64,000 bases of DNA from an uncultured Flavobacteriaceae bacterium. GTDB taxonomy: Bacteria > Bacteroidota > Bacteroidia > Flavobacteriales > Flavobacteriaceae. Under the pieces are notes generated by a model, which was not told the DNA's origin, ran no database searches, and saw only the letters and a list, made by a program, of their open reading frames with translations. The position numbers and the translations under genes were made by a program. This document shows, one piece after another, positions 1 to 64,000 of this stretch. The first letter of the stretch is position 1. The number at the start of each line of letters is the position of its first letter. The stretch lies in the NCBI GenBank assembly GCA_963793275.1, contig CAWBZL010000002.1, positions 101,590 through 165,589 of the forward strand, in the 5' to 3' direction.

Positions 1-105
1 GTGGTTCGTCCCTATGTAAACTATAGGGTTGGGCAAAAAGAATATTTAATTTATGCCAGTAATAAGGAAGGAAAGCGCCTTGGGCTTTTAAGTGTAGAAA
101 ACTAA
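1..105 (+). CDS. 3' fragment of an upstream gene, C-terminal 34 codons, product not identifiable
   Basis: An open frame runs from the window edge to TAA at 103-105 and is followed by a strong terminator hairpin. Confidence 0.3.
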   Translation: MVRPYVNYRVGQKEYLIYASNKEGKRLGLLSVEN

Positions 106-126
106 AAAAATAACGCTATCTAAAAA

Positions 127-150
127 CCCGATTCATTTGAATCGGGTTTT
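127..150. terminator. Rho-independent terminator hairpin, likely bidirectional
   Basis: Perfect 8-bp stem cccgattc/gaatcggg with a 4-nt loop, flanked by an A-run upstream and a T-run downstream. It lies between convergent genes. Confidence 0.55.
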
Positions 151-238
151 ATATTTTATAAAACAATTAAAATCAAATATTAAAAAAAATTAGGCACAGC
201 GAATCTCAAAAAACAAATTCCAATTCCATAGGAAGTTC

Positions 239-451
239 TTACACACTCCAATAAACAATAAGCACTAAAGTACCTGCTAAAATGCCAATCGTTGCTATAG
301 AGAAAGTTTCTGGTTTCCATTTATCACGGTAGCAGCTTTTTAGGCTAACATACAACAACACGGGTACTAAAATTATAAATGGGATAGTTAGTAACTCAAC
401 CAGAAAGTTGAACAATACAATTTCAATTTTATAAATCCATAAAAGTTTCAC
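239..451 (-). CDS. hypothetical small membrane protein (70 aa, two predicted TM helices)
   Basis: ORF with two hydrophobic stretches and no recognisable motifs. Confidence 0.25.
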   Translation of the reverse strand: MKLLWIYKIEIVLFNFLVELLTIPFIILVPVLLYVSLKSCYRDKWKPETFSIATIGILAGTLVLIVYWSV

Positions 452-525
452 TCCTATAAAATATAAGAGTGCAACTATGCTTAGTATTAATCGTGCTTTC
501 TTTATAGAATTTTGACTTAAAACGG

Positions 526-3045
526 TTACTTTTCAGGATATAAAATTTGCTCAATCCTGGCAATAGCATCTTCGTAGTGATATTTTGTTATGGTGTTTAC
601 ACCACGATTTTTTGCTGTTTTTAATTGTTTTTGCAGCGTTACCAATTCTCCGCGTACTAGTGGACGCACATCACTTGTGTTCACATCAAACGTTAATGTT
701 CCTTCAAAACCAATTCGCCCTCTTCGTGAATCAGGTCCTTTATCTGTCATTAAATATTCCATTCTATCCAGATAAGAACGTTGTAGGTTTCTTCGGTAAA
801 TATCTACACTTGTTCCTTGTCTTGCTTCACTCCATAAACCCGTGCGCAGCTCCTGCAACATATCCAGTGCCGAATAATAGTCGGTTTGGGTAGTTTCAGC
901 ATCAATTAAACGGCCTAACCTGTCAAAACTCAATAAACTATTTAAGTGTCGGGTTTGCAAACGACGCATACGTTCAAAATACCCCGCGTGATCTATATTT
1001 TGCAATATTGCCGGATCCAGTAACCAATCTGGAGTGGTAAATGCGTTGTCCTGCAACCATTGCATAGATTGCTGCTGTTCGGTTTTGTTTAAATGTGTGT
1101 AAATAGTTCCACCCTGTTTTGGAGTTTTAATATTCTCATAAATACCACCCACATTAGTAACTACGTGCCCAACATAACGGCTCCACACTCCAAGCATTTC
1201 TCCGTATAATTCTTCAAGATCGTTGTAGTTGTTGGTGCGATCGCTGGTCCATTTTGGCAAATTGGATGCTACATATTTTAAGTTTTTAAGTCCGTAATCG
1301 CTTGCTTTCATCGGGTTATCGCCAATGCCTTCGGTTTGGGATTGTGGGTCGAAACGACTTCCTTGCCTTCCAAATTTGTAGATAGGATTATCGCCCTTTT
1401 CTTCGATCCATTTGTCTAACGTAGCTTTTTCCGCTTCCGGAAAATTAGCGGTTGGAATTACACGATACCCCCAATTGGTTGCATAATGATCGTACGGCCC
1501 CATTTGCCGTATAAATCTGATGTTTTTATCACCGGGTTGAGCAATATAATTGTAACGCGCATAATCCATTAAACTGGCTGCAATTCCATTTTTCTGAGTG
1601 AAATCTCCGTCTCTGTAGTCTTCAACATTATAGGCGTAACTCGCGGCCATGTTATGTGGAAAGCCTAAAGCGTGTCCTACTTCGTGCGCAATGACCATAC
1701 GCATCATTTCACCAATTTCTTCGTCGGGAGTATTCAATGTTCTGGCACTGGGATTTGCGGCACCAGTTTCCAGCATATAGCGGTTTCTATAACTTCGTAA
1801 ATGATTGTGGTACCAGATAATATCACTTTCAATAATTTCGCCACTTCTGGGGTCGCTAACACTTGGTCCTACCGCATTTCTTGTGGTACTTGCCACATAA
1901 CGCACCACAGAATACCGAATATCTTCCGGGCTAAACTCCGGATCTTCCTCAACTGTAGGTGCGTCTTTGGCAATAATGGCATTTTTGAACCCGGCTGTTT
2001 CAAAAGGTTTTTGCCAGTCTTCTATGCCCTGCTTTATGTATTCCTGAAGATTCTCCGGCGTTCCGGGATCCAGATAATATACAATTGGTTTTACCGGTTC
2101 TACCAATTCACCTCTTGCGTACGCGGCAGGATCTTTAGGTTCCAATCTCCAACGGCGGATATACGTTTTCTCATCTGCTTTTAATTCGTCACTTCCAAAA
2201 TCGTACTGGCTTACGGTAAAAAACCCAACCCTTGGATCGAATAACCTTGGTTGCATAGGTTCTTCAGGCAAGAGAATCATAGATTGATTCATTTGTAAGC
2301 TAATGCTCTCTGTAGCCGAGTTCGAAGGAGGTTCGGAAGCGTCGTACGTCATATCCTGTTTTACTTCAATGTTGAGAGGAAAGCTTTTTACGCTATTGAT
2401 AAAGCTTCGGTCGGCATCCAGCTTTTTTACTTTGTATTGTTTCCGAAGTCTTGCTCCCAAACCACTAATGGCTTTTACATCTTCCTTAAAAAACTTCGTT
2501 ACGTCTATCACCACGGCGGTACTGTCTGTGCTAATGGCCTCCACATCGAACGCGTATAGAACAGGTTCGTAATTATTTACCGCAACCGATTTACTGATGG
2601 CTTTGGTACTATCCGCAATGTTAGTATAACTCTTAACTTTCAGTAAAACTTTGTCCTCAAAACGTTCCCAGTGAACCACCTGCTCGTTGGTTTTGGAACC
2701 TGCATTTACGTAGCCACCGCCTAAACCAGTTGGAAGCTGCGCAATACGGCTCACCCAAAGCATATCTTTTTTGTAGAGCTTGGTAGGGATTTCGTAGTAA
2801 AATTTATCTTCAACACGATGCACCACGAAAAGACCACTATCACTTATAGCTTCTTTTGTGATGACCTTGTCGTAGGGTTTTAATCCGTCTTTCTTGTCTT
2901 TTTTATTGGCAGATGCTTCAGCCGTTTCGGGTGTTTTTTTCTTATTACTGAACGTTCCGCAAGAAATTATAAGGGCAGAAAATAATAGGAGTGCTAAAAG
3001 CTTTTTCATCAAAATACGTTTTGCTGAACAAAATACGCATATCAA
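526..3045 (-). CDS. zinc-dependent metalloprotease, lipoprotein
   Basis: 839-aa ORF with a lipoprotein signal (LIISCGT) and a HEXXH zinc-binding motif (HEVGHALGF). The domain layout matches Bacteroidetes DUF5117/DUF5118-type zinc metalloproteases. Confidence 0.8.
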   Translation of the reverse strand: MICVFCSAKRILMKKLLALLLFSALIISCGTFSNKKKTPETAEASANKKDKKDGLKPYDKVITKEAISDSGLFVVHRVEDKFYYEIPTKLYKKDMLWVSRIAQLPTGLGGGYVNAGSKTNEQVVHWERFEDKVLLKVKSYTNIADSTKAISKSVAVNNYEPVLYAFDVEAISTDSTAVVIDVTKFFKEDVKAISGLGARLRKQYKVKKLDADRSFINSVKSFPLNIEVKQDMTYDASEPPSNSATESISLQMNQSMILLPEEPMQPRLFDPRVGFFTVSQYDFGSDELKADEKTYIRRWRLEPKDPAAYARGELVEPVKPIVYYLDPGTPENLQEYIKQGIEDWQKPFETAGFKNAIIAKDAPTVEEDPEFSPEDIRYSVVRYVASTTRNAVGPSVSDPRSGEIIESDIIWYHNHLRSYRNRYMLETGAANPSARTLNTPDEEIGEMMRMVIAHEVGHALGFPHNMAASYAYNVEDYRDGDFTQKNGIAASLMDYARYNYIAQPGDKNIRFIRQMGPYDHYATNWGYRVIPTANFPEAEKATLDKWIEEKGDNPIYKFGRQGSRFDPQSQTEGIGDNPMKASDYGLKNLKYVASNLPKWTSDRTNNYNDLEELYGEMLGVWSRYVGHVVTNVGGIYENIKTPKQGGTIYTHLNKTEQQQSMQWLQDNAFTTPDWLLDPAILQNIDHAGYFERMRRLQTRHLNSLLSFDRLGRLIDAETTQTDYYSALDMLQELRTGLWSEARQGTSVDIYRRNLQRSYLDRMEYLMTDKGPDSRRGRIGFEGTLTFDVNTSDVRPLVRGELVTLQKQLKTAKNRGVNTITKYHYEDAIARIEQILYPEK

Positions 3046-3084
3046 CCTAAAAAACCAATGAATGCCGTAGGTTCTTTTTGGCCT

Positions 3085-3531
3085 CTATTTACTTACTTCA
3101 AGCACTAATTCGTAATTTAAATTGGTAGTGCCCGACTCTTTTGTAGGATAGGGGTTTATTGCGGTGGCAGTGATAGTTGTAGCCCCACTTTTATAGAAAT
3201 TATGATTTTTAACCTCTCCTTTTTTAAGTGCACCAAAAATTATTTCGTTTCTATCCAGAGTCCTACCATCTTCGCTGGTTTCTACCAGGATCTTCGCTCT
3301 TCCTTCCCAAAAACAGGTAGTTCCTGTTGGACAACGGGAATCTTCCAGCACCTCTCTAAAATGAACCCGTAACTCACCTACCCTAATCTCTTTTCCTAAA
3401 GCCAGAGTAATAGTTCCTTCGTCAATCTGCGTAGAAATTTCAGTTTCGTTTGCTGAAGTAATTTCAGAAGTAGTTTTTGGCGTGCCACAGGAAGCGGCTG
3501 CGATGAAAGAGAGGATGATGAGTTTATACAT
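3085..3531 (-). CDS. hypothetical lipoprotein
   Basis: 148 aa with signal peptide plus lipobox (AAASCGT). No conserved catalytic motif seen. Confidence 0.5.
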   Translation of the reverse strand: MYKLIILSFIAAASCGTPKTTSEITSANETEISTQIDEGTITLALGKEIRVGELRVHFREVLEDSRCPTGTTCFWEGRAKILVETSEDGRTLDRNEIIFGALKKGEVKNHNFYKSGATTITATAINPYPTKESGTTNLNYELVLEVSK

Positions 3532-3654
3532 GAATTTCCTTTTTTATGAATAGTAAAAATAACGGAAAATAACGTTCTTAAACGTTATAGTTTCTTTAAA
3601 TAGCTAGCGCCTGAATCTCCTGTACCCTAATTTTACAATACAACAGTCCGCGTT

Positions 3655-4191
3655 ATGAAACTAATTCTCACATTTTTAATGCTATCCACGATGCCATTGT
3701 CCGAACCACAGCTTATATTCAATTTTTCTGAAACTTCAAACCTTGATGCCTGGCGCATTGTAGACGATGGCGTTATGGGTGGAAAATCTAATGGATCTTT
3801 TTCTTTAACCGAAGACGGACACGGAAATTTTTCGGGGGTTATCTCGCTTAAAAATAATGGCGGATTTTCATCTGTGCGTCACAATTTCAACGAGATTTCA
3901 GTTACTGAGGACTCTAAAATATGCATTAAGTTGAAAGGAGATGGGAAGCAATATCAATTCAGAATAAAACACAATACGAACGATTACTACAGTTATATTT
4001 TCCCGTTTGAAACTTCCGGAGCGTGGGAAACTATAGAGATTGAACTGAAAGATATGTATCCTTCCTTCCGTGGAAGAAAACTGGATATGCCTAATTTTTC
4101 AGAAGACAGCATAGAAGAATTGGTTTTTTTGATAGGAAACAAGAAAGAGGAGGCATTTACGTTACTTCTTGATAACATTCAGCTAAAGTAA
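3655..4191 (+). CDS. CIA30 family protein (complex I intermediate-associated protein 30-like)
   Basis: 178 aa with signal peptide. The pattern VMGGKSNGSF...SLKNNGGFSS is typical of CIA30/galactose-binding-like domain proteins. Confidence 0.6.
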   Translation: MKLILTFLMLSTMPLSEPQLIFNFSETSNLDAWRIVDDGVMGGKSNGSFSLTEDGHGNFSGVISLKNNGGFSSVRHNFNEISVTEDSKICIKLKGDGKQYQFRIKHNTNDYYSYIFPFETSGAWETIEIELKDMYPSFRGRKLDMPNFSEDSIEELVFLIGNKKEEAFTLLLDNIQLK

Positions 4192-4216
4192 ATCGAAATT
4201 AACACCGGCCTTACTT

Positions 4217-5377
4217 CTATCCCCGGAAGAGAAAGAAATCGTCTTTCATAGGCTCAATCTTTTCGTCTTTGTTGGTGATGATATACTCCAGGGCCAGATC
4301 CGTAAACTCCTTGCCTTTTTCGGTAAGCGAAACTACATTTTTTTCAATTTCGATCATATTATTTTTTAGTGCCAAATGTACGACGGTTTTAGACCGTACT
4401 TTTTGCCAATTTATATGTTCCTGAAGGTGATTAATGTGTCTTTCTTCAACTTCGGAATGATTGTTTAAATGGAGTAGAAATGTGAGTAAAGAAACTTCGG
4501 TACGTTGTTGTTTCTGGCGGTATAAAACAGCGATGAGACCTTTCCGCGGAGCGAACAAATACACCATTAAAAATACAATTCCAAGCATAGTACTCATACT
4601 TCCCGAAATAGAAGCATCCAGCAAATGTGCCATCCAATACCCCGCTAGCGCAGAAAAAACACCAAAAAGTATAGACAATAGCAGCATTTTCTTTAGATCT
4701 GAAGTCAACAAATACGCCGTTGCGGCGGGTGCAATCATTAACGCAACCACCAGAATAGCTCCCACCGCGTCAAACGCACCCACTACCGTTACCGAACTAA
4801 CAGACATAAGTCCGTAATGCATAATAAGGGGGGAGATTCCTAATGCAGAAGACAGTCCGGCATCAAAAGTGCTTACCTTTAATTCTTTATAAAAAAGCAG
4901 AAGCAGCGCAATACTAATGATAAGGATAGTCCCCATGATCCATAGCGATTTTGGACCTACATCTATTCCAGCCATGAGAAGTCTGTCAAAAGGTGCAAAT
5001 GCCAGTTCTCCCAGTAACACTGCGTCCACATCCAGATGGACATCATTCGCATTTTTAGCAATTAAAATTACGCCAATACTGAACAACGCCGGAAAAACAA
5101 GGCCAATTGCGGTATCTTCTTTTACCATACCTGTTTTTTGAATGGCCTCTACCAAAACTACCGTAATAACGCCTGTGAGCGCAGCCAATAAAATAAGTAA
5201 GGGCGAATTGAGGTCTTGTGTAATGAAAAACCCGATCACAATTCCCGGCAGGATGGAATGACTAATAGCGTCACTAATAAGTGCCATCTTACGAAGTACT
5301 AAAAACACACCCGGAATAGCGCACGCTATAGCTACCACTACTGCAATAAGTTGTATTTCTATCTGTGGACTAGTCAT
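4217..5377 (-). CDS. metal ABC transporter permease (ABC-3 family) with ~100-aa C-terminal cytoplasmic extension
   Basis: 386 aa, polytopic, ABC-3/TroCD-like membrane core. It overlaps the upstream permease by 8 bp. The C-terminal soluble tail resembles a winged-helix/DtxR-like domain. Confidence 0.8.
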   Translation of the reverse strand: MTSPQIEIQLIAVVVAIACAIPGVFLVLRKMALISDAISHSILPGIVIGFFITQDLNSPLLILLAALTGVITVVLVEAIQKTGMVKEDTAIGLVFPALFSIGVILIAKNANDVHLDVDAVLLGELAFAPFDRLLMAGIDVGPKSLWIMGTILIISIALLLLFYKELKVSTFDAGLSSALGISPLIMHYGLMSVSSVTVVGAFDAVGAILVVALMIAPAATAYLLTSDLKKMLLLSILFGVFSALAGYWMAHLLDASISGSMSTMLGIVFLMVYLFAPRKGLIAVLYRQKQQRTEVSLLTFLLHLNNHSEVEERHINHLQEHINWQKVRSKTVVHLALKNNMIEIEKNVVSLTEKGKEFTDLALEYIITNKDEKIEPMKDDFFLFRG

Positions 5378-6494
5378 TTGGTACAGGTTGGTTGTATAAG
5401 TTTTCGGCCTGAGAAAATCCCTTCTGCGTCATTGACCATTCCTGGCCAGACAGCGTAATCCATTCTTTTTCTTCTAATTGCTGAAGGCTCTTCTTTGTAA
5501 ATCCTTGAAAATTATTCAAAATCCTGATGGCGTGCGGGTGTGAAATATCTTTATGCGTTTTCACAATATCATACATAAACTGAAGCGTTTTCTGTAATTG
5601 TAAATCTCTTCGATTCTGTAAAAACCGAAGCTGCTTAAATAACAATCCGCGCCCCGGAGAAAACACAAATGAAATTAACACAAATACTGAAGCTACCAGA
5701 ACAATTACCGGCCCTGTGGAAAGATTGTTTTGTGAAGCACTAATAGCCGTGCCAAAAACTCCCGAAAAAGCACCAAAAATAGCCGCTATAAAAATCATCG
5801 TGCTCAACTTGTTTGTCCATTGCCTTGCCGCAGCTGCAGGTGCCAGAAGCATCGCACTCATTAAAACCACGCCCACGGTTTGTAATCCTAAAACAATAGC
5901 AAGCACAATAAAAAAAGTGATGAGCGCATCGATAAATTTTGTGTTGAAACCAAGGGTTTTTGTATAGTCTGCGTCAAATAGTAGTATTTTAAATTCTTTC
6001 CAGAAGAGTACTAAAATAACGAGTGCAATCCCTGTAACTGTAACCATTAACAGCACATCGCTTTCTACCAAAGTAGCGGCTTGTCCAAACAAATACTTAT
6101 CCAGACCTGCCTGATTGGCATTAGGTTGTTTTTGTATAAACGTGAGTAACAACATTCCGAAGCCAAAAAAGAGGGATAAAATAAGGCCTAATGCCGTGTC
6201 TGTCTTCAAATGAGTTTTTGTGATAATTCCACGGATCCAGAAGGTCCCCAGCAACCCACTCACCAAAGCCCCTAACAATAACGTATTAGTATCTTTTGCG
6301 CCCGTAATTAAAAATGCCACGGCGATGCCGGGTAAGGCTGCGTGACTAATGGCATCTCCCAACAAACTCTGTTTCCGCAGCACGGCAAAACTTCCCAACA
6401 TCCCACAAATAGCTCCCAAAACAGCTGTTCCCAGAGTAATAGTACGGAGGGTGTAGTCGGTCCAGATAAGGTTGAAGTATTCTGTAATAGTCAT
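5370..6494 (-). CDS. metal ABC transporter permease (ABC-3 family) with C-terminal extension
   Basis: 374 aa, paralogous to the adjacent permease and in the same operon as the ATPase and SBP. Confidence 0.8.
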   Translation of the reverse strand: MTITEYFNLIWTDYTLRTITLGTAVLGAICGMLGSFAVLRKQSLLGDAISHAALPGIAVAFLITGAKDTNTLLLGALVSGLLGTFWIRGIITKTHLKTDTALGLILSLFFGFGMLLLTFIQKQPNANQAGLDKYLFGQAATLVESDVLLMVTVTGIALVILVLFWKEFKILLFDADYTKTLGFNTKFIDALITFFIVLAIVLGLQTVGVVLMSAMLLAPAAAARQWTNKLSTMIFIAAIFGAFSGVFGTAISASQNNLSTGPVIVLVASVFVLISFVFSPGRGLLFKQLRFLQNRRDLQLQKTLQFMYDIVKTHKDISHPHAIRILNNFQGFTKKSLQQLEEKEWITLSGQEWSMTQKGFSQAENLYNQPVPND

Positions 6495-6646
6495 TAGTCT
6501 TTTGTAGTTAGTAGCTATTCTTTCGAATTATTTTCTAAATATTCTTGAAGATTTGAAATCATTGTAGCCAGTTCTTCAATTTTAAATTTTACTTCTCCCA
6601 TAACGTAACTTTTAAAAGTTGTTATTTTATAACCAGACACCAAAGA

Positions 6647-7384
6647 CTATTTGTTTACCGCTACTTTATAGTTGATCCCGTAGGTTTTTGTCAAATTATC
6701 GTCGTTAAAAATTTCCTTCACGGGACCTGTGGCTATTTTTTTTACGTTTAAAAAAGTAACCCAATCAAAATATTCCGGGACCGTTTGTAGATCGTGGTGT
6801 ACAACCACTACTGTTTTTCCGTCTTTTCTAAGTTGCTTCAGGATATTGATAATGGCAATTTCGGTAGTGGCATCTACTCCTTGAAAGGGTTCATCCATAA
6901 AATAAATGGCTGCATTTTGAACCAATGCCCGCGCTAAAAATACACGTTGCTGCTGCCCACCGCTTAACTGACTTATCTGCCGGTTTTTAAATGCCAGCAT
7001 TCCTACTTTCTCCAGGGCTTCAAGAGAAGCTTTCTTTTCTTTTCTCCCGGGGCGTTTTATCCAACCTAGCTGCCCGTAGGTGCCCATCATAACCACATCC
7101 AGTGCCGTCGTGGGAAAATCCCAGTCTACACTCCCTTTTTGAGGAACGTAGGCTACTAGTTTACGTTGTTTTTTGTAGGGCTTTCCGTAGATAGAGACAC
7201 TGCCGGCAATAGGATCTAAAATTCCTAAAATTGCTTTTATTAAGGTAGATTTTCCTGCTCCGTTAGGTCCAACAATCGCCATTAAAACTCCTTCGGGAAC
7301 GTGCAGATCTATATCCCACAAAACAGGTTTGTAGTTATAAGCTACCGTGAGATCGTCTACTTGTATGGCGTATTTCGTTTCCAT
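6647..7384 (-). CDS. metal ABC transporter ATP-binding protein (ZnuC/MntA-like)
   Basis: Walker [13 protein letters not shown] signature LSGGQQQR and Walker B FMDEP, 245 aa. Confidence 0.85.
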
Positions 7385-7385
7385 A

Positions 7386-8312
7386 TTACTGTAACTCGTT
7401 TACGATCGTGTTTACATTGTAGGTAAACATCCCAATATAGGTTCCTTCTTCGGTGCCGGGGCTTCCCAGCGCATCACTAAACAAAGAACCACCTATTTTT
7501 ACATCTTTTCCTTTAGACTCTACAGATTTTTGCAACGCTTCTATAGTACGTCTGGGCACCGAGCTTTCTACAAAAATAGCGTTTACATTATTCTCAATTA
7601 TAAACTGTGAAATACGTTGCACGTCCTGCACACCAGCTTCGGTTGCGGTGGAAAGTCCCTGCAGGCCTACAACTTCAAAATCGTAGGCTTTCCCAAAGTA
7701 ATTGAAGGCATCGTGAGCGGTTACCAGAATTCGTTTTTTCTTTGGAAGTGTTTCAATCTTGGCTTTAACTTCAGCTTCTAATTCGGTTAATTTCTGGATA
7801 TAATTTTTTTCGTTTTCAGCATAGCTTCCTGCATTTTCAGGGTCTTTTTCAACCAGGACCTCTGTAACCTTTTCAGCAAATTGCTTGAAATATTCAATAT
7901 TAAACCAAACGTGCGGATCGTAATTAGAGGCAAAATAATCGGATCCAATCAGTTCATCTTTCGAAAGAAATTCTCCCAGTCCTACTGTTGTTTTGGTGGT
8001 TTCCATTTTTTCAAAGACTTCCACCAGTTTACCTTCTAAATGAAGTCCGCTATAAAAAATAATATCGGCTTTATAAAGCTTGGAAACATCGCCTTCACTT
8101 GCTTTATAGAGGTGTGGATCTACGCCAGCCCCCATTAATCCTTGTACTTCAATATGATCGCCGCCTATGTTTTTCACTAGATCGGTGAGCATTGTTGTAG
8201 TGGTAACAACCTGTAGTTTTCCACTCTTACCTGCATCTTTTCCTTCATTTTTACAAGAAATAAAAACACTTAAAACAAGTACTGAAAGAGCTATTTTTTT
8301 TAATATTTTCAT
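7386..8312 (-). CDS. metal ABC transporter substrate-binding lipoprotein (TroA/ZnuA/MntC cluster 9)
   Basis: 308 aa with lipoprotein signal (VFISCK) and TroA-like fold motifs (DPHLY, DPHVW, HDAFNYF). Confidence 0.8.
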
Positions 8313-8344
8313 TCTTTTTTTTCTGAAATTTTATAATCGAATTA

Positions 8345-9130
8345 TTATTTAGGTATTCTGAAACTTGCACCCGCACCCAGAAAAATATCTTGCCCGTCGG
8401 TAATACTTCTTCCCACAACAGCATCGAGTTGAATATTGGGTTTTAGCAAATACGTAATACCCGCATCCCAGAAATGATTTGCTTTGGAATCCTCAGGAAA
8501 ATTACCATAGACCTCGGCAAACAGGCTTACTTTATCTGTAATTGCGTAGCCGTAAGATAGGGTATATACATAGGCAACTTCGGGGGAATCGTCTCTCCAT
8601 TGAGCCCCAAGATTATATGACAAACCAGATTTTTCGCTCAGCGTATTTGAGAAGGCGAATAGGAAATCACCTCCCGTAGTCTCTGGTCTATAGTCACTTC
8701 CGGCACTAAATGGTAGGTATAAGTGTCCTAAAAGTCCTAGTTGAGGTATCCAGCCGTCTTCATCGGTTATTTCAACCTTTATTCCGGCCATAAGCGGGGT
8801 AAAGCCACTAAATTTGTCGTCTGCTTCGGTGCTATTTGAAGTAAAGCGGGTTTCTTGAAAATTTATTCCTAAACGGAATTCGAAATCATCTAAAATCCCA
8901 TAGCGTAACAAGGTTGTATTGTAGCCGTACGTTTCAGTTTTAAGGTTGTTTTCCTCAAAAGATGTGTAGGAACCTCCGGACTCTATTTGTAACATTTTCT
9001 TTGGTACTGTGAGGGGCGAAGCTGATGCATTTGGCCTTTCTGTAACAATGGGTGCTTGCTGGTTGTCCTGCTCTTGCGAGAACGTAAAACCAAACACGAA
9101 TAAAAAGGCTAGTATGGATATTCTTTTCAT
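8345..9130 (-). CDS. putative outer-membrane beta-barrel protein associated with the metal-uptake operon
   Basis: 261 aa with signal peptide, alternating amphipathic beta-strand pattern and a C-terminal aromatic residue. It sits between the regulator and the SBP. Confidence 0.45.
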   Translation of the reverse strand: MKRISILAFLFVFGFTFSQEQDNQQAPIVTERPNASASPLTVPKKMLQIESGGSYTSFEENNLKTETYGYNTTLLRYGILDDFEFRLGINFQETRFTSNSTEADDKFSGFTPLMAGIKVEITDEDGWIPQLGLLGHLYLPFSAGSDYRPETTGGDFLFAFSNTLSEKSGLSYNLGAQWRDDSPEVAYVYTLSYGYAITDKVSLFAEVYGNFPEDSKANHFWDAGITYLLKPNIQLDAVVGRSITDGQDIFLGAGASFRIPK

Positions 9131-9134
9131 AGGA

Positions 9135-9791
9135 TTAGTTGGTTTGTATATACAAATTCTCAGCTATTTTTTGTGAAATAAAGAACTGATCCCGTCCTAC
9201 CTGAATGACCATAGAACCATCGAAAAATTCTTTCCCCAACACTGAAATTTTAGTGCCAATGGTAATGTTCTTTTTGTCTAAATACTGAAGGAAATCGCTA
9301 TCACTTTCTTTTACGCCAACACACACACCTTTTTGTGCTTTATTAAGTTCTGAAAGTAATTTTTTCTCGGTGGGTTTTACGTTTCCGTTTTTATCCGGAA
9401 TAGGGTCTCCGTGGGGATCAAAATCTGGAAAGCCTAAAAATTTATCCAGCCTGGAAATGAGTTCTTCACTATGTACGTGCTCTAGTTGTTCGGCAATATC
9501 GTGTACTTCGTCCCAATGAAAATTAAGCTTTTCTACTAAAAAAACCTCCCATAAACGGTGCTTTCGTATAACGTTTGCTGCTGTTTTTTTGCCTATTTCG
9601 GTTAAAGAAGTTCCTTTGTATTTTATGTAGGCTAAGACTTCCTTTTCTGCCAGCTTCTGAACCATATCCGTCACCGAAGAGGGTTTCGTTTCCATAGCAT
9701 TAGCAATAGCGTTTGTGCTTACTGCACCTTGATTTTTACTCTCAAGATGGTAAATAGTTTTTAAATAATTCTCCTCTGCTAATGAAAACAT
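9135..9791 (-). CDS. DtxR/MntR-family metal-dependent transcriptional regulator with C-terminal FeoA-like domain
   Basis: 218 aa with an N-terminal wHTH and metal-binding helix typical of iron/manganese-dependent repressors. It is the first gene of the metal-uptake cluster. Confidence 0.75.
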   Translation of the reverse strand: MFSLAEENYLKTIYHLESKNQGAVSTNAIANAMETKPSSVTDMVQKLAEKEVLAYIKYKGTSLTEIGKKTAANVIRKHRLWEVFLVEKLNFHWDEVHDIAEQLEHVHSEELISRLDKFLGFPDFDPHGDPIPDKNGNVKPTEKKLLSELNKAQKGVCVGVKESDSDFLQYLDKKNITIGTKISVLGKEFFDGSMVIQVGRDQFFISQKIAENLYIQTN

Positions 9792-9927
9792 ACGGCAAAG
9801 GTAATTATATTTTTTGAAGTGTATTGTTTTTATTTTTAGGGTTGGCTAAAAACTGTACTATAAGATGGTATTTCATCGGGAACCATTCAGTTCTACAGTT
9901 TAGTAATTCGCACCACAATATTCTAAC

Positions 9928-10473
9928 TTATCGTAACGGAAACCCCTTCGCAGCCCACCAGGGATGAATCTCGATAACCAATCTGCCGGCTTTCACCATA
10001 GGATCGCTATTGGCAAGACTATCTGCCATTTTTAAGGTGGGTACGTTGTAGATGGTTACACCACGAATCTCGCCATCGTCTCCAAATGGGCCGGATATAT
10101 CTGCATATCCATTAGCATACATTTTTCCTAAATGCTCTAAATGTAATTTTTGAAGACTATCTGCTTCAACTTTATTTTGACTCCGGTTAGGACCTGCTTT
10201 TAGAAATGCCATATAATATTGTTGCATCACAACGGTATCTCCGGAGTCCGGATCAACATAATCAAAGATTTGATAGCCATCTTTGGTGAGTTGTTCTTTT
10301 AAGGCAGCAACCGATGGTTTTTCATCTTCCGGACAAGGTTCCATAATATACTCTCGGTGGATTTGTGGTTTGCAAGCAATTGTCATTACGGATATGGTTA
10401 GTACTAAGAAAAAGTTTTTCATGAGTTTTATTTTTTGGACACTAAATCTGAAAGGGTCGTGTAAATTTACCAA
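9928..10473 (-). CDS. YciI-like family lipoprotein
   Basis: 181 aa with signal/lipobox (TIACK). The C-terminal region shows YciI-like motifs (AGPNR...HLEHLGK...SGPFGDDGE...IEIHPWW). Confidence 0.45.
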   Translation of the reverse strand: MVNLHDPFRFSVQKIKLMKNFFLVLTISVMTIACKPQIHREYIMEPCPEDEKPSVAALKEQLTKDGYQIFDYVDPDSGDTVVMQQYYMAFLKAGPNRSQNKVEADSLQKLHLEHLGKMYANGYADISGPFGDDGEIRGVTIYNVPTLKMADSLANSDPMVKAGRLVIEIHPWWAAKGFPLR

Positions 10474-10934
10474 TTTTTAAATGGGTTTTTACTTAATTGT
10501 GAGTTGTAATATCTGGTATTTCCTGTCACTTCTTTTCCAAGCCACGTTGGTTTTGCAAAGATTTCATTTTCTTCAGAAAGTTCTACTTCGGCAATAGTTA
10601 ACCCCTCATTATTTCCGTAGAATTCGTCTATCTCGAACGTATGATTTTTCACTTTTACTTCGTAGCGGGTTTTTTCAATAACCCCGTCTTCGCAAAGTTT
10701 AAGTAATGATTCGGCTTCACTGAGGTTAATTTCCCGTTCCCATTCAAAACGGGTGGTACCTTCTTTATTAGACTTTCCTTTTACGGTTATAAATCCTTTC
10801 TCGTCTTTAATTCTTACACGCACGGTACGTTCCGGGTGGGTGTTTAAAAAGCCCTGTACGATTCTTTTTTTAGAAAAGGGGTCTGATTTGTAGGCTTCGG
10901 AAGTGACTAAGAATTTTCGTTCAATTTCAAACAT
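10467..10934 (-). CDS. CYTH domain protein (class IV adenylate cyclase / triphosphate tunnel metalloenzyme family)
   Basis: 155 aa beginning MFEIERKFLV, the hallmark ExExK motif of CYTH domains. Confidence 0.7.
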   Translation of the reverse strand: MFEIERKFLVTSEAYKSDPFSKKRIVQGFLNTHPERTVRVRIKDEKGFITVKGKSNKEGTTRFEWEREINLSEAESLLKLCEDGVIEKTRYEVKVKNHTFEIDEFYGNNEGLTIAEVELSEENEIFAKPTWLGKEVTGNTRYYNSQLSKNPFKNW

Positions 10935-11577
10935 TGGCTATTTCTTTTATTTCATCGGAAGGAATACGTTGTTTTTTATATCCGTTTTCAGCTACCGTTA
11001 ACATTGCTTTTGCAATCGTTTCAGGTTCAATAATTTTATATTTCTCCGGAATAATAAAACTGAACGCTCCCATAAAAAACTGCGCCATGCGTTCTCCAAA
11101 TCGGTTTTCATTTCTATCACCGCCAATCAATGAAGGTTGAAAAATATAGCTATTTTCTATGTTTTCAGCTAACACATCTTGCTCCATTTCTCCTTTGGTT
11201 TTATTATAAAACGTGTTACTTTGCGGGTCTGCTCCCATAGCTGAAATTACCTGAAACATAGCAATCCCGTTGTGTTTTGCCAATTTTGCGGCGTCTACAG
11301 GAATACCATAATCTATCTTTCGGTATTTTTCCTTATCTGGTGTTTTCGCTTTTGTCGTTCCAATACAACAGAAAACTATATCGCCGGTAAAATTTTCAGT
11401 AAACTGTTTTAAGTTAAACAGATCGCCTAAGTATTCTTCAATTTTAGGGTGTGAAATATCGCAGGAACTTCGGCTAAACAATTTAATTTTTTTAAAGCGG
11501 GCATCTTTTAATAAATACTCGAGTAATTTTCCGCCTACCAATCCGGTGGCTCCTAATAGTATTGCTGTTTTTGGCAT
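10927..11577 (-). CDS. NAD(P)H-binding oxidoreductase (atypical SDR/epimerase-like)
   Basis: 216 aa with N-terminal Rossmann motif LGATGLVGGKLL. Confidence 0.65.
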   Translation of the reverse strand: MPKTAILLGATGLVGGKLLEYLLKDARFKKIKLFSRSSCDISHPKIEEYLGDLFNLKQFTENFTGDIVFCCIGTTKAKTPDKEKYRKIDYGIPVDAAKLAKHNGIAMFQVISAMGADPQSNTFYNKTKGEMEQDVLAENIENSYIFQPSLIGGDRNENRFGERMAQFFMGAFSFIIPEKYKIIEPETIAKAMLTVAENGYKKQRIPSDEIKEIANV

Positions 11578-11749
11578 GGGTATCTTTTAAGATGCTGGCT
11601 AACATGTAAATTAGAATTTTAAAGTATCGCAGTTGAAGTTTAAAGATATTATAATTTATATAGTTTTAGACCGCGCTCAAATTGACAGATTAAGGTTTAT
11701 TACTTTTAGACAGCATGTTGATTACGCATAAAGGTATTAAATTTACAGG

Positions 11750-12880
11750 ATGGAAACCGATCTTCCGCTTCGGAAAATAATACACGTAGATATGGATGCC
11801 TTTTATGCTTCGGTGGAGCAATTGGACGATCCTTCCCTGGTTGGTAAACCTATTGCCGTAGGTGGTGGTGGCACCCGTGGTGTAGTTAGTGCCGCAAGTT
11901 ACGAAGCTAGGAAGTTTGGCGTGCGATCTGCTATGAGTGGGCGGTTAGCTATAAAATTATGTCCGGAGCTCATCTTTGTGCGCACTAATTTTGAGCGGTA
12001 CCGGGAAATTTCAGAAAAAATAAGAAAGGTATTTTTCGAATTTACAGACCTGGTGGAACCACTTTCGCTGGATGAAGCCTATCTGGATGTAACTGAAAAC
12101 AAGAAAGGAAACCCAAGTGCTTCCTTAATTGCCTTGGAAATACGCCAAAAAATAAAAGAACGCACGGGTTTAAATGCTTCCGCAGGAATTAGCATTAATA
12201 AATTTATTGCGAAAGTAGCCAGTGACATTAACAAACCGAACGGTCAAAAAACAGTTCCGCCGGAAGAGGTGCTGGCATTTCTTGAACAACTGGATATTAA
12301 AAAGTTTTACGGTGTGGGCAAAGTGATGAAAGAAAAAATGTACCGTCACGGAATTTATACGGGAGCCGATTTAAAGAAAAAAAGCTTTGACTATTTAGAA
12401 GAAAACTTTGGAAAAAGCGGGAGTTACTACTATAATATTGTGCGTGGCATACATAACAGCCAGGTAAAAGCAGAACGTACCCGCAAATCACTCGCGGCGG
12501 AAAGGACCTTTAGTGAAAATATTTCTTCTGAAATTTTTATGCTGGAACGCCTGGAAAATATCGCCGAGGAAGTAGCCAAACGACTCAAAAAAAGCAAGGT
12601 CGCCGGCCGAACCATTACGCTAAAAATTAAATATAGCGACTTCACCCTGCAAACCCGCAGTAAAACACTCCCTTTTTATATCGCCACCAAAGAGTTAATA
12701 CTGGATAACGTTAAAGATTTGTTATACCAAGACGAAATGAGGGAGTCTGTACGTTTATTAGGTATAAGCCTGAGTAATCTGAATAACGAAAGCTCTAAAA
12801 AAAAGAGAACATTTCAGAAGAAACCATTGACGTACAACTTAAACTCGACTTCTAATTTATGTAACAAATTACTTTTTTGA
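11750..12880 (+). CDS. dinB: DNA polymerase IV (Y-family translesion polymerase)
   Basis: 376 aa beginning IIHVDMDAFYASVEQ...GKPIAVGG, the canonical DinB N-terminus. Confidence 0.85.
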   Translation: METDLPLRKIIHVDMDAFYASVEQLDDPSLVGKPIAVGGGGTRGVVSAASYEARKFGVRSAMSGRLAIKLCPELIFVRTNFERYREISEKIRKVFFEFTDLVEPLSLDEAYLDVTENKKGNPSASLIALEIRQKIKERTGLNASAGISINKFIAKVASDINKPNGQKTVPPEEVLAFLEQLDIKKFYGVGKVMKEKMYRHGIYTGADLKKKSFDYLEENFGKSGSYYYNIVRGIHNSQVKAERTRKSLAAERTFSENISSEIFMLERLENIAEEVAKRLKKSKVAGRTITLKIKYSDFTLQTRSKTLPFYIATKELILDNVKDLLYQDEMRESVRLLGISLSNLNNESSKKKRTFQKKPLTYNLNSTSNLCNKLLF

Positions 12881-12909
12881 ATCTAATAATTAATTAAAAC
12901 CACTTTATT

Positions 12910-13680
12910 ATGAAAAAAGTAGCATTTACCGTCGTAGCCCTAACTTTTGCAACCCTTTTTATGGCTTGTAAAAACGAAACTTCTGAAACTGAAACTACAC
13001 CAACAAACCTCGATCTGGCTGTAGCAGACACCAACCCCAATATTGAAACAGGTTATTTATACGTTACCGCACCCAGTGGCTTGACACTTCGTGAATTCAA
13101 TAACCTAAATAGTGAAAAACTAGCCGTAATGCCTTACGGAACCAAGCTTAAAATCCTTGCAAACGAGCAAAATAACACCATGACCGTTGGAGGAATTAAT
13201 GGCGGTATGAACGAGGTGGAGTACAATAATAAAACAGGATTTGCTTTTAATGGGTTCCTTTCAAAATTCTTCCCGCCGGAAAAAGGGACTAACGCCAAAA
13301 TGTATGTAGAAGATCTAAAAGCTACCTTCCCAACAGCGTCCTACGCCGAAACTACAGGAGGTACAGCAAGTAGCCCTACAAGTACTGAGACGGTTGTGTT
13401 GCCTACCAAGGAGTGGCACGAAGCGTTCTATATTGCTCAAAAACTATACGGTATTCCAATGGCTTTTAATTTTCCAAACCCTAAAGGAAAGGATGCCGAA
13501 ACCATCATAAACAGTAAAAAACCAGAGCAGTTAGTGGCCAGTGACCTGTTGCTGGAAAGAAAAGATAATCAATTTCAGAAAATCACGTACAGCCAGGCTG
13601 CCGAAGGTTTTGGAAGTGGTGTTACCATTACCAAAGAAGGTGAAATGATGAAGATTGAATATACTACCGTTGTGGACTAA
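12910..13680 (+). CDS. hypothetical lipoprotein
   Basis: 256 aa with lipobox (LFMACKN) and low-complexity Thr/Glu-rich linker. Confidence 0.5.
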   Translation: MKKVAFTVVALTFATLFMACKNETSETETTPTNLDLAVADTNPNIETGYLYVTAPSGLTLREFNNLNSEKLAVMPYGTKLKILANEQNNTMTVGGINGGMNEVEYNNKTGFAFNGFLSKFFPPEKGTNAKMYVEDLKATFPTASYAETTGGTASSPTSTETVVLPTKEWHEAFYIAQKLYGIPMAFNFPNPKGKDAETIINSKKPEQLVASDLLLERKDNQFQKITYSQAAEGFGSGVTITKEGEMMKIEYTTVVD

Positions 13681-13719
13681 ACCCCATTCGGGATAAATTC
13701 TAAACCTAGTAGGGCTTCA

Positions 13720-13740
13720 AAACCTTGATAGGTTTTTTTT
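13720..13740 (+). terminator. weak rho-independent terminator
   Basis: Stem aaacct/aggttt, loop tgat, followed by T8 immediately after the 12910-13680 gene. Confidence 0.35.
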
Positions 13741-13794
13741 ATATCTTTAGATATTGAAGCTCCTCAATCTTTCAATTTCTAAAAATAGGTTATT

Positions 13795-14982
13795 ATGAAA
13801 ATTTTTTTACCAGTACTCGGGTTGTTTATTTATAGTAGTGTTATTTCTCAAATCACTTTAATTCCTGATGAGAATTTTGAGGGCTTCTTACTTTCAGAAG
13901 GAATTGATACAGACGGCGCCTTAAACGGACAAGTAAGCACCGTGGATATTGAAACTGTGATCGAGTTATACGCATCGAATGAAAATATTGAAGATTTTAC
14001 CGGTATTGAAGATTTTGCTGCCTTGGAAATATTAGATTGTTCTGAAAATTCTGGTTTGGAAAGTATCAATTTGAGTACTAACACCATGCTTAAAGAATTT
14101 TATGCGGAGTTTACGTCGCTTTCAACCCTGGATATTTCAACAAATAGTAGTTTACAGATTTTATATATTCCTCATAATAATTTAACCACATTAACACTGG
14201 AGAATAATCCGGCACTAGAAGCACTTGTTTGCGGTAATCCAATGCAGGATGTTGGTCCGTTTAACGAAATTACCAGCATAGATTTAGCTGGCGCTCCCAA
14301 TCTTTTATTTCTGGATGTTTCCTACATGTTTATTAATGTTGATTTTGATTTAACCTTGCTACCTCTCTTAGAAAATTTTTATGGTGCTTACTCCGGACTT
14401 GAAAGTTTAGATTTTTCAAACAACCAAAATCTCGAAGTACTCGATTTGGGGGGTTTTGAGACAGGTTTAGTCTTTGGTCAAAGCAATAATCTTACCGAGC
14501 TGAACCTTTCCAATAATCCCAACCTTACAGATGTGAATGTAGGGTTTACGGGGATAAGTTCACTAAATTTAAGAAATGGTAACAACACTATATTAACTGA
14601 AATGCGCGCAAACCTGAACGACCCGCTATTTTGCATTCAAGTAGATGACGAAACTGCTGCAAATAATGGAGATGTACCTTATGGAGATTGGAATGTAGAT
14701 GCACAGGCAACCTATTCTGAAGAGTGTATTTTGGGAATAGAAGAAAATAAATTAGCATTATTTACCCTATATCCTAACCCAACATCTCAACACTTGAGAA
14801 TAGAATCCTCCAGCAACATGATGCTACAAGGAATTCAAATCTATTCGGTTGAAGGACAATTATTATTGGAGCCAAATTTTAATAACGGTAGTATGGATGT
14901 TTCTGAATTAGCTTCCGGCTTTTATATACTGAAAGCTCAATTTGACGAAAGTGTTTCAAGCCAGACCTTTATAAAGAAATAA
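13795..14982 (+). CDS. leucine-rich-repeat secreted protein with T9SS C-terminal sorting domain
   Basis: 395 aa with signal peptide and repeated LxxLxLxxN LRR units. The C-terminus (LYPNPTSQHLRIE...SGFYILKAQ) matches the Por/type IX secretion sorting domain. Confidence 0.6.
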   Translation: MKIFLPVLGLFIYSSVISQITLIPDENFEGFLLSEGIDTDGALNGQVSTVDIETVIELYASNENIEDFTGIEDFAALEILDCSENSGLESINLSTNTMLKEFYAEFTSLSTLDISTNSSLQILYIPHNNLTTLTLENNPALEALVCGNPMQDVGPFNEITSIDLAGAPNLLFLDVSYMFINVDFDLTLLPLLENFYGAYSGLESLDFSNNQNLEVLDLGGFETGLVFGQSNNLTELNLSNNPNLTDVNVGFTGISSLNLRNGNNTILTEMRANLNDPLFCIQVDDETAANNGDVPYGDWNVDAQATYSEECILGIEENKLALFTLYPNPTSQHLRIESSSNMMLQGIQIYSVEGQLLLEPNFNNGSMDVSELASGFYILKAQFDESVSSQTFIKK

Positions 14983-16413
14983 CTACTTCACTAAACTCAC
15001 CCGCAAGGTATTCACCATCCCTTTATCTGCAATAGGCATGGCGGCCAGGTTAATTAGATAATCTCCTTTTTCTACAAAGCCTCGTTCGTGGGCGATACGG
15101 TTTACATCGTCTACAGTTTCGTCTGTACTTACAAACTTGTCGTAATAAAAAGATTTTACACCCCATAACAGGTTAAGACGCGATAAAATTCTGCGGTTGC
15201 TGGTGTACACCAAAATATGCGCATCTGGTCTCCAGGCCGAAATTTGAAACGCCGTATACCCGCTATTTGTTAACGTGCAAATAGCTTTGGCTGAAATTTC
15301 ATTCGCCATACTCGCTGCATGATAACAAACCGATTTGGTAATATATCTATTTGTACGAATATGTGGTGGCTCCTGCGGCACGTTAATGAGGGTGGAGTTT
15401 TCTACGCTCTTACAAATTTTGGTCATGGTTTTAATAACATCAACAGGATATTGTCCAACCGAAGTTTCCCCGGAAAGCATCACCGCATCTGCGCCGTCCA
15501 TTACACTATTGGCAACATCGTTTACCTCGGCTCTGGTTGGTGTAAGTGAAGTAATCATAGTTTCCATCATTTGCGTGGCTATAATTACGGGTATTCTTGC
15601 TCTTTTAGCCGTTAGTACCAGTTCTTTTTGAATTAATGGTACTTCCTCTGCGGGAACTTCAACACCCAGATCGCCACGGGCAACCATTAAACCATCACAA
15701 TACGCCACAATTTTATCTATATTTTTAACCGCTTCAGGTTTTTCAATCTTGGCTATGATAGGGATTTTATATTCGCTGTGTGCTTCTATAATGGCCTGCA
15801 ACTCTTTTAAATCTTCTGCGTGGCGTACAAAAGAAAGCGCTATCCAGTCTACTTTCTGGCTAATGGCGAATATGGCGTCTTCAATATCTTTTTTGGTAAG
15901 CGCCGGCAACGAAATGTTGGTATTTGGCAGATTCACACCTTTGCGGGAGCGTAATGGACCACCCTGGATCACTTTTGCTTTTACTTCATTTTCATTATTA
16001 GTTTCAAGCACTTCAAACATTAATTTACCGTCGTCCAGTAAAATACGCTCGCCTACTTTTACATCTTTCGGGAAATTATCATAATTCATATACACCTTTT
16101 TGCGGGTGCCTTCAAATTCTTTTCCTGTACAAAACTTAATAGTATCTCCGGGTTGCACAACTACTTCTTCCTTCATCATTCCAACACGTAACTTTGGACC
16201 TTGTAAATCTCCTAAAATGGCGGTGGTGGTATTCATTTCTTCACCAAGATCCCTAATCATTTGTATTCTTTCTTTTACATCGTCATAATTGGCGTGCGAA
16301 AAATTAACTCTAAACACATCCACGCCCTCTTCTATCATGGCGCGTAAGGTTTCTTTGCTTGAAGTTGCTGGGCCTAGTGTGGCTACTATTTTTGTTCTTT
16401 TCTGTTTCGGCAT
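14983..16413 (-). CDS. pyk: pyruvate kinase
   Basis: 476 aa beginning KIVATLGPAT, with MVARGDLG and the other canonical PK motifs. Confidence 0.9.
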   Translation of the reverse strand: MPKQKRTKIVATLGPATSSKETLRAMIEEGVDVFRVNFSHANYDDVKERIQMIRDLGEEMNTTTAILGDLQGPKLRVGMMKEEVVVQPGDTIKFCTGKEFEGTRKKVYMNYDNFPKDVKVGERILLDDGKLMFEVLETNNENEVKAKVIQGGPLRSRKGVNLPNTNISLPALTKKDIEDAIFAISQKVDWIALSFVRHAEDLKELQAIIEAHSEYKIPIIAKIEKPEAVKNIDKIVAYCDGLMVARGDLGVEVPAEEVPLIQKELVLTAKRARIPVIIATQMMETMITSLTPTRAEVNDVANSVMDGADAVMLSGETSVGQYPVDVIKTMTKICKSVENSTLINVPQEPPHIRTNRYITKSVCYHAASMANEISAKAICTLTNSGYTAFQISAWRPDAHILVYTSNRRILSRLNLLWGVKSFYYDKFVSTDETVDDVNRIAHERGFVEKGDYLINLAAMPIADKGMVNTLRVSLVK

Positions 16414-16922
16414 TAGTCAAAAATTAAGTTTTCACTGGATTTTATTTCGGAAACTTCAACTTTAAAAGCTGAAATTACCTGATCTATTTCGTTTAATTGC
16501 ATCAGTAATTTCCTGATGGGTGTAGTCTCATATTCTGAAGAAATTTTCAGAAAAAAATCTACTTTTTTAAATTCCGGCAATAAGTATCTGGTCATTACTT
16601 CTTCGGTAATTTCATCTCCAAAAAGCCCGCCGCTTCCCACGGTATGTGCCGCAACTGTTTTGCATTTATTTGCAACCAGATGATAGGTGGTATACTGATT
16701 TTCATTCTCAAAGTTGAATAACGGAAATGTAATTTCCAATCCGTCTTTCGAAAAATCCAGATCTCTCCTTCTGCGGTGCAAACGTAGCTGAATGTGCTTG
16801 TTAAGTAAAAAAGCAAGTTTGTAGGCTTCCTCACTGCAGTGTATGGCAATGAGTGAAAAATCTATGCCTATATCTTCGTCTAAAATAAGTTTGTGGTTCG
16901 CCATAGCTGGGTGAAATCGCAA
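16413..16922 (-). CDS. IPExxxVDY-family protein (Bacteroidetes-specific, rnc-linked)
   Basis: 169 aa containing LPEFKKVDFF, which matches the family motif. It is immediately downstream of rnc as is typical. Confidence 0.5.
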   Translation of the reverse strand: MRFHPAMANHKLILDEDIGIDFSLIAIHCSEEAYKLAFLLNKHIQLRLHRRRRDLDFSKDGLEITFPLFNFENENQYTTYHLVANKCKTVAAHTVGSGGLFGDEITEEVMTRYLLPEFKKVDFFLKISSEYETTPIRKLLMQLNEIDQVISAFKVEVSEIKSSENLIFD

Positions 16923-16962
16923 GCTACTAAAGTAATGAACCTTTTTATAAGGAGTGTAAAGA

Positions 16963-17706
16963 TTAGTTTAAATCTTTTTCTATGGCCACCTGAAGCTTAA
17001 AATACGCTCGTTTGGAAGCGCGTTCTTCCGCTTTTTTCTTTGAAGTGGCTCTGGCTTTACCTACAGTTTTACCGTCCAGCTGCAACTTCACGGCAAAATG
17101 TTTTAACTCGTCGTTACCGGTATCGTCATACACCACATATTTGAACGATTTTTTATGTTTCTGGCACCATTCTATAAAGAGACTTTTGTAGCTAATAACC
17201 TTTCCCTCCAGCCTTTCTATATCTACATAAGGTTTTATCACTCTTTTATAGATAAATTTTTCGCAATACGGAAACCCTCTGTCCAGATAGATCGCTCCAA
17301 CTAAAGCTTCAAATATATTGCCATGAATATTTCCGCCAAATTGTTTGGTTGGAATATTTGTTTTAAGCAATTTAATGAGCTGAAGGTCTCGTCCTAATTC
17401 GTTTAAATGTTCTCTGCTTACTACTTTAGAGCGCATTTTGGTTAAATACCCTTCATCGCCAGACGGTACTTCTTTAAAAAGGTGTGAGGCAATTACAGAT
17501 CCCAGCATAGCATCTCCCAAAAATTCCAGTCGTTCGTAATTTTGTGGAATTCCCTGACTGTTTTTTTCGTTTAAAGAGCGGTGTGTAAAAGCTTCTTCAA
17601 AGATGGAAATGTTTTTTGGCTTAAAACCTAGAATCTTTTTTATGGCACTAAAAAACTCCCCTTCTTTACCAGAACGGGAACTAAATATTTTTGGAACAAG
17701 CGCCAT
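16963..17706 (-). CDS. rnc: ribonuclease III
   Basis: RNase III signature ERLEFLGDAMLG with a C-terminal dsRBD, 247 aa. Confidence 0.9.
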   Translation of the reverse strand: MALVPKIFSSRSGKEGEFFSAIKKILGFKPKNISIFEEAFTHRSLNEKNSQGIPQNYERLEFLGDAMLGSVIASHLFKEVPSGDEGYLTKMRSKVVSREHLNELGRDLQLIKLLKTNIPTKQFGGNIHGNIFEALVGAIYLDRGFPYCEKFIYKRVIKPYVDIERLEGKVISYKSLFIEWCQKHKKSFKYVVYDDTGNDELKHFAVKLQLDGKTVGKARATSKKKAEERASKRAYFKLQVAIEKDLN

Positions 17707-17715
17707 TAGCTAAAA

Positions 17716-18969
17716 TTAAGCGTCCAGTTTCTTGAACAGAACACAAGCATTATGCCCACCAAAACCAAAGGTGTTGCTCATAGCAACTTTAATCTCTCGT
17801 CTTTGAGCTTTGTTAAGGGTAAGATTTAAAGAGGCATCAATATTTTCGTCTACCGTAGTGTGATTTATGGTTGGAGGAACAATACCATGCTCCATTGCCA
17901 ATATTGCGGCAATAGACTCAATTGCTCCGGCAGCACCTAATAAGTGCCCCGTCATGGACTTGGTAGAATTAATGTGAATGTTTTTTGCGTGTTCACCAAA
18001 TACTTTGGTAATTGCTTTTAGTTCGGCTACATCACCAAGTGGGGTGGAGGTACCGTGGGTATTAATGTGGTCTACTTGGTTTGGGGTCATTCCCGCATCA
18101 CGTAGGCAATTAAGCATGACACGTTCTACACCAATTCCATCAGGGTGTGGAGCGGTCATGTGATACGCATCACTGGACATTCCACCACCTAAAACCTCGG
18201 CATATATTTTAGCGCCACGTGCTTTGGCGTGTTCATATTCTTCCAGAATTAAAGCTCCTGCTCCTTCGCCCAGCACAAATCCGTCGCGTGTTGCGTCAAA
18301 AGGTCTGGATGCAGTTTTAGGATCATCGTTTCTGGTAGAGAGTGCGTGCATGGCGTTAAAGCCACCCATTCCTGCCATGGTAACGGCAGCTTCACTTCCT
18401 CCCGTAACTATAACATCACAATGTCCTAAACGTATATAGTTTAAGGCATCAATCATAGCATTAGCAGAAGAAGCACACGCAGAGACCGTAGTATAGTTAG
18501 GTCCCATAAATCCGTGTTTAATAGAAATATTACCAGGAGCAATATCTGCTATCATTTTAGGAATAAAGAAGGGGTTGAAACGTGGTGTTCCATCCCCTTT
18601 TGCAAAATTTATGACTTCATTCTGAAAAGTCTCCAGGCCTCCAATTCCAGCACCCCAAATTACACCAACACGAAATTTATCTACTTCGTCAAGGTTAATT
18701 CCGGCATCTGCAATGGCTTCGTCGGAAGAGACCAGTGCATATTGTGCAAAACGGTCTAGTCTTCGGCCTTCTTTCCTGTCAAAATGGTCCTCTAAATTAA
18801 AATTCTTGAGTTCACAAGCAAATTGTGTTTTGAACTTTTCAGCATCAAAATACGTGATAGGTGCGCATCCGCTTTTGCCATTTTTAAGACCATCCCAGTA
18901 TTCTGAAATAGTGTTTCCAATGGGTGTAAGGGCTCCTAAACCGGTAACAACAACTCGCTTTAACTCCAT
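17716..18969 (-). CDS. fabF: beta-ketoacyl-ACP synthase II
   Basis: 417 aa with active-site Cys context (SACASS) and the His-His pair of KAS II. It is adjacent to acpP. Confidence 0.9.
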   Translation of the reverse strand: MELKRVVVTGLGALTPIGNTISEYWDGLKNGKSGCAPITYFDAEKFKTQFACELKNFNLEDHFDRKEGRRLDRFAQYALVSSDEAIADAGINLDEVDKFRVGVIWGAGIGGLETFQNEVINFAKGDGTPRFNPFFIPKMIADIAPGNISIKHGFMGPNYTTVSACASSANAMIDALNYIRLGHCDVIVTGGSEAAVTMAGMGGFNAMHALSTRNDDPKTASRPFDATRDGFVLGEGAGALILEEYEHAKARGAKIYAEVLGGGMSSDAYHMTAPHPDGIGVERVMLNCLRDAGMTPNQVDHINTHGTSTPLGDVAELKAITKVFGEHAKNIHINSTKSMTGHLLGAAGAIESIAAILAMEHGIVPPTINHTTVDENIDASLNLTLNKAQRREIKVAMSNTFGFGGHNACVLFKKLDA

Positions 18970-18981
18970 AGAAGGCTCTTT

Positions 18982-19215
18982 TTACTTAGCTTCTTCTATA
19001 TATGAAACTGCTTGACCAACGGTCGCAATGTTCTCTGCTTGATCGTCTGGGATCTGGATGTCGAATTCTTTTTCGAATTCCATAATTAGTTCAACGGTAT
19101 CAAGGCTGTCTGCCCCTAGGTCGTTAGTGAAGCTAGCTTCGTTTACAACTTCGTTTTCGTCTACGCCTAATTTGTCTACAATTATTGCTTTTACTCTTGA
19201 TGCAATGTCTGACAT
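18982..19215 (-). CDS. acpP: acyl carrier protein
   Basis: 77 aa with phosphopantetheine-attachment motif [11 protein letters not shown]. Confidence 0.9.
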
Positions 19216-19371
19216 AATGTTTTGTTTTAAAATTTAATTAAGTGGCAAAAATAAAATATTTTAATTGAAAAAGCCACTTATCGGTTAAAATGTGCTCACC
19301 AATTTAACAATTTTTGGGCGAAGTAAAACCCTATTGCCTACTTTTGTGAATTATTTATTTGATTTACTCCA

Positions 19372-19974
19372 GTGAACTCCAAAGAAACCAAGAAAGAGAA
19401 GAGGATTGTAATTTTTGCTTCGGGCAGTGGTACCAATGCCCAGAATGTTATTCAATACTTTCAGCAATCTAACGTTGCCGAGGTTGTTCACGTGCTCAGT
19501 AACAAGAAGGATGCCAAAGTTTTAGCACGTGCCAAAGCCTTACGTATACCAGCGACCAGCTTCAGTAAAACCGAATTACTTTCAGAAGAACACGTGCTGA
19601 GATTCCTCAAAAACTTGCGCCCGGATATTATAGTTCTAGCAGGTTTTTTGCTGAAATTTCCTGAAATTATTATCCGCGAGTTTTCAGATAAAATAATTAA
19701 TATTCACCCTGCTTTGTTACCAAAATATGGCGGAAAAGGAATGTACGGACACCATGTTCACGAAGCAATTGTAGCAAATAAGGAATCTGAAACAGGAATT
19801 ACCATTCATTATGTAAACGAAAATTATGATGAAGGAGGGATTATTCTTCAGAAAAAAGTTGAAGTTTTGCCTGGAGATTCCTCTGAAGCCGTAGCAAGAA
19901 AAGTACAACACTTAGAATATAAATGGCTACCGAAGGTTATTGAAGCGTTGGTTGCGGGATCTAAAATTGAATAG
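19372..19974 (+). CDS. purN: phosphoribosylglycinamide formyltransferase
   Basis: 200 aa with formyltransferase fold motifs (IVIFASGSGTNAQ, NIHPALLP). Confidence 0.85.
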   Translation: MNSKETKKEKRIVIFASGSGTNAQNVIQYFQQSNVAEVVHVLSNKKDAKVLARAKALRIPATSFSKTELLSEEHVLRFLKNLRPDIIVLAGFLLKFPEIIIREFSDKIINIHPALLPKYGGKGMYGHHVHEAIVANKESETGITIHYVNENYDEGGIILQKKVEVLPGDSSEAVARKVQHLEYKWLPKVIEALVAGSKIE

Positions 19975-20001
19975 AACATTTTTTAAAAGCATAAATAGAA
20001 G

Positions 20002-21377
20002 GTGAACGTTGGAGAACAGCAAACATACATTATGGATAAATTTTTATTCAAGTATATAGACAACACAGGACTTGTACTATGGCGTGTGGTTTTTGGTGCC
20101 TTAATAGCAACCGAAGCTTTTGGGGCTATTGCAACAGGATGGCTTAAAAGAACCCTTATTGAGCCCGAGTTTACCTTTAACTTTATTGGTTTTGAGTTCC
20201 TGCAACCACTGCCCGGCGACTTAATGTATTACTACTTTATACTTATGGGTGTTTTTGGTCTTTTGGTGATGGTAGGGTACAAATACCGCTTTAGCATGGC
20301 ATGTTACGCGCTTATGTGGACGTGTGTGTATTTAATGCAAAAAACGTCTTATAATAATCATTATTATTTAATGATGTTGCTGTGTTGGATCATGGTGTTT
20401 CTACCTGCCCACCGCTGGTTTTCCCTGGATGCAACATTAGACCCCGAAGTTAAATCGCCGGCTGCTCCGCGTTGGACTTACTTAGTAATTATCTTTCAGG
20501 TATGGATTGTGTATACATTTGCATCTGTTGCAAAATGGTATCCGGATTGGCTAGATGGTACTACCACAGCACTTTTTATGAGTGGAAAAAGCGATTACTG
20601 GCTCATTGGACCGTTTTTACAGCTGGACTGGGTGCATTGGTGTATTGCGTATGTGGGTATTTTCTTCGATCTGCTCATTGTTCCGTTGATGCTTTATAAG
20701 CGTACCAGATTTATCGGTTTTGCTATTTCAGTGTTCTTTCATTTATTTAATTCTATTGTGTTTCAGATTGGGATCTTTCCTTATATGAGTATTGCTTTTG
20801 CACTGTTCTTTTTCTCTTCTGAAACATTACAAAAAAGGTTTCTTCCGAAGAAAAAATTATACACCTTAGGCGAAGTGAAAGTGCCAAACTACAAACCACT
20901 GCTGGTTGGAGTGTTTTCGATCTATTTTATATTTCAAATTGGCTTACCACTTCGCCATTGGGCGTTTCAGGATGACGTGCTTTGGACCGAGAGGGCCACC
21001 GCCTAAGCTGGCGTATGATGCTACGCAGCAAAGGCTCCAGAGTTATAGTGTATACTCAGGAAGAAGGCAGCGTAGAAAAAAAACCGTATAACTACCGAAA
21101 ACTCCTGAGTAAAAAACAACAACGCGCTTCCAAAAGCAAACCAGACCTATTGTGGAGACTCGCTAAAGAGATTAAAAAAGCCGAAGCTAAAGAAGGTAGA
21201 AACGTACAGGTTTTTATGGATGTTAAGTTAAAAATAAATGGCGGGGAGTACCATCAGTTTATAAAACCAGATGTAGATATTGCCTCTAAGGAGTGGCACC
21301 CCTTTAAACATCACGATTGGCTGGAACCTTCGCCTGCAGATTATCACGCAAAAGCAAAGAAAAAAGAAGAAAACTAA
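20002..21377 (+). pseudogene. HTTM-domain (vitamin K-dependent gamma-carboxylase-like) membrane protein, interrupted by a single-base frameshift near 20990
   Basis: Frame 1 (20002-21006) encodes the N-terminal HTTM region and ends ...FQDDVLWTERATA*. The 0 frame continues (E)GHRLSWRMMLRSK...WHPFKHHDWL, which is the conserved continuation of HTTM proteins. Restoring one G in gagagg makes a single ORF of about 459 aa. Confidence 0.55.
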
Positions 21378-21402
21378 AATCCTCTCAAAACATACATTTT
21401 CG

Positions 21403-21410
21403 CTAACTTT
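21403..21410 (+). promoter_or_regulatory. candidate Bacteroidetes sigma-A -7 element (TAnnTTTG) upstream of serS
   Basis: TAACTTTG lies 24 bp upstream of the serS ATG. No clear -33 TTG is present. Confidence 0.25.
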
Positions 21411-21433
21411 GCCGTCTTAAATTCTCAGAGAAA

Positions 21434-22705
21434 ATGTTACAAGTACAAGAAATACGCGCAAACAAAGATGCCTATATCAACGCCTTAAAAAAACGCGGGT
21501 TAGATGCTTCAGCAGATATCAACGCAATTCTGGAAGCAGATGAAACCCGTCGTGCAACCCAGACCAAACTGGATGAAACACTTGCACAAAGCAATACATT
21601 TTCGAAAGAGATCGGGAAGCTGTTTCAAAGTGGAGAAACTCAAAAGGCAAACATTTTAAAAGAGAAAACCAGCCAGTTAAAAGAAGCTTCAAAAAAGTAT
21701 CAGGAAGAACTTAATACTGCGGAAGAAATGCTGGAGAGTTTATTATATACCATCCCAAATATCCCTAACGAACTTGTCCCTGCAGGAACCGATGAAAATG
21801 ATAATGAGGAAGTTTTTGCCGAAGGTGATATCCCAAAGTTGAACAGTGAAGCCCTGCCACACTGGGAATTGGCTAAAAAATACGATCTAATAGATTTTGA
21901 ATTGGGCGTAAAAGTTACGGGCGCAGGTTTTCCGGTATACAAAGGAAAAGGAGCCAGATTACAACGTGCACTCATTAGTTATTTTCTGGATAAAAATACA
22001 GAAGCCGGCTACACCGAATACCAGGTGCCACATTTGGTAAACGAAGCGTCTGCAAGAGGGACAGGACAATTGCCGGACAAAGAAGGGCAAATGTATCACG
22101 TGACAGAAGATGATCTTTACCTCATTCCAACCGCAGAAGTACCCGTAACCAATTTGTTCAGAGGCGACTTAATTGCGCATACCCAATTGCCAATTACCTG
22201 TACTGGATACACACCATGTTTCCGTCGTGAAGCTGGAAGTTACGGCGCACACGTTCGTGGACTTAACAGATTACACCAATTTGATAAAGTTGAAATTGTA
22301 CGTGTGGAACATCCGGAAAATAGTTATGCAGCTTTGGACGGGATGGTAGCACACGTAAAAAATATACTACGCGATTTAAAACTACCCTACCGAGTACTTC
22401 GATTGTGTGGTGGGGATTTAGGATTCACGGCAGCATTAACGTACGATTTTGAAGTATTTAGCACCGCACAGGACAGATGGCTGGAAATTTCTTCTGTTTC
22501 CAATTTTGAAACGTTTCAGGCCAACCGATTAAAATTACGCTTTAAAGACGAAGACGGTAACAATAGGCTAGCACATACCTTAAACGGAAGTGCCTTAGCA
22601 TTACCACGTGTACTTGCAGGAATTCTGGAAAATTATCAAACGGAAGATGGTATTAAAATTCCTGAAGTTTTAGTGCCGTATTGTGGGTTCGACATGATTA
22701 AATAG
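21434..22705 (+). CDS. serS: seryl-tRNA synthetase
   Basis: 423 aa with N-terminal coiled-coil arm and class II aaRS core motifs. Confidence 0.9.
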   Translation: MLQVQEIRANKDAYINALKKRGLDASADINAILEADETRRATQTKLDETLAQSNTFSKEIGKLFQSGETQKANILKEKTSQLKEASKKYQEELNTAEEMLESLLYTIPNIPNELVPAGTDENDNEEVFAEGDIPKLNSEALPHWELAKKYDLIDFELGVKVTGAGFPVYKGKGARLQRALISYFLDKNTEAGYTEYQVPHLVNEASARGTGQLPDKEGQMYHVTEDDLYLIPTAEVPVTNLFRGDLIAHTQLPITCTGYTPCFRREAGSYGAHVRGLNRLHQFDKVEIVRVEHPENSYAALDGMVAHVKNILRDLKLPYRVLRLCGGDLGFTAALTYDFEVFSTAQDRWLEISSVSNFETFQANRLKLRFKDEDGNNRLAHTLNGSALALPRVLAGILENYQTEDGIKIPEVLVPYCGFDMIK

Positions 22706-22706
22706 C

Positions 22707-23315
22707 ATGGGAGAAATTATTGCCACCATATTATTTTTAATTGCGGTAATAGATCCAATTGGTTCTGTTCCTGTTTATTTAGAAGCTACAAAGCATTTCG
22801 ACCAAAAACATAAAAATAAAATAGCTGTAAGAGCAAGTTTTATAGCGTTTCTTATTCTGCTATTCTTTATTGTAATTGGACAGCTAATTCTGGAAGGAAT
22901 GGATATTTCGTTATATGCATTTCAAATATCTGGTGGGGTTATTTTATTCCTCTTTGCCCTTACCATGATCTTTGGCGACGGTAAACCAGAAATGGAAAAA
23001 CACCTCATAACAGACTATAAACACGTTACCATTTTCCCGGTTGCCATCCCTTCCATTGCTTCTCCCGGTGCAATAATGGCCGTTGTACTTATGACTGATA
23101 ATCATATTTACACCATCCAACAGCAAGCGGTAACTGCTACCCTAGTTTTTGTTGTAGTAATTATTACGGCTGTTTTACTGCTGGTTGCAAACGTAGTGCA
23201 AAAGAGAATTGGCGAATATGGTATTACGGTAATTAGTAAAATTATGGGCTTAATTCTCGCTTCGTATGCCGTACAAAGTATTTTGGCCGGAGTTAAAGGG
23301 TTCTTCTTTACGTGA
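22707..23315 (+). CDS. MarC-family (UPF0056) integral membrane protein
   Basis: 202 aa with six TM helices and N-terminal FLIAVIDPIG, typical of MarC. Confidence 0.75.
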   Translation: MGEIIATILFLIAVIDPIGSVPVYLEATKHFDQKHKNKIAVRASFIAFLILLFFIVIGQLILEGMDISLYAFQISGGVILFLFALTMIFGDGKPEMEKHLITDYKHVTIFPVAIPSIASPGAIMAVVLMTDNHIYTIQQQAVTATLVFVVVIITAVLLLVANVVQKRIGEYGITVISKIMGLILASYAVQSILAGVKGFFFT

Positions 23316-23424
23316 TCTAAATTCGGGAATAGGTTTTTTATTCAAATTATTTTCTTTGTCAAATTCCTTACCCTCAATTTACTTTAGTGTAACAATAGCT
23401 TCAATTGTTTCTGAAATGAAGTAG

Positions 23425-24243
23425 TTACCCTAGTTTTTCAGCAATCACTTCAACCATCATAGGACAAAACAGCGTTGTGTTTTTGTCTTTTTCCAGCATT
23501 TTATGGTCTTCAAAAGCCTGTTTTGATTCTGCATCGGTTAAAAAACCCATTTGGACCAAACGCGGAAAATAGCTGTAGTAAAAGGTTTTGGGCCATTGCC
23601 ACACTATGTTTTCTGGTGTTCCTAATTTTGGCATTAAACGAATGCTAGTAACTTTCATTCCAATTTCAGCCAGCAAGGTTGGAAGTTCGCGCCCAATATC
23701 TATTTCTCCTTTTTGTTCTTTAAAACTTTTGAGGCAGGCTGCAATGGCTTTATTTAACCCTGCAAGTTGAGGTTCGGTTTGGTGGGTACGCCAATCGTAA
23801 TATTCGTGAAGCACCATTTTTCCACCAGGTTTTAAGGCATTGTAAGCTTTCTGTAAAATTTCTTTAGGGTTGGAAATCCAAGCCAGTGCCCAGCGACAAT
23901 ACAGGCCGTCCAGAGTATTTTGCGGTAGCTGCAAATTGTCAAAATCTGAACAGATCCCATCAATATTCAAATGATACAAGGTTGCGATTTGCGTGAGGTG
24001 TTGAATGTAACCTTCATCCAGATCTACACCAATCACTTTACCAGTTTCACCTACCAAATATGCTAACTCTTTACTACAAAATCCAGGGCCACAACCCAGG
24101 TCCAAAATAGTTTGTCCGGCAGTAAAGCCAGCTGTTTTCCAGCCTTCCTGCGCTTCGGTTGCCCATATTTGATGTTGTACACCCAAGCGGTGCAGTTCTT
24201 GTGCGTCTGTTCCTAAAATATAGGGTTGGGAGGGTTTTGGCAT
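23425..24243 (-). CDS. class I SAM-dependent methyltransferase
   Basis: 272 aa with SAM-binding motif I ILDLGCGPGF. Confidence 0.7.
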   Translation of the reverse strand: MPKPSQPYILGTDAQELHRLGVQHQIWATEAQEGWKTAGFTAGQTILDLGCGPGFCSKELAYLVGETGKVIGVDLDEGYIQHLTQIATLYHLNIDGICSDFDNLQLPQNTLDGLYCRWALAWISNPKEILQKAYNALKPGGKMVLHEYYDWRTHQTEPQLAGLNKAIAACLKSFKEQKGEIDIGRELPTLLAEIGMKVTSIRLMPKLGTPENIVWQWPKTFYYSYFPRLVQMGFLTDAESKQAFEDHKMLEKDKNTTLFCPMMVEVIAEKLG

Positions 24244-24652
24244 GGTTGGTGAATTTGACTGTAAGATAATAAATAACCAACTAGTTAGTCGAGATATTTT
24301 TTAAGTTGTTTCGGAATAAAATAGTGCCAGTCACTCCGGCAACTTTCTCTTGAATCTTCGGGGACGTTATCTGGCTAATTCTCTTTTATGGTGTTGGTAG
24401 GGGTAGAACCGTTTTCAGCAAGGAGTATTTCAGAATCTACTCGAGCCAGACCGGGATATCCATTATTCCACAAATTTAGAATTTCTTCTTTATCAGTCTT
24501 TGATAGTTCTATTTGTTTAATAAATTCTACGCTACATATTTTTTGTTTACGGCAAGTGCTAAATTTAAAAATTTGGCGACCTCAAAAAAGTGCCCGTTGT
24601 TTTTTCTCAAATCCTCGTGCTATATTTTATATACATTTTAACAGCCAATTTT

Positions 24653-25387
24653 TTATCGGTATTCTGGATTTTCAAATTTCCATCGTTCCCCATTATCCCA
24701 TTCTTTCCGAGAGTTACCATAATTAGGATACCCGCTATTTTCCTGGAGCATTAGTGCTAAATGAAGGAGATTATATGTCATAAAAGTTGTGTTTCTATTT
24801 GTGAAATTACTATCGAAACCAACAGGCTTCTGCAGTTTTTCTCCGTTCCATTCTTTATCTCCATAACTTGGTCCAGGACCAACTTTTCCAATCCATCCGC
24901 AATCTGCTTGTGGTGGTATTGAATATCCTACGTGTTGAAGTGAGTACAATATTCCCATCGCACAATGCTTTATGCCATCTTCGTTCCCAGTAACTATGCA
25001 GCCACCAACTTTACCATAAAAAATGTATTGACCTTTATCATTCGTTAAACTGCTCAAAGCATAAAGTCTTTCAATTAATTTTTGAGCTTCAGAGGATTTT
25101 TCGCCAAGCCAAATTGGTGTTCCAACGATAAGAATATCAGCATCCAAAACTCTTTTTGTTAATGTTGGCCACTCATCAATATCCCATCCATATTCTGTCA
25201 TATCTGGATAAACACCACTTGCCACCTGGTGGTCGATTAATCTAATTTCGTCGATTTTGACTTTTTCCTTGATCATAATGGCTTTAGAAACTTCCATTAA
25301 AGTTTTCGTGTGGCTTTCTTGTGGTGATTTTTTGAGAGTACAATTTATATAAATCACTTTTAGATTACTGAAATCTGGTTTTTTCAT
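24653..25387 (-). CDS. flavodoxin-like fold NAD(P)H-dependent oxidoreductase
   Basis: 244 aa with the NADPH-dependent FMN reductase-like N-terminus (KVIYINCTLKKSP...). Confidence 0.6.
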   Translation of the reverse strand: MKKPDFSNLKVIYINCTLKKSPQESHTKTLMEVSKAIMIKEKVKIDEIRLIDHQVASGVYPDMTEYGWDIDEWPTLTKRVLDADILIVGTPIWLGEKSSEAQKLIERLYALSSLTNDKGQYIFYGKVGGCIVTGNEDGIKHCAMGILYSLQHVGYSIPPQADCGWIGKVGPGPSYGDKEWNGEKLQKPVGFDSNFTNRNTTFMTYNLLHLALMLQENSGYPNYGNSRKEWDNGERWKFENPEYR

Positions 25388-25502
25388 AAATCTGGTTTTT
25401 TAAGTTAGTTACAACAGATTATAGTGTTAGTACGTTAAAAACTCCTTACAAGATACAAATTATATATAGTTTGATAAATCAGCTTCTACAGTCTTATAGC
25501 CC

Positions 25503-25542
25503 GATACAAACGCTTACAAACGTTTATAAACGACTATAAACA
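25503..25542. repeat. four tandem imperfect 10-bp direct repeats (NNTAYAAACG)
   Basis: gatacaaacg, cttacaaacg, tttataaacg and actataaaca with one-helical-turn spacing, about 120 bp upstream of ssb. Confidence 0.4.
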
Positions 25543-25663
25543 CTTCCTAACCGACTAGTTCATACAGCACATCCAATATTTGCACTGTTGAAATAAATCG
25601 ACAACGGCTACCAGACCGATTCTGGAAAATAACTTAACTGTTTAACATTAAAATTTATTTATT

Positions 25664-25996
25664 ATGAACGCACTTAGAAACAAAGTACAGTTGATTGGAA
25701 GATTGGGGCAAGACCCGGAAATTGTAACCTTTAAAGACGGCAACAAAATGGCCAAATTCTCTATGGCCACGGACGACAGCTACAAAGACAAAGAAGGACA
25801 GAAAGTAGAACGTGCTTACTGGCACAATGTAATTGTAAAAGGAGGCCTTGTAAATGTGGTGGAAAACTATGTAACCAAAGGACAGGAAATCGCCATAGAA
25901 GGGAAACTCACCAACCGCTCCTGGGACGACAAAGAAGGCAACAAACATTATGTTACCGAGGTGTTATGTAATGAGTTATTGATGTTAAGTAAGTAG
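25664..25996 (+). CDS. ssb: single-stranded DNA-binding protein (short form)
   Basis: 110 aa with OB-fold SSB N-terminus (NKVQLIGRLGQDPE). The short C-tail is typical of Bacteroidetes. Confidence 0.85.
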   Translation: MNALRNKVQLIGRLGQDPEIVTFKDGNKMAKFSMATDDSYKDKEGQKVERAYWHNVIVKGGLVNVVENYVTKGQEIAIEGKLTNRSWDDKEGNKHYVTEVLCNELLMLSK

Positions 25997-26042
25997 CCTT
26001 CTACTCCGCTCAGGCTTCTTTTAGTAGCATAGGATTTTAACC

Positions 26043-26070
26043 AAAAGGGGGCACTATGGTCCCCTTTTTT
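26043..26070 (+). terminator. rho-independent terminator after ssb
   Basis: 10-bp stem aaaagggggc/gccccctttt-like (43-52 / 59-68), a 6-nt loop, then a T-run. Confidence 0.6.
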
Positions 26071-26082
26071 AAATTTTTTAAT

Positions 26083-26392
26083 TTGGCAGGAGCGTACGTA
26101 TATATGCTATTATGTGCCAACAATAGTTATTATATTGGCAGTACACGATCTCTATTGAAGAGATTTCAAGAACACCGGATGGGACAAGGGGCAAATCATA
26201 CCTTTTAAATATTTACCCGTGGCGTTTGTTTATTTTGAGGAGCATAATTCTAAAGACCATGCGTATCTTCGCGAAATGCAGTTGAAAGGATGGACAAGAA
26301 AGAAGAAACAAACATTAAATATGAATTGGAAATTTGAGTTGCACAGGTTATCTGCATGTAAAAACCCAACACATTATTTAAATAGGAATTAA
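26083..26392 (+). pseudogene. small GIY-YIG nuclease family gene, disrupted by a +1 insertion in a T-run at 26203-26206
   Basis: Frame A reads (M)AGAYVYMLLCANNSYYIGSTRSLLKRFQEHRMGQGANHTF*. The next frame continues KYLPVAFVYFEEHNSKDHAYLREMQLKGWTRKKKQTL. Together these form the complete GIY-YIG (UPF0213-like) fold motifs YVY...YIGxT...R...H and ...E...KxW. Confidence 0.5.
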
Positions 26393-26432
26393 AAATAAAG
26401 CACCCTGCGGAGTCGAAGGGTGAATATTAGCA

Positions 26433-28508
26433 ATGCAAAAAAACCCAAACATCAAAAACCTCCTCAAAACCCATTTCGGTTTCGACACCTTTCGTCCTAA
26501 CCAGCAGGAAATTATTGAAAATGTGCTGGCGGGTAAAAACACGCTGGCCATTATGCCTACAGGAGGGGGAAAGTCATTGTGTTTTCAGTTACCTGCTTTG
26601 ACATTGGAAGGAACAGCGATTGTTATTTCACCGTTAATTGCCTTAATGAAGGATCAGGTAGATGCCCTAAATGCCAACGGAATTTCGGCTTCATATTATA
26701 ATAGTAGCCAGGTGCCAGAGGTGCAGGAGGAAGTATTGACGAACTTAATGACGGGTCAATTAAAATTACTCTATGTGGCTCCGGAAAGCCTGTGGAACCT
26801 CACCAATTATTTTTCTAAGACTGAAATTTCCTTAATCGCAGTAGACGAGGCCCACTGTATTTCATCGTGGGGTCATGATTTCAGACCTGCCTACACGCAA
26901 TTAAGCAGGCTCCAAGACGAATTTCCAAAAACACCAGTGATCGCTTTAACCGCAACGGCAGACCGAGCAACACAGGACGATATTGTAAAACAACTAGGTA
27001 TTGGCAGTGCCAGAAGATTTGTATCTTCTTTCGACAGGCCTAACCTATACCTGGATGTGCGCCCTGGACAACAACGGATGCAGCAGGTATTAAAATTTCT
27101 GAAAAACAAAGAAACTCAAAGCGGTATTATTTACTGTTTAAGCCGAAAAAGTACTGAAGCCATCGCATCAAAACTCGTTGCAAAAGGCTACAAAGCCCAA
27201 GCGTATCACGCCGGAATTGAAGCTGAAGAACGCAGCAGGATCCAGGACGACTTTATAAATGACAGAGCTCCTATAATCGTGGCTACCATCGCTTTTGGGA
27301 TGGGAATAGACAAAAGCAATGTCCGTTGGGTGATACATTATAACATGCCAAAGAATATTGAAGGCTATTATCAGGAAATTGGCCGAAGCGGTCGTGACGG
27401 ACTACCCGCGCACGGATTAATGTTTTACAGCTTTGCCGACGTAATTATGCTTCGGAAATTTGCTCAGGGAACCCAGACCGAAGAATTTCAGCTGGCAAAA
27501 CTGGAACGTATGCAACAATTTGCCGAAGCCTTAAGTTGTCGTCGAAAAGCGTTGCTCAATTATTTTGGTGAACATATGACGCAGGATTGTGGTAATTGCG
27601 ACATTTGCAAAACTCCACCTCAATATATAGACGGTACCATAATCGCTCAAAAGGTATGCTCTGGAGTCGCCAGATTGAAAGAGCAGGAAGCAATGGGAAT
27701 GTTAATAGATGTGTTGAGAGGCTCTCACAACGCGCAGGTTGTTGAGAAAGGCTATCAAAATTTAAAGACCTTTGGAGCTGCTAAAGACATTCCGTGGAAA
27801 GATCTACAGCAGTATGTCATTCAGCTATTGAATCAAGGTGTGTTGGAAATTTGGTTCCACGAAAACGGCCGATTGGTGCTTACCCCAACTGCCAAAAAGA
27901 TTTTATTTGAAGGTAAAAAAGTGCGTCTGGCAGACTTGATGCAACCAGAGGCTGTTACCATTCCAAAAGAGCGGACCACAAAAAAACGCAAAGATTTATT
28001 CGAAAAATTACGTACGCTCCGTACCAAATTGGCTACCGAAGCCGGAGTGCCCGCGTATGTTATTTTTAGCGATGCCAGTTTGGAAGATATGGAAAATAAG
28101 CTCCCAAAAACGGTGGCCGATTTTGCTGAAATTAGTGGTGTGGGTCGCGCTAAACTGGAAAAATATGCCGATGTATTTTTACAAGTAGTCGCCAAGCATC
28201 AGGATGCTCAGGAAAATAAAGTAGCCACACACGAGCGCAGTCTGCAATTATTTGAAAAGGGATTGACGGTGCCAGAAATTTCAAAAAAGAGGGGTATTTC
28301 TGTTAATACTGTATACGGTCATTTTCTGAAGATGCACGAATTGGGTCACAAAATAGACTTGTCTCAATTTATCTCTACAGAAGAAATTTCAGCAGTGCAA
28401 AAGGCGAAATTAAAGCTGGAAAATCCCGATGGGTTAAAACTCTATTTCGATTATTTTGAAGAAAAAATGCCGTATTGGAAAATAAAGTTTGGGTTGTCCT
28501 TAGCGTAA
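26433..28508 (+). CDS. recQ: ATP-dependent DNA helicase RecQ
   Basis: 691 aa beginning FGFDTFRPNQQEII...MPTGGGKSLCFQLPAL, with a DEAH box, RecQ zinc-binding Cys cluster and C-terminal HRDC domain. Confidence 0.9.
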   Translation: MQKNPNIKNLLKTHFGFDTFRPNQQEIIENVLAGKNTLAIMPTGGGKSLCFQLPALTLEGTAIVISPLIALMKDQVDALNANGISASYYNSSQVPEVQEEVLTNLMTGQLKLLYVAPESLWNLTNYFSKTEISLIAVDEAHCISSWGHDFRPAYTQLSRLQDEFPKTPVIALTATADRATQDDIVKQLGIGSARRFVSSFDRPNLYLDVRPGQQRMQQVLKFLKNKETQSGIIYCLSRKSTEAIASKLVAKGYKAQAYHAGIEAEERSRIQDDFINDRAPIIVATIAFGMGIDKSNVRWVIHYNMPKNIEGYYQEIGRSGRDGLPAHGLMFYSFADVIMLRKFAQGTQTEEFQLAKLERMQQFAEALSCRRKALLNYFGEHMTQDCGNCDICKTPPQYIDGTIIAQKVCSGVARLKEQEAMGMLIDVLRGSHNAQVVEKGYQNLKTFGAAKDIPWKDLQQYVIQLLNQGVLEIWFHENGRLVLTPTAKKILFEGKKVRLADLMQPEAVTIPKERTTKKRKDLFEKLRTLRTKLATEAGVPAYVIFSDASLEDMENKLPKTVADFAEISGVGRAKLEKYADVFLQVVAKHQDAQENKVATHERSLQLFEKGLTVPEISKKRGISVNTVYGHFLKMHELGHKIDLSQFISTEEISAVQKAKLKLENPDGLKLYFDYFEEKMPYWKIKFGLSLA

Positions 28509-28727
28509 AATCCCTTAGAATCAATCTAAATCAGAACAATAATTTTGAAAACTGCATCATTTTTCATCATATTTGCCACCAAATGAGAACGATTAGTTTA
28601 CATACACCACAAATAGGACTGAATTTTCAGTGGGAATATCGTGCGATGAAAAATTCAGATTCACGGTACAGGGCGTTATGTAACTTTTTTTGAGATAAAA
28701 ATAAACTCTAAAACAACATTTATATAA

Positions 28728-28756
28728 AGCGTCCGATCCAACGGGCGCTTTTTTTA
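28728..28756 (+). terminator. rho-independent terminator hairpin in recQ-downstream intergenic region
   Basis: 8-bp stem agcgtccg/cgggcgct with loop atccaa, then T8. Confidence 0.45.
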
Positions 28757-29198
28757 TGAATTTTTTTACTGAATGATAAAATTTTAAGGCACACATAAAA
28801 ATGTAGGCATTGACGTATAAGCAACAGAGAGACAACAGTTTGCAAACAAGGCCAGAAATCTGCAATAATCGGACAGGGAATTGCTATGCTTTAAATTAAT
28901 GTAAATAACTGATAATCAACAAAATAAAATTAAAAATTAGTTGTGTAATTCAAAAATACATTTCATATTTGCACCGCAGTTATGATATAGATAACTGCTT
29001 TAAAAAACTATAAATTTAAAATAAGAAGCTATGCGATTTCAAACGTATATAGATCAAAAAACAGGAAGTGAAAGTTTCCTCAGCAAAACGCTTCGCGATT
29101 ATAATTAGAATAATTTCTTCTATGAAAAATCCGAAGCAACTCCACCGTTTCGGATTTTTTTATGCCTTTTTCTAAAAGGATCCTACAAGTTCGTTACG

Positions 29199-29804
29199 GT
29201 GATTAAGAACACATTAAAGATCACTAAAATGAACACAAATACACATAATTTATACTTATTCAAGGCTATGGAGGCATACCCTTGGGACCTTGAAAAAGCG
29301 GTTGAAGCATTGCAATATGCTTTGTCTTACGAACCAGAAAACGTAACCGCCCTTTGTTTGATGGCAAAAGTACACGCCGAACAACTAAGCGATTATGAAA
29401 CCGCAAAAAGCTATTTTGAAAAAGCAGTAGCAAGCGATATACGTGCCACCAAAATATATCCGGATTATGTACGTACGTTACTACAGAATCACGATTTTGA
29501 GGAAGCTCAAAAGCTGATAGATTTTGCGATGACTGTAAAAGCGGTGGATAGAGGTGGTTTACAATTATTGCAAGGGCAATTGTTTGAAAACTTGCAAAAG
29601 TTTGAAAAAGCTGAAGCAGCTTTAAAAGAAGCTCGTAACCTAGGGTTAAATTCAGATTTTATCGAATTTGTTGAAAGCGAATTGGAGCGCGTCACCAAAA
29701 AAAGGGAACGCCAAAACAATGAGCAAAAAACCGACAACTCTAAGGAAACAGCTAAAACGGAAGATTCAAAAAGCTGGGTCCACAGGCTAAGTAGCTTACT
29801 ATAA
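29199..29804 (+). CDS. hypothetical helical/TPR-like protein (true start possibly ATG at 29229)
   Basis: 201 aa of helical repeat-like sequence with a charged C-terminal tail. No catalytic motif. Confidence 0.45.
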   Translation: MIKNTLKITKMNTNTHNLYLFKAMEAYPWDLEKAVEALQYALSYEPENVTALCLMAKVHAEQLSDYETAKSYFEKAVASDIRATKIYPDYVRTLLQNHDFEEAQKLIDFAMTVKAVDRGGLQLLQGQLFENLQKFEKAEAALKEARNLGLNSDFIEFVESELERVTKKRERQNNEQKTDNSKETAKTEDSKSWVHRLSSLL

Positions 29805-29875
29805 ATCAGGATAAAATCTAAGTTTAATTTATAAAGGAAACAATAAAATCCGCTCTCTGTAAAGAGGGTGGTATA

Positions 29876-29959
29876 CGGGAGTGCGTCAACGCTGGAGAGT
29901 TGAGATAGTCTGTAAAACTATTCCTTAGTAGCTGAATAGGTTCAAATCCTTTCACTCCC
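29876..29959 (+). tRNA. tRNA-Tyr(GTA)-like, class II, with aberrant D-arm and a T-stem mismatch
   Basis: Perfect acceptor stem gggagtg/cactccc, anticodon arm atagt-ctgtaaa-actat and a long variable arm. C8 replaces U8, the D-loop is atypical and the T-stem has a U:U mismatch. Confidence 0.35.
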
Positions 29960-29962
29960 ACA

Positions 29963-30035
29963 GAGTACCGTAGTTCAAAGGCTGGAGCGTCCGGTTGTCT
30001 CCCGGAAAGGTACGGGTTCGAGTCCCGTCGGTACT
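29963..30035 (+). tRNA. tRNA-Asp(GTC)
   Basis: 73-nt cloverleaf: acceptor agtaccg/cggtact, D-stem gttc/gagc, anticodon loop ttgtctc, T-arm acggg-ttcgagt-cccgt. Position 37 is U rather than a purine. Confidence 0.6.
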
Positions 30036-30167
30036 GCGAATGATATTGAAGGAGTTTGCATCGGGACGAGAAGTTTATCCTGAGTAGTGGTGAGGCACGA
30101 GCCGCGAATCGAAGGGAGTCCCGTCGGTACGGTCATGCCTCCGACGAGAGAGGCACGAACCAGAGGA

Positions 30168-30239
30168 AGGCACTTTAGCATAGTGGTTGGTGCACCTCAC
30201 TTTCTATGAGGAGACCAGGGTTTGATTCCCTGATGGAGT
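30168..30239 (+). ncRNA. tRNA-Glu(TTC)-like unit with non-pairing acceptor 3' strand (degenerate)
   Basis: It has D-, anticodon- (cctca-ctttcta-tgagg) and T-arms, but the T-loop tttgatt lacks C56 and the 3' strand atggagt cannot pair with 5' ggcactt. Confidence 0.3.
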
Positions 30240-30243
30240 ACAA

Positions 30244-30339
30244 TGGGCTTATGGTGTAGCGGATAGCATGCTTGGCTTCGAACCAAGTGGTATGTTGCCT
30301 GTGCCGCACTTGATGCGGTATTCAAATCCTGTTAAGCCC
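30244..30339 (+). ncRNA. tRNA-like unit (anticodon TCG) carrying a ~20-nt hairpin insertion in the variable/T region
   Basis: Perfect acceptor gggctta/taagccc and anticodon arm cttgg-cttcgaa-ccaag. A 44-nt segment containing hairpin tgccgca-cttga-tgcggta sits where the variable loop and T-arm should be, and cctgt is duplicated. Confidence 0.3.
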
Positions 30340-30344
30340 ACAAA

Positions 30345-30417
30345 TTGAGGTATAACTCAGCGGCTAGAGTACCGTGCTTTTAACACGGGAGTCCTAGGTT
30401 CAAATCCTAGTGCCTCA
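30345..30417 (+). tRNA. tRNA-Lys(TTT)
   Basis: 73-nt canonical cloverleaf with U8A9, D-stem actc/gagt, anticodon loop cttttaa and T-arm ctagg-ttcaaat-cctag. The 1:72 pair is U:A. Confidence 0.7.
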
Positions 30418-30421
30418 ACAA

Positions 30422-30492
30422 TAAACCCATAGTGTAGTGGTAGCACACAAGATTTTGATTCTTGGGGTCTGAGTTCGAATCTCGGTGGGTTT
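30422..30492 (+). tRNA. tRNA-Gln(TTG)
   Basis: 71-nt cloverleaf with acceptor aaaccca/tgggttt, anticodon arm caaga-ttttgat-tcttg and T-arm ctgag-ttcgaat-ctcgg. Confidence 0.7.
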
Positions 30493-30500
30493 ACACTATA

Positions 30501-30573
30501 TGGAACAGTAGCAAAGCGGGTCAATGCACTGGATTGAAGCTCCAGGAATACGGGTTCGAGTCCTGTCTGTTCC
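30501..30573 (+). tRNA. tRNA-Phe(GAA)
   Basis: 73 nt with perfect acceptor ggaacag/ctgttcc, anticodon arm ctgga-ttgaagc-tccag and T-arm acggg-ttcgagt-cctgt. Confidence 0.7.
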
Positions 30574-30574
30574 A

Positions 30575-30754
30575 CGAAAGGTCTGTAACGCAGATGATAG
30601 TATCAAGCGGGTCTTGTTGTGTGTTTCGGTATAGCACCATTGCATACGGCGTTGCAACTAGTATTGCGAACGTATGTGCAACTTGACTTGAAGGTTTTGC
30701 TGTTTTCCAAAAAATAGCGGCAATCGTTTCGTGGGTTCGAATCCCACTCCCGCC
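30575..30754 (+). ncRNA. structured spacer ending in a canonical tRNA T-arm plus acceptor-3'-like tail, with no matching 5' half
   Basis: gtggg-ttcgaat-cccac at 30730-30746 followed by tcccgcc. Upstream contains the palindrome gttgcaac and hairpins, but no complementary acceptor 5' strand. Confidence 0.2.
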
Positions 30755-30756
30755 CA

Positions 30757-30840
30757 AGCAGGGATAGCGTAGTGGTTAACGCACCAGATAAAGGATCTGG
30801 CAAACGAGAGCAGATGTCGCGGGTTCGACTCCCGCTCCCA
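30757..30840 (+). ncRNA. class II tRNA-like unit (Leu-like, anticodon region AAG) with a 5-nt anticodon loop and a mismatched acceptor
   Basis: U8A9, D-arm gcgt-agtggtta-acgc, long variable region and canonical T-arm gcggg-ttcgact-cccgc. The anticodon hairpin ccagat-aaagg-atctgg has no U33, and only 4 of 7 acceptor pairs form. Confidence 0.25.
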
Positions 30841-30847
30841 ATGTAAA

Positions 30848-30920
30848 TTGGGGTAGCTCAGTTGGTAGAGCACTGCACTTTTAATGCAGGTAATGGACTC
30901 AAAATCCATCATCGTAAAGA
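30848..30920 (+). ncRNA. second tRNA-Lys(TTT)-like unit: canonical 5' two-thirds fused to a non-tRNA 3' end
   Basis: ggggtagctcagttggtagagcactgcacttttaatgcag is a textbook Lys 5' half. Downstream has hairpin atgga-ctcaaaa-tccat (non-TpsiC loop) and 3' strand catcgta that does not pair. Confidence 0.3.
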
Positions 30921-31448
30921 AGGTCAACTTTTAAAAAAGACCACCAGCCTGTCACGCTGTTAAATTTGACAAAAATAGTATGGGAAGCGTCGGTTTAGAT
31001 TTGCTGAAACGTGAATGAAGAACACTCCTGAAAGTACCTTGAGTGGCGCCGGTGGCTAGTAAAGAATAAATTTCTTTGTGAGCATTTTGAAACCATTGAA
31101 CCTTTTTATTAGGAATCCGTACCTGGAGCCTACTAAAAGGAAGGATGTGGTTTCAACGCCTTACAAACAGGTTTTGTAACTGGTAGCCACCCCGTCACTC
31201 CGTCACTGGAAAGAGGATGTGCCCTGTACTGTTTTTAATTGAAAAGGATTGCGTTAGGGATTGAGCGTTATGTATGAGCTCTTTTTAATTGTTTGAGCAA
31301 TTAGAAAAGCGAGTAGCGAAAGCCCGACCCAGTATTGCTTGAGGTATGAAAAGCGATATTGGGAAACGCCCAAAATACAAAAGAAATACACGGTCCCCGT
31401 TACAGACTGTGTTGTTAACTGAATGTTTAATTTCTAAAACTTAAAAAA

Positions 31449-32552
31449 ATGAAAAGAGTTAGAATTAATACCGGAATGGTAGGTTTGGTCTTCAAGAGAG
31501 GAGATTACAAACGAGTAGTAACACAAGGTGTCTATTGGTTAAGCTTTGGAGAGCGTGTTGTAAAATACAACCTTGCCGAAGCCATGCGCAAGGCACCCGT
31601 AGCATTAGAAATTCTTGAAAGGGACGAAGCTTTGGTGGCCCTTTGGCACCAGGTAGATGTTTTGGATACAGAATTGGTCATCGTTTATAAGAACGGCCAA
31701 TACAACCAGATATTAACAGCTGGAAGATATGTATTCTGGAAAGGGTTGATAGACTACAGCTTTACACGTGTAGACCTTACAAAGATCTATATCACGGAAG
31801 CGATTGATACGTCACTTTTTGCCAAATTAGAATTGGCCAAGTATATCCGTTCTTTTGAAGTGGCAACATCTGAAAAAGCGGTGCTTTTAGTAGACGATGT
31901 TTATGTGAAAACCTTAACCGGTGGTACGTACCGCTTCTGGAGAAATGAAACCACTATTAAAATTGCAAAAGCAGATATGCGACAATTGCAATTGGAAGTA
32001 GCTGGACAGGAATTGTTAACCAAGGATAAAGCGGCAATCCGTATCAACTTTTACGCGCAGTATAAAGTAAGCAATGTGGAGCGAGCGCTCTTGGAAAATA
32101 AGGACTACGAGAAGCAATTATACGTGGCTATGCAGTTGGCGTTACGTGCGTATGTAGGTACGTATACTTTAGACGAACTTTTGGAAAACAAATCACAAAT
32201 CGCGAACGCTGTGTTTGAAGACACAAAGACAGCCGCAGATAAATTGGGTGTTACGGTAGTATACTGTGGAATCCGGGATGTGATCTTAACCGGGGAAATG
32301 AAGGACATCATGAACCAGGTGTTGGTTGCACAAAAGAAAGCTCAGGCTAATGTAATTACAAGACGTGAAGAAACAGCTTTGACCAGAAGCTTGTTGAATA
32401 CCGCCAAATTAATGGAGGACAATACCATGCTTTACAAATTGAAAGAGATGGAATACGTAGAGAAAATTGCCGACAAGATTGGCGAGATCACCGTTTCCGG
32501 AAACGGAAACATGGTGAAACAATTAACCGAAATTTTTGCGGTGAGCAAATAG
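31449..32552 (+). CDS. SPFH/Band 7 (stomatin/prohibitin-like) domain protein
   Basis: 367 aa. The C-terminal half has the SPFH core and the characteristic Ala/Gln-rich coiled-coil (VLVAQKKAQANVITRREETALTRSLL). Confidence 0.7.
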   Translation: MKRVRINTGMVGLVFKRGDYKRVVTQGVYWLSFGERVVKYNLAEAMRKAPVALEILERDEALVALWHQVDVLDTELVIVYKNGQYNQILTAGRYVFWKGLIDYSFTRVDLTKIYITEAIDTSLFAKLELAKYIRSFEVATSEKAVLLVDDVYVKTLTGGTYRFWRNETTIKIAKADMRQLQLEVAGQELLTKDKAAIRINFYAQYKVSNVERALLENKDYEKQLYVAMQLALRAYVGTYTLDELLENKSQIANAVFEDTKTAADKLGVTVVYCGIRDVILTGEMKDIMNQVLVAQKKAQANVITRREETALTRSLLNTAKLMEDNTMLYKLKEMEYVEKIADKIGEITVSGNGNMVKQLTEIFAVSK

Positions 32553-32582
32553 TGCCTTAACGGTAGGTGCAAGCACTGGGAG

Positions 32583-32768
32583 TTATATAACTTCTGGTGC
32601 TTTTTTTATGGTTGTAAGTCCCATTTCTAAAAATCTGGATTGGCGCTCATAAGCTGTCATATCCAAGCAGGGACAACGGTTGCAACGTTTATGTTCTCCC
32701 TTTTTGATGTATTTATCACAGCATTTGGTTTTGATACCTTCTTTCTTCTTTTTGTTTTTCTTTCCCAT
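32583..32768 (-). CDS. hypothetical small Lys/Cys-rich protein (61 aa)
   Basis: The ORF overlaps the stop of the upstream deacetylase gene by 1 nt. It has a CC...CxxCxC cluster suggesting a zinc ribbon. No homology can be asserted. Confidence 0.3.
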   Translation of the reverse strand: MGKKNKKKKEGIKTKCCDKYIKKGEHKRCNRCPCLDMTAYERQSRFLEMGLTTIKKAPEVI

Positions 32769-33670
32769 TAAAAGAAAATTTCTTGTGCCATTTTATAAGT
32801 ATTTGCGTGGGCCTCAATGATTACATCAATAGCTGGAGAGTAGCCACCACCCATACTTACCTGTACTGGAATGTTGTGTTCTTTACAGGTTTCAAAAACA
32901 AAACGGTCACGGGCTTTACAGCCTTCAATCGTACAAGACAATCTCCCCAATTTATCTCCTTTCAGAATATCTACCCCGCTCAAGTAAAAGATGAAATCAG
33001 GTTGTACTTTTTTAATGAGTTTGGGGAGGGTATTTTTTAAAATCTCAAGATATGCTGCATCTTCTGTACCGTCGTCCAGCCCAATATCCAGATCACTCTG
33101 TTCTTTTTTAAACGGATAGTTTTTCGCTCCGTGCATGGAGAAAGTGAATACATTTGGATTATTCTCAAAAATCTTTGCAGTGCCGTTACCTTGATGTACA
33201 TCTAAATCGACGATGAGAATTTTGGATGCTTTCCGAGTGTCCAATAAATACTGTGCTGCCACGGCTTGATCGTTCAACAAACAAAAAGCTTCGCCACGGT
33301 CTGCATAGGCGTGGTGCGTTCCACCGGCAATGTTTAGCGCAACACGATTTTCTATAGCATATTCGCAGCCTTGTATCGTTCCGCCAATAATATAATGCCC
33401 ACGATTCACTAAATCGGCGCGTAGGGGAAACCCGATTTTTCGTATTTCTTTTTTGTCTAATTCAAGTTTCAGTAAGCGGTTGTAATAGTCCTGTGTATGG
33501 ACTTTGGTAATAATTTCTGCTGAAACTTTTTTGGGTGTAAAGAAGTTTTCTTTGGTACAGATCCCGTATTTTAGAAGATATTCCGGGAGTAAATTATATT
33601 TCGCCATGGGGAACCGATGGCCTTCAGGTAGCGAATATTTATAAATGGGATGGTAGGCGATTTTGAGCAT
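32768..33670 (-). CDS. histone deacetylase-family protein (arginase/deacetylase fold)
   Basis: 300 aa with HDAC-family motifs (GGTHHAYADRGEAFC, DLDVHQGNGT, GGGY). Confidence 0.8.
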   Translation of the reverse strand: MLKIAYHPIYKYSLPEGHRFPMAKYNLLPEYLLKYGICTKENFFTPKKVSAEIITKVHTQDYYNRLLKLELDKKEIRKIGFPLRADLVNRGHYIIGGTIQGCEYAIENRVALNIAGGTHHAYADRGEAFCLLNDQAVAAQYLLDTRKASKILIVDLDVHQGNGTAKIFENNPNVFTFSMHGAKNYPFKKEQSDLDIGLDDGTEDAAYLEILKNTLPKLIKKVQPDFIFYLSGVDILKGDKLGRLSCTIEGCKARDRFVFETCKEHNIPVQVSMGGGYSPAIDVIIEAHANTYKMAQEIFF

Positions 33671-33672
33671 GT

Positions 33673-35790
33673 TTATTTGCCTAATTTTAATTGAATGCGT
33701 TTTCTCGGTACATCCACATCCAGCACTTTTACAATAATCTGTTGCTGTAAATGCACGTGCTCGTTTACATCTTTTACAAAACTATCTGAAAGATTGGAAA
33801 CGTGAATTAGACCGCTTTCCTTAATCCCAATATCCACAAAACAACCAAAAGCTGTAATATTATTTACAATGCCCGGTAGCACCATTCCTCTAGTGAGATC
33901 TTCTATTTTTCTGATGTTTTGATTAAAAGTAAAAACTTTCGCTTTTTCACGAATATCAAGACCAGGTTTTTTCAGTTCTTTTATGATGTCTTCCAGAGTA
34001 AGCAGCCCAACATCTTCTGTAATATATTTTTCCAAAGAAATAGTCTCTAAAGCCTTTGTGTTTCCTAGTAGTTCTGAAATTTTAATGCCTTTATTCTTTG
34101 CTATTTGTTGCACAAGGTCATACCGTTCCGGATGTACAGAGGAATTATCTAACGGGTTTTCACCGGATCTAATGCGTAAAAAACCTGCGCCCTGCTCAAA
34201 TGCTTTTGCTCCCAAGCGTGGCACTTTTTTAATATCTTCTCTGGAGGTAAAAGCACCGTGTTCTTCACGATAGGCTACAATGTTTTCGGCCAATTTTTCT
34301 CCTATTCCTGAGACATAACTCAACAGCGGGACACTTGCGGTATTTACATTAATCCCAACAGAATTTACGCAGGTCTCGACCACCCGGTCCAACGAATTAT
34401 TTAATTGTGTTTGATCTACATCGTGTTGATACTGTCCCACGCCAATAAATTTAGCGTCAATTTTAACCAGTTCGGCCAAAGGATCTGAGAGTCTGCGACC
34501 AATCGAAACAGCACCCCGAACGGTAACGTCGTAATTAGGAAACTCATCCCTCGCTATTTTACTCGCCGAATAAATGGAAGCTCCTGCCTCACTCACAATA
34601 AAAACCTCTACCGGATTTTTGAAATATACTTTTTTTATGAAAGCTTCGGTTTCTCTGGATGCCGTACCGTTACCAATGGCAATGGCTTCAATTTTATACG
34701 CATCGGTTAAGGTGCTTATCTTTTTAAGGGCGCCAGTGACATCACTCTTGGGGGGATGTGGGTAGATGGTCTCATTATGCATTAAAGCGCCTTGTGCATC
34801 CAGACAAACTACTTTACAGCCACTTCTAAAGCCTGGGTCAATCGCTAGGATTCGTTTTTCGCCCAACGGCGAACCCAATAATAACTGTTTTAAATTTTTA
34901 GCGAAAATGGCAATCGCCGTTTCGTCAGCTTTCTTTTTTGCGGCAACGAGTATTTCATTGGACAAGGCAGGAAATAGTAAGCGTTTATAAGCATCTTTAA
35001 TAGCTTGTTCTATTTGGTCTGCGCACGCTCCTTGCGATTTTATAAGTTTAGAGTTCATTCGTTCTAAAGCGCGTTCTTGATCAATTTCAATTTTCACCCG
35101 TATAAAACCTTCTGTCTCGGCCCTTAGGATGGCCAATAATCTATGTGAAGGACATCGTTGTAGTGATTCGTCCCAATCGAAATAATCCCTGAATTTTTGC
35201 GCTTTTTCGTCCTCTTTTTTACTTTTTACTGCTTTGGTGCTAAGTATTGCGAAGCGTTCCAGTTGCCGACGAAGATTGTTTCTAATATCGGTACGCTCAT
35301 TAACCCACTCGGCAATGATATGCCTGGCACCTTCAAAAGCTTCTTCGGTACTTATAATATCATTAGAAATAAATCTTTGCGACACATCGTCAAGGTTGCG
35401 AGTGTTCTGAGCCATAATTATCCTGGCTAAGGGTTCTAATCCATTTTTACGAGCAGTTTCAGCCTTGGTTTTGCGTTTCTTTTTAAAGGGTAAGTAGAGA
35501 ACTTCTAGAACTGTGCTATCATTTTCTGCTGAAATTTTAGCCCGTAGCTCCTCTGTTAACTCTCCTTGTTCGTCAATTGCCTTCAGGATAGTTGCTTTTC
35601 GTTTTTCTAAAGTTTCAAATTGCTCTTTTAAGGAAACTATTTGTTCTATCTGAACCTCATCCAGATTTCCGGTGCGCTCCTTTCTATAACGCGCAATAAA
35701 CGGAATGGTACAGTCTTCAGCAAGAAGTGCAAGGGTGTTTTTAATGCTTGCTTCTGGGAGGTTAGATTGTTTTAAGATGTAGTTGAGCAT
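33673..35790 (-). CDS. Tex-like RNA-binding transcription accessory protein
   Basis: 705 aa with HhH, YqgF-like and C-terminal S1 domain arrangement typical of Tex. Confidence 0.85.
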   Translation of the reverse strand: MLNYILKQSNLPEASIKNTLALLAEDCTIPFIARYRKERTGNLDEVQIEQIVSLKEQFETLEKRKATILKAIDEQGELTEELRAKISAENDSTVLEVLYLPFKKKRKTKAETARKNGLEPLARIIMAQNTRNLDDVSQRFISNDIISTEEAFEGARHIIAEWVNERTDIRNNLRRQLERFAILSTKAVKSKKEDEKAQKFRDYFDWDESLQRCPSHRLLAILRAETEGFIRVKIEIDQERALERMNSKLIKSQGACADQIEQAIKDAYKRLLFPALSNEILVAAKKKADETAIAIFAKNLKQLLLGSPLGEKRILAIDPGFRSGCKVVCLDAQGALMHNETIYPHPPKSDVTGALKKISTLTDAYKIEAIAIGNGTASRETEAFIKKVYFKNPVEVFIVSEAGASIYSASKIARDEFPNYDVTVRGAVSIGRRLSDPLAELVKIDAKFIGVGQYQHDVDQTQLNNSLDRVVETCVNSVGINVNTASVPLLSYVSGIGEKLAENIVAYREEHGAFTSREDIKKVPRLGAKAFEQGAGFLRIRSGENPLDNSSVHPERYDLVQQIAKNKGIKISELLGNTKALETISLEKYITEDVGLLTLEDIIKELKKPGLDIREKAKVFTFNQNIRKIEDLTRGMVLPGIVNNITAFGCFVDIGIKESGLIHVSNLSDSFVKDVNEHVHLQQQIIVKVLDVDVPRKRIQLKLGK

Positions 35791-35835
35791 AGGGATAAAG
35801 CCTTTACGATTTAGAATTAAAACCTTGGGCTTTTA

Positions 35836-37929
35836 TTAATTTATTGTCGTCCCATTACCAACCCCAGCAGAATCTGGATTCACAAAGACCAATTTCCCTT
35901 GAGCATCTTCGGTCATTAAAATCATTCCCTGGCTTTCTACTCCACGTAAGGCTCTTGGCGCTAGGTTAACTAAAACGGTCACTTGTTTGCCAATGATTTC
36001 TTCAGGTGTAAAACTTTCGGCAATACCAGAGACAATCGTTCTTACATCAATGCCTGTGTCTACCTTCAAAACCAATAATTTTTTGGTCTTAGGCATTTTT
36101 TCGGCTTCCAGGATCGTGCCTACACGCATATCTAATTTGGTAAAATCGTCAAACTGTATGGTTTCTTTTTGTGCTTCGGCTTTTTTGTTCTCAGCTTCGT
36201 TCATGGTTTTACTTGCTTGTAATTTATCTATTTGTTGTTGCATTTGCTCATCTTCAATTTTACTGAAAAGGAGTTCGCTGGGATTAATTTTATAACCAGA
36301 TTTTAAAAGTGACTCTTCTTCTGAAACATGTTTCCAATCCAGCTGTACCAGATCTGCCCTCAATCTTGCCGCAGGGGTAGTACTCAAATTAAGCATCTCC
36401 TTCAATTTTGAAGAGGTAAACGGTAAAAAAGGTTCACTTAACACCGCCAGAGCAGCTGCAATTTGTAACGCAACAAACATCACGGTTTGTGTTCTGGCTT
36501 CATCTGTTTTAATAGTTTTCCATGGTTCTTCGTCTGCCAGATATTTGTTACCTAATCTGGCAACATTCATTAATTCTGTTTGTGCTTCGCGGAAACGATA
36601 GCGTTCTATCGAGCTTTCGATCACCGCTGGATACGCTTTTAACTCTTTCAAAGTTTGCTCGTCTATTTCGGAAAATGCTGGAGGTTCCGGCACCACCCCA
36701 TCATAATATTTATGGGTTAACACGGTAACCCGGTTTATAAAATTTCCGAAGATAGCCACCAACTCACTGTTATTTCGCTGTTGGAAATCGGCCCAGGTAA
36801 AGTCGTTATCTTTTGTTTCCGGGGCATTGGCAGTGAGCACATAACGTAAAACATCCTGCTGATTAGGAAATTCTTCCAAATACTCGTGCAACCATACCGC
36901 CCAGTTTTTACTGGTTGAAATTTTATTTCCTTCCAGGTTTAAAAATTCGTTAGCCGGAACGTTGGTTGGCATAATGTAACTCCCGTCTGCCTTAAGCATA
37001 CTTGGAAAAATAATACAATGAAAAACAATATTATCCTTTCCTATAAAATGAAGCAATTTGGTGTCGTCACTTTTCCAATATGGCTCCCAATCTTTTCCTT
37101 CGCGCTCTGCCCATTCTTTGGTGGCAGAAATGTAACCAATAGGCGCATCGAACCAAACATATAGTACTTTTCCCTCTGCTCCTTCAACAGGTACAGGGAT
37201 GCCCCAATCCAGATCTCTGGTGACGGCACGCGGGCGTAACCCATCGTCTATCCACGATTTACATTGACCGTAGACATTGGTTTTCCAGTCTTTTTTATGC
37301 TCTTTTAGGATCCATTCTTTTAAAAATGGCTCGTATTGATCCAGCGGTAAAAACCAGTGCTTTGTTTCTTTTAGGACAGGTTTGTTACCTGAAATAGCAC
37401 TTTTTGGGTTGATCAGATCTGTTGCGTTATGAGAGGTTCCGCAGTTTTCACATTGGTCACCATAGCTTTCTTCAAAGCCACATTTTGGACAGGTTCCTAC
37501 AATAAAACGATCTGCTAAAAACTGATTCGCTTCTTCGTCATACAATTGTTCTGTTACCTCTTCAATGAACTTTCCTTCATCGTATAATTTCTTGAAAAAT
37601 GTGGAAGCTGTATCGTGATGCACTTTTGCTGAAGTCCTTGAATAGTTATCGAAAGTTATTCCGAAGTCTTCAAAACTTTGTTTGATAATGGCGTGGTATT
37701 TATCTACTACTTCTTGCGGGGTAATACCTTCTTTTTTTGCTTTAATGGTAATAGGTACACCGTGCTCATCACTTCCGCAGACAAAAGCTACATCCTTCCC
37801 TTGAAGGCGTTGAAAGCGTGCATAAATATCGGCAGGAACATAGACACCTGCTAAATGTCCAATATGAACGGGACCGTTGGTGTATGGAAGTGCGGCGGTG
37901 ATGGTAAAACGTTTCGGATCTTGAGTCAT
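35836..37929 (-). CDS. metG: methionyl-tRNA synthetase
   Basis: HIGH motif (PVHIGHLAG), KMSKS-region, zinc knuckle (CPKCG...CENCG) and C-terminal tRNA-binding domain. The start was placed at the Met preceding [10 protein letters not shown] rather than the longest ORF (37971). Confidence 0.9.
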
Positions 37930-38066
37930 AGGTAGCAAAATAAAGGCTTCGAATGGTGCAAAAATAAACAATTCAAATGCTTTATAGATGCGGATTAAAA
38001 CAAAAAACCTTCCATAAAGAAAGGCTTTATAAGCAAAAAGTATCGTATGAATTTTAAAATTACTAT

Positions 38067-38705
38067 TTAAGACGAAATAAATAGTACTTCTCCATCTACC
38101 AACACATAAATTTCATCTTTTTCAGAAGGCGTTAGTATATATTTTCCGGTAAAACTCCCAAAGGCGGGGAAAATTAGTTGTTTTTCAGTTTTATAGAAAC
38201 AGGCAACTCTTACTGTTTGCCTGCCAACACCTTGTAACTTTACACCCGGATGAATATGGCCACAAAAATTGAAATACGCATCCAATTCTGTTGGGTGATG
38301 TGTTAACAGAAATTTTTCGAGTATAAGTTCTTTATAGATTTGAACTCCTAACGCTTCAAATAAGTATTGCGGAATGATATCGTGATTCCCTGAAATTAAA
38401 ATAACCTGCGCTGAGGTATAGTCTACCCACTTTGCAAAATCGCTCCACTCACTATTTAAGTTACTGTGAAAAAGATCGCCTAAAAAACAAACCGTCTGTG
38501 GCTGAAAGTGATTTACAACACCCGTTAATTTTTCTAAATTTTCATAAGCAACGTGTGCAGGAATTGCGGCTCCGTGTTTTCTGAAATGCGTCACTTTTCC
38601 TAAGTGTACATCGGCGATGAGTAGCATTGATTTTTGTTCCCAAAATATTGCTCCGCTGGGGTGGAGGATGAAGTTTTGATCGTTTATGGAAATGGTTTGG
38701 GACAT
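38067..38705 (-). CDS. pdeM: ligase-associated DNA damage response endonuclease PdeM (metallophosphoesterase)
   Basis: 212 aa calcineurin-like phosphoesterase (DVHLGK, GDLFH, GNHD). It is the last gene of the ligase-Lhr operon. Confidence 0.75.
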
Positions 38706-38808
38706 CAGACTGCAAAAATACAGCTTTAGTCATTTCGACGCAGGAGAAACCACATAACAATGACTACTATATTATTTTAATAAGGATTATAACAGTTGAA
38801 ATTATTCA

Positions 38809-41268
38809 TTATTTCATCAATTTTAACGTCATTCGTTTAATTCTATCCTTCAATTTTTCTGAAGAAAGCTTTTCCCGTAACCTGTCGGTAATAATGGGGA
38901 AACTAAAAGGCGTGGCTTCTTCGCATTGTTTCCAAACTATTTCTTGGCTGGCAATTCGCTCCAATGCCAATCGTAGTCTGCCTTCTTCCATTTCGTGTTC
39001 AAAAGTTTCTCTAAATGCCTGTTGGTATAACAAATTATCTGCTTCGTAATCTCTAAACACATCAAACAGCAATTGCGAATTGCTTTGCAGGTGCTTGGTT
39101 TTTATTTGTTTGCTAGGATAGCCCGTAAAAACCAAACCACTTATTACAGCAATATCTCTGAATTTTCTGCGGGCCAATTCAGTACTATTTAAACTTTTTT
39201 GAAGGTCGCTAAAAAGATAGTCAGTGCTAAATAAATTATTGTCCACCACATTCTGAATATCCAAAGGCTGATCGCTCAACAATTCAAAGCCATAATCATT
39301 GTATGCAAGGGAAAAAGTGATGGGAGAAAGCAAACTAATTCTGTACGCCAATAATCCGCCCATTGCCATATGTACAAACCGCCCTTCAAATGGATAAAAT
39401 AAATGGTGATAGCCTTCTCTGGTTTTAAAGGTTTCTATTAAAAACTCATTATTTCCAGGAACAATACTTTCTTTTTCCTGTCTGTCAAAAATATCTGAAA
39501 GAGCTTTTAACTCAGGCGTGTTTCTCTTATGATCTGCTTCAGACTGCAGTTCGTTTCGTAAAATTTCAGACATCTGAGAAGAAAGTGCCATGCGCCCTCC
39601 CATAAAACTTACTACATTTCTTGTGCGCTTGCTACTGCGTCTTACCTGAGCGGCCATATTTCGAACCCTAACCAGTTCCAACGTTCTTCCCGCAAATACA
39701 AATACATCTCCGGGTTTCATTTTTCCTATAAAAAATTCTTCGATGGTACCTATAAATCCGCCACTCACGTATTTTACCTGCACCATTGCATCACTTACTA
39801 TAGTGCCAATAGACAGACGGTGCATCATAGCTGTTTGGCGGCTGTCCACGTAAAACCTCCCATCGTCGTCTACTAAAACGCGTTTATATTCGTCATAAGC
39901 CTGCAAGCTCTGGCTTCCTAGTGTGATAAAATTGAGGCACCATTGCCATTGTTCTTCAGTAATTCCCTGAAAACAAAAGGTGTTTTTAATTTCCGGATAT
40001 ATGTCTTTGGGATAAAAACCATCACTTACAGCAAGGGTTACTAAATACTGAATTAACACATCAAAACTTAACAAATACGGGATGCGGTCTTCCATTACTT
40101 CCCCTTTTACAGCTTTTTTTAGTGCCGAAGCTTCTATCAACTCCATAGCGTGTGTTGGCAAAAAATGAATTACTGATGGTTCTCCGGGTCTGTGATTGCT
40201 ACGCCCTGCCCGTTGTAAAAACTTAGCAATTCCTTTAGGCCCACCAATTTGAATAATAGTTTCTACAGGCGCAAAGTCTACTCCCAGATCCAAACTTGAG
40301 GTAGCCACCACAGCTTTTAAACTTTCGTTTCGTATCGCTTGTTCTACCCACAATCTGGTTTCCTTATTGATGCTTCCGTGATGCATCGCTAATTCGCCAG
40401 CAAACTCCGGATACTTCTCTAAGATTTTCTGAAACCAAATTTCGCATTGACCGCGGGTATTGGTAAAGATGAGTGTAGTTTTACTGGATTTTATAATAGG
40501 TATAATGTCGTCCAGCAAGTGCAATCCCAAATGCCCGCGCCAGGGAAAGGTTTCCATTTTTTTAGGAATAATAGATTTTACAACTATTTTTTTCTTGATG
40601 TTTGCTTTTAATAAAATCGAATTTTCGCGTAACGCTTCATTCATTCCCAGTAACACATCCTGCGCTTGTTCTAAATTTCCAATAGTTGCCGAAATTCCCC
40701 AAATACGAAGCTGAGGCGAGATGGTTTTAAGTCTGGATAAGCCAAGTTCCATCTGCACACCACGTTTGCTGCCAAGGAGCTCGTGCCATTCATCTACCAC
40801 TACAGCTGTAAGGTTTCCGAAGATCTTTTTATAGCCTTTACTTGCCAACAACAACATTAAACTTTCTGGAGTTGTAATGAGTAAATCGGGCATGTTCCGT
40901 TTTTGCTTTGCCCGCTCACTTTGCGCAGTATCACCGGTTCTTATTCCCACAGTTAAGCCTGTTTCCAGTTCGTCTGCAAAACGTTGTGCCGCTTGTTTAA
41001 TTTCTACCGAAAGTGCCCGCAGCGGAGTAATCCAGATTGCTTTTAAACCTTTTGTGTGTTTAGTTTTATATTCCGGATGGTCTTTTATATACTGCAATAC
41101 AATAGGAACCCAAAGTGCATAGGTTTTCCCGCTTCCCGTAGGAGCATTTAGAAGCCCGTGTTTTCCTTGTAAAAATGCCTTCCAGGTTTTTTTCTGAAAT
41201 GGGAATGCCTTCCAGTTTTTAGACTCGAACCAGGTTTCGGCTATTTCTATTAATTGGGATTGATTCAT
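38809..41268 (-). CDS. lhr: ligase-associated DNA damage response DEXH-box helicase (Lhr-like)
   Basis: 819 aa with Walker A APTGSGKT, a DEWH box, helicase C motifs and a long C-terminal Lhr extension. Confidence 0.8.
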   Translation of the reverse strand: MNQSQLIEIAETWFESKNWKAFPFQKKTWKAFLQGKHGLLNAPTGSGKTYALWVPIVLQYIKDHPEYKTKHTKGLKAIWITPLRALSVEIKQAAQRFADELETGLTVGIRTGDTAQSERAKQKRNMPDLLITTPESLMLLLASKGYKKIFGNLTAVVVDEWHELLGSKRGVQMELGLSRLKTISPQLRIWGISATIGNLEQAQDVLLGMNEALRENSILLKANIKKKIVVKSIIPKKMETFPWRGHLGLHLLDDIIPIIKSSKTTLIFTNTRGQCEIWFQKILEKYPEFAGELAMHHGSINKETRLWVEQAIRNESLKAVVATSSLDLGVDFAPVETIIQIGGPKGIAKFLQRAGRSNHRPGEPSVIHFLPTHAMELIEASALKKAVKGEVMEDRIPYLLSFDVLIQYLVTLAVSDGFYPKDIYPEIKNTFCFQGITEEQWQWCLNFITLGSQSLQAYDEYKRVLVDDDGRFYVDSRQTAMMHRLSIGTIVSDAMVQVKYVSGGFIGTIEEFFIGKMKPGDVFVFAGRTLELVRVRNMAAQVRRSSKRTRNVVSFMGGRMALSSQMSEILRNELQSEADHKRNTPELKALSDIFDRQEKESIVPGNNEFLIETFKTREGYHHLFYPFEGRFVHMAMGGLLAYRISLLSPITFSLAYNDYGFELLSDQPLDIQNVVDNNLFSTDYLFSDLQKSLNSTELARRKFRDIAVISGLVFTGYPSKQIKTKHLQSNSQLLFDVFRDYEADNLLYQQAFRETFEHEMEEGRLRLALERIASQEIVWKQCEEATPFSFPIITDRLREKLSSEKLKDRIKRMTLKLMK

Positions 41269-41269
41269 G

Positions 41270-42919
41270 TTACTTAGGAATCAAAGCTCTCAGATCGTCC
41301 AGGGTATTTGCTTCTTCTATAGGTTTGTCTTTTCTCCATCGCAATATTCTTGGAAACCTGGTGGCAATACCGCTTTTATGTCGTTTACTTTCAGCAATGC
41401 CCTCAAAAGCTATTTCAAAAACGTGATGTGGTGTAACGCTTCTTACACGACCAAAGCGTTCCAGGGTGTTCTTTTTTATCCAGGCATCTACTTGTCTGAA
41501 TTCGGCATCTGTGAGACCCGAATATGCTTTTGCAAAAGTTACCAGTTCTCCTTCATCCCAAAGACCAAAGGTATAATCTGTATATAAATTTGCGCGCCTT
41601 CCGTGACCACGCATGGCGTAGGTGAGCACACCGTCTATGGTGAATGGGTCGGTTTTCCATTTCCACCAATCGCCTTTTTTTCGGCCAACTAAATAAGGAG
41701 AATCTTTGCGTTTCAGCATTAAACCTTCACTGCGTTTTTCTCGCGATAATTTTCTTTCGGCTGCGGCATCTTCCCAGGTTTTAAACGTCATTGTTTCGCT
41801 TAGATACAAGCCTATTTCGTCACAACTACATTCTGAAATTAAAGTGTCCAGAATTTCTCTTCTTTCTGAAAAGGGCTTTTGCCGGATATCTTTTCCTTTC
41901 CACTCCAATAGATCGTAAGCATTCAAAATCACCGGTGTTTTCTCCAGTAATTTTTTTGAAATATTCTTTCTGCCAATACGAGTTTGAAGGTCGTTAAAAT
42001 TTCCAATTTCATTATTTCCGAAGGGTAAAATTTCACCATCCAAAACGGTACCGTTAGGAATTTTTGAAAGGAAGCGTTGAAATTCAGGGTATTTATCGGT
42101 AACTAGTTCTTCGCCTCTGGACCAGACAAACACTTCGTCATTTCTGATAATTACCTGGCTCCTGATACCATCCCATTTATGTTCAAAACTCCAGCCTTTA
42201 ATATCGCCCAGATCTTCCTGAAAATTATCTTCTACAGCATACGCCAGATAAAACGGATAGGGTTTACTGAGGTAATCTTCCGGGTTTTCTTCTAAAATTA
42301 AATCCTGAAACGTGGTTGTATCTGCAGTCCAGTTACCCATTAGTTTATAGGCAAGTATGTCTTCATCTATTCCCGTAGATTTTGAGAGTGATCGGGTCAT
42401 TAATTTTTGACTCACCCCAATTCTAAAACCACCCGTAATAATTTTATTGAACACAAAACGCTCAAAATAGCTCATTCTCAACCAGTTTTCCTGAAGATAG
42501 CTTCTTTTTTCATCTTCTTCGAGTGTACGTAGCGTAATGATTTCGTTACAGTATTGAGACAGCGATTTTTCCCGAATTCCCAGCGCCTCTCCCGCTGAGA
42601 GGGGAATATTCTTTTCTTCCTTTTTTAGGGAGTGTTTAGGTGCGCTTGGAATTATTAAGGCAATAGTTTCGGCCAGATCACCCACTATATGATAGCTTTC
42701 TTCAAATAACCACTGTGGGATGCCACTAATTTCGGTTGCCCATAACCTTAGAAGTGTTGTGTTTACAGGGCGTTTTGGTCTTCTGTGTGAGAGTATGGCA
42801 ATGGTCCATAGTTTATCATCTTCACCCGCATTGTTAAAATATTCGGTGAGTGCAGCCACTTTCAAGGTGGTTTTATTGGTACTATCCAGAGTTTTTATGA
42901 GGGCAGCAAAATGTTTCAT
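41270..42919 (-). CDS. ATP-dependent DNA ligase (ligase-associated DNA damage response ligase)
   Basis: 549 aa with adenylation motif I EHKWDGIR and OB-fold region. There is a 4-bp overlap with the upstream exonuclease gene. Confidence 0.8.
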   Translation of the reverse strand: MKHFAALIKTLDSTNKTTLKVAALTEYFNNAGEDDKLWTIAILSHRRPKRPVNTTLLRLWATEISGIPQWLFEESYHIVGDLAETIALIIPSAPKHSLKKEEKNIPLSAGEALGIREKSLSQYCNEIITLRTLEEDEKRSYLQENWLRMSYFERFVFNKIITGGFRIGVSQKLMTRSLSKSTGIDEDILAYKLMGNWTADTTTFQDLILEENPEDYLSKPYPFYLAYAVEDNFQEDLGDIKGWSFEHKWDGIRSQVIIRNDEVFVWSRGEELVTDKYPEFQRFLSKIPNGTVLDGEILPFGNNEIGNFNDLQTRIGRKNISKKLLEKTPVILNAYDLLEWKGKDIRQKPFSERREILDTLISECSCDEIGLYLSETMTFKTWEDAAAERKLSREKRSEGLMLKRKDSPYLVGRKKGDWWKWKTDPFTIDGVLTYAMRGHGRRANLYTDYTFGLWDEGELVTFAKAYSGLTDAEFRQVDAWIKKNTLERFGRVRSVTPHHVFEIAFEGIAESKRHKSGIATRFPRILRWRKDKPIEEANTLDDLRALIPK

Positions 42920-44016
42920 ACCGTATCGTCCTCCTCTTTTTTATTCACTTCGCTTCCTTCTTCTTCATATTGTGTTTTTTCGGTGCGTGCATCCAGGCCC
43001 ATTTCTTCACGCAGATATCTAGAGAAAATCTCGGTATAGCCGTGGGTGGCGATAACTTTTTCAGCACCTGTGTCTTTTACAGTTTGTAGCAATCCGTCCC
43101 AATCTGCGTGATCGCTTAGTACAAATCCGCGGTCTATGGCACGGCGCCTTCTTGCCCCTCTGAACGTCATCCATCCGCTCGCGCTGGCGGTTACATACGG
43201 TACCATCTTTCTGATCCAGGTTCCTCCGTGTGCACTGGGCGGGGCAAGTACTATATTGCCTAACAATTCTTCTTTTTTGGTCTCACGGGTAATGCGTGTA
43301 GTTTCGTGAAAGTTATAATTTTCTCTAAGCACTGCTGTCATATTTTCTATGGCACCGTGGGTGTAAATTTTGCCAATATCCGGATCCAGATGTTTCAGCA
43401 AACGTTGTGCTTTTCCCAGACTGTAGCCAAAAAGGATAGACGTTTTATTTTCTGCTCTGTTGGTGGCCCACCAGTTATTTATGTCTTTAAAAACTTCGGC
43501 CTGTGGGGTCCATTTAAATGCCGGGAGACCAAAGGTACATTCGGTAATAAAGGTGTTGCATTTTACCAGTTCAAAAGGTTCGGCAATGCCGTCATTTTCG
43601 GTTTTAAAATCGCCTGTAAAGACCCAGACTTCTCCTTTATACATTGCTCTTACCTGGCTACTTGCAACAATATGCCCAGCGGGATGAAGACTAAAGGTGA
43701 CTCCGTTTATGGTAAAAGTTTCTCCCCATTTCTTACCGCTTACGGTTATTTCTCCCAGGCGGTGCTTAATAATGGGTACATTTTTATGATGGGTAATGTA
43801 TTGTTTGTGTCCCCACCGACTGTGGTCTGCGTGGCCGTGGGTGATGATGCACTTATCTACAGGACGCCAGGCGTCTATATAAACATCTGCCTGCTTGCAG
43901 TAGATGCCTTTGTCGTTAAATTGAAGGAGTGGTGTTTTAGGCAATTTTTCAGAATTTTCTCGATAATTGAAGTTTGCATGGTCCGAGGTTTGCCTCGAAT
44001 TTAAATTTTTCGCCAT
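42916..44016 (-). CDS. ligase-associated DNA damage response exonuclease (MBL-fold/beta-CASP)
   Basis: 366 aa with metallo-beta-lactamase motif HGHADH and beta-CASP-like C-terminal region. It is the first gene of the operon. Confidence 0.75.
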   Translation of the reverse strand: MAKNLNSRQTSDHANFNYRENSEKLPKTPLLQFNDKGIYCKQADVYIDAWRPVDKCIITHGHADHSRWGHKQYITHHKNVPIIKHRLGEITVSGKKWGETFTINGVTFSLHPAGHIVASSQVRAMYKGEVWVFTGDFKTENDGIAEPFELVKCNTFITECTFGLPAFKWTPQAEVFKDINNWWATNRAENKTSILFGYSLGKAQRLLKHLDPDIGKIYTHGAIENMTAVLRENYNFHETTRITRETKKEELLGNIVLAPPSAHGGTWIRKMVPYVTASASGWMTFRGARRRRAIDRGFVLSDHADWDGLLQTVKDTGAEKVIATHGYTEIFSRYLREEMGLDARTEKTQYEEEGSEVNKKEEDDTV

Positions 44017-44208
44017 CTAATGCTTTGTGAGCTTACCTCCGAGGTAATTTACTTGGTTTCTTTAAAATTACAGATTTTAAAAGGTTTGTATTTCAGAATT
44101 AAGAAAAGTTTAATGCTTTAAAATTTCCGAATATTTACAAAAAAGATTCTCTTGCTTTCTTCGGAATTTTTTAGGACTTAGATTATATTTGTGCCATAAA
44201 TAAGAACT

Positions 44209-44634
44209 ATGTCATTTACAGATTTATTTGAGAGTGGAGAACACAAGAGAAACCTGGGTCATTTTGCATCTATTGCAAATATGGCATCGGTAGACGGAGC
44301 TTTGAATGCTGAAGAAGAAAAATTGTTACGCCGTTTTGCCAAGAAATTGGATATTGATGAAACCTTATATGAAGCGGTTTTAAAAAACCCGGGTAAATAT
44401 CCTATTAACCCTCCAAACGATGCAGACAGAAGGCTGGAGCGTATGCATGATCTATTTGAAATGATCTTTGCAGACCACGAGATAGACGATCACGAGCGTT
44501 TTTTAATTGAAAAATATGCTATTGGTTTAGGATATACTGCAGATTTAGCCTCAAAACTTATTAAAAGATCTATTGAAATATATAGCGGTGGTCTGGATAT
44601 GGAAGACTACCGATACCTTTTGAACAAAAAGTAA
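44209..44634 (+). CDS. TerB-family (tellurite resistance / DjlA N-domain-like) protein
   Basis: 141 aa with two repeats of the TerB-like helical motif (ASVDGALNAEEEKLLRRFAKKLDID / HEIDDHERFLIEKYAIGLG). Confidence 0.55.
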   Translation: MSFTDLFESGEHKRNLGHFASIANMASVDGALNAEEEKLLRRFAKKLDIDETLYEAVLKNPGKYPINPPNDADRRLERMHDLFEMIFADHEIDDHERFLIEKYAIGLGYTADLASKLIKRSIEIYSGGLDMEDYRYLLNKK

Positions 44635-44653
44635 CGTTTATATTTAAGTGTTT

Positions 44654-46153
44654 TTAAAAGAGCTTTTCGATACTGTCGAAGAGCTCTTTTTGCGTATAGG
44701 GTTTTGGTAAAAAAGCCGAAGCTCCCGAAGCCATCATTTGCTCTTGTTTCTGCAACATAGTGCTTCCACTGGCAACTAAAATAGGAATGTGTTGTATGTT
44801 GGAATCCTGCTTGCACTTTCTTATAAAGGCTATACCAGAGCTGTCTGCCAATGCTCCCTTACTAACAATAAGGTTGTAATTTCTTTTTCTCAACAATTCA
44901 AACGCCTGGTTTGCATCCTGCGCTATTTCTAAAATAATTCCTTTCTCATTGTTAAGGAAGGTTCGCATGAAGAGCATTTGGTTGGTTTCAATTTCTTCAA
45001 TAACCAGAATACGCTTGCTCATTAAAATTCCAGAACCTTTTGGCACTGTAGACCTTTTTTCTTTCCTTTTTCTCTCTTTAAAGGGTAGTAAGCAGGAAAA
45101 AGTAGTGCCGTCTTTATTGCTTGTAACCGAAATTTTCCCATCCAATACTGTCACTAGGTCTTTTACAATTTTAAGGCCTAAACCTTCACCAATGGGCTTA
45201 ATTGCATCCTCCTTTAACTGATAATAAGAATCGAAAACACGGTCAATTTCCGAAGTTGGGATTCCCTTTCCGGAGTCTGAAACTGAAATAGCAAGCATAC
45301 AATTTTCAGCACTGTTTTCTTTCAAAGTAACTCCTAATAGTATGGAGCCATGTGTTGTGTTTCTGAAGGCGTTTTCTAATAAATTAAATAGTATTTGATT
45401 TAACCGAAAAGGATCACCAATTAATTTTTTTGGAACTGTTTTTTCAATACTTGCTTCCAGCAAAATATTTTTTTTGCTGAACTTTAATTTATAATGTTGT
45501 TCCAGATTAGTTATAATGTGACCTAAATTAAAGGGAACCTGTTGCTTGGTAATAATTCCCCGCTCAATTTTTGAGATATCCAGCATATCGTCCATGAGTT
45601 GCTTTATTTGCAACCCGGTACGCTCCATTACCTTAAGTGTTTCGTTTTGATCGTAGGAAAGTTTTGTTTTTCTTAGCAACTCCATAAAACCCAGTAGGTT
45701 GTTTAACGGATTTCGGATTTCGTGATTAATATTCGCCAAAAAATTATTTTTGAAATTCTCTTTCGCCAGCAATAACTTCTTGTCAAAAGTTAATCTGTTT
45801 TTTGCAATAGCGGCTTCGTTTTTCTGCTGTACCAGTGGGTGTGCATCCCTGTAATGCGTTGTAAAGTCGAATAACAGCAAATAAATAGTATCCTCTCGTC
45901 GTACAATACTTATGTCTAAAATCTTACTAAAACCATCGCCGGAAAGATTTACACAGGGATAGGTAACATCTTGTGAAACTTCGGGAATTATGTTGATAAT
46001 GGTTTCAAAAAAAGGATGAAAACTAGTGATGTTTTCATTTTCAGTAAAAGGAAACAATACATCATCACTTTCAATCACGGCACCTTCTTTGGTTATTTCA
46101 ATTTGCTGAATCCTTGTGTTGAGAAACTCTTCTTTTAAGAGGGCAGTATTCAT
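44654..46153 (-). CDS. hybrid sensor histidine kinase/response regulator with uncharacterised N-terminal sensor domain
   Basis: 499 aa with N-terminal ~150-aa domain X, a DHp H-box (NINHEIRNPLNNLLGF), HATPase_c N/G boxes and a C-terminal REC domain with a conserved Asp context. Confidence 0.8.
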   Translation of the reverse strand: MNTALLKEEFLNTRIQQIEITKEGAVIESDDVLFPFTENENITSFHPFFETIINIIPEVSQDVTYPCVNLSGDGFSKILDISIVRREDTIYLLLFDFTTHYRDAHPLVQQKNEAAIAKNRLTFDKKLLLAKENFKNNFLANINHEIRNPLNNLLGFMELLRKTKLSYDQNETLKVMERTGLQIKQLMDDMLDISKIERGIITKQQVPFNLGHIITNLEQHYKLKFSKKNILLEASIEKTVPKKLIGDPFRLNQILFNLLENAFRNTTHGSILLGVTLKENSAENCMLAISVSDSGKGIPTSEIDRVFDSYYQLKEDAIKPIGEGLGLKIVKDLVTVLDGKISVTSNKDGTTFSCLLPFKERKRKEKRSTVPKGSGILMSKRILVIEEIETNQMLFMRTFLNNEKGIILEIAQDANQAFELLRKRNYNLIVSKGALADSSGIAFIRKCKQDSNIQHIPILVASGSTMLQKQEQMMASGASAFLPKPYTQKELFDSIEKLF

Positions 46154-46155
46154 AA

Positions 46156-46680
46156 TTACAATGTTTGTGAAGCTATTTCCCGAAAAGTCTCGGCTACATT
46201 TTCCCCTGTTTTGGCACTGGTAAAAAAGCAGTTGCTAAAATGATTTTCTTTAAAAAAATCTTTAGTAAACTCTTCTGAAAAAAGATCGGCTTTGTTTCCC
46301 ACAAAACACACTGGAATGGTTGGATATTTTGTAGACAGAAAAGCCATCTCTTCGGCAATGTTTTCGTAGGTTTCCGGGTGGGTAATGTCGAACACATACA
46401 TAAAGCCGTGGGTGCCCAATAAATAACTTTCTCTGGCTTTTGCTATGGAGGTATTTCCCTCGATATCCCAGATTATTAAGTTTATTTGTGTTGTATCCAG
46501 CGTTACTGTTTTTTTCTTTACGTGTACACCAACCGTTACCAGATAATCTTCGCTAAAAGCGCTCTCCACGAATTGGCGCACTAAACTGGTTTTTCCCACT
46601 CCAAAATGGCCAAGAATTACAATTTTTTTTGAATGGGTCATGGTTGGGTTTTTTATGCACGCAAATATATCCGAAAACAA
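46156..46680 (-). CDS. Ras-like small GTPase (MglA/Rab-like), copy B
   Basis: G1 GHFGVGKTS, switch-I Thr, G3 WDIEG, G4 GNKADL and G5 SAK. The start is probably the internal Met preceding THSKKIVILG. A 2-bp gap separates it from the downstream HK. Confidence 0.7.
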   Translation of the reverse strand: MFSDIFACIKNPTMTHSKKIVILGHFGVGKTSLVRQFVESAFSEDYLVTVGVHVKKKTVTLDTTQINLIIWDIEGNTSIAKARESYLLGTHGFMYVFDITHPETYENIAEEMAFLSTKYPTIPVCFVGNKADLFSEEFTKDFFKENHFSNCFFTSAKTGENVAETFREIASQTL

Positions 46681-46737
46681 AAGATGCTGCTATTTAATTG
46701 AAAGAACTTAAGGTGCAGTTTGTCGAAAACTCACTCG

Positions 46738-47340
46738 CTAAGCATCGAAGTCAAAGTCCAATTCTTCTCGTATCTGGATTGCTTTAAGGTGAAAATTACC
46801 TATACTTTTTTCAATATCCTGTATAAGTTGCCGTTGCTCTGGTGCTATTTCACCTTGTTTTAGTTGCTCCACTTTTGAGATAATGTATTCCAGGGCGCCT
46901 ATCACTTTATCGTCAATACGCTCTCTCATAAAGCCTAAATAGGCCTGTTTTTCTTCTAAATGCTTTCTTCTTAAATTGTGTTCCTGTTCCTGTAATAGTG
47001 CTGTCTTTTTTTCCTGAGCCGCCTCGTGTAAATGTTCGTAATGCTGAGAATAGTCAAAAAGTAAAATGGCCAGAAAATCCGGTTCTTTTTTAATAGTAAT
47101 ATCACATATAGCTTCTTTACCGTGAATGTTTAGTTGTACACAAGGGAAAGCCAAGCTACTGCCAAAGATCTCTCTACTTTGCAATTCGATCTGTAAACTC
47201 TCAAAAAATGGATGAATTTCATATAAATTATCCTTCTTATTTAATAAAAAAATGGTGTCGCTACTTTCAAAAATCTCGCCCGTGGGTTTGGCGTGGATTT
47301 CCTGAATCTTCTTCGAAAAAAATAAATTCTGGTTTGTCAT
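46738..47340 (-). CDS. stand-alone paralogue of the HK N-terminal sensor domain with degenerate DHp-like C-terminus (His replaced by Arg)
   Basis: 200 aa. Residues ~10-110 align with HK residues ~15-115 (shared HPFFE, PCV-L, LLFD-x3-HY). The C-terminus YLGFMRERIDDKV aligns with the HK H-box but lacks the His, and there is no ATPase domain. Confidence 0.55.
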   Translation of the reverse strand: MTNQNLFFSKKIQEIHAKPTGEIFESSDTIFLLNKKDNLYEIHPFFESLQIELQSREIFGSSLAFPCVQLNIHGKEAICDITIKKEPDFLAILLFDYSQHYEHLHEAAQEKKTALLQEQEHNLRRKHLEEKQAYLGFMRERIDDKVIGALEYIISKVEQLKQGEIAPEQRQLIQDIEKSIGNFHLKAIQIREELDFDFDA

Positions 47341-47828
47341 TTTGTTAGTTTTTTTGCTAAGTCTGTAAATACTTCTTGCACGCCCTCTCCCGTTTTGGCA
47401 CTTACAAAGCTGTCTGCTTCTATGTCTTTTTTAAGGAGGTAGTCTATGACGTGTTTGGGGTTTTCTAAGTCACTTTTGTTACCAATTAATTTTAAACTTA
47501 CATGCTCGTATTTTTCTGAAATAAAAGCAATTTCTTTTTCAAGGTTCTCGTACGTAACGGGTCTGGTAATATCAAAAACATATATAAATCCTTCTGAGCC
47601 TAGTAGGTAGGATGGTCGTGCTTTGTCAATAGAAGAAAATCCTTCAAGGTCCCAGATTATCATAGATATTTGTTTTCCATTTGGCAGGTCCAAGACCTTT
47701 TTCTTTATCTGTACGCCCAGTGTGGTTTTATAGTCGTGTTCAAAAACATCTTCCAGCAGCCTTCGCATTAACGAAGTTTTTCCAACCCCAAACTGCCCCA
47801 TGAGCACTATTTTCTTTGAAAGATTCAT
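47337..47828 (-). CDS. Ras-like small GTPase (MglA/Rab-like), copy A
   Basis: 163 aa with G1 GQFGVGKTS, G3 WDLEG, G4 GNKSDL and G5 SAK. There are 4-bp overlaps with both flanking genes. Confidence 0.7.
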   Translation of the reverse strand: MNLSKKIVLMGQFGVGKTSLMRRLLEDVFEHDYKTTLGVQIKKKVLDLPNGKQISMIIWDLEGFSSIDKARPSYLLGSEGFIYVFDITRPVTYENLEKEIAFISEKYEHVSLKLIGNKSDLENPKHVIDYLLKKDIEADSFVSAKTGEGVQEVFTDLAKKLTK

Positions 47829-48637
47829 TTGTTAAAGAATTTTTTCAAAAACAAATCGGTTTCTTCTCTGGAAAGATGCGAAACACCAGAGGACATTTTT
47901 TTTGAAAGTTTAAATAATTTATTTTCTAATTGGCTCTCAAAAGAGCGCGTGTAATTTCCTGAAACTACCACAGCAATATAAAAACTATGGAAGTTCTGAA
48001 TATGAATGGTGTACAACTCATATTCAATATTTTCTAAATTTTGAGTACCCCCTTTAAAAGCATCTTCAACAAAACTCTTTATAGCAGTTAGCATCCCGGA
48101 AATCATGTCTTTATCTACCGTTTCGGTTTTACTGTGATTCCCTAAGAGAATGCCAGATCCCTTTTGGATGAGAAATACCTCGCTAATTACAGGCGGATTC
48201 GTTTCTGTAAGTATAAGATCGCTTTCCTTAACACCCGTAAATCGTGCACGTACTTTTCGCTTTAAACTTATAAGAGAGAACGTATTGTTCACCTTTTTGT
48301 TTACTGTTTCGGAGAGTACTTTTATTTCATTTTGTACGTAGCGTTTAATCATTTTACCCATAATTGGGTATAGCGCTTCTACCACGGCATCCCGAGAATT
48401 TGCGATTTCAGTCTTTAATGTTTTTGTTATTGTTGGTCCTAATGTTACGGGTATTTCGGCTATAAATTCATTCAGTTTTTCCTGAATGATGGGATCTATT
48501 TTTTCTGAAAGTTTAGCACGTTGCTCAATTGTTTGGGTAATTACATCGAGGCGTTGGTTTACAGCACTGGCAATTTCCCTGTCGTCTACCAACAGGATAT
48601 CACGTAGCAGCTGCAATTTATCCTCTTCTTTCACCAT
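47825..48637 (-). CDS. Roadblock/LC7 (MglB-like) domain protein with ~150-aa N-terminal extension
   Basis: 270 aa. The C-terminal ~110 aa (VFLIQKGSGILLGNH...DMISGMLTAIKSF...YIAVVVSGNY) matches the Roadblock/LC7 pattern of GTPase-regulating MglB proteins. Confidence 0.6.
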   Translation of the reverse strand: MVKEEDKLQLLRDILLVDDREIASAVNQRLDVITQTIEQRAKLSEKIDPIIQEKLNEFIAEIPVTLGPTITKTLKTEIANSRDAVVEALYPIMGKMIKRYVQNEIKVLSETVNKKVNNTFSLISLKRKVRARFTGVKESDLILTETNPPVISEVFLIQKGSGILLGNHSKTETVDKDMISGMLTAIKSFVEDAFKGGTQNLENIEYELYTIHIQNFHSFYIAVVVSGNYTRSFESQLENKLFKLSKKMSSGVSHLSREETDLFLKKFFNK

Positions 48638-48650
48638 GTGCTAACACTTT

Positions 48651-49001
48651 TTATGAACTAATCTTCTCCCCCAGATTAATTAGTAGTTTCCCCAGTTGTT
48701 TACGATCTACTTTGCTCTCGGCTAATGCTTCGGTTTTTGAGGTCATTGCATCTTCCAGGTCTGTAATTCTAATATTTACGTCTGTACTTAACGAATCTAT
48801 AGATTGCATTAACTCATTTCTTACTTCATCTATATAATTTTCAAGATGTGCTTTTTGAGTATCTACTGCTTGTTTGAGGGTGTTAAACTCGCTATCTATT
48901 TTTTCAATATTCTCCCCAAAAATGAGGTTTTTGATAGCTTCAATTTTCGAATTGGAATCTAAAGAAGGTGGAGCTTCTAAGGGTGGGTTTTTTTTTGCCA
49001 T
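48651..49001 (-). CDS. hypothetical coiled-coil protein, first gene of the GTPase operon
   Basis: 116 aa with heptad-repeat helical sequence, 13 bp upstream of the Roadblock gene. Confidence 0.45.
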   Translation of the reverse strand: MAKKNPPLEAPPSLDSNSKIEAIKNLIFGENIEKIDSEFNTLKQAVDTQKAHLENYIDEVRNELMQSIDSLSTDVNIRITDLEDAMTSKTEALAESKVDRKQLGKLLINLGEKISS

Positions 49002-49073
49002 TGGTTTGGTTTTCTTCGTCTAAATTTAAGAAAAATTTAAGATAAAGTGCGTATGGCAGTGGAAATAATGACC

Positions 49074-50078
49074 TTAGGAGTTATGCATAAATTCTTCGGC
49101 TTTTGCAACCATGTTTTTACTTCCGCAGAAAAAGGGCACGCGCTGGTGTAGCGTAGTTGGCTGAATGTCTAAAATACGCTCGTATCCATTGCTGGCACTA
49201 CCGTTAGCTTGCTCAGCGAGATATGCCATTGGGTTACATTCGTATAACAAACGTAGCTTGCCATCCGGATCTTTAGAAGTATTTGGATAGATATAAATAC
49301 CACCCTTTATCATATTTCTGTGAAAGTCTGAAACCAGAGAACCTATATATCGTGCAGAATAAGGGCGATTTTCTTCTTCTTTCTGGCAGTATTTAATATA
49401 ATCCTTTACACCTTGTGGAAAATGAATATAATTCCCTTCGTTTACGGAGTAGATATTCCCGTCTAACGGGTATTTCATATTTGGGTGCGATAAATAGTAG
49501 GTTCCAATTGCAGGATTGAGCGTAAAACCATTTACACCGTGTCCCGTAGAATACACGATCATAGTGGAAGTGCCGTACACAATATATCCGGCCGCTACCT
49601 GGTTTCTTCCGGGCTGAAGGAAATCGTCTATAGTAACAGGGCTTCCCGTAGGCGTTACCCTTCTGTAAATTGAAAAAATAGTCCCTACCGATACGTTTAC
49701 ATCTATATTTGAAGAACCATCCAGCGGATCCATGAGCACAATATATTTGTTATCGTTCTTTTTATTCCGGCCCTGAATGGTAATAAAATCGTCTTCTTCT
49801 TCACTGGCAATTCCACAAACAATCTCACGGTTGGTGAGGGTCTTTATAAAAATTTCGTTGGCATACACATCCAGTTTTTGCTGGTCTTCGCCTTGCACAT
49901 TTGTTTCTCCTGCAGCCCCTAAAATATCTACCAGTCCTGCTTTATTTACCTCGTGGTTTACTACTTTGGCAGCCAAACGTATAGAATTAATTAACCGTGA
50001 AAGTTCTCCCGAAGAATACTTAAACTCCTCTTGATTTTCAATAATAAATTCGCCTAAAGTCTGGTTCTGTTTTGCCAT
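49074..50078 (-). CDS. fbp: fructose-1,6-bisphosphatase class 1
   Basis: 334 aa with class I FBPase motifs ([17 protein letters not shown]). Confidence 0.9.
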
Positions 50079-50160
50079 GAGTGCCCGTTGTGCTTAGATT
50101 TGACGCAAATATCGGGTTTTTTAAGAAATACCACCGATATTTGTGGATCAAAACTAAAAA

Positions 50161-50631
50161 ATGAATATACGTATTCGTAAAGCTGAAAGAAAAGATATGC
50201 CTCAGGTCCTAGAGCTTATAAAAGAGCTTGCTGTATATGAAAGAGAGCCAGATGCTGTGGAGGTAACCGCAAAGGAGCTGGAAGCCGAAGGTTTTGACAA
50301 CAACCTTTTTACTTGTTTTGTAGCCGAAAATGAAGCTGAAATTGTTGGTATGGCATTGGTATATTTTCGTTTTTCTACCTGGAAGGGTCGCACGGTGCAT
50401 CTGGAAGACCTTATTGTAAAAAACAACTATAGAAGTAAGCGCATAGGAACATTACTATATAATAATGTTGTGCGTTATGCAAAAGAGCAAGGTGTAAAAA
50501 GAGTAGAATGGGTAGTGCTGGACTGGAATAAAAATGCCATAGATTTTTACGAAAAAAGTGGCGCTACTTTACTGAAAGACTGGTATTTGGTTCAGCTGGG
50601 GGAAAATGAGATTAAGAATTTTAATAATTAA
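50161..50631 (+). CDS. GNAT family N-acetyltransferase
   Basis: 156 aa with acetyl-CoA-binding motif (RSKRIGTLL) in a GNAT fold. Confidence 0.8.
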   Translation: MNIRIRKAERKDMPQVLELIKELAVYEREPDAVEVTAKELEAEGFDNNLFTCFVAENEAEIVGMALVYFRFSTWKGRTVHLEDLIVKNNYRSKRIGTLLYNNVVRYAKEQGVKRVEWVVLDWNKNAIDFYEKSGATLLKDWYLVQLGENEIKNFNN

Positions 50632-50664
50632 ATAAAGAGACCCTCACCTTTGTGGGGGATGAAC

Positions 50665-51921
50665 ATGAACGTATTTAAATTTGGAGGTGCGTCTGTCAAA
50701 GATGCCACTGGGGTTAAAAATCTTGCTACGGTATTAAAAAAAACCGGCAAGCAGGATTTGCTTTTAGTAATTTCGGCCATGGGTAAAATGACCAACGCGC
50801 TTGAAGGTATTGTTTTAGAGTATTTTAAGGACGCAGCATCTTTTAAACAGTCACAACATATATTGCTCGATTTTCATTTGCCTATTTTAAATGAATTGTT
50901 TGAAAATAGATCACATCCGGTATTTAAAAAATTACATACGTTGGTTTTGGAATTAGCTCAATTTTTGGAGCAGAATAAATCTACAAACCACCCTTTTGTG
51001 TATGACCAGGTGGTTTGTTTTGGTGAGCTTATTTCAACAGCGATCGTTTCGGAGTATTTAAACCAGATTGGGATAGCGAATACGTGGCTGGACGTAAGAA
51101 CCTGTATTGTTACAGATAACAACTATAGGGATGCCAAAGTAGATTGGGAGGTAACTCAGAATAATATTTCAACTAAAGTTTCAGCAAAAGGAATTACCAT
51201 AACTCAGGGATTTTTGGGCGCCGAAGGAAATAATAATTTTACAACAACCCTTGGAAGAGAAGGTAGTGATTACACCGCCGCAATTTTTGCGTATTGCTTA
51301 AACGCAGATAGCGTTACTATCTGGAAAGATGTGCCGGGTGTTTTAAATGCAGATCCAAGATATTTCAGTAAAACAACCTTGTTGCAACGAATCTCATATC
51401 GTGAAGCAATAGAACTGGCTTTTTACGGTGCTTCTGTAATACACCCTAAAACGTTACAACCTTTGCAGCGTAAGGAAATTCCGTTGTATGTAAAATCTTT
51501 TCTTAACCCATTCGATGAAGGTACTTGTGTAGGCAAAGGTGTTACGCTGGAACCGATGGTCTCTTGCTTTATATTGAAGAAAAAGCAGGTGCTTATTTCA
51601 TTGTCTTCGCTGGATTTCAACTTTATGATGGAAGACCATATTGGGAACGTTTTTAAATGGTTGCACGAATATAAAATGAAGGTGGAGCTTATTCAAAATT
51701 CGGCTATTAGTTTTTCGGTATGTATAGACAATAAGTACAATATGCTGGAACCTTTATTAAAAAAGCTACGCAGCACCTTTAAAGTAAAATGGAACGAAAA
51801 CGTAACGTTATATACGATACGTCATGCTGATTCTAAACAGGTTAAAGCTCTTTTAAAGGATAAAGAACTTTTACTGAAACAGGAAAGCAGAGGCACTGTG
51901 CAATTGGTGGTGAAAGAATAG
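50665..51921 (+). CDS. lysC: aspartate kinase
   Basis: Starts MNVFKFGGASV, has the amino-acid kinase fold and two C-terminal ACT domains. The start was chosen at the canonical Met rather than the longest ORF (50650). Confidence 0.85.
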   Translation: MNVFKFGGASVKDATGVKNLATVLKKTGKQDLLLVISAMGKMTNALEGIVLEYFKDAASFKQSQHILLDFHLPILNELFENRSHPVFKKLHTLVLELAQFLEQNKSTNHPFVYDQVVCFGELISTAIVSEYLNQIGIANTWLDVRTCIVTDNNYRDAKVDWEVTQNNISTKVSAKGITITQGFLGAEGNNNFTTTLGREGSDYTAAIFAYCLNADSVTIWKDVPGVLNADPRYFSKTTLLQRISYREAIELAFYGASVIHPKTLQPLQRKEIPLYVKSFLNPFDEGTCVGKGVTLEPMVSCFILKKKQVLISLSSLDFNFMMEDHIGNVFKWLHEYKMKVELIQNSAISFSVCIDNKYNMLEPLLKKLRSTFKVKWNENVTLYTIRHADSKQVKALLKDKELLLKQESRGTVQLVVKE

Positions 51922-51942
51922 CAGGGGTTTCGCTATCTTTGT

Positions 51943-53784
51943 ATGCTACAACCACCAAATCAAATGGGATTAGTCACAAATAAAGAGATCGCTAAAGCTC
52001 TAAAAGTCGATAAACTCGGTTTTTTAGGAACCCTCATGGGGTGGTCTGTAATGAAGGTCCTTAATATTTCTGCGTGTAATAAAATTTATGATCGTAACAA
52101 ACATTTAAGCGGATTGGAATTTATCAATTCACTTTTAGACGAGTTTGAAGTAGACTACGAAATTCCCGAAGAAGACCTAAAAAGAATCCCCAAAACAGGC
52201 CCATTTATTACTATTTCTAACCATCCGTTGGGAGGAATTGACGGTATTTTACTGCTTAAACTCCTTCTGGAGCGGCGTTCGGATTATAAAATTATTGCTA
52301 ATTTTTTATTACATCGTGTGGAGCCACTTAAGCCCTATGTGATGCCCGTGAATCCTTTTGAAGAACATAAAGAAGCCCATAATAGTATGATGGCTTTTAA
52401 AAGTGCTTTACAACACTTAAAGGACGATCAACCTTTGGGAGTTTTTCCAGCGGGTGAAGTTTCTACCCGGAAGGAAGACCATATTATAATAGACAAAACG
52501 TGGGAGCCGGCAGTGATGAAGCTTATAAAGAAAGCCGGCGTACCTGTAATTCCAATTTATTTTCACGGGCGTAACAGCAAATCTTTTTACCGTTGGGCGA
52601 AAATGAGCGACTCCATGCGTACAGCAAAGTTGCCAAGTGAGTTGCTTTCCCAAAAAGAACGTACTTTAAAAGTGCGCATTGGGAATCCTATTTCGGTAGA
52701 AGATCAAAATGAACACGAAAGCTTAGAGGCGTACACGGCTTTTCTGCGGAAGAAAACATACGTACTTGCAAATCCCTTTCAGAAGAAAAAATTTGTAGAT
52801 ACCCTTCCAAAAACTATAAAACTACCCAAATTACCGAAGAAAATAGCAGGTTCTGTCCCTATAGAAGCCCTTGAAAATGAAATAAATATACTGCGTACCG
52901 AAGAAAAACGCCTGTTAGAAAGTAAAAACTACGAAGTCTTTTTAACGGCCGCAGATAAAATCCCCAACGTCCTGTTGGAAATTGGCCGTTTGCGGGAAAT
53001 AACGTTTCGGGAAGTAGGCGAAGGAACCAATAATGCTATAGATATAGATAAGTTTGATAATCACTACCACCACATGTTTTTGTGGGATAATGAAGCAAAA
53101 AAAATAGCCGGAGCCTACCGAATGGGACTGGGATCTAAAATTTTTGCAGCCTATGGAATTAATGGGTTTTATCTTCAGGATCTTTTCCGTTTTGAGCCGG
53201 AATTGCACGATATGATGAGTAAAAGTATAGAAATGGGTCGTGCTTTTATTATTAAGGAATACCAACTACGCCCTATGCCATTGTTCTTGTTATGGAAGGG
53301 AATTGTCCACACAACATTGCGGTACCCGGAGCATCGTTTTTTAATTGGTGGGGTGAGTATAAGTAATAAATTTTCAGAATTCAGTAAGAGCTTAATGATC
53401 GAGTTTATGAAATCTAATTACTACGATCCTTATGTGGCACAATACATAAACCCAAAAAAGGAATATAAAGTAAAGCTGAAGGACGCCGATAAAGACTTCA
53501 TTTTTGATGAAAGTGAAGCAGACCTCAATAAATTCGATAAGCTTATAGATGAGGTGGAACCAGGTGCGTTAAGATTACCTGTTTTAATAAAAAAATACAT
53601 TAAGCAAAACGCAAAAGTAGTGGCGTTTAATGTGGACCCGTTGTTTAATAATGCGGTAGATGGGCTCATGTACATTCGTATTGCAGACCTGCCGGAAAGT
53701 ACCGTAAAACCCGTGATGGAAGAGTTTCAGGCCGAACTGGAGAAAAAATACAACAGCAGCGGTAAAGCTGCCGAAGAAGAATGA
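51943..53784 (+). CDS. bifunctional acyltransferase, OlsF-like (N-terminal lysophospholipid O-acyltransferase plus C-terminal GNAT-like N-acyltransferase)
   Basis: 613 aa. The N-terminus has the PlsC-type HX4D motif (NHPLGGIDG) and the C-terminal half has an OlsB/hemolysin-like N-acyltransferase fold. Size and order match OlsF-type ornithine/glycine lipid synthases of Flavobacteria. Confidence 0.6.
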   Translation: MLQPPNQMGLVTNKEIAKALKVDKLGFLGTLMGWSVMKVLNISACNKIYDRNKHLSGLEFINSLLDEFEVDYEIPEEDLKRIPKTGPFITISNHPLGGIDGILLLKLLLERRSDYKIIANFLLHRVEPLKPYVMPVNPFEEHKEAHNSMMAFKSALQHLKDDQPLGVFPAGEVSTRKEDHIIIDKTWEPAVMKLIKKAGVPVIPIYFHGRNSKSFYRWAKMSDSMRTAKLPSELLSQKERTLKVRIGNPISVEDQNEHESLEAYTAFLRKKTYVLANPFQKKKFVDTLPKTIKLPKLPKKIAGSVPIEALENEINILRTEEKRLLESKNYEVFLTAADKIPNVLLEIGRLREITFREVGEGTNNAIDIDKFDNHYHHMFLWDNEAKKIAGAYRMGLGSKIFAAYGINGFYLQDLFRFEPELHDMMSKSIEMGRAFIIKEYQLRPMPLFLLWKGIVHTTLRYPEHRFLIGGVSISNKFSEFSKSLMIEFMKSNYYDPYVAQYINPKKEYKVKLKDADKDFIFDESEADLNKFDKLIDEVEPGALRLPVLIKKYIKQNAKVVAFNVDPLFNNAVDGLMYIRIADLPESTVKPVMEEFQAELEKKYNSSGKAAEEE

Positions 53785-53824
53785 TTTCTTTTTGTATTTT
53801 TAGTTCCTTCAACGCTAACCTTTT

Positions 53825-54577
53825 ATGAAACCAGCAAAGACCATAAACGAGGTTATTCTCCTCTTAGATCAAATTATTACTGCCGAAACAAAAGCCAATA
53901 GCAATCTTGCCTATTTTCCGGTACTCTACAAACAAGTTACCCAACGCATAAAAGACGGTATTGAAAACAACGAATTTGATAATAACCACCGCATGGAAGT
54001 GCTGGATATTATTTTTGCAAACAGATACATTAAAGCATACTGCCAATTAAAAAGTGGCGAAACGCCTTCGCAAAGTTGGACAAATGCTTTTGCCGAAAGT
54101 GGAAATAACAACCTTCTTATTATGCAACATCTCTTGTTGGGAATAAATGCGCATATAAATCTGGATTTAGGAGTTGCAGTAGCCGAAACCGTTGGACCAT
54201 CAGGAAATATAGCCGATTTTAAAAATGATTTTAATAAAATTAACAACATCCTGGCTGGTTTGGTAGATGGTATACAGGAAAGAATTGGCAGGATTTCTCC
54301 GCTGTTTTATTTGCTGGAAAAATTTGGAAAGGGGAAGGAAGATAAGTTGGTTTCTTTTAGTATTAATGTAGCCCGCGATGGTGCCTGGATGTTTGCCAAC
54401 GAATACCACCTCACACCAGACAGAGACTTTTCTTTATCCAACAGGGATACTATTATTGGACAATTGGCATTAAAACTAATTACCACCAAAAGCCGCTGGC
54501 TCCGTTGGGTTATTAGGAGAGTTAGATGGCTGGAAAATAAAGATATTCCTTATGTAGTTTCCGTTTTAAATTCCTAA
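53825..54577 (+). CDS. hypothetical protein (DUF5995-like)
   Basis: 250-aa soluble protein. I recall the conserved motif LLGINAHINLDLG from an uncharacterised Bacteroidetes family. Confidence 0.45.
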   Translation: MKPAKTINEVILLLDQIITAETKANSNLAYFPVLYKQVTQRIKDGIENNEFDNNHRMEVLDIIFANRYIKAYCQLKSGETPSQSWTNAFAESGNNNLLIMQHLLLGINAHINLDLGVAVAETVGPSGNIADFKNDFNKINNILAGLVDGIQERIGRISPLFYLLEKFGKGKEDKLVSFSINVARDGAWMFANEYHLTPDRDFSLSNRDTIIGQLALKLITTKSRWLRWVIRRVRWLENKDIPYVVSVLNS

Positions 54578-54990
54578 AGTCCCGGAAAAACAGCCAATAA
54601 GAAAAATGCTAAGATCAACACCCAAAATACTGTGGCAATAAGAGCAGTAAACAGGTGAAAAAATCTGAATTGTGGTTTTATAACTGCCAACGGAATAATA
54701 AAGAAAATAGCGCCAAAAATCCCACTAATTCCTGCCAAACCCAAGGTGATTATAAGTAATCCTGAATCCTTGCCAGAAAATACAAACGTTAAAGCATTGG
54801 TGTCTTGGCCGGCTTTTTCTTGTATGTATACCGAATACAGTCCATAGAGCCCAAAAATTAACGGAATATACCAGGCAGTTGCATACGCCACCAAATCACT
54901 CTCGGACATATTATTGAAGTTGATGATATAGAAATACACAAAAATTCCGAAGCCTATTGCCAGAAACAAAAAGTAGAGAAGTTTTTTCAT
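54574..54990 (-). CDS. hypothetical integral membrane protein (4 TM)
   Basis: 138 aa, strongly hydrophobic. Confidence 0.5.
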   Translation of the reverse strand: MKKLLYFLFLAIGFGIFVYFYIINFNNMSESDLVAYATAWYIPLIFGLYGLYSVYIQEKAGQDTNALTFVFSGKDSGLLIITLGLAGISGIFGAIFFIIPLAVIKPQFRFFHLFTALIATVFWVLILAFFLLAVFPGL

Positions 54991-55064
54991 ATGCTACATA
55001 GTTAAAACCAGCAGGATAAGATATATTGCTTACCGCGCTGGTTTTATATATGAAATTTTATTTT

Positions 55065-55541
55065 TTATTCGTCATCATCATCATCATAAACCATTTCCAT
55101 TCTTTTTTCGTGCATACGTACTCTGGTTTTTACGAGCAGTAATGTGTACGAGGGAGATTTTTTAAATGCAGTTTGCATTTCTTTTTCAGACATGACTTTA
55201 CTGGCTACGAGCATTTTTTCAAGCTTTACCATTTCAGTCATAAAATTACTTCCAAATCCTGAGGATAATATGCCTTTCATTTGTTCCTTCATTGGTTTTT
55301 TCGCTATTTTTCGGGCAAACTCATCGAGGATGGCACAATCTACTTTTGGATCGTCGCAGAAGGTAATGGCGCTTTTAACCACAGCTAATTGTTTCTGTAA
55401 CATCGCTTTAGTTTGTCCGTTTCTTGTAGTAGAAGTTTTTTCAACTTTTACTTCTTTGGCGCCTTTTTCAACCATTTTTTTCTGGCTCATTCCAACTGCG
55501 GGGATTAGTAAGAGCGCTAATAGATAGATGCATTTTTTCAT
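55065..55541 (-). CDS. hypothetical secreted protein with poly-Asp C-terminus
   Basis: 158 aa with signal peptide, Lys/Met-rich helical sequence and terminal DDDDDE. Confidence 0.45.
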   Translation of the reverse strand: MKKCIYLLALLLIPAVGMSQKKMVEKGAKEVKVEKTSTTRNGQTKAMLQKQLAVVKSAITFCDDPKVDCAILDEFARKIAKKPMKEQMKGILSSGFGSNFMTEMVKLEKMLVASKVMSEKEMQTAFKKSPSYTLLLVKTRVRMHEKRMEMVYDDDDDE

Positions 55542-55676
55542 TTAGAGTATTTTAAGAACTATTGATAATCCAAAACTAATTGAAAATGAGTTAAATACTG
55601 TATATGAAAACACCTACGGTCGAAAAATGTAGGAATTCATTGAGGTTTACATGGTGTAAGTAATATATAGTGCCTG

Positions 55677-56471
55677 TTAAATTTCAGTTTTAAAGATATA
55701 GTCCAGCACCTTTACTAAATTCACCGAATCCACTTGTTTAAACGTTTCGTTGGTAGCTTCGGAAAAATGCGGGGGGTCCAGGTTTAATTGTGATGCTTTT
55801 TGAATGTAATAGCTGGCTTTTGTAGGATGACCAGGGTGTACTGCATTAAAAATATGGCCGTACGCTTCTTGTTTTATAATGGAAAGCAGGATGCCTATAC
55901 AATCGTCACGATGTATTAAGTTTACCGGTGCAATTGCTCCGCTCAAATTTTCACGCCCTGCCAGATATTTTACCGGTTGTCTGCTGCCTCCCAGCAATCC
56001 GCCAAAGCGTACTATACTTGCGTTGCTTGCTGAAGTAAAAAATAATTGTTCTACTTGTTTTAGTTGTCGTCCTGCTTCGTTTTCTGGATTTGGGAGGTCT
56101 GTTTCAGTAACAATTCCTTGCTCGTCCCCGTAAACTGAAGTACTGCTTATAAATATACAGTTAGGCACTTTTGCTGTCTCAATTTCAGCCAGAAAATGGG
56201 TCATTTTTAAAACATAATCGGCTCCCGTATTTCTGCGTAATCCCGGAGGAATCATTATAATAAGAGTGTTTATATTTTTCAAAAAACCCTGAGGTTCTCC
56301 GGTAACGCCGGTTTCGGTTATTTCTAGCGGAAATGCGTTGAATCCTTTTTGCTGAAGCGAAGTAGCCTTTTCAGTTGAAGTTACAGTGCCTTTTACCTGA
56401 TAGCCCAGCGTCATTAATTTATTCGCCAAAGGCTTTCCCAACCATCCTAATCCTGCTATTCCTACTATCAT
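55677..56471 (-). CDS. NAD(P)-binding Rossmann-fold oxidoreductase (epimerase/SDR-like)
   Basis: 264 aa with N-terminal GIAGLGWLGKPLA dinucleotide-binding motif. Confidence 0.6.
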   Translation of the reverse strand: MIVGIAGLGWLGKPLANKLMTLGYQVKGTVTSTEKATSLQQKGFNAFPLEITETGVTGEPQGFLKNINTLIIMIPPGLRRNTGADYVLKMTHFLAEIETAKVPNCIFISSTSVYGDEQGIVTETDLPNPENEAGRQLKQVEQLFFTSASNASIVRFGGLLGGSRQPVKYLAGRENLSGAIAPVNLIHRDDCIGILLSIIKQEAYGHIFNAVHPGHPTKASYYIQKASQLNLDPPHFSEATNETFKQVDSVNLVKVLDYIFKTEI

Positions 56472-56538
56472 AAATTTTAAATACTAAATCCCAAATTACA
56501 AGTATCAGATTCCTGATTTCAATATTATTATATTAAAA

Positions 56539-58899
56539 CTAATTAATTACTTCTGCGGTAATCGAATCTGCCACGATCACCTTTTTTTCTAATTCATCTA
56601 CCCCAAAACTACGTTTCACTACCACGGCATCTGTATTTACGAAGGGTTTTGGCATGGTGTTTTTTGGGCGTTTGTTAATAGTAAACTGCGGGTGTTTCAG
56701 TAAGTCGTACGAGTACTCCAAAACCTGAAAATTAAGGGGTGCGTTTTTTTCAACGGAAAGCGAAACCTCCAGAGAATCTTCGTTTGCTACAAAATAACGC
56801 AATAGCAAATTACTTTTTCTTTTATAAAATGCATTGTCTGTTGTGTCTTTTGAAACTGTTTTGCCATTAAAGGTCAGGGTCTCAAATTCTGTAGAAATAT
56901 TTGTGTACAATGCCAATTCGTGAATATCTCTTTTTGGGATAATAGTAAACGTCACATTCCGCATATTTTGAACTGTAGTGTCATTTTCAAGTCGGAGCTC
57001 GAAAGGGGTAATGTTTTGGGCGGGTGCTTTGGCCGCAAAGCTATACCCTGCGTTGTATTTGCTTCCTGCAACACTGGTAACATAATTGCTGGCTTGTTCG
57101 GGATTTTCGCCAAGATAGCCCCGGGTCCACGAATCTAATGTTTTATCATACGTAAGCCAGAAGTTCTGGTTTGTATCGGCATCCTTATAATAAATTAAAC
57201 TATTTGGTTTTTGTCGGGTTTCGGTAAAATCACTTTTTGCATTGGCAACAAAAAACAAGACAACGGCAAAAAGGAAGCTTCCCAATGCAATCATATTCTT
57301 CCAACGATAAAACCCAAAAACGGGAACTAACAGACCGAATAATAACACCACAAAGACACAACTTATCACCAACATTTTTAACCCTAATCCTACGGGAAAA
57401 AATTGAATGAGTGGCGCAAAAAACGAGAGGGCAGGAATGGCTAATAACGTAAGCAAAATAAGACTGGGCTTTTCCTGTTTCAGCAAAATGAAAAAAGACA
57501 GTAGCCCAAAGAACACAGGGATAATCCAATAGGCAGCCCCTTGTAAGATGATGGCAACAGCACTGTTTACAATCAGCCAAAGCGTGAGCGGTGCTACATA
57601 AAAACTAGCAACATCTCTCTTTGCGTTAAAACTTCGGTATATTTTAAACACGATGGCCGAGGAAAGCATAACAAAAAAGGCAATATACCAATGCCCGTTA
57701 TAGGTAAACCCGTGTTGGATTTCGGCGTATTGCGGATAGATACTTTGCAGCAATATCCAACCAAAATATCCAACAACACCACAAATAAGTATCGATAAAA
57801 ACAAAGCGCCAAATCCTTTTCCAACTGCTTTTCCTTTCAACTTGCGTTTTGAAATTCCATAAAAAAGTAGCGCTAAAAACACAACTATTGCCAGTATGAG
57901 CATTGGAATAATCCACGAAAAGGGGTAGGTAATCATTTTTACAAAAGGTGCATTCACGTATACATAATCTTCCTGCGCTTTAAGATTTCCTAAGTCTGCA
58001 TCGCCAAAATAATGTAGCAGCGGTAAAAGGTAGCTCCCCTGGTGTTGCAGGGTTTCTCTATCCAGATTTTCAAACGTATCGTTGGCGGTGTGGTAGTCGT
58101 AGTGGTCATCAATAAACGCAAAGAAAAAGCTGTCAATATCTCCATCTTCTCTAAAAATAGTAGAGTCGGTATCGTTGGGTAGCATTTTATAAATGCTGTA
58201 CATTAAGGAAGATGCCACGGGATAGTCCGGATTTGCAGCAACAAATGCTTTTACAAGGTTGGCATTCCCGCCATTGGTTTCCAGGATCATATTACTGGGA
58301 CCTCCGCTACCCCGTGCTTCAAAATTAAGGACCAGCCCGGCGTTTTTTGCAAGTTCGTGTTCGTTTACAAACAACTGTGCACCGTCCAGACCAATTTCTT
58401 CGGCATCGCTAAAGAGCACTATAATGTCGTTTTTAGGTTGTTTACCCGCCGCTTTGTAGGCACGCAGACTTTCCAGAATAGTTACTATACCACTACCGGC
58501 GTCACTTGCTCCAAAGCTGGGAACTTTGGCACTGTCGTAATGTGAAAGCAGAACAAGTGATTTGCCGCTTCCGGAACCTTTCCAAACGCCAATGATGTTT
58601 TTTGGACGATCGAGTCCTTTCCACGATTCATTAAGCACAAAACCTTCTTGGACTTCGGTTTGTAAGCCTAGTTCTTTAAGTTGTTGCACCAGATATTCCC
58701 GTACGCGGTTGTGTTCTTCGCTACCGTGGTAGTGTGGGGCTTTGGTGATCTCTTTTAGTGGAGTTAGGGCGCGTTGGCTGGAGAATTCAGTTTGTGGGGC
58801 GGTGGCCGGGTTGCCATCACGTGGCATTAAGCTGAAAAAGCTATACCAAATAAAGAACAATATTAGTAAAAAAGAGAGGATGCCAGCGAGGAATTTCAT
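56539..58899 (-). CDS. M28-family aminopeptidase fused to a C-terminal polytopic membrane domain
   Basis: 786 aa. M28 motifs are present (SHYDSA, GASDAGSG, FSDAEEIGLDGAQ), followed by about 8 TM helices and a C-terminal extracytoplasmic region. Confidence 0.75.
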   Translation of the reverse strand: MKFLAGILSFLLILFFIWYSFFSLMPRDGNPATAPQTEFSSQRALTPLKEITKAPHYHGSEEHNRVREYLVQQLKELGLQTEVQEGFVLNESWKGLDRPKNIIGVWKGSGSGKSLVLLSHYDSAKVPSFGASDAGSGIVTILESLRAYKAAGKQPKNDIIVLFSDAEEIGLDGAQLFVNEHELAKNAGLVLNFEARGSGGPSNMILETNGGNANLVKAFVAANPDYPVASSLMYSIYKMLPNDTDSTIFREDGDIDSFFFAFIDDHYDYHTANDTFENLDRETLQHQGSYLLPLLHYFGDADLGNLKAQEDYVYVNAPFVKMITYPFSWIIPMLILAIVVFLALLFYGISKRKLKGKAVGKGFGALFLSILICGVVGYFGWILLQSIYPQYAEIQHGFTYNGHWYIAFFVMLSSAIVFKIYRSFNAKRDVASFYVAPLTLWLIVNSAVAIILQGAAYWIIPVFFGLLSFFILLKQEKPSLILLTLLAIPALSFFAPLIQFFPVGLGLKMLVISCVFVVLLFGLLVPVFGFYRWKNMIALGSFLFAVVLFFVANAKSDFTETRQKPNSLIYYKDADTNQNFWLTYDKTLDSWTRGYLGENPEQASNYVTSVAGSKYNAGYSFAAKAPAQNITPFELRLENDTTVQNMRNVTFTIIPKRDIHELALYTNISTEFETLTFNGKTVSKDTTDNAFYKRKSNLLLRYFVANEDSLEVSLSVEKNAPLNFQVLEYSYDLLKHPQFTINKRPKNTMPKPFVNTDAVVVKRSFGVDELEKKVIVADSITAEVIN

Positions 58900-59016
58900 A
58901 GGATCGGTTTTGGAAATTTAAAAGTACAATATTTCAGAATAATTAGGTCTCTTGAAGGCTCCTTAACAATTTTGAGTTAATTTTTTCCGTACCTTACCTC
59001 TTAAATTATTGAAATT

Positions 59017-59481
59017 ATGGCAATTAAAAGTTATAGAGGCAAACGCGCCAAGGAAACCAAAGGCTCTTCTGAAGACATTAAAGTGTCAGATTATATGAGT
59101 ACATCTTTAACTACGTTCAGACCCGAGCAATCTGTTCTGGAAGTAATGAATACGCTAATTAAGAAAAAAATTTCCGGTGGTCCTGTAGTGAACGAAAAAA
59201 ATGAGCTGGTGGGAATAATTTCGGAAGGCGATTGTATGAAACAAATAAGCAGCAGCCGGTATCATAACCACCCCATGCAGGATGCAACAGTAGGCGAATT
59301 CATGGTTAAGGAAGTAGAAACCATAGACGGTAATATGAACCTGTTTGATGCAGCCGACAAGTTTTTAAGTAACAAGAGACGTCGTTTTCCTATTGTAGAA
59401 GAAGGAAAATTGGTGGGACTTATAAGCCAGAAAGATGTGTTGAAAGCGGCATTGGAATTGAAAGGAAATACGTGGAAATAG
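59017..59481 (+). CDS. CBS domain-pair protein
   Basis: 154 aa with two CBS motifs (GGPVVNEKNELVGIISEGD / RRFPIVEEGKLVGLISQKD). Confidence 0.75.
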   Translation: MAIKSYRGKRAKETKGSSEDIKVSDYMSTSLTTFRPEQSVLEVMNTLIKKKISGGPVVNEKNELVGIISEGDCMKQISSSRYHNHPMQDATVGEFMVKEVETIDGNMNLFDAADKFLSNKRRRFPIVEEGKLVGLISQKDVLKAALELKGNTWK

Positions 59482-59507
59482 TACTTCAGTACGTCCCGAT
59501 TAAAAAA

Positions 59508-59864
59508 TCACAATACCATATCTGTTTTTACCAGAAGAAACCAGTCATTATCCAGAGGTAAATAGCCTTGATCGTACACATAATTATAGGTAGAACCTGT
59601 TTTGGTGACGTACTGGCTGGTGTAGAATTTAAAATTGAAACCGTGTTTAAGCAGGGTTTCTTTTTTTGTTTTGGTCTTATCATTCGTGTTAAGTGCTTCC
59701 AGAATTCGGTAGTTCTTCCGCAGGCGGTTGTTTACATTTCGCAGTAAATTTTTACCATCTTTATTAAGGGAATTATTATGCGCATTTCTACACGCATCGC
59801 TGCAATAACGCTTGTCTGCACGACCAATTAACTTATCCCCGCATTCTAAACACTTGCGCTCCAT
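59508..59864 (-). CDS. zinc-ribbon domain protein
   Basis: 118 aa with N-terminal CxxC...CxxxC (CLECGDK...CSDAC). Confidence 0.5.
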   Translation of the reverse strand: MERKCLECGDKLIGRADKRYCSDACRNAHNNSLNKDGKNLLRNVNNRLRKNYRILEALNTNDKTKTKKETLLKHGFNFKFYTSQYVTKTGSTYNYVYDQGYLPLDNDWFLLVKTDMVL

Positions 59865-60011
59865 TGTTTAAAGATAGTAACTTTATTTAAATTGGGTAGG
59901 ACAGGGTATAGAAGAAAGAATAAAGACCGTACCTGAGCGGGACTGAAAGATAAAAGAGTTTTAATATTGTAAAAAAGCGCCTTTCCCTTTGTGGGAGTAC
60001 GGGTGAGGGTG

Positions 60012-60938
60012 TTACTCTTCCCCGTCCAGAACCGGTGGAACGGGTGAATCTTCGGGAATATCGAACCTGTAAATAGCTTCAAACCGCACAAAAACTCCGC
60101 CGTTCAAGGTTGGGTTTAGTTGTGTTCTATCGTCTCCAAAACTAAATGCTGAAAGGCCTAAGTCTATTTTTGAACCTTCTTCATAAAGTTCATAATTATT
60201 ACTGGAATACCCCAGTTTTGCGCGTAACAAAACACTTTTCTCTAAGGCGTTAAACTGAAAGTAACTCGCAAACTCCAAAGAGCTTACATCTGCATACACT
60301 CCCGAATCGTTCTCGGTAATTCGGAAACTTCGGCCAATGCCAATGTAATCGAAACCTACTGTTGTTATTCCGAAGGTATAATTAATATCTGCCGCAATAG
60401 GAAGCGAGACGTCCATTTCAAATTTTGAATCGGGACTTAGATAATACCAGCCAATAATGGGAGTGGTAAAAAATCCGAAGGCTTCGGTAGAGCCATAGAA
60501 TCCGAAGCGGTATTTAAGGTGCTCATTTTTTTGATATTTCAGCAGGGCAACACCGCCAAAGTAAAAATCTTCACTCGTGCTATTTACATAATCTGAAGCT
60601 ATTTTGGGAAGAAAAACCAGGGTGCTGCTCCAGGTTTCATTATATGTGGAAGCCAAACCCAGCTTTACAATGGTACTATGCAGGCTTGTGGCTTCGGCAT
60701 CCGGGAACAATTGCAGGTTATTTCGGCTGTAGACGGCACCTGTAATGAAAGCGTGTTTTTTATTTAAGACAATGGGAACCGTAAGGTCTGCATCAAAAGA
60801 TTTTACAAAGGTGCTTTTGCCCGTTCCTTCAAAGTCGTTATTAAACGTCTGGCCGTACCCAATTTTTAAGAGATCTACATAGTTTTGGGCAATAATGGTA
60901 CACGGTAGCAGAAAAAGAAGCAGAAATAATTTCTTCAA
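60012..60938 (-). CDS. putative outer-membrane beta-barrel protein
   Basis: 308 aa with signal peptide, alternating beta-strand pattern and aromatic-rich sequence. Confidence 0.45.
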   Translation of the reverse strand: MKKLFLLLFLLPCTIIAQNYVDLLKIGYGQTFNNDFEGTGKSTFVKSFDADLTVPIVLNKKHAFITGAVYSRNNLQLFPDAEATSLHSTIVKLGLASTYNETWSSTLVFLPKIASDYVNSTSEDFYFGGVALLKYQKNEHLKYRFGFYGSTEAFGFFTTPIIGWYYLSPDSKFEMDVSLPIAADINYTFGITTVGFDYIGIGRSFRITENDSGVYADVSSLEFASYFQFNALEKSVLLRAKLGYSSNNYELYEEGSKIDLGLSAFSFGDDRTQLNPTLNGGVFVRFEAIYRFDIPEDSPVPPVLDGEE

Positions 60939-61063
60939 AATGAGGGATTGTTTGGTTAGAAGCTAAAGATAGAAAAAATAGTGAATTACGTGTTCATATA
61001 ATAAATTAGGAAGTATTTAAGTTACTAGTAAATAAAAGTATCTTTGTTCAAAATCTAATACAT

Positions 61064-61630
61064 ATGAAAAACCTAAAAACAATTTTAATCGCATTTATGG
61101 CAATGGCTACGTTGGTGGCCTGTAAAGGAGACGATGATAATGCTGAAGCAGCTTTTGTATTAACTAATGCAAATCTGGCTGGAGATTATGATTTATCTTT
61201 TTTAAGTGTAAATGCAGACATAACACAACTTATAGCCGGCGTGCCGGTTACTGCTGTAATTAATGGACAGGGAGATATTCTTCAAACTACTGCAAATTTC
61301 ACAAATAACGGAACATTTGTACTGGACGGGCTTTTTAGTATTGAGACAACGGTAACTGTGAATGGTGGAACTCCAACGGAGACACCAGTTATTGTGGATT
61401 TGGAAAATGAAACAGGAACTTACACGATAGGAGGAAATGCAGACACTATTGTATTTACTGGTATTGCAGATGTACAAGTAAATCCAACAGTTTCAATAGA
61501 CCTTTTCAACGGGGCTTGGGATGTTACTTTATTTAATGAAAATGAAATTCGTTTACAAAAAATGGAGAACACTACTATTGATGATGTGGATACCGTTGCC
61601 AATGTAGAGATTAGGTTTATGCGTCAATAA
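61064..61630 (+). CDS. hypothetical lipoprotein
   Basis: 188 aa with lipobox (LVACKG) and Thr/Gly-rich beta-rich sequence. Confidence 0.45.
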   Translation: MKNLKTILIAFMAMATLVACKGDDDNAEAAFVLTNANLAGDYDLSFLSVNADITQLIAGVPVTAVINGQGDILQTTANFTNNGTFVLDGLFSIETTVTVNGGTPTETPVIVDLENETGTYTIGGNADTIVFTGIADVQVNPTVSIDLFNGAWDVTLFNENEIRLQKMENTTIDDVDTVANVEIRFMRQ

Positions 61631-61948
61631 AATTGATGCGATAAAATTTCTAGAGACACTCAGACTTGAGTGGTTTTTATTTGAAGTGATTTTAAAAATA
61701 GTGGGTTGGATTCCTTACTCCAAATTGGAAAACACAACACCTGTCCCCGAATACATTTTATCCGGATTTGAAAACATAGGTTTATTAACTTCCTAAACAA
61801 CTGCATTATTACATGGCAGTATAAGATAATTCTTTATGCTACGGTTGTAAATAGCTACTGTAGTAGTCATTCTGAGTAATACCATATTGTTTTTATTTTA
61901 ATAGTAGTTTCTTTTCTTGTTTATCTGAAAAGCATGTTGTCATAAAAA

Positions 61949-61984
61949 AACCTTCTTCTCCCAAAATTTCAGGAGAAGAAGGTT
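61949..61984. terminator. strong bidirectional rho-independent terminator
   Basis: 13-bp perfect stem aaccttcttctcc/ggagaagaaggtt with a 10-nt loop. An A7 run lies upstream and T4 downstream, between convergent genes. Confidence 0.6.
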
Positions 61985-62221
61985 AGTTTTAACTAAAGTC
62001 CAATTATGAATTTACTCTTTAGTTCCGATAAGGGGACTATAATGTTATGTACTATAAATTATGAGGTAAAGTTTAACTTAGTGGGGAGACTTACATTTGT
62101 ATCCACTAAACCAAAAACCTGGAAAAAGATGTCCAAATAAATATTACAAATGGGGTTGTTTTGGATATGAAATACGGAATTTCTGGAATTTCAATCTTTG
62201 GAAATAAAATAAACCTAAAAT

Positions 62222-63226
62222 TTAATTTAGTTTCTCCGTAAGCTTTTTAATTTCAGATTTAGGATCTTTCCCTTCATATAAAATGCTGTAGACGGCATCT
62301 ATGATAGGTGTTTTTGCTTTCTTCTTCTTTTTAGCCTGATTGAGAGCGTAGGCACTCTTGGTAGCGTAATACCCTTCGGCAACCATGTTCATTTCCATCT
62401 GGGCGCTTTTTACCGTGTAGCCTTTGCCAATCATAGTTCCGAAGAGACGGTTTCGGCTAAAGGTAGAATATCCAGTTACCAACAGATCTCCCAGATAGGC
62501 AGATCCATTAATGTCCCGCTTCATTTTATGTACCTTTTTTACATAGCGCTTCATTTCGCGTATGGCATTACTCATTAAAACACTCTGGAAATTATCTCCG
62601 TAGCCAAGTCCGTGCGCTATTCCTGCGGCCAGGGCATAGATATTCTTTAACATTGCGGCATATTCGGCACCAATAACGTCGTCACTGGTGGTACATTTTA
62701 TATAATCGCAACATAATGCATTGGCTACTATTTCGGCTTTTTTAGTATCGGCACTTGCAATGGTAAGATAGGAAAGGCGTTCCAGAGCAACTTCTTCGGC
62801 GTGGCAGGGACCCGTAATTACACCAATATTTTTAAACGGAATATTATAGTGTGTATAAAAGTGATCGCCCACAATTAAGCTACTTTCAGGAACAATTCCT
62901 TTAATGGCAGAGAAAATAACTTTGTTTGTAAGCGGAACGGTGAGCTGTTGTAATTCGGTAAAAATAAATGCTGAAGGAATCACAAAAATAAGATAGTCTG
63001 CATAGGCTACCATTTCGTTAATGTCGTTGCTCAATTTCAGCTTTTTAGGGTCAAATTCAACCGAAGACAAATAGTTGGGGTTGTGCTGTTCCTTTTTTAT
63101 ATGTTCCAGCGCATATGCACTCCGCATATACCAACCCACTTCATCCAGATTTTCAACAAGCATTTTTACAATGGCCGTTGCCCAGCTTCCGCCACCAATT
63201 ACAGCAAATTTCGGTTGGTTATCCAT
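62222..63226 (-). CDS. gpsA: NAD(P)H-dependent glycerol-3-phosphate dehydrogenase
   Basis: 334 aa beginning KFAVIGGGSWATA with GpsA core motifs. Confidence 0.9.
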   Translation of the reverse strand: MDNQPKFAVIGGGSWATAIVKMLVENLDEVGWYMRSAYALEHIKKEQHNPNYLSSVEFDPKKLKLSNDINEMVAYADYLIFVIPSAFIFTELQQLTVPLTNKVIFSAIKGIVPESSLIVGDHFYTHYNIPFKNIGVITGPCHAEEVALERLSYLTIASADTKKAEIVANALCCDYIKCTTSDDVIGAEYAAMLKNIYALAAGIAHGLGYGDNFQSVLMSNAIREMKRYVKKVHKMKRDINGSAYLGDLLVTGYSTFSRNRLFGTMIGKGYTVKSAQMEMNMVAEGYYATKSAYALNQAKKKKKAKTPIIDAVYSILYEGKDPKSEIKKLTEKLN

Positions 63227-63366
63227 AAGGATTCAAAAATACAGAAATTAAAATTCAGTATAAAATATTGATTTTCAGAATAATAAATCTTTGGCACGTT
63301 TTTAGTCTTTCAATAAACAGCAATCACTTTCAGAATATATTCTTCTGAAACACAAAATGAACGATT

Positions 63367-64000
63367 ATGAAGGCATTAAAATTAATTTTCGGTTTTGCCC
63401 TTTTGGCAACAGTAGTTACTTCTTGTTATGTTGAAGAAACGGTAGTGGTTGCAGATCCTTACGTAGATCCTGTTCCGTCCATTACCCTGAATCAATTATT
63501 GAATACGTATGAGTTGTGGTATGTAGATATAAATCGCTCTAATGCTTCGGGACAAATTCCTTTTATGCAGTTAGCATTTACGCTTTCCTTTAGAAACGGG
63601 GATGTACTGGCAAACAATAATCTGGTTGGAATTGGCGACCAGGGCTACGGTTTTGGAATAGACGTTGGTTATTATAATGCATACGATTTTGTGCTGGATA
63701 TACATCACGATCTGGATGGCTATGTAACTTTCGACGTTACGCAACTAAGCGATACCGAAATTGAATTGTACAATCCGGGAACGGGACTACGCTATATTTT
63801 AGTAGGTTACCAGCGCAGTACTTTCGATTACGATTTGTTGTTCTATGAAAATATTCACTATTTCCTGCAAGAATATACGGCGTGGGAAAAAGCAGCTACA
63901 AATGGTGGTGCACCAAACGAATTTGACTATGAGCATTTCCTTCAGTTTTTACCAGGGGGTGGTGATGGCAATTTCCAAAGCTCACAGGATGTTGTAGGAA
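63367..64000 (+). CDS. hypothetical lipoprotein, 5' partial (runs off window end)
   Basis: ATG at 63367, lipobox LLATVVTSCYV, and an open frame to the window edge. Confidence 0.4.
   Translation, partial: MKALKLIFGFALLATVVTSCYVEETVVVADPYVDPVPSITLNQLLNTYELWYVDINRSNASGQIPFMQLAFTLSFRNGDVLANNNLVGIGDQGYGFGIDVGYYNAYDFVLDIHHDLDGYVTFDVTQLSDTEIELYNPGTGLRYILVGYQRSTFDYDLLFYENIHYFLQEYTAWEKAATNGGAPNEFDYEHFLQFLPGGGDGNFQSSQDVVG

What the first reader, a model, noticed from the sequence alone, without database searches (positions are those of the whole stretch)
44654..49001. Operon coupling two Ras-like small GTPases and a Roadblock/MglB-like protein to a hybrid histidine kinase
Six co-directional, tightly packed genes are coupled by 4-bp ATGA-type overlaps at 47825-47828 and 47337-47340 and a 2-bp gap at 46153-46156. 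They encode a coiled-coil protein, a Roadblock/LC7 protein with a long N-terminal extension, GTPase A, a stand-alone domain-X protein, GTPase B and a domain-X–HisKA–HATPase–REC hybrid kinase. Both GTPases have complete G1-G5 motifs but no Gln after DxxG, which is MglA-like and implies a dependence on a GAP. The architecture suggests a eukaryote-like small-GTPase switch (GTPase plus Roadblock GAP/GEF) wired directly into two-component phosphorelay, with domain X as the likely GTPase effector or sensor. Roadblock–MglA–kinase neighbourhoods were predicted computationally, but this duplicated [GTPase + domain-X] arrangement with one kinase-dead copy is, to my knowledge, uncharacterised. In a gliding Flavobacterium-type organism it could control polarity or motility, but that is speculation.
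Basis: partly seen in the sequence, partly recalled or inferred. Interest (0 to 1): 0.85.

Follow-up and report, generated by a model that had tools for sequence, protein, structure and literature searches.

The report
Bacterial Rab-like GTPase–kinase signalling cassette, duplicated
This is a real, conserved six-gene cluster, but its four-gene core is the "Rup Group 1" small-GTPase signalling cassette already catalogued by comparative genomics in 2014 and still untested experimentally; this genome carries a duplicated variant, and structure prediction assigns folds to the two previously "unknown" domains.

Summary
Six minus-strand genes (44654-49001) have the stated overlaps. Both GTPases are Ras/Rab-like, have complete G1-G5 motifs and lack Gln after DxxG.

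The GTPases are not MglA-like. They belong to the "Rup Group 1" cassette of Wuichet & Søgaard-Andersen 2014: coiled-coil DUFY, DUFX, Rup, and a signalling protein whose N-terminal domain has an invariant Gln. That paper's Table S2 lists Flavobacteriaceae members.

New findings here:
- The kinase's receiver domain has Lys in place of the phospho-acceptor Asp, so it is not a working hybrid kinase.
- [RupA + PAS-DHp-only protein] is a single-origin tandem duplication. It occurs in about 14 of 81 related loci; most loci have the four-gene core.

The likely mechanism is inferred, not shown. DUFX/DUFY would regulate Rup's nucleotide state. Rup would engage the PAS domain to set kinase activity, possibly with the PAS Gln acting in trans.

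Verdict: a new variant of a known, uncharacterised kind; moderate interest.

The parts
48651..49001 (-). DUFY: 116-aa soluble helical/coiled-coil protein, first gene of the cassette
   Evidence: ORF. Only weak helical-repeat Pfam hits (Apolipoprotein 1.4e-5). Present in 80 of 81 loci, with a conserved SKIxAIKxLIFGENI motif. Corresponds to the 'coiled-coil cytoplasmic protein' (DUFY) of PMC4316618.
47825..48637 (-). DUFX: 270-aa protein with a low-confidence helical N-half (conserved YPxxG) and a C-terminal longin/Roadblock-fold domain
   Evidence: No Pfam or NCBIfam hit. The family has 3,551 clusters at 50% identity. Longer members carry BON and OmpA domains, matching 'DUFX:OmpA' in the paper's Table S2. 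No TM-like segment.
47831..48226 (-). Longin/Roadblock-fold domain of DUFX (residues 138-269; alpha-beta-beta-alpha-beta-beta-beta-alpha-alpha)
47337..47828 (-). RupA: 163-aa Rab-like small GTPase, the duplicated paralogue (G1 GQFGVGKT, G3 DLEGF)
   Evidence: Pfam Ras 1.2e-28. 51% identical to RupB. Forms a monophyletic clade, so a single duplication. Phe at Ras position 61 in all RupA sequences. RupA-specific H11Q and N61F.
46738..47340 (-). Stand-alone PAS-X protein: PAS domain (residues 12-96, nt 47053-47307) plus a DHp-like helical hairpin (residues 98-191, nt 46768-47049), with no phospho-acceptor His and no ATPase domain
46662..46669 (-). TATATTTG box in the 96-bp gap upstream of RupB; a possible Bacteroidetes-type -7 promoter element
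   Evidence: Sequence. Similar TAnnTTT[G/A] boxes lie 20-30 nt upstream of the Rup start in many loci of the same clade. Function untested.
46156..46641 (-). RupB: 161-aa Rab-like small GTPase, orthologue of the single Rup in four-gene loci (G1 GHFGVGKT, G3 DIEGN)
   Evidence: Pfam Ras 3.8e-33. Best solved relatives are Rab1B/Rab1A/Rab35 (E about 5e-22). Phe at Ras position 12 in 93 of 94 family members; Asn at position 61 in 56.
44654..46153 (-). Soluble sensor kinase: PAS-X (residues 1-110, nt 45824-46153), HisKA (135-199, His144), HATPase_c (246-359), pseudo-receiver (382-495, Lys432 at the phospho-Asp position)
   Evidence: Pfam HisKA 3.8e-18, HATPase_c 4e-22, Response_reg 1.8e-13. H-box His present in 83 of 85 orthologues. 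Receiver residues at CheY positions 12/13/57/87/109 read EEKSK. Q16 is 99% conserved over 109 PAS-X sequences.

Best explanation
The block is a Flavobacteriaceae version of the 'Rup Group 1' (Rup1) small-GTPase signalling cassette. It holds DUFY (coiled-coil), DUFX (helical region plus longin/Roadblock-fold domain), a Rab-like Rup GTPase without a catalytic Gln, and a soluble PAS-HisKA-HATPase kinase. In this lineage a tandem duplication added a second GTPase (RupA) and a truncated PAS-DHp paralogue of the kinase.

Proposed mechanism (inferred, not shown):
1. The DUFX/DUFY pair acts as the platform that sets Rup's nucleotide state. It could be an exchange factor or a GAP co-factor, as longin/Roadblock proteins are for Rab, Rag and MglA.
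2. Rup-GTP binds the PAS domain of the protein encoded immediately downstream.
3. The PAS domain relays this through its DIT-like 'FDFT' junction and coiled-coil to the DHp, switching kinase activity towards an unlinked response regulator.
4. The invariant PAS Gln (Q16 in the kinase, Q13 in the stand-alone copy) may complete the GTPase active site in trans, so that engaging the effector also times the signal.
5. The receiver-like C-terminus cannot be phosphorylated at the canonical site in this clade and probably serves as a regulatory or docking domain.
6. RupA with the His-less PAS-DHp protein forms a second input or a decoy that could heterodimerise with the kinase.
For: Identity of the cassette:
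- PMC4316618 describes this four-gene neighbourhood, including the absent G3 Gln and an invariant Gln in the N-terminal domain of the output protein.
- Its Table S2 lists Lacinutrix, Croceibacter, Cellulophaga and others as DUFY>DUFX>Rup.
- My loci include Lacinutrix species with the same order.
- DUFX homologues with BON and OmpA confirm the family link.

Rup properties:
- Ras/Rab-like, with complete G motifs, Phe at position 12 and N/F at position 61.

DUFX fold:
- Longin/Roadblock by two independent methods.

PAS-X:
- PAS fold followed by a helical hairpin.
- Near-invariant Q16, HPFF, C67, D80 and Y101.

Rup-PAS coupling:
- In every locus a Rup gene sits directly upstream of a PAS-X gene, with overlapping or nearly abutting stop and start codons.
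- The duplicated unit is exactly Rup + PAS-DHp.
- RupA/RupB fixed differences concentrate in the switch I/II windows and at catalytic-site positions 11 and 61.
- A cassette from another phylum keeps CC-DUFX-Rup but swaps the output for a sigma54 activator.

Kinase:
- Catalytically intact, but the receiver Asp is Lys.
Against: - No interaction, GTPase, exchange or phosphorylation data exist for any Rup1 system in the searchable literature.
- No complex prediction could be run.
- DUFX has no family-wide invariant Arg, Gln or Asn that would mark a catalytic finger, so its role as GEF, GAP or scaffold is open.
- The conserved His, Cys and Tyr in PAS-X are equally compatible with a cofactor or ligand pocket.
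- PAS-X and Rup copy numbers are not always 1:1. Seven loci have a PAS-only ORF without a second Rup, and seven have a second kinase.
- Eight of 94 Rups do have Gln at position 61.
- The N-terminus of the sigma54 activator in L085 shows no detectable similarity to PAS-X.
- The DUFX model has low confidence outside the C-terminal domain.
Confidence: 0.6

Rival explanations
1. PAS-X is an ordinary ligand- or cofactor-binding sensor (redox, metal or haem type) that controls the kinase by itself. Rup and DUFX/DUFY act in parallel or on another surface of the kinase, and the conserved Gln is structural rather than catalytic.
For: PAS fold with a classic PAS-to-coiled-coil-to-DHp architecture. Near-invariant His46, Cys67, His100 and Tyr101 could line a pocket. 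PAS-only stand-alone ORFs exist without a paired Rup.
Against: The strict Rup-then-PAS gene adjacency is kept through the duplication. Rup lacks the catalytic Gln and the partner domain has an invariant Gln, as noted independently across phyla. No Pfam PAS model or cofactor-binding motif is recognised.
Confidence: 0.2
2. Conservon-like logic with reversed signal flow. The kinase senses the signal and the GTPase is the output, as proposed for the actinobacterial CvnA-D system, with DUFX playing the CvnB (Roadblock) role.
For: The cassette has no response regulator, and the receiver is dead in this clade. It contains a Roadblock-superfamily protein and a kinase, as the conservon does. The 2014 authors themselves draw the analogy.
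Against: Outputs in the wider family are interchangeable signalling modules: kinase, GGDEF/EAL or sigma54 activator. That pattern fits outputs lying downstream of Rup. The GTPase belongs to Rup, not MglA group 2. There is no CvnC/DUF742 and no membrane HAMP kinase. Many orthologous kinases keep a canonical receiver.
Confidence: 0.12
3. One reading: an MglA/MglB-type polarity switch that controls gliding motility and is wired into a hybrid-kinase phosphorelay.
Against: The GTPases have a canonical DxxG and are Rab-like rather than MglA-like. DUFX does not match Pfam Robl_LC7. The receiver lacks its Asp. The neighbours are FBPase, a TerB-like gene and DNA-repair genes, not motility genes. According to Table S2 the cassette also occurs in cyanobacteria, Chloroflexi and gamma-, alpha-, delta- and epsilon-proteobacteria.
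Confidence: 0.06
4. The genes are neighbours only through inherited synteny and do not work together.
For: FBPase is also adjacent in 71 of 81 loci without an obvious functional link, which shows that synteny in this family can be passive.
Against: There are overlapping stop and start codons. The core cassette is kept when FBPase adjacency is lost. It is found across phyla with different outputs.
Confidence: 0.02

Closest known systems
Rup Group 1 (Rup1) GTPase neighbourhood (Wuichet & Søgaard-Andersen 2014, PMC4316618)
   Same: It has the same four components in the same order (DUFY coiled-coil, DUFX, Rup lacking the G3 Gln, and a signalling protein with an invariant Gln in its N-terminal domain). 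Flavobacteriaceae members are already listed in Table S2, and there too the Bacteroidetes DUFX lacks OmpA.
   Different: This locus has a tandem duplicate [RupA + PAS-DHp-only protein], a receiver with no phospho-acceptor Asp, and a likely internal promoter. [quoted passage not shown] Here DUFX is predicted to have a longin/Roadblock fold and the N-terminal domain a PAS fold.
MglA/MglB polarity module of Myxococcus xanthus
   Same: A small Ras-superfamily GTPase is encoded next to a protein with a Roadblock-superfamily fold.
   Different: MglA has Thr in place of the G3 Asp and its own catalytic residues. MglB is a stand-alone Robl_LC7 protein recognisable by sequence. There is no PAS-kinase or coiled-coil partner in that operon.
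Actinobacterial conservon (CvnA-D; Mfp in mycobacteria)
   Same: A kinase, a Roadblock-fold protein and a small GTPase are encoded together, with no response regulator in the operon.
   Different: The conservon GTPase is MglA group 2. Its kinase is membrane-bound with HAMP and a C-terminal LPxR motif. It includes CvnC/DUF742. It has no PAS-X and no DUFY.
Eukaryotic longin/Roadblock platforms for Rab and Rag GTPases (Mon1-Ccz1, TRAPP, DENN, Ragulator, FLCN-FNIP, GATOR1)
   Same: A Rab-like GTPase is paired with a longin/Roadblock-fold regulator. The best structural matches of DUFX come from these complexes.
   Different: There is no sequence-level homology. Bacterial DUFX has a unique helical N-half and, outside the Bacteroidetes, TM/BON/OmpA extensions. 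No function has been tested.
TBC-domain RabGAPs and RapGAP/TSC2 (catalytic Gln or Asn supplied in trans)
   Same: They are a precedent for a GTPase whose catalytic carboxamide is provided by the partner. That is what is proposed for the PAS-X Gln (my own knowledge).
   Different: The fold is unrelated: PAS here, against TBC or RapGAP. The proposal is untested.

Membership tests
Rup Group 1 system | Single-domain Ras-superfamily GTPase of 150-240 aa with eukaryote-like G1-G5 motifs | tested here: met
   163 and 161 aa. Pfam Ras E 1e-28 and 4e-33. G1-G5 tabulated. Top 60 PDB matches are all Rab/Ypt.
Rup Group 1 system | G3 keeps Asp but lacks the catalytic Gln | tested here: met
   DLEGF (RupA) and DIEGN (RupB). 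Across 94 family members position 61 is N in 56, F in 16 and Q in only 8.
Rup Group 1 system | Neighbouring DUFY (coiled-coil) and DUFX genes, with DUFX homologous to OmpA-fused versions | tested here: met
   Gene order CC>DUFX>Rup in all complete loci. The DUFX profile finds members of 520-1,160 aa carrying BON and OmpA. Table S2 architecture.
Rup Group 1 system | Adjacent signalling output protein whose N-terminal region has an invariant Gln | tested here: met
   The kinase follows Rup. Q16 is conserved in 99% of 109 PAS-X sequences. I could not confirm that this is the same Gln as in the paper's logo; Q109 is also 97% conserved.
MglA family | G3 with Thr in place of Asp (group 1) and an insertion between G1 and G2 | tested here: not met
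   Canonical WDxEG. Aligns to Rab1 from G1 to G3 without gaps. The MglA Thr78 feature is taken from the PMC3000849 abstract.
Roadblock/LC7 (Pfam PF03259) / MglB | Sequence match to the Robl_LC7 model | tested here: not met
   No Robl_LC7 hit at E<=0.1 in Pfam or NCBIfam. No sequence match in the PDB.
Longin/Roadblock structural superfamily | Alpha/beta sandwich with a five-stranded antiparallel sheet and beta-beta-alpha-beta-beta-beta topology plus flanking helices | tested here: met
PAS domain | Five-stranded antiparallel sheet with helical connector, C-terminal DIT-like motif leading into a coiled-coil | tested here: met
Hybrid histidine kinase (phosphorelay) | Receiver domain with the phospho-acceptor Asp and acidic pocket | tested here: not met
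   The Response_reg domain is present, but CheY D57 corresponds to Lys432 and D12/D13 to E386/E387. Asp is retained in 35 orthologues from other genera.
Histidine kinase (HisKA family) | H-box His plus N, G1 and G2 boxes of the ATPase domain | tested here: met
   His144 in NINHEIRNPL. HATPase_c E 4e-22. NLLENA, DSGKG and GEGLGL can be read in the sequence. His present in 83 of 85 orthologues.
Actinobacterial conservon | CvnC (DUF742) plus a membrane HAMP kinase with a C-terminal LPxR motif | tested here: not met
   None of the six proteins hits DUF742 or HAMP. No TM-like segment. The kinase ends ...SIEKLF.

The most novel reading that the evidence does not exclude
DUFX is a true bacterial longin/Roadblock regulator (GEF or GAP platform) of the Rab-like Rup GTPase, and the PAS domain of the downstream kinase is both its effector and its Gln-finger GAP. 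That would make the pairing of a Rab-type GTPase with a longin/Roadblock platform a widespread bacterial invention: thousands of protein clusters, and at least 544 species in one pattern scan. It would predate or parallel the eukaryotic Rab/Rag regulators. It would also reveal a new way of gating two-component kinases, and a new GAP fold.
Probability: 0.3. Interest if true: 0.8.

Novelty: new variant of a known kind. Interest (0 to 1): 0.5.

Why it matters
Rup1 proteins are the bacterial GTPases closest to eukaryotic Rab/Ras/Rho/Ran, yet none has been studied experimentally. This locus offers a compact, fully soluble version of the system: no membrane anchor and no OmpA domain. It also holds a natural duplication that separates GTPase + PAS from the kinase output, which suits in-vitro reconstitution.

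The fold assignments turn two "unknown" components into testable hypotheses. DUFX becomes a candidate longin/Roadblock regulator, and the N-terminal domain a candidate PAS effector/GAP. They also revise the earlier statement that Rup GTPases are not associated with MglB-like proteins. If confirmed, the Rab-like GTPase/longin-Roadblock partnership would be relevant to debates on the origin of eukaryotic small-GTPase regulation.

Tried and rejected
- **Sigma70 promoter/terminator scan.** The counts were no higher than in shuffled sequence, and the scan does not cover Bacteroidetes promoters. Uninformative.
- **PAS-X profile search in the word-indexed database.** It returned almost only short stand-alone PAS-X proteins, so it could not show other output architectures such as GGDEF/EAL.
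- **hhalign of PAS-X against the N-terminus of the sigma54 activator in L085.** Probability 0.3%, so I claim no homology.
- **Sequence-profile searches of DUFX and PAS-X against the PDB.** Nothing found.
- **afdb50 fold search.** The library was not available.
- **Organism identification.** No name or record was returned. The organism is only inferred to be a relative of Marinirhabdus, from 80-90% protein identity.
- **Scan of the whole window for a partner response regulator, a second kinase, or extra Rup/PAS-X copies.** None found.
- **Considered and rejected on the membership tests:** MglA family, conservon, Era/Obg/translation-factor GTPases (only marginal sub-threshold hits), and a membrane-anchored DUFX (no TM segment).

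Full report
**1. The observation**

All six minus-strand ORFs exist at the reported coordinates.
- The sequence shows ATGA stop/start overlaps at 47825-47828 and 47337-47340.
- GTPase B's TAA stop (46156-46158) and the kinase's ATG (46151-46153) are separated by two bases.
- The finding does not mention a 13-bp gap after the first gene.
- It also omits a 96-bp gap between the stand-alone domain-X gene and GTPase B. That figure assumes the ATG at 46641, which orthologue lengths of 161-165 aa support, rather than the upstream TTG.

Pfam places both GTPases in the Ras family (E 1.2e-28 and 3.8e-33). It finds HisKA, HATPase_c and Response_reg in the 499-aa protein. It finds nothing in the 200-aa protein and no significant family in the 270-aa protein (only sub-threshold matches at E>0.03).
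- The two GTPases are 51% identical.
- The 200-aa protein aligns with the kinase's first ~190 residues (E 2e-22). The alignment runs through the DHp helix, where the phospho-acceptor His is matched by Asp.

**2. What the block is**

The decisive lead came from the literature. Wuichet & Søgaard-Andersen (2014, PMC4316618) split prokaryotic Ras-superfamily GTPases into the MglA and Rup families. For "Group 1 Rup" they describe a conserved neighbourhood of three further genes:
- a cytoplasmic coiled-coil protein (DUFY);
- a protein with a conserved unknown domain (DUFX), often followed by a TM helix and an OmpA domain;
- a signalling output protein, either GGDEF/EAL or a histidine kinase.

The output protein's N-terminal region carries an invariant Gln. 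The authors suggest this Gln substitutes in trans for the catalytic Gln missing from the Rup G3 motif.

Their Table S2 lists six Flavobacteriaceae (Cellulophaga, Croceibacter, HTCC2170, F. branchiophilum, Krokinobacter, Lacinutrix) with the order DUFY>DUFX>Rup and Rup lengths of 161-165 aa. In Bacteroidetes the DUFX is listed without OmpA.

I tested each defining feature.
- The window's GTPases have eukaryote-like G1-G5 motifs and D[LI]EG followed by F or N.
- Their best solved relatives are Rab1, Rab35 and Rab14, with no gap between G1 and G3.
- A profile of the 270-aa protein finds 3,551 clusters at 50% identity. The members of 520-1,160 aa carry BON and OmpA domains C-terminal to the matched region. 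This also explains why databases name the OmpA-less flavobacterial proteins "cell envelope biogenesis protein OmpA".
- A Gln (Q16 in the kinase, Q13 in the stand-alone protein) is conserved in 99% of 109 domain-X sequences.

All tested features are met, so the block is a member of the Rup Group 1 system.

**3. Conservation and the duplication**

A pattern scan of one genome per species found at least 544 genomes encoding a DUFX relative. The 80 best loci are all Flavobacteriaceae. I annotated these loci, plus four fetched earlier, with the window's proteins. Of 81 non-redundant loci:

| Architecture | Loci |
|---|---|
| Four-gene core (DUFY-DUFX-Rup-kinase) | 48 |
| Six-gene form seen here | 12 |
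| Six-gene derivatives (one with an extra PAS-only ORF, one with a RupA fragment) | 2 |
| Short PAS-only ORF (116-139 aa) between DUFX and Rup, no second GTPase | 7 |
| Second tandem PAS-kinase | 7 |
| Truncated contigs | 4 |
| Core with DUFY not detected | 1 |

- RupA sequences form a single clade, separate from the Rup that precedes the kinase, so the duplication happened once.
- The duplicated unit was Rup plus the PAS-DHp part of the kinase.
- Most short PAS-only ORFs are closer to the 200-aa protein (42-48% identity) than to any kinase PAS (31-39%). They have Asp replaced by Asn in the junction motif. They therefore look like decayed descendants of the six-gene form.
- RupA and RupB differ at only eight fixed positions. 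Five lie in the switch I/II windows (binomial p about 0.015, small n).
- The two RupA-specific changes, H11Q and N61F, flank the gamma-phosphate site.

**4. Fold assignments (new relative to the 2014 description)**

*Domain X.* The 200-aa protein was modelled with mean pLDDT 83, and about 90 in the N-terminal domain. The model is a five-stranded alpha/beta domain (residues 12-96) followed by a long helical hairpin.
- Its C-terminal "FDFT/FDYS-HY" resembles the DIT motif that couples PAS domains to signalling helices. That comparison comes from my own knowledge of PAS kinases.

*DUFX.* The 270-aa protein modelled poorly overall (pLDDT 60), with a low-confidence helical N-half. Residues 138-269 (pLDDT 60-86) form an alpha-beta-beta-alpha-beta-beta-beta-alpha-alpha domain.
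- Foldseek independently ranks Rag C-terminal domains, LAMTOR, Sec22b, M. xanthus MglB and Mon1-Ccz1 at probability about 1.0.
It is not a sequence-level Robl_LC7 member.
- Across 150 diverse family representatives the conserved positions are YPxxG in the helical half and G162, GMLTAIxxF, LxxIxY and G227 in the domain. There is no invariant Arg, Gln or Asn.

None of the six proteins has a TM-like segment.

**5. The kinase is not a functional hybrid kinase here**

- The H-box His (His144) and the ATP-binding boxes are intact, and 83 of 85 orthologues keep the His.
- Aligned with CheY, the receiver has E386/E387 in place of D12/D13 and Lys432 in place of the phospho-acceptor D57. The conserved Ser/Thr and Lys are kept.
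- The D-to-K change is shared by 32 orthologues in the window's clade, including loci with the four-gene form.
- Thirty-five orthologues in other genera keep the Asp, and nine have Ser or Ala. The seven second-copy kinases have Asn.
- No other receiver-domain protein is encoded in the 64 kb.

**6. Mechanism**

*Shown computationally:* the composition, conservation, folds and motif states described above.

*Inferred:*
- DUFX, probably together with DUFY, controls Rup's nucleotide state. The basis is the analogy with every well-studied longin/Roadblock partner of Rab, Rag and MglA GTPases.
- Rup-GTP engages the PAS domain encoded immediately downstream. Supporting points are the invariable Rup-then-PAS adjacency with coupled stop/start codons, their co-duplication as a unit, and the paralogue-specific changes in the switch regions.
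- The PAS domain signals through the coiled-coil to the DHp.
- The invariant PAS Gln may act as a trans catalytic residue. This would be analogous to the Gln finger of TBC RabGAPs and the Asn thumb of RapGAP (my own knowledge). It fits with Phe at Ras position 12 in 93 of 94 Rups, which would obstruct an Arg-finger mechanism.
- The His-less PAS-DHp paralogue with RupA could be a second input, or a decoy that heterodimerises with the kinase.

*Rivals:* a conventional ligand-sensing PAS, a conservon-like reversed signal flow, and an MglA/MglB-type motility switch. They are weighed in the rivals section. The motility idea has no support from gene context, and the cassette occurs in many non-gliding phyla.

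**7. Transcription**

The sigma70-type scan is uninformative for Bacteroidetes.
- The 96-bp gap before RupB contains TATATTTG at 46662-46669, which matches the Bacteroidetes -7 consensus TAnnTTTG (my own knowledge).
- Similar boxes lie 20-30 nt upstream of the Rup start in many loci of the same clade.
- In more distant genera DUFX and Rup overlap or abut.

The "operon" may therefore be two transcription units in this clade. This is untested.

**8. Novelty**

- I found no experimental study of any Rup1 system. Later work only places "eubacterial Rup1" with Rab/Ras/Rho/Ran and Asgard RasL in trees.
- No solved structure matches DUFX or PAS-X by sequence.
- The cassette is a known, computationally defined kind, and this locus is a new variant of it.
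- The fold assignments appear to be new within the literature I could search. [quoted passage not shown]
- The limits are plain. All functional statements are inferences. The DUFX model is of moderate quality. No complex prediction was possible.

Noticed in passing
window 46642-46737 (box at 46662-46669, minus strand): The only sizeable intergenic gap in the block holds TATATTTG, which matches the Bacteroidetes -7 promoter consensus. It ends 20 nt upstream of the RupB ATG. Related boxes recur at the same place in many loci of the clade, so RupB and the kinase may be a separate transcription unit.
   Followed up: partly
window 44669-45010 (receiver domain of the kinase); loci L001-L084: The receiver's phospho-acceptor Asp has been lost repeatedly. 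It is Lys in the window's whole clade (32 kinases), Ser or Ala in the Algibacter/Tamlana/Hyunsoonleella group (9), and Asn in all seven second-copy kinases. Thirty-five orthologues keep Asp.
   Followed up: yes
L014, L015, L020, L031, L032, L034, L041; L028:9054-9437: Short stand-alone PAS-X ORFs (116-139 aa) lie between DUFX and Rup with no second GTPase. Most are closer to the 200-aa PAS-DHp protein than to any kinase PAS, and they have FNY/FNF instead of FDY/FDF at the junction. They look like decaying remnants of the duplication.
   Followed up: partly
L048, L055, L069, L072, L078, L079, L080: A second PAS-X histidine kinase lies in tandem downstream of the first, with a single Rup. This is a different way of duplicating the output.
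   Followed up: no
L085:953-5042 (ENA metagenome contig): A non-flavobacterial cassette reads CC-like protein > DUFX-BON-OmpA > Rup > sigma54 enhancer-binding protein. This output type is not mentioned in the 2014 text I read. Its N-terminal 157 residues show no detectable similarity to PAS-X, and its Rup has WDLAH in place of DxxG.
   Followed up: partly
window 49074-50078 (-): A class I fructose-1,6-bisphosphatase gene sits 72 bp upstream, co-directional with the cassette. It is adjacent in 71 of 81 related loci but absent from that position in the Algibacter-type loci, so the adjacency is probably passive synteny.
   Followed up: partly
window 44209-44634 (+): A convergent 141-aa TerB-like gene lies immediately downstream of the kinase. 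It is in the same position in Rasiella, Ulvibacter and Gilvibacter.
   Followed up: no
window 38067-44016 (-): A cluster of Metallophos phosphoesterase, Lhr-type DEAD helicase (819 aa), ATP-dependent DNA ligase (549 aa) and a metallo-beta-lactamase-type protein (366 aa). The matching genes in Rasiella and Gilvibacter carry DNA_ligase_A, WHD_Lhr/DEAD_assoc and Metallophos domains. It looks like a ligase-associated DNA-repair operon.
   Followed up: no
window 29877-30910 (+): Nine tRNA genes are packed into about 1 kb, in the only region of raised G+C content (0.44).
   Followed up: no
P0293, P0304, P0316, P0338 (DUFX relatives of 880-1,160 aa): Some DUFX relatives match the profile in several stretches (up to 8) before their BON and OmpA domains, which suggests internal repeats of the helical region. 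The one context examined (L087) had no Rup gene next to it.
   Followed up: no

What the first reader, a model, noticed from the sequence alone, without database searches (positions are those of the whole stretch)
46738..47340. Kinase-dead paralogue: sensor domain duplicated, phospho-acceptor His replaced by Arg, ATPase domain lost
The 200-aa protein aligns along its first ~110 residues with the N-terminal sensor of the adjacent hybrid HK (shared HPFFE-x...-PCVxL-x...-LLFDxxxHY blocks). Its C-terminus (YLGFMRERIDDKVIGALEYI...LIQDIEKSIGNFHLKAIQIREELDFD) aligns with the HK DHp region (FLANINHEIRNPLNNLLGF...), but the phosphorylatable His is Arg and there is no CA domain. Each copy is preceded by its own GTPase, so [GTPase + X] looks like a duplicated module. 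The truncated copy could heterodimerise with the kinase through the DHp-like helices, acting as a pseudo-kinase regulator, or titrate GTPase B.
Basis: seen in the sequence. Interest (0 to 1): 0.7.

Follow-up and report, generated by a model that had tools for sequence, protein, structure and literature searches.

The report
Kinase-dead sensor copy beside Ras-like GTPase
A marine flavobacterium duplicated a "Ras-like GTPase + sensor kinase" gene pair, and one kinase copy was cut down to a conserved 200-residue protein that keeps the GTPase-associated sensor domain and a dimerisation hairpin but can no longer phosphorylate anything, so it most likely signals by protein contact alone.

Summary
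The 200-aa protein X (46738-47340, minus strand) is a paralogue of the first ~190 residues of the adjacent hybrid histidine kinase (BLASTP E 2e-22; hhalign 99.9%). The N-terminal domain match is solid. The DHp match is marginal on its own (hhalign 51.7%) but lies in the same ungapped register. The phospho-His aligns with Asp144, not Arg, and that column varies across 80 family members. The CA and REC domains are absent.

The operon is the "Group 1 Rup GTPase" system described only bioinformatically (Wuichet & Søgaard-Andersen 2014): coiled-coil protein, unknown protein, Gln-less Ras-like GTPase, and an output protein whose N-domain carries an invariant Gln. X keeps that Gln (Q13) and every other N-domain invariant. 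Outgroups have one GTPase and one kinase; only the Marinirhabdus/Aureisphaera/Ulvibacter clade has the extra GTPase+X pair. Both halves of X are under strong purifying selection.

Similar DHp-only, His-less outputs arose independently in other Rup operons, in one as the last gene of the operon, with no kinase gene in the 5 kb downstream.

Best reading: X is the phosphorylation-independent effector and/or GAP partner of GTPase A. Heterodimerisation with the kinase remains untested. This is a new variant of a known, uncharacterised kind.

The parts
48651..49001 (-). 116-aa coiled-coil protein, first gene of the Rup operon
   Evidence: Only weak coiled-coil-type Pfam matches. It is conserved in all 33 related loci, directly upstream of P270. 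It matches the 'coiled-coil cytoplasmic protein' of Group 1 Rup neighbourhoods (PMC4316618).
47825..48637 (-). P270: 270-aa protein with long N-terminal helices and a C-terminal Roadblock/longin-like domain (about residues 138-250)
   Evidence: No Pfam or NCBIfam hit. It has 1440 homologues, named 'cell envelope biogenesis protein OmpA' by NCBI although no OmpA domain is present. The AF2 C-terminal domain has pLDDT 60-82 and topology a-b-b-a-b-b-b-a. All top Foldseek hits are Roadblock/longin domains: RagA/C CTD at E 2e-4, Sec22b, LAMTOR, Mon1-Ccz1, MglB. Its stop overlaps the GTPase A start (ATGA).
47337..47828 (-). GTPase A: 163-aa Ras-superfamily (Rup Group 1-type) small GTPase, the cognate partner of X
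   Evidence: Pfam Ras E 1e-28. G1, G4 and G5 are intact. G3 is WDLEGF, so there is no catalytic Gln. It forms a monophyletic GTPase A clade. Its stop overlaps the X start.
46738..47340 (-). X: the 200-aa kinase-dead paralogue (the finding)
   Evidence: There are 83 homologues, nearly all 192-202 aa, all hypothetical. dS is saturated with dN 0.10-0.30.
47050..47340 (-). X residues 1-97: PAS-fold 'Rup-output N-domain' with invariant Q13 (codon 47302-47304), H43-P-F-F-E47, C67, D80, H100-Y101
46762..47049 (-). X residues 98-193: signalling helix plus a degenerate DHp-like helical hairpin. The H-box is replaced by 'R141-I-D-x-K145'. Asp144 (codon 46909-46911) sits at the phospho-His position.
   Evidence: AF2 predicts helices 98-161 and 167-193 at pLDDT ~85. 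Foldseek best hits are PAS/LOV-DHp kinases, 4gcz at E 3e-5. hhalign on this part alone gives 51.7%, E 1.5e-4, in register, with invariant Q169 shared. Column 144 is variable.
46156..46641 (-). GTPase B: Ras-superfamily small GTPase, paralogue of GTPase A and partner of the kinase. Its probable true start is the ATG at 46641 (161 aa); the ORF lister starts at the TTG at 46680.
   Evidence: Pfam Ras E 4e-33. It is 51% identical to GTPase A. Orthologues align from residue 14. G3 is WDIEGN. A 96-nt spacer separates it from the X stop.
44654..46153 (-). Hybrid histidine kinase, 499 aa: Rup-output N-domain (1-~120, Q16) + HisKA (His144, codon 45722-45724) + HATPase_c + receiver domain whose phospho-acceptor Asp is Lys432 (codon 44858-44860)
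   Evidence: Pfam HisKA 4e-18, HATPase_c 4e-22, Response_reg 2e-13. H144 and the N, G1 and G2 boxes are invariant. The REC Asp is Lys in all clade members and Asp in all outgroups.

Best explanation
X is a conserved, kinase-dead offshoot of the histidine kinase that serves as the output protein of a 'Group 1 Rup' small-GTPase signalling operon.

Origin. An ancestor of the Marinirhabdus/Aureisphaera/Ulvibacter clade duplicated the [Rup GTPase + kinase] pair. The upstream kinase copy lost its H-box, ATPase domain and receiver domain. It kept two parts: the PAS-fold N-domain that defines Rup output proteins, with its invariant Gln13, and a two-helix DHp-derived hairpin.

Proposed mechanism. X is the cognate partner of the GTPase encoded immediately upstream (GTPase A).
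1. Its N-domain binds GTPase A. It reads the nucleotide state and possibly accelerates GTP hydrolysis by supplying the Gln that the GTPase lacks.
2. Its hairpin makes X a dimer.
3. The signal is passed on by protein-protein contact rather than phosphotransfer, giving the operon a second G-protein input or timer branch.

Shown: homology, domain loss, duplication, purifying selection, retention of N-domain invariants, gene coupling to GTPase A.
Inferred: GTPase binding or GAP action, dimerisation, and the identity of the downstream contact.
For: Homology and loss:
- BLASTP E 2e-22; hhalign 99.86%.
- No HisKA, HATPase_c or REC hit.
- The His column is variable in 80 members.

Fold:
- AF2 pLDDT 84, PAS-like domain plus helical hairpin.
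- Foldseek hits to PAS-DHp kinases.

System identity:
- Operon composition and the invariant N-terminal Gln match the Group 1 Rup neighbourhood (PMC4316618).
- All 52 GTPases examined lack the G3 Gln.
- Q13 of X and Q16 of the HK are invariant.

Duplication: outgroup loci have one GTPase and one HK, and the clade has two GTPases plus X.

Functional constraint:
- dS is saturated while dN is 0.10-0.30 in both halves.
- The X N-domain is more conserved than the kinase's own N-domain in the same genomes: 66.5% versus 50.2% mean pairwise identity, higher in 151 of 153 pairs.

Pairing with GTPase A:
- ATGA start/stop overlap.
- GTPase A and X are frameshifted together in L020 while P270, GTPase B and the HK are intact.

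Kinase-independent function is plausible:
- Independent short N-domain + DHp-only proteins lacking the His follow Rup GTPases in other operons (P0149, P0195).
- In L035 the short protein is the last gene of the operon, and no kinase gene lies in the ~5 kb downstream.
- The N-domain is also fused to LytTR, and there are full-length His-less kinases in the family.
Against: - No Rup system has been studied experimentally, so GTPase binding and GAP action of the N-domain are hypotheses taken from comparative genomics.
- The X hairpin is only marginally recognisable as DHp by sequence (51.7% alone).
- Polar residues in the hairpin are conserved (R141, D143, K145, E151, Q169, Q189). This points to a specific partner surface that I cannot identify, and it could be the kinase.
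- The NJ trees do not resolve which copy is ancestral. The GTPase tree groups GTPase B with a different outgroup set than GTPase A, so acquiring one pair by recombination rather than in-situ duplication is not excluded.
- L020 is a MAG, so its frameshifts could be assembly errors.
Confidence: 0.55

Rival explanations
1. Pseudo-kinase inhibitor or modulator. X forms a mixed four-helix bundle with the DHp of the adjacent hybrid kinase, as RetS does with GacS. GTPase A would then gate the kinase that GTPase B also controls.
For: - X retains a full-length DHp-like hairpin that ends exactly where the kinase alpha2 ends.
- Conserved polar residues replace the H-box.
- X and the kinase share an operon in about 20 genomes.
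- There is precedent for DHp heterodimers and CA-less pseudokinases: RetS-GacS (review PMC12189002) and ChrS_CA-fs/HrrS (PMC9491836).
- The kinase in the same clade lost its receiver Asp, which suggests the whole output was rewired.
Against: - The hairpin is only 10-19% identical to the kinase DHp and evolves faster than it (47.8% versus 71.0%).
- Paralogous kinases usually evolve to avoid heterodimerisation (established knowledge, not tested here).
- An analogous short protein ends its operon in L035, with no kinase gene in the ~5 kb downstream.
- No structural or interaction test was possible with these tools.
Confidence: 0.22
2. Decoy for GTPase B. X competes with the kinase N-domain for GTPase B and so damps kinase activation.
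For: The N-domains of X and the kinase are homologous and share all invariant residues. The two GTPases are 51% identical.
Against: - X is translationally coupled to GTPase A, not GTPase B.
- GTPase A and X decay together in L020.
- The GTPase A and B clades carry distinct fixed G3 residues, F versus N.
- The X and kinase N-domains are only about 32-36% identical. Together these fit two insulated pairs.
Confidence: 0.08
3. Phosphotransfer protein, Spo0B- or Hpt-like. X accepts a phosphoryl group from the kinase, whose own receiver is dead, on another His and relays it.
For: - The kinase receiver lacks the acceptor Asp, so an alternative acceptor is needed.
- X has a four-helix-bundle-type hairpin.
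- His184 is present in 81% of members, and H121 and H127 in about 70%.
Against: - No His in the helical region is invariant.
- The canonical position is variable.
- The acidic residue next to the His, the Arg and the Pro of the H-box are all lost.
Confidence: 0.04
4. Non-functional remnant of a truncated kinase gene.
For: The C-terminal domains are lost and the H-box is degenerate. GTPase A and X are broken in one MAG, and X is replaced by a 116-aa version in another genome.
Against: - There are 83 homologues, nearly all 192-202 aa, down to 43% identity.
- dS is saturated with dN 0.1-0.3 in both halves.
- The N-domain is more conserved than in the active kinase.
- There is a precise start/stop overlap with GTPase A.
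Confidence: 0.02

Closest known systems
Group 1 Rup small-GTPase systems (Wuichet & Søgaard-Andersen 2014, Genome Biol Evol 7:57, PMC4316618)
   Same: - The gene set matches: coiled-coil protein, unknown-domain protein, a Ras-superfamily GTPase lacking the G3 catalytic Gln, and an output protein whose N-terminal region carries an invariant Gln.
- Bacteroidetes are among the listed taxa.
- The adjacent kinase is a textbook member.
   Different: - The described outputs are histidine kinases or GGDEF/EAL proteins. X has no enzymatic output, only a degenerate DHp hairpin.
- The operon here holds two GTPases and two N-domain proteins.
- P270 lacks the TM helix and OmpA domain often seen.
- The N-domain is shown here to have a PAS fold and P270 a Roadblock/longin-like domain, both left as 'unknown' in the paper.
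- No member of these systems has been studied experimentally.
Histidine-kinase pseudokinases and DHp heterodimer regulators: RetS-GacS of Pseudomonas aeruginosa, CA-frameshifted ChrS of Corynebacterium glutamicum (PMC9491836), DivL of Caulobacter (PMC4211667)
   Same: These are kinase-derived proteins that have lost catalysis or the phospho-acceptor and act through protein-protein contacts. ChrS_CA-fs is also a CA-less truncation that heterodimerises with a paralogous kinase.
   Different: - Those proteins keep most kinase domains or the His. X has lost the H-box, CA and REC altogether.
- X is paired with a dedicated Ras-like GTPase.
- No interaction data exist for X.
Actinobacterial conservons (CvnA-D) and MglA/MglB modules
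   Same: A small Ras-like GTPase is encoded with a histidine kinase and a Roadblock-fold protein, and the operon has no response regulator.
   Different: - The GTPases here are Ras/Rup-type, not MglA-type.
- No DUF742 (CvnC) homologue was found.
- The kinase is cytoplasmic with a PAS-fold N-domain, not TM-HAMP.
- The resemblance is in architecture only.
PAS-DHp sensor kinases such as YF1 (4gcz) and FixL
   Different: X shows no sequence match to Pfam PAS or HisKA models, and it has no His and no CA domain.

Membership tests
HisKA-type sensor histidine kinase | Phospho-acceptor His in an H-box (H-E-[IL]-R-x-P) on DHp helix 1 | tested here: not met
   In the hhalign and BLASTP register, His144 of the kinase aligns with Asp144 of X. 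The column is T/N/S/A/G/D/V/R in 80 members, and the E, R and P of the H-box are also lost.
HisKA-type sensor histidine kinase | Catalytic ATP-binding (HATPase_c) domain | tested here: not met
   X ends at residue 200, right after the second hairpin helix. It has no HATPase_c hit in Pfam at E<=1 or in NCBIfam.
HisKA-type sensor histidine kinase | DHp two-helix dimerisation hairpin | tested here: inconclusive
Group 1 Rup system output protein (PMC4316618) | Encoded next to a Rup-type small GTPase that lacks the catalytic Gln in G3 | tested here: met
   X overlaps the stop of GTPase A. G3 is WDLEGF in 20 of 20 GTPase A orthologues, and no Gln follows DxxG in any of 52 GTPases. The GTPases were not placed in the published Rup tree.
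Group 1 Rup system output protein (PMC4316618) | N-terminal region with an invariant glutamine | tested here: met
   Q13 is present in 80 of 80 X members. It aligns with the invariant Q16 of the kinases and with Q in 68 of 71 wider family representatives.
Group 1 Rup system output protein (PMC4316618) | Operon also encodes a coiled-coil protein and a second conserved protein of unknown function | tested here: met
   CC116 and P270 lie upstream in the window and in all complete related loci.
Group 1 Rup system output protein (PMC4316618) | C-terminal enzymatic output module (histidine kinase or GGDEF/EAL) | tested here: not met
   Only a degenerate hairpin remains.
PAS domain | Five-stranded antiparallel sheet with flanking helices (PAS fold) | tested here: met
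Actinobacterial conservon (CvnA-D) | MglA-type GTPase + MglB-type Roadblock protein + DUF742 protein + TM-HAMP kinase with an LPxR tail | tested here: not met
   The GTPases match Ras/Roc/Arf models. No DUF742 hit was found. The kinase has no TM or HAMP. Only the C-terminal domain of P270 resembles Roadblock/longin, in a moderate-confidence model.
Spo0B/Hpt-like phosphotransferase | Invariant phosphorylatable His on a helix of a four-helix bundle | tested here: not met
   No invariant His is found in residues 120-200. The best is H184 at 81%.

The most novel reading that the evidence does not exclude
Two paralogous Ras-like GTPases converge on one kinase. GTPase B acts through the kinase's own N-domain. 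GTPase A acts through X, which inserts its DHp-like hairpin into, or docks onto, the kinase dimer. That would make a G-protein-gated kinase/pseudokinase heterocomplex, a two-input logic gate. The simultaneous loss of the receiver Asp in the kinase would mean the whole module has moved to a non-canonical output. More broadly, Rup systems may signal largely without phosphotransfer. This fits the recurrent His-less, Asp-less and DHp-only outputs seen in the family.
Probability: 0.15. Interest if true: 0.75.

Novelty: new variant of a known kind. Interest (0 to 1): 0.5.

Why it matters
Bacterial Ras-like GTPases outside MglA are almost unstudied. The Rup family has been described only by comparative genomics, and how these GTPases talk to their output proteins is unknown.

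X is a natural minimal output: just the GTPase-associated PAS-fold domain plus a dimerisation hairpin, under strong selection, next to its own GTPase. That makes it a convenient handle for three questions:
- Does the N-domain bind the GTPase?
- Does its invariant Gln act as a GAP residue supplied in trans?
- Can the system signal without phosphorylation?

The recurrent, independent loss of the His, the receiver Asp or the whole catalytic core in this family suggests that phosphotransfer is often dispensable for the output of these systems.

Tried and rejected
- Pfam and NCBIfam scans of X gave nothing usable. The only Pfam entry was DUF5667 at E 0.21, which is noise.
- Sequence-profile searches of PDB with the X family, the N-domain and P270 found no relatives.
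- The word-indexed protein search with a mixed N-domain alignment (A3) returned almost only X-family members. The exhaustive HMM search was needed to see the wider family.
- The promoter and terminator scan was at background level and uninformative. This is expected, because Bacteroidota promoters are not sigma-70 type.
- dN/dS ratios could not be computed, because dS was saturated for every available pair. Only the qualitative conclusion, dN far below dS, is used.
- The NJ trees of the GTPases and N-domains did not resolve which copy is ancestral, or whether the second pair arose in situ.
- The afdb50 structure library was not available.
- Literature searches found no experimental work on Rup systems or on Ras-like GTPases in flavobacteria.
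It needs a 3- or 5-residue shift in a helix that both alignment methods leave ungapped.
- I considered a possible one-residue-offset match between X 'HLKAIQIxExLD' and the kinase alpha2 'HLKxLxDDxLD' and left it as unproven.

Full report
WHAT IS THERE

On the minus strand lies a compact six-gene operon:
- a 116-aa coiled-coil protein (49001-48651);
- a 270-aa protein, P270 (48637-47825);
- a 163-aa Ras-family GTPase, 'GTPase A' (47828-47337);
- the 200-aa protein X of the finding (47340-46738);
- a second Ras-family GTPase, 'GTPase B' (46680/46641-46156);
- a 499-aa hybrid histidine kinase (46153-44654) with HisKA, HATPase_c and Response_reg domains from residue 135 onwards and an unannotated N-terminal ~125 residues.

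The P270/GTPase A and GTPase A/X junctions are ATGA start/stop overlaps. A 96-nt spacer precedes the probable true start of GTPase B.

CHECK OF THE OBSERVATION

X aligns with residues 10-188 of the kinase: BLASTP E 2e-22, 25% identity. A profile of 20 X-family members against a profile of 25 kinases gives hhalign probability 99.86%, E 2e-31, over 180 columns, ungapped after residue ~62. The two GTPases are 51% identical, E 2e-58. So the duplicated-module observation is correct.

Two qualifications apply.

First, the signal is mostly in the N-domain. It is 32-36% identical and scores hhalign 99.9% alone. Residues 119-195 are only 10-19% identical to the kinase DHp. Tested alone, the C-terminal 75 residues still find the DHp in exactly the same register: 51.7%, E 1.5e-4, against 0.16% for a reversed control. 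Both families have an invariant Gln at position 169 within a shared 'L(K/R)xTxLxxEQ' turn motif.

Second, in this register the phospho-acceptor His144 aligns with Asp144 of X, not with an Arg. In 80 full-length family members that column is T/N/S/A/G/D/V/R. The neighbouring E, R and P of the H-box are also gone, replaced by a conserved 'R141-I-D-x-K145'.

X ends just after the second hairpin helix, so the CA and receiver domains are absent.

STRUCTURE

WHAT SYSTEM THIS IS

The operon matches the 'Group 1 Rup' neighbourhood defined by comparative genomics (Wuichet & Søgaard-Andersen 2014, PMC4316618). That neighbourhood has four parts:
- a Ras-superfamily GTPase lacking the catalytic Gln of G3;
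- a coiled-coil protein;
- a second protein of unknown function;
- an output protein (kinase or GGDEF/EAL) whose N-terminal region has an invariant Gln, which the authors speculated is supplied in trans as a GAP residue.

Here all 52 GTPases examined have intact G1, G4 and G5 motifs but no Gln after DxxG. GTPase A has WDLEGF and GTPase B has WDIEGN. The kinases have an invariant Q16. X has Q13 in 80 of 80 members, together with every other N-domain invariant: H43-P-F-F-E, C67, D80, H100-Y101. No experimental work on these systems was found.

EVOLUTION

Thirty-three genomic loci were retrieved and annotated by BLAST against the window proteins.

Twelve outgroup loci have coiled-coil - P270 - one GTPase - kinase. 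They come from other Flavobacteriaceae, Maribacter, Oceanihabitans and Cyclobacteriaceae. Four of them lie in the same FBPase/TerB genomic context as the window.

The Marinirhabdus/Rasiella/Aureisphaera/Ulvibacter/Cochleicola clade has GTPase A - X - GTPase B - kinase. GTPase A, GTPase B and X each form a clade, so the pair arose once at or before the base of this group. The NJ trees cannot tell which copy is ancestral.

X is a live gene:
- It has 83 homologues, nearly all 192-202 aa, down to 43% identity.
- Synonymous sites are saturated while dN is 0.10-0.30 in both halves.
- In the same genomes the X N-domain is more conserved than the kinase's own N-domain (66.5% versus 50.2%).
- Its hairpin is less conserved than the kinase DHp (47.8% versus 71.0%).

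The module is dynamic:
- One Ulvibacter MAG has both GTPase A and X broken by several frameshifts, while P270, GTPase B and the kinase are intact.
- Aureitalea sp. L0-47 lacks GTPase A and carries only a 116-aa N-domain-only version (a second such protein is P0085).
- Ulvibacter antarcticus has X plus a 127-aa N-domain-only ORF.

THE WIDER FAMILY

An exhaustive HMM search with the N-domain found 372 cluster representatives, always with the domain at the extreme N-terminus. The architectures seen include:
- HisKA-HATPase-REC (~500 aa);
- the same plus Hpt (~640 aa);
- kinase only;
- LytTR DNA-binding fusions (~250 aa);
- short DHp-only proteins.

Two short DHp-only proteins are unrelated to the X clade. 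P0195 (212 aa) has the His replaced by Asn. P0149 (195 aa) has Tyr at the His position. Both have sub-threshold HisKA hits (E ~2e-4), and both sit directly after a Rup GTPase. In locus L035 the short protein is the last gene of the operon, and no kinase gene lies in the ~5 kb that follows.

Among 71 full-length kinases of the family, 6 lack the His, some with degenerate N and G boxes, and 18 lack the receiver Asp. Loss of phosphorelay residues is thus recurrent in Rup outputs. X is the extreme end of that trend.

MECHANISM

Most likely, X is the cognate, phosphorylation-independent partner of GTPase A. Its N-domain would bind the GTPase as effector and/or as the Gln-donating GAP. Its hairpin would dimerise it. 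The output would be a protein contact.

Shown: homology, domain losses, selection, gene coupling.
Inferred: the binding and GAP steps.

It is favoured by the conserved polar surface that replaces the H-box and by the co-occurring Asp-to-Lys change in the kinase receiver. It is disfavoured by the hairpin's divergence and by the L035 operon, which ends with the short protein. Titration of GTPase B, a phosphotransfer role and a decaying remnant are all unlikely, for the reasons given under the rival explanations.

CONTEXT NOTED

The C-terminal domain of P270 is predicted (moderate confidence) to adopt a Roadblock/longin fold. Every top Foldseek hit is a small-GTPase regulator platform: Rag CTD, LAMTOR, Mon1-Ccz1, MglB. 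This gives the operon the same kinase + Roadblock + GTPase logic as actinobacterial conservons, without being a member of that family.

VERDICT

This is a genuine, conserved, kinase-dead paralogue and a new variant within a known but uncharacterised kind of system. It is of moderate interest, mainly as a minimal experimental handle on Rup GTPase signalling.

Noticed in passing
window 44654-46153 (-), codon 44858-44860 (Lys432): The receiver domain of the adjacent hybrid kinase is a pseudo-receiver. The phospho-acceptor Asp ('YDLILMD' in all 10 outgroup kinases in the alignment) is Lys ('YNLIVSK'). The same holds in all 15 kinases in the alignment from the clade that carries the GTPase+X duplication. 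His144 and the N, G1 and G2 boxes stay invariant. In the wider family, 18 of 71 representatives lack this Asp.
   Followed up: partly
window 47825-48637 (-): P270, the 'unknown-function' partner of Rup systems, is named 'cell envelope biogenesis protein OmpA' by NCBI. Its C-terminal domain is predicted to have a Roadblock/longin-like fold. Foldseek hits are exclusively small-GTPase regulator platforms: Rag CTD, LAMTOR, Mon1-Ccz1, MglB. Model confidence is only moderate, and the N-terminal helices have pLDDT below 50.
   Followed up: partly
L035:178-1265 and L034:1474-3001: Independent short (195 and 212 aa) N-domain + DHp-only proteins lacking the phospho-His (Tyr and Asn at that position) follow Rup GTPases in unrelated metagenomic contigs. 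In L035 the short protein ends the operon, and no kinase gene lies in the ~5 kb downstream.
   Followed up: partly
L020:6528-7594: In an Ulvibacter MAG, both GTPase A and X are split by several frameshifts while the flanking P270, GTPase B and kinase genes are intact. This is either joint pseudogenisation of the pair or local assembly error.
   Followed up: no
L021:7001-7351; L015:7743-8126; protein P0085: N-domain-only proteins of 116-127 aa form a sister group to X. In Aureitalea sp. L0-47 the 116-aa version replaces GTPase A + X. In Ulvibacter antarcticus a 127-aa copy sits between X and GTPase B.
   Followed up: partly
proteins P0222, P0231, P0228: The Rup-output N-domain is also fused directly to a LytTR DNA-binding domain (~250 aa). 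This would be a one-component transcription factor, presumably under GTPase control, an output type not listed in the 2014 description.
   Followed up: no
X residues H43, C67, D80, H100 (window 47340-47041, -) and the same positions in the kinase: The PAS-fold N-domain has an invariant or near-invariant His/Cys/Asp/His set shared by X and all the kinases. This could be a metal or cofactor site rather than a purely structural core. Their spatial proximity could not be checked.
   Followed up: no
window 38809-44016 (-): Just downstream of the TerB-like gene is a three-gene set that, judged from its translations, looks like a ligase-associated DNA-damage-response cluster: an 819-aa DEAH/Lhr-like helicase, a 549-aa ATP-dependent DNA ligase and a 366-aa metallo-beta-lactamase-fold exonuclease. 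This is read from the sequences only and was not tested.
   Followed up: no
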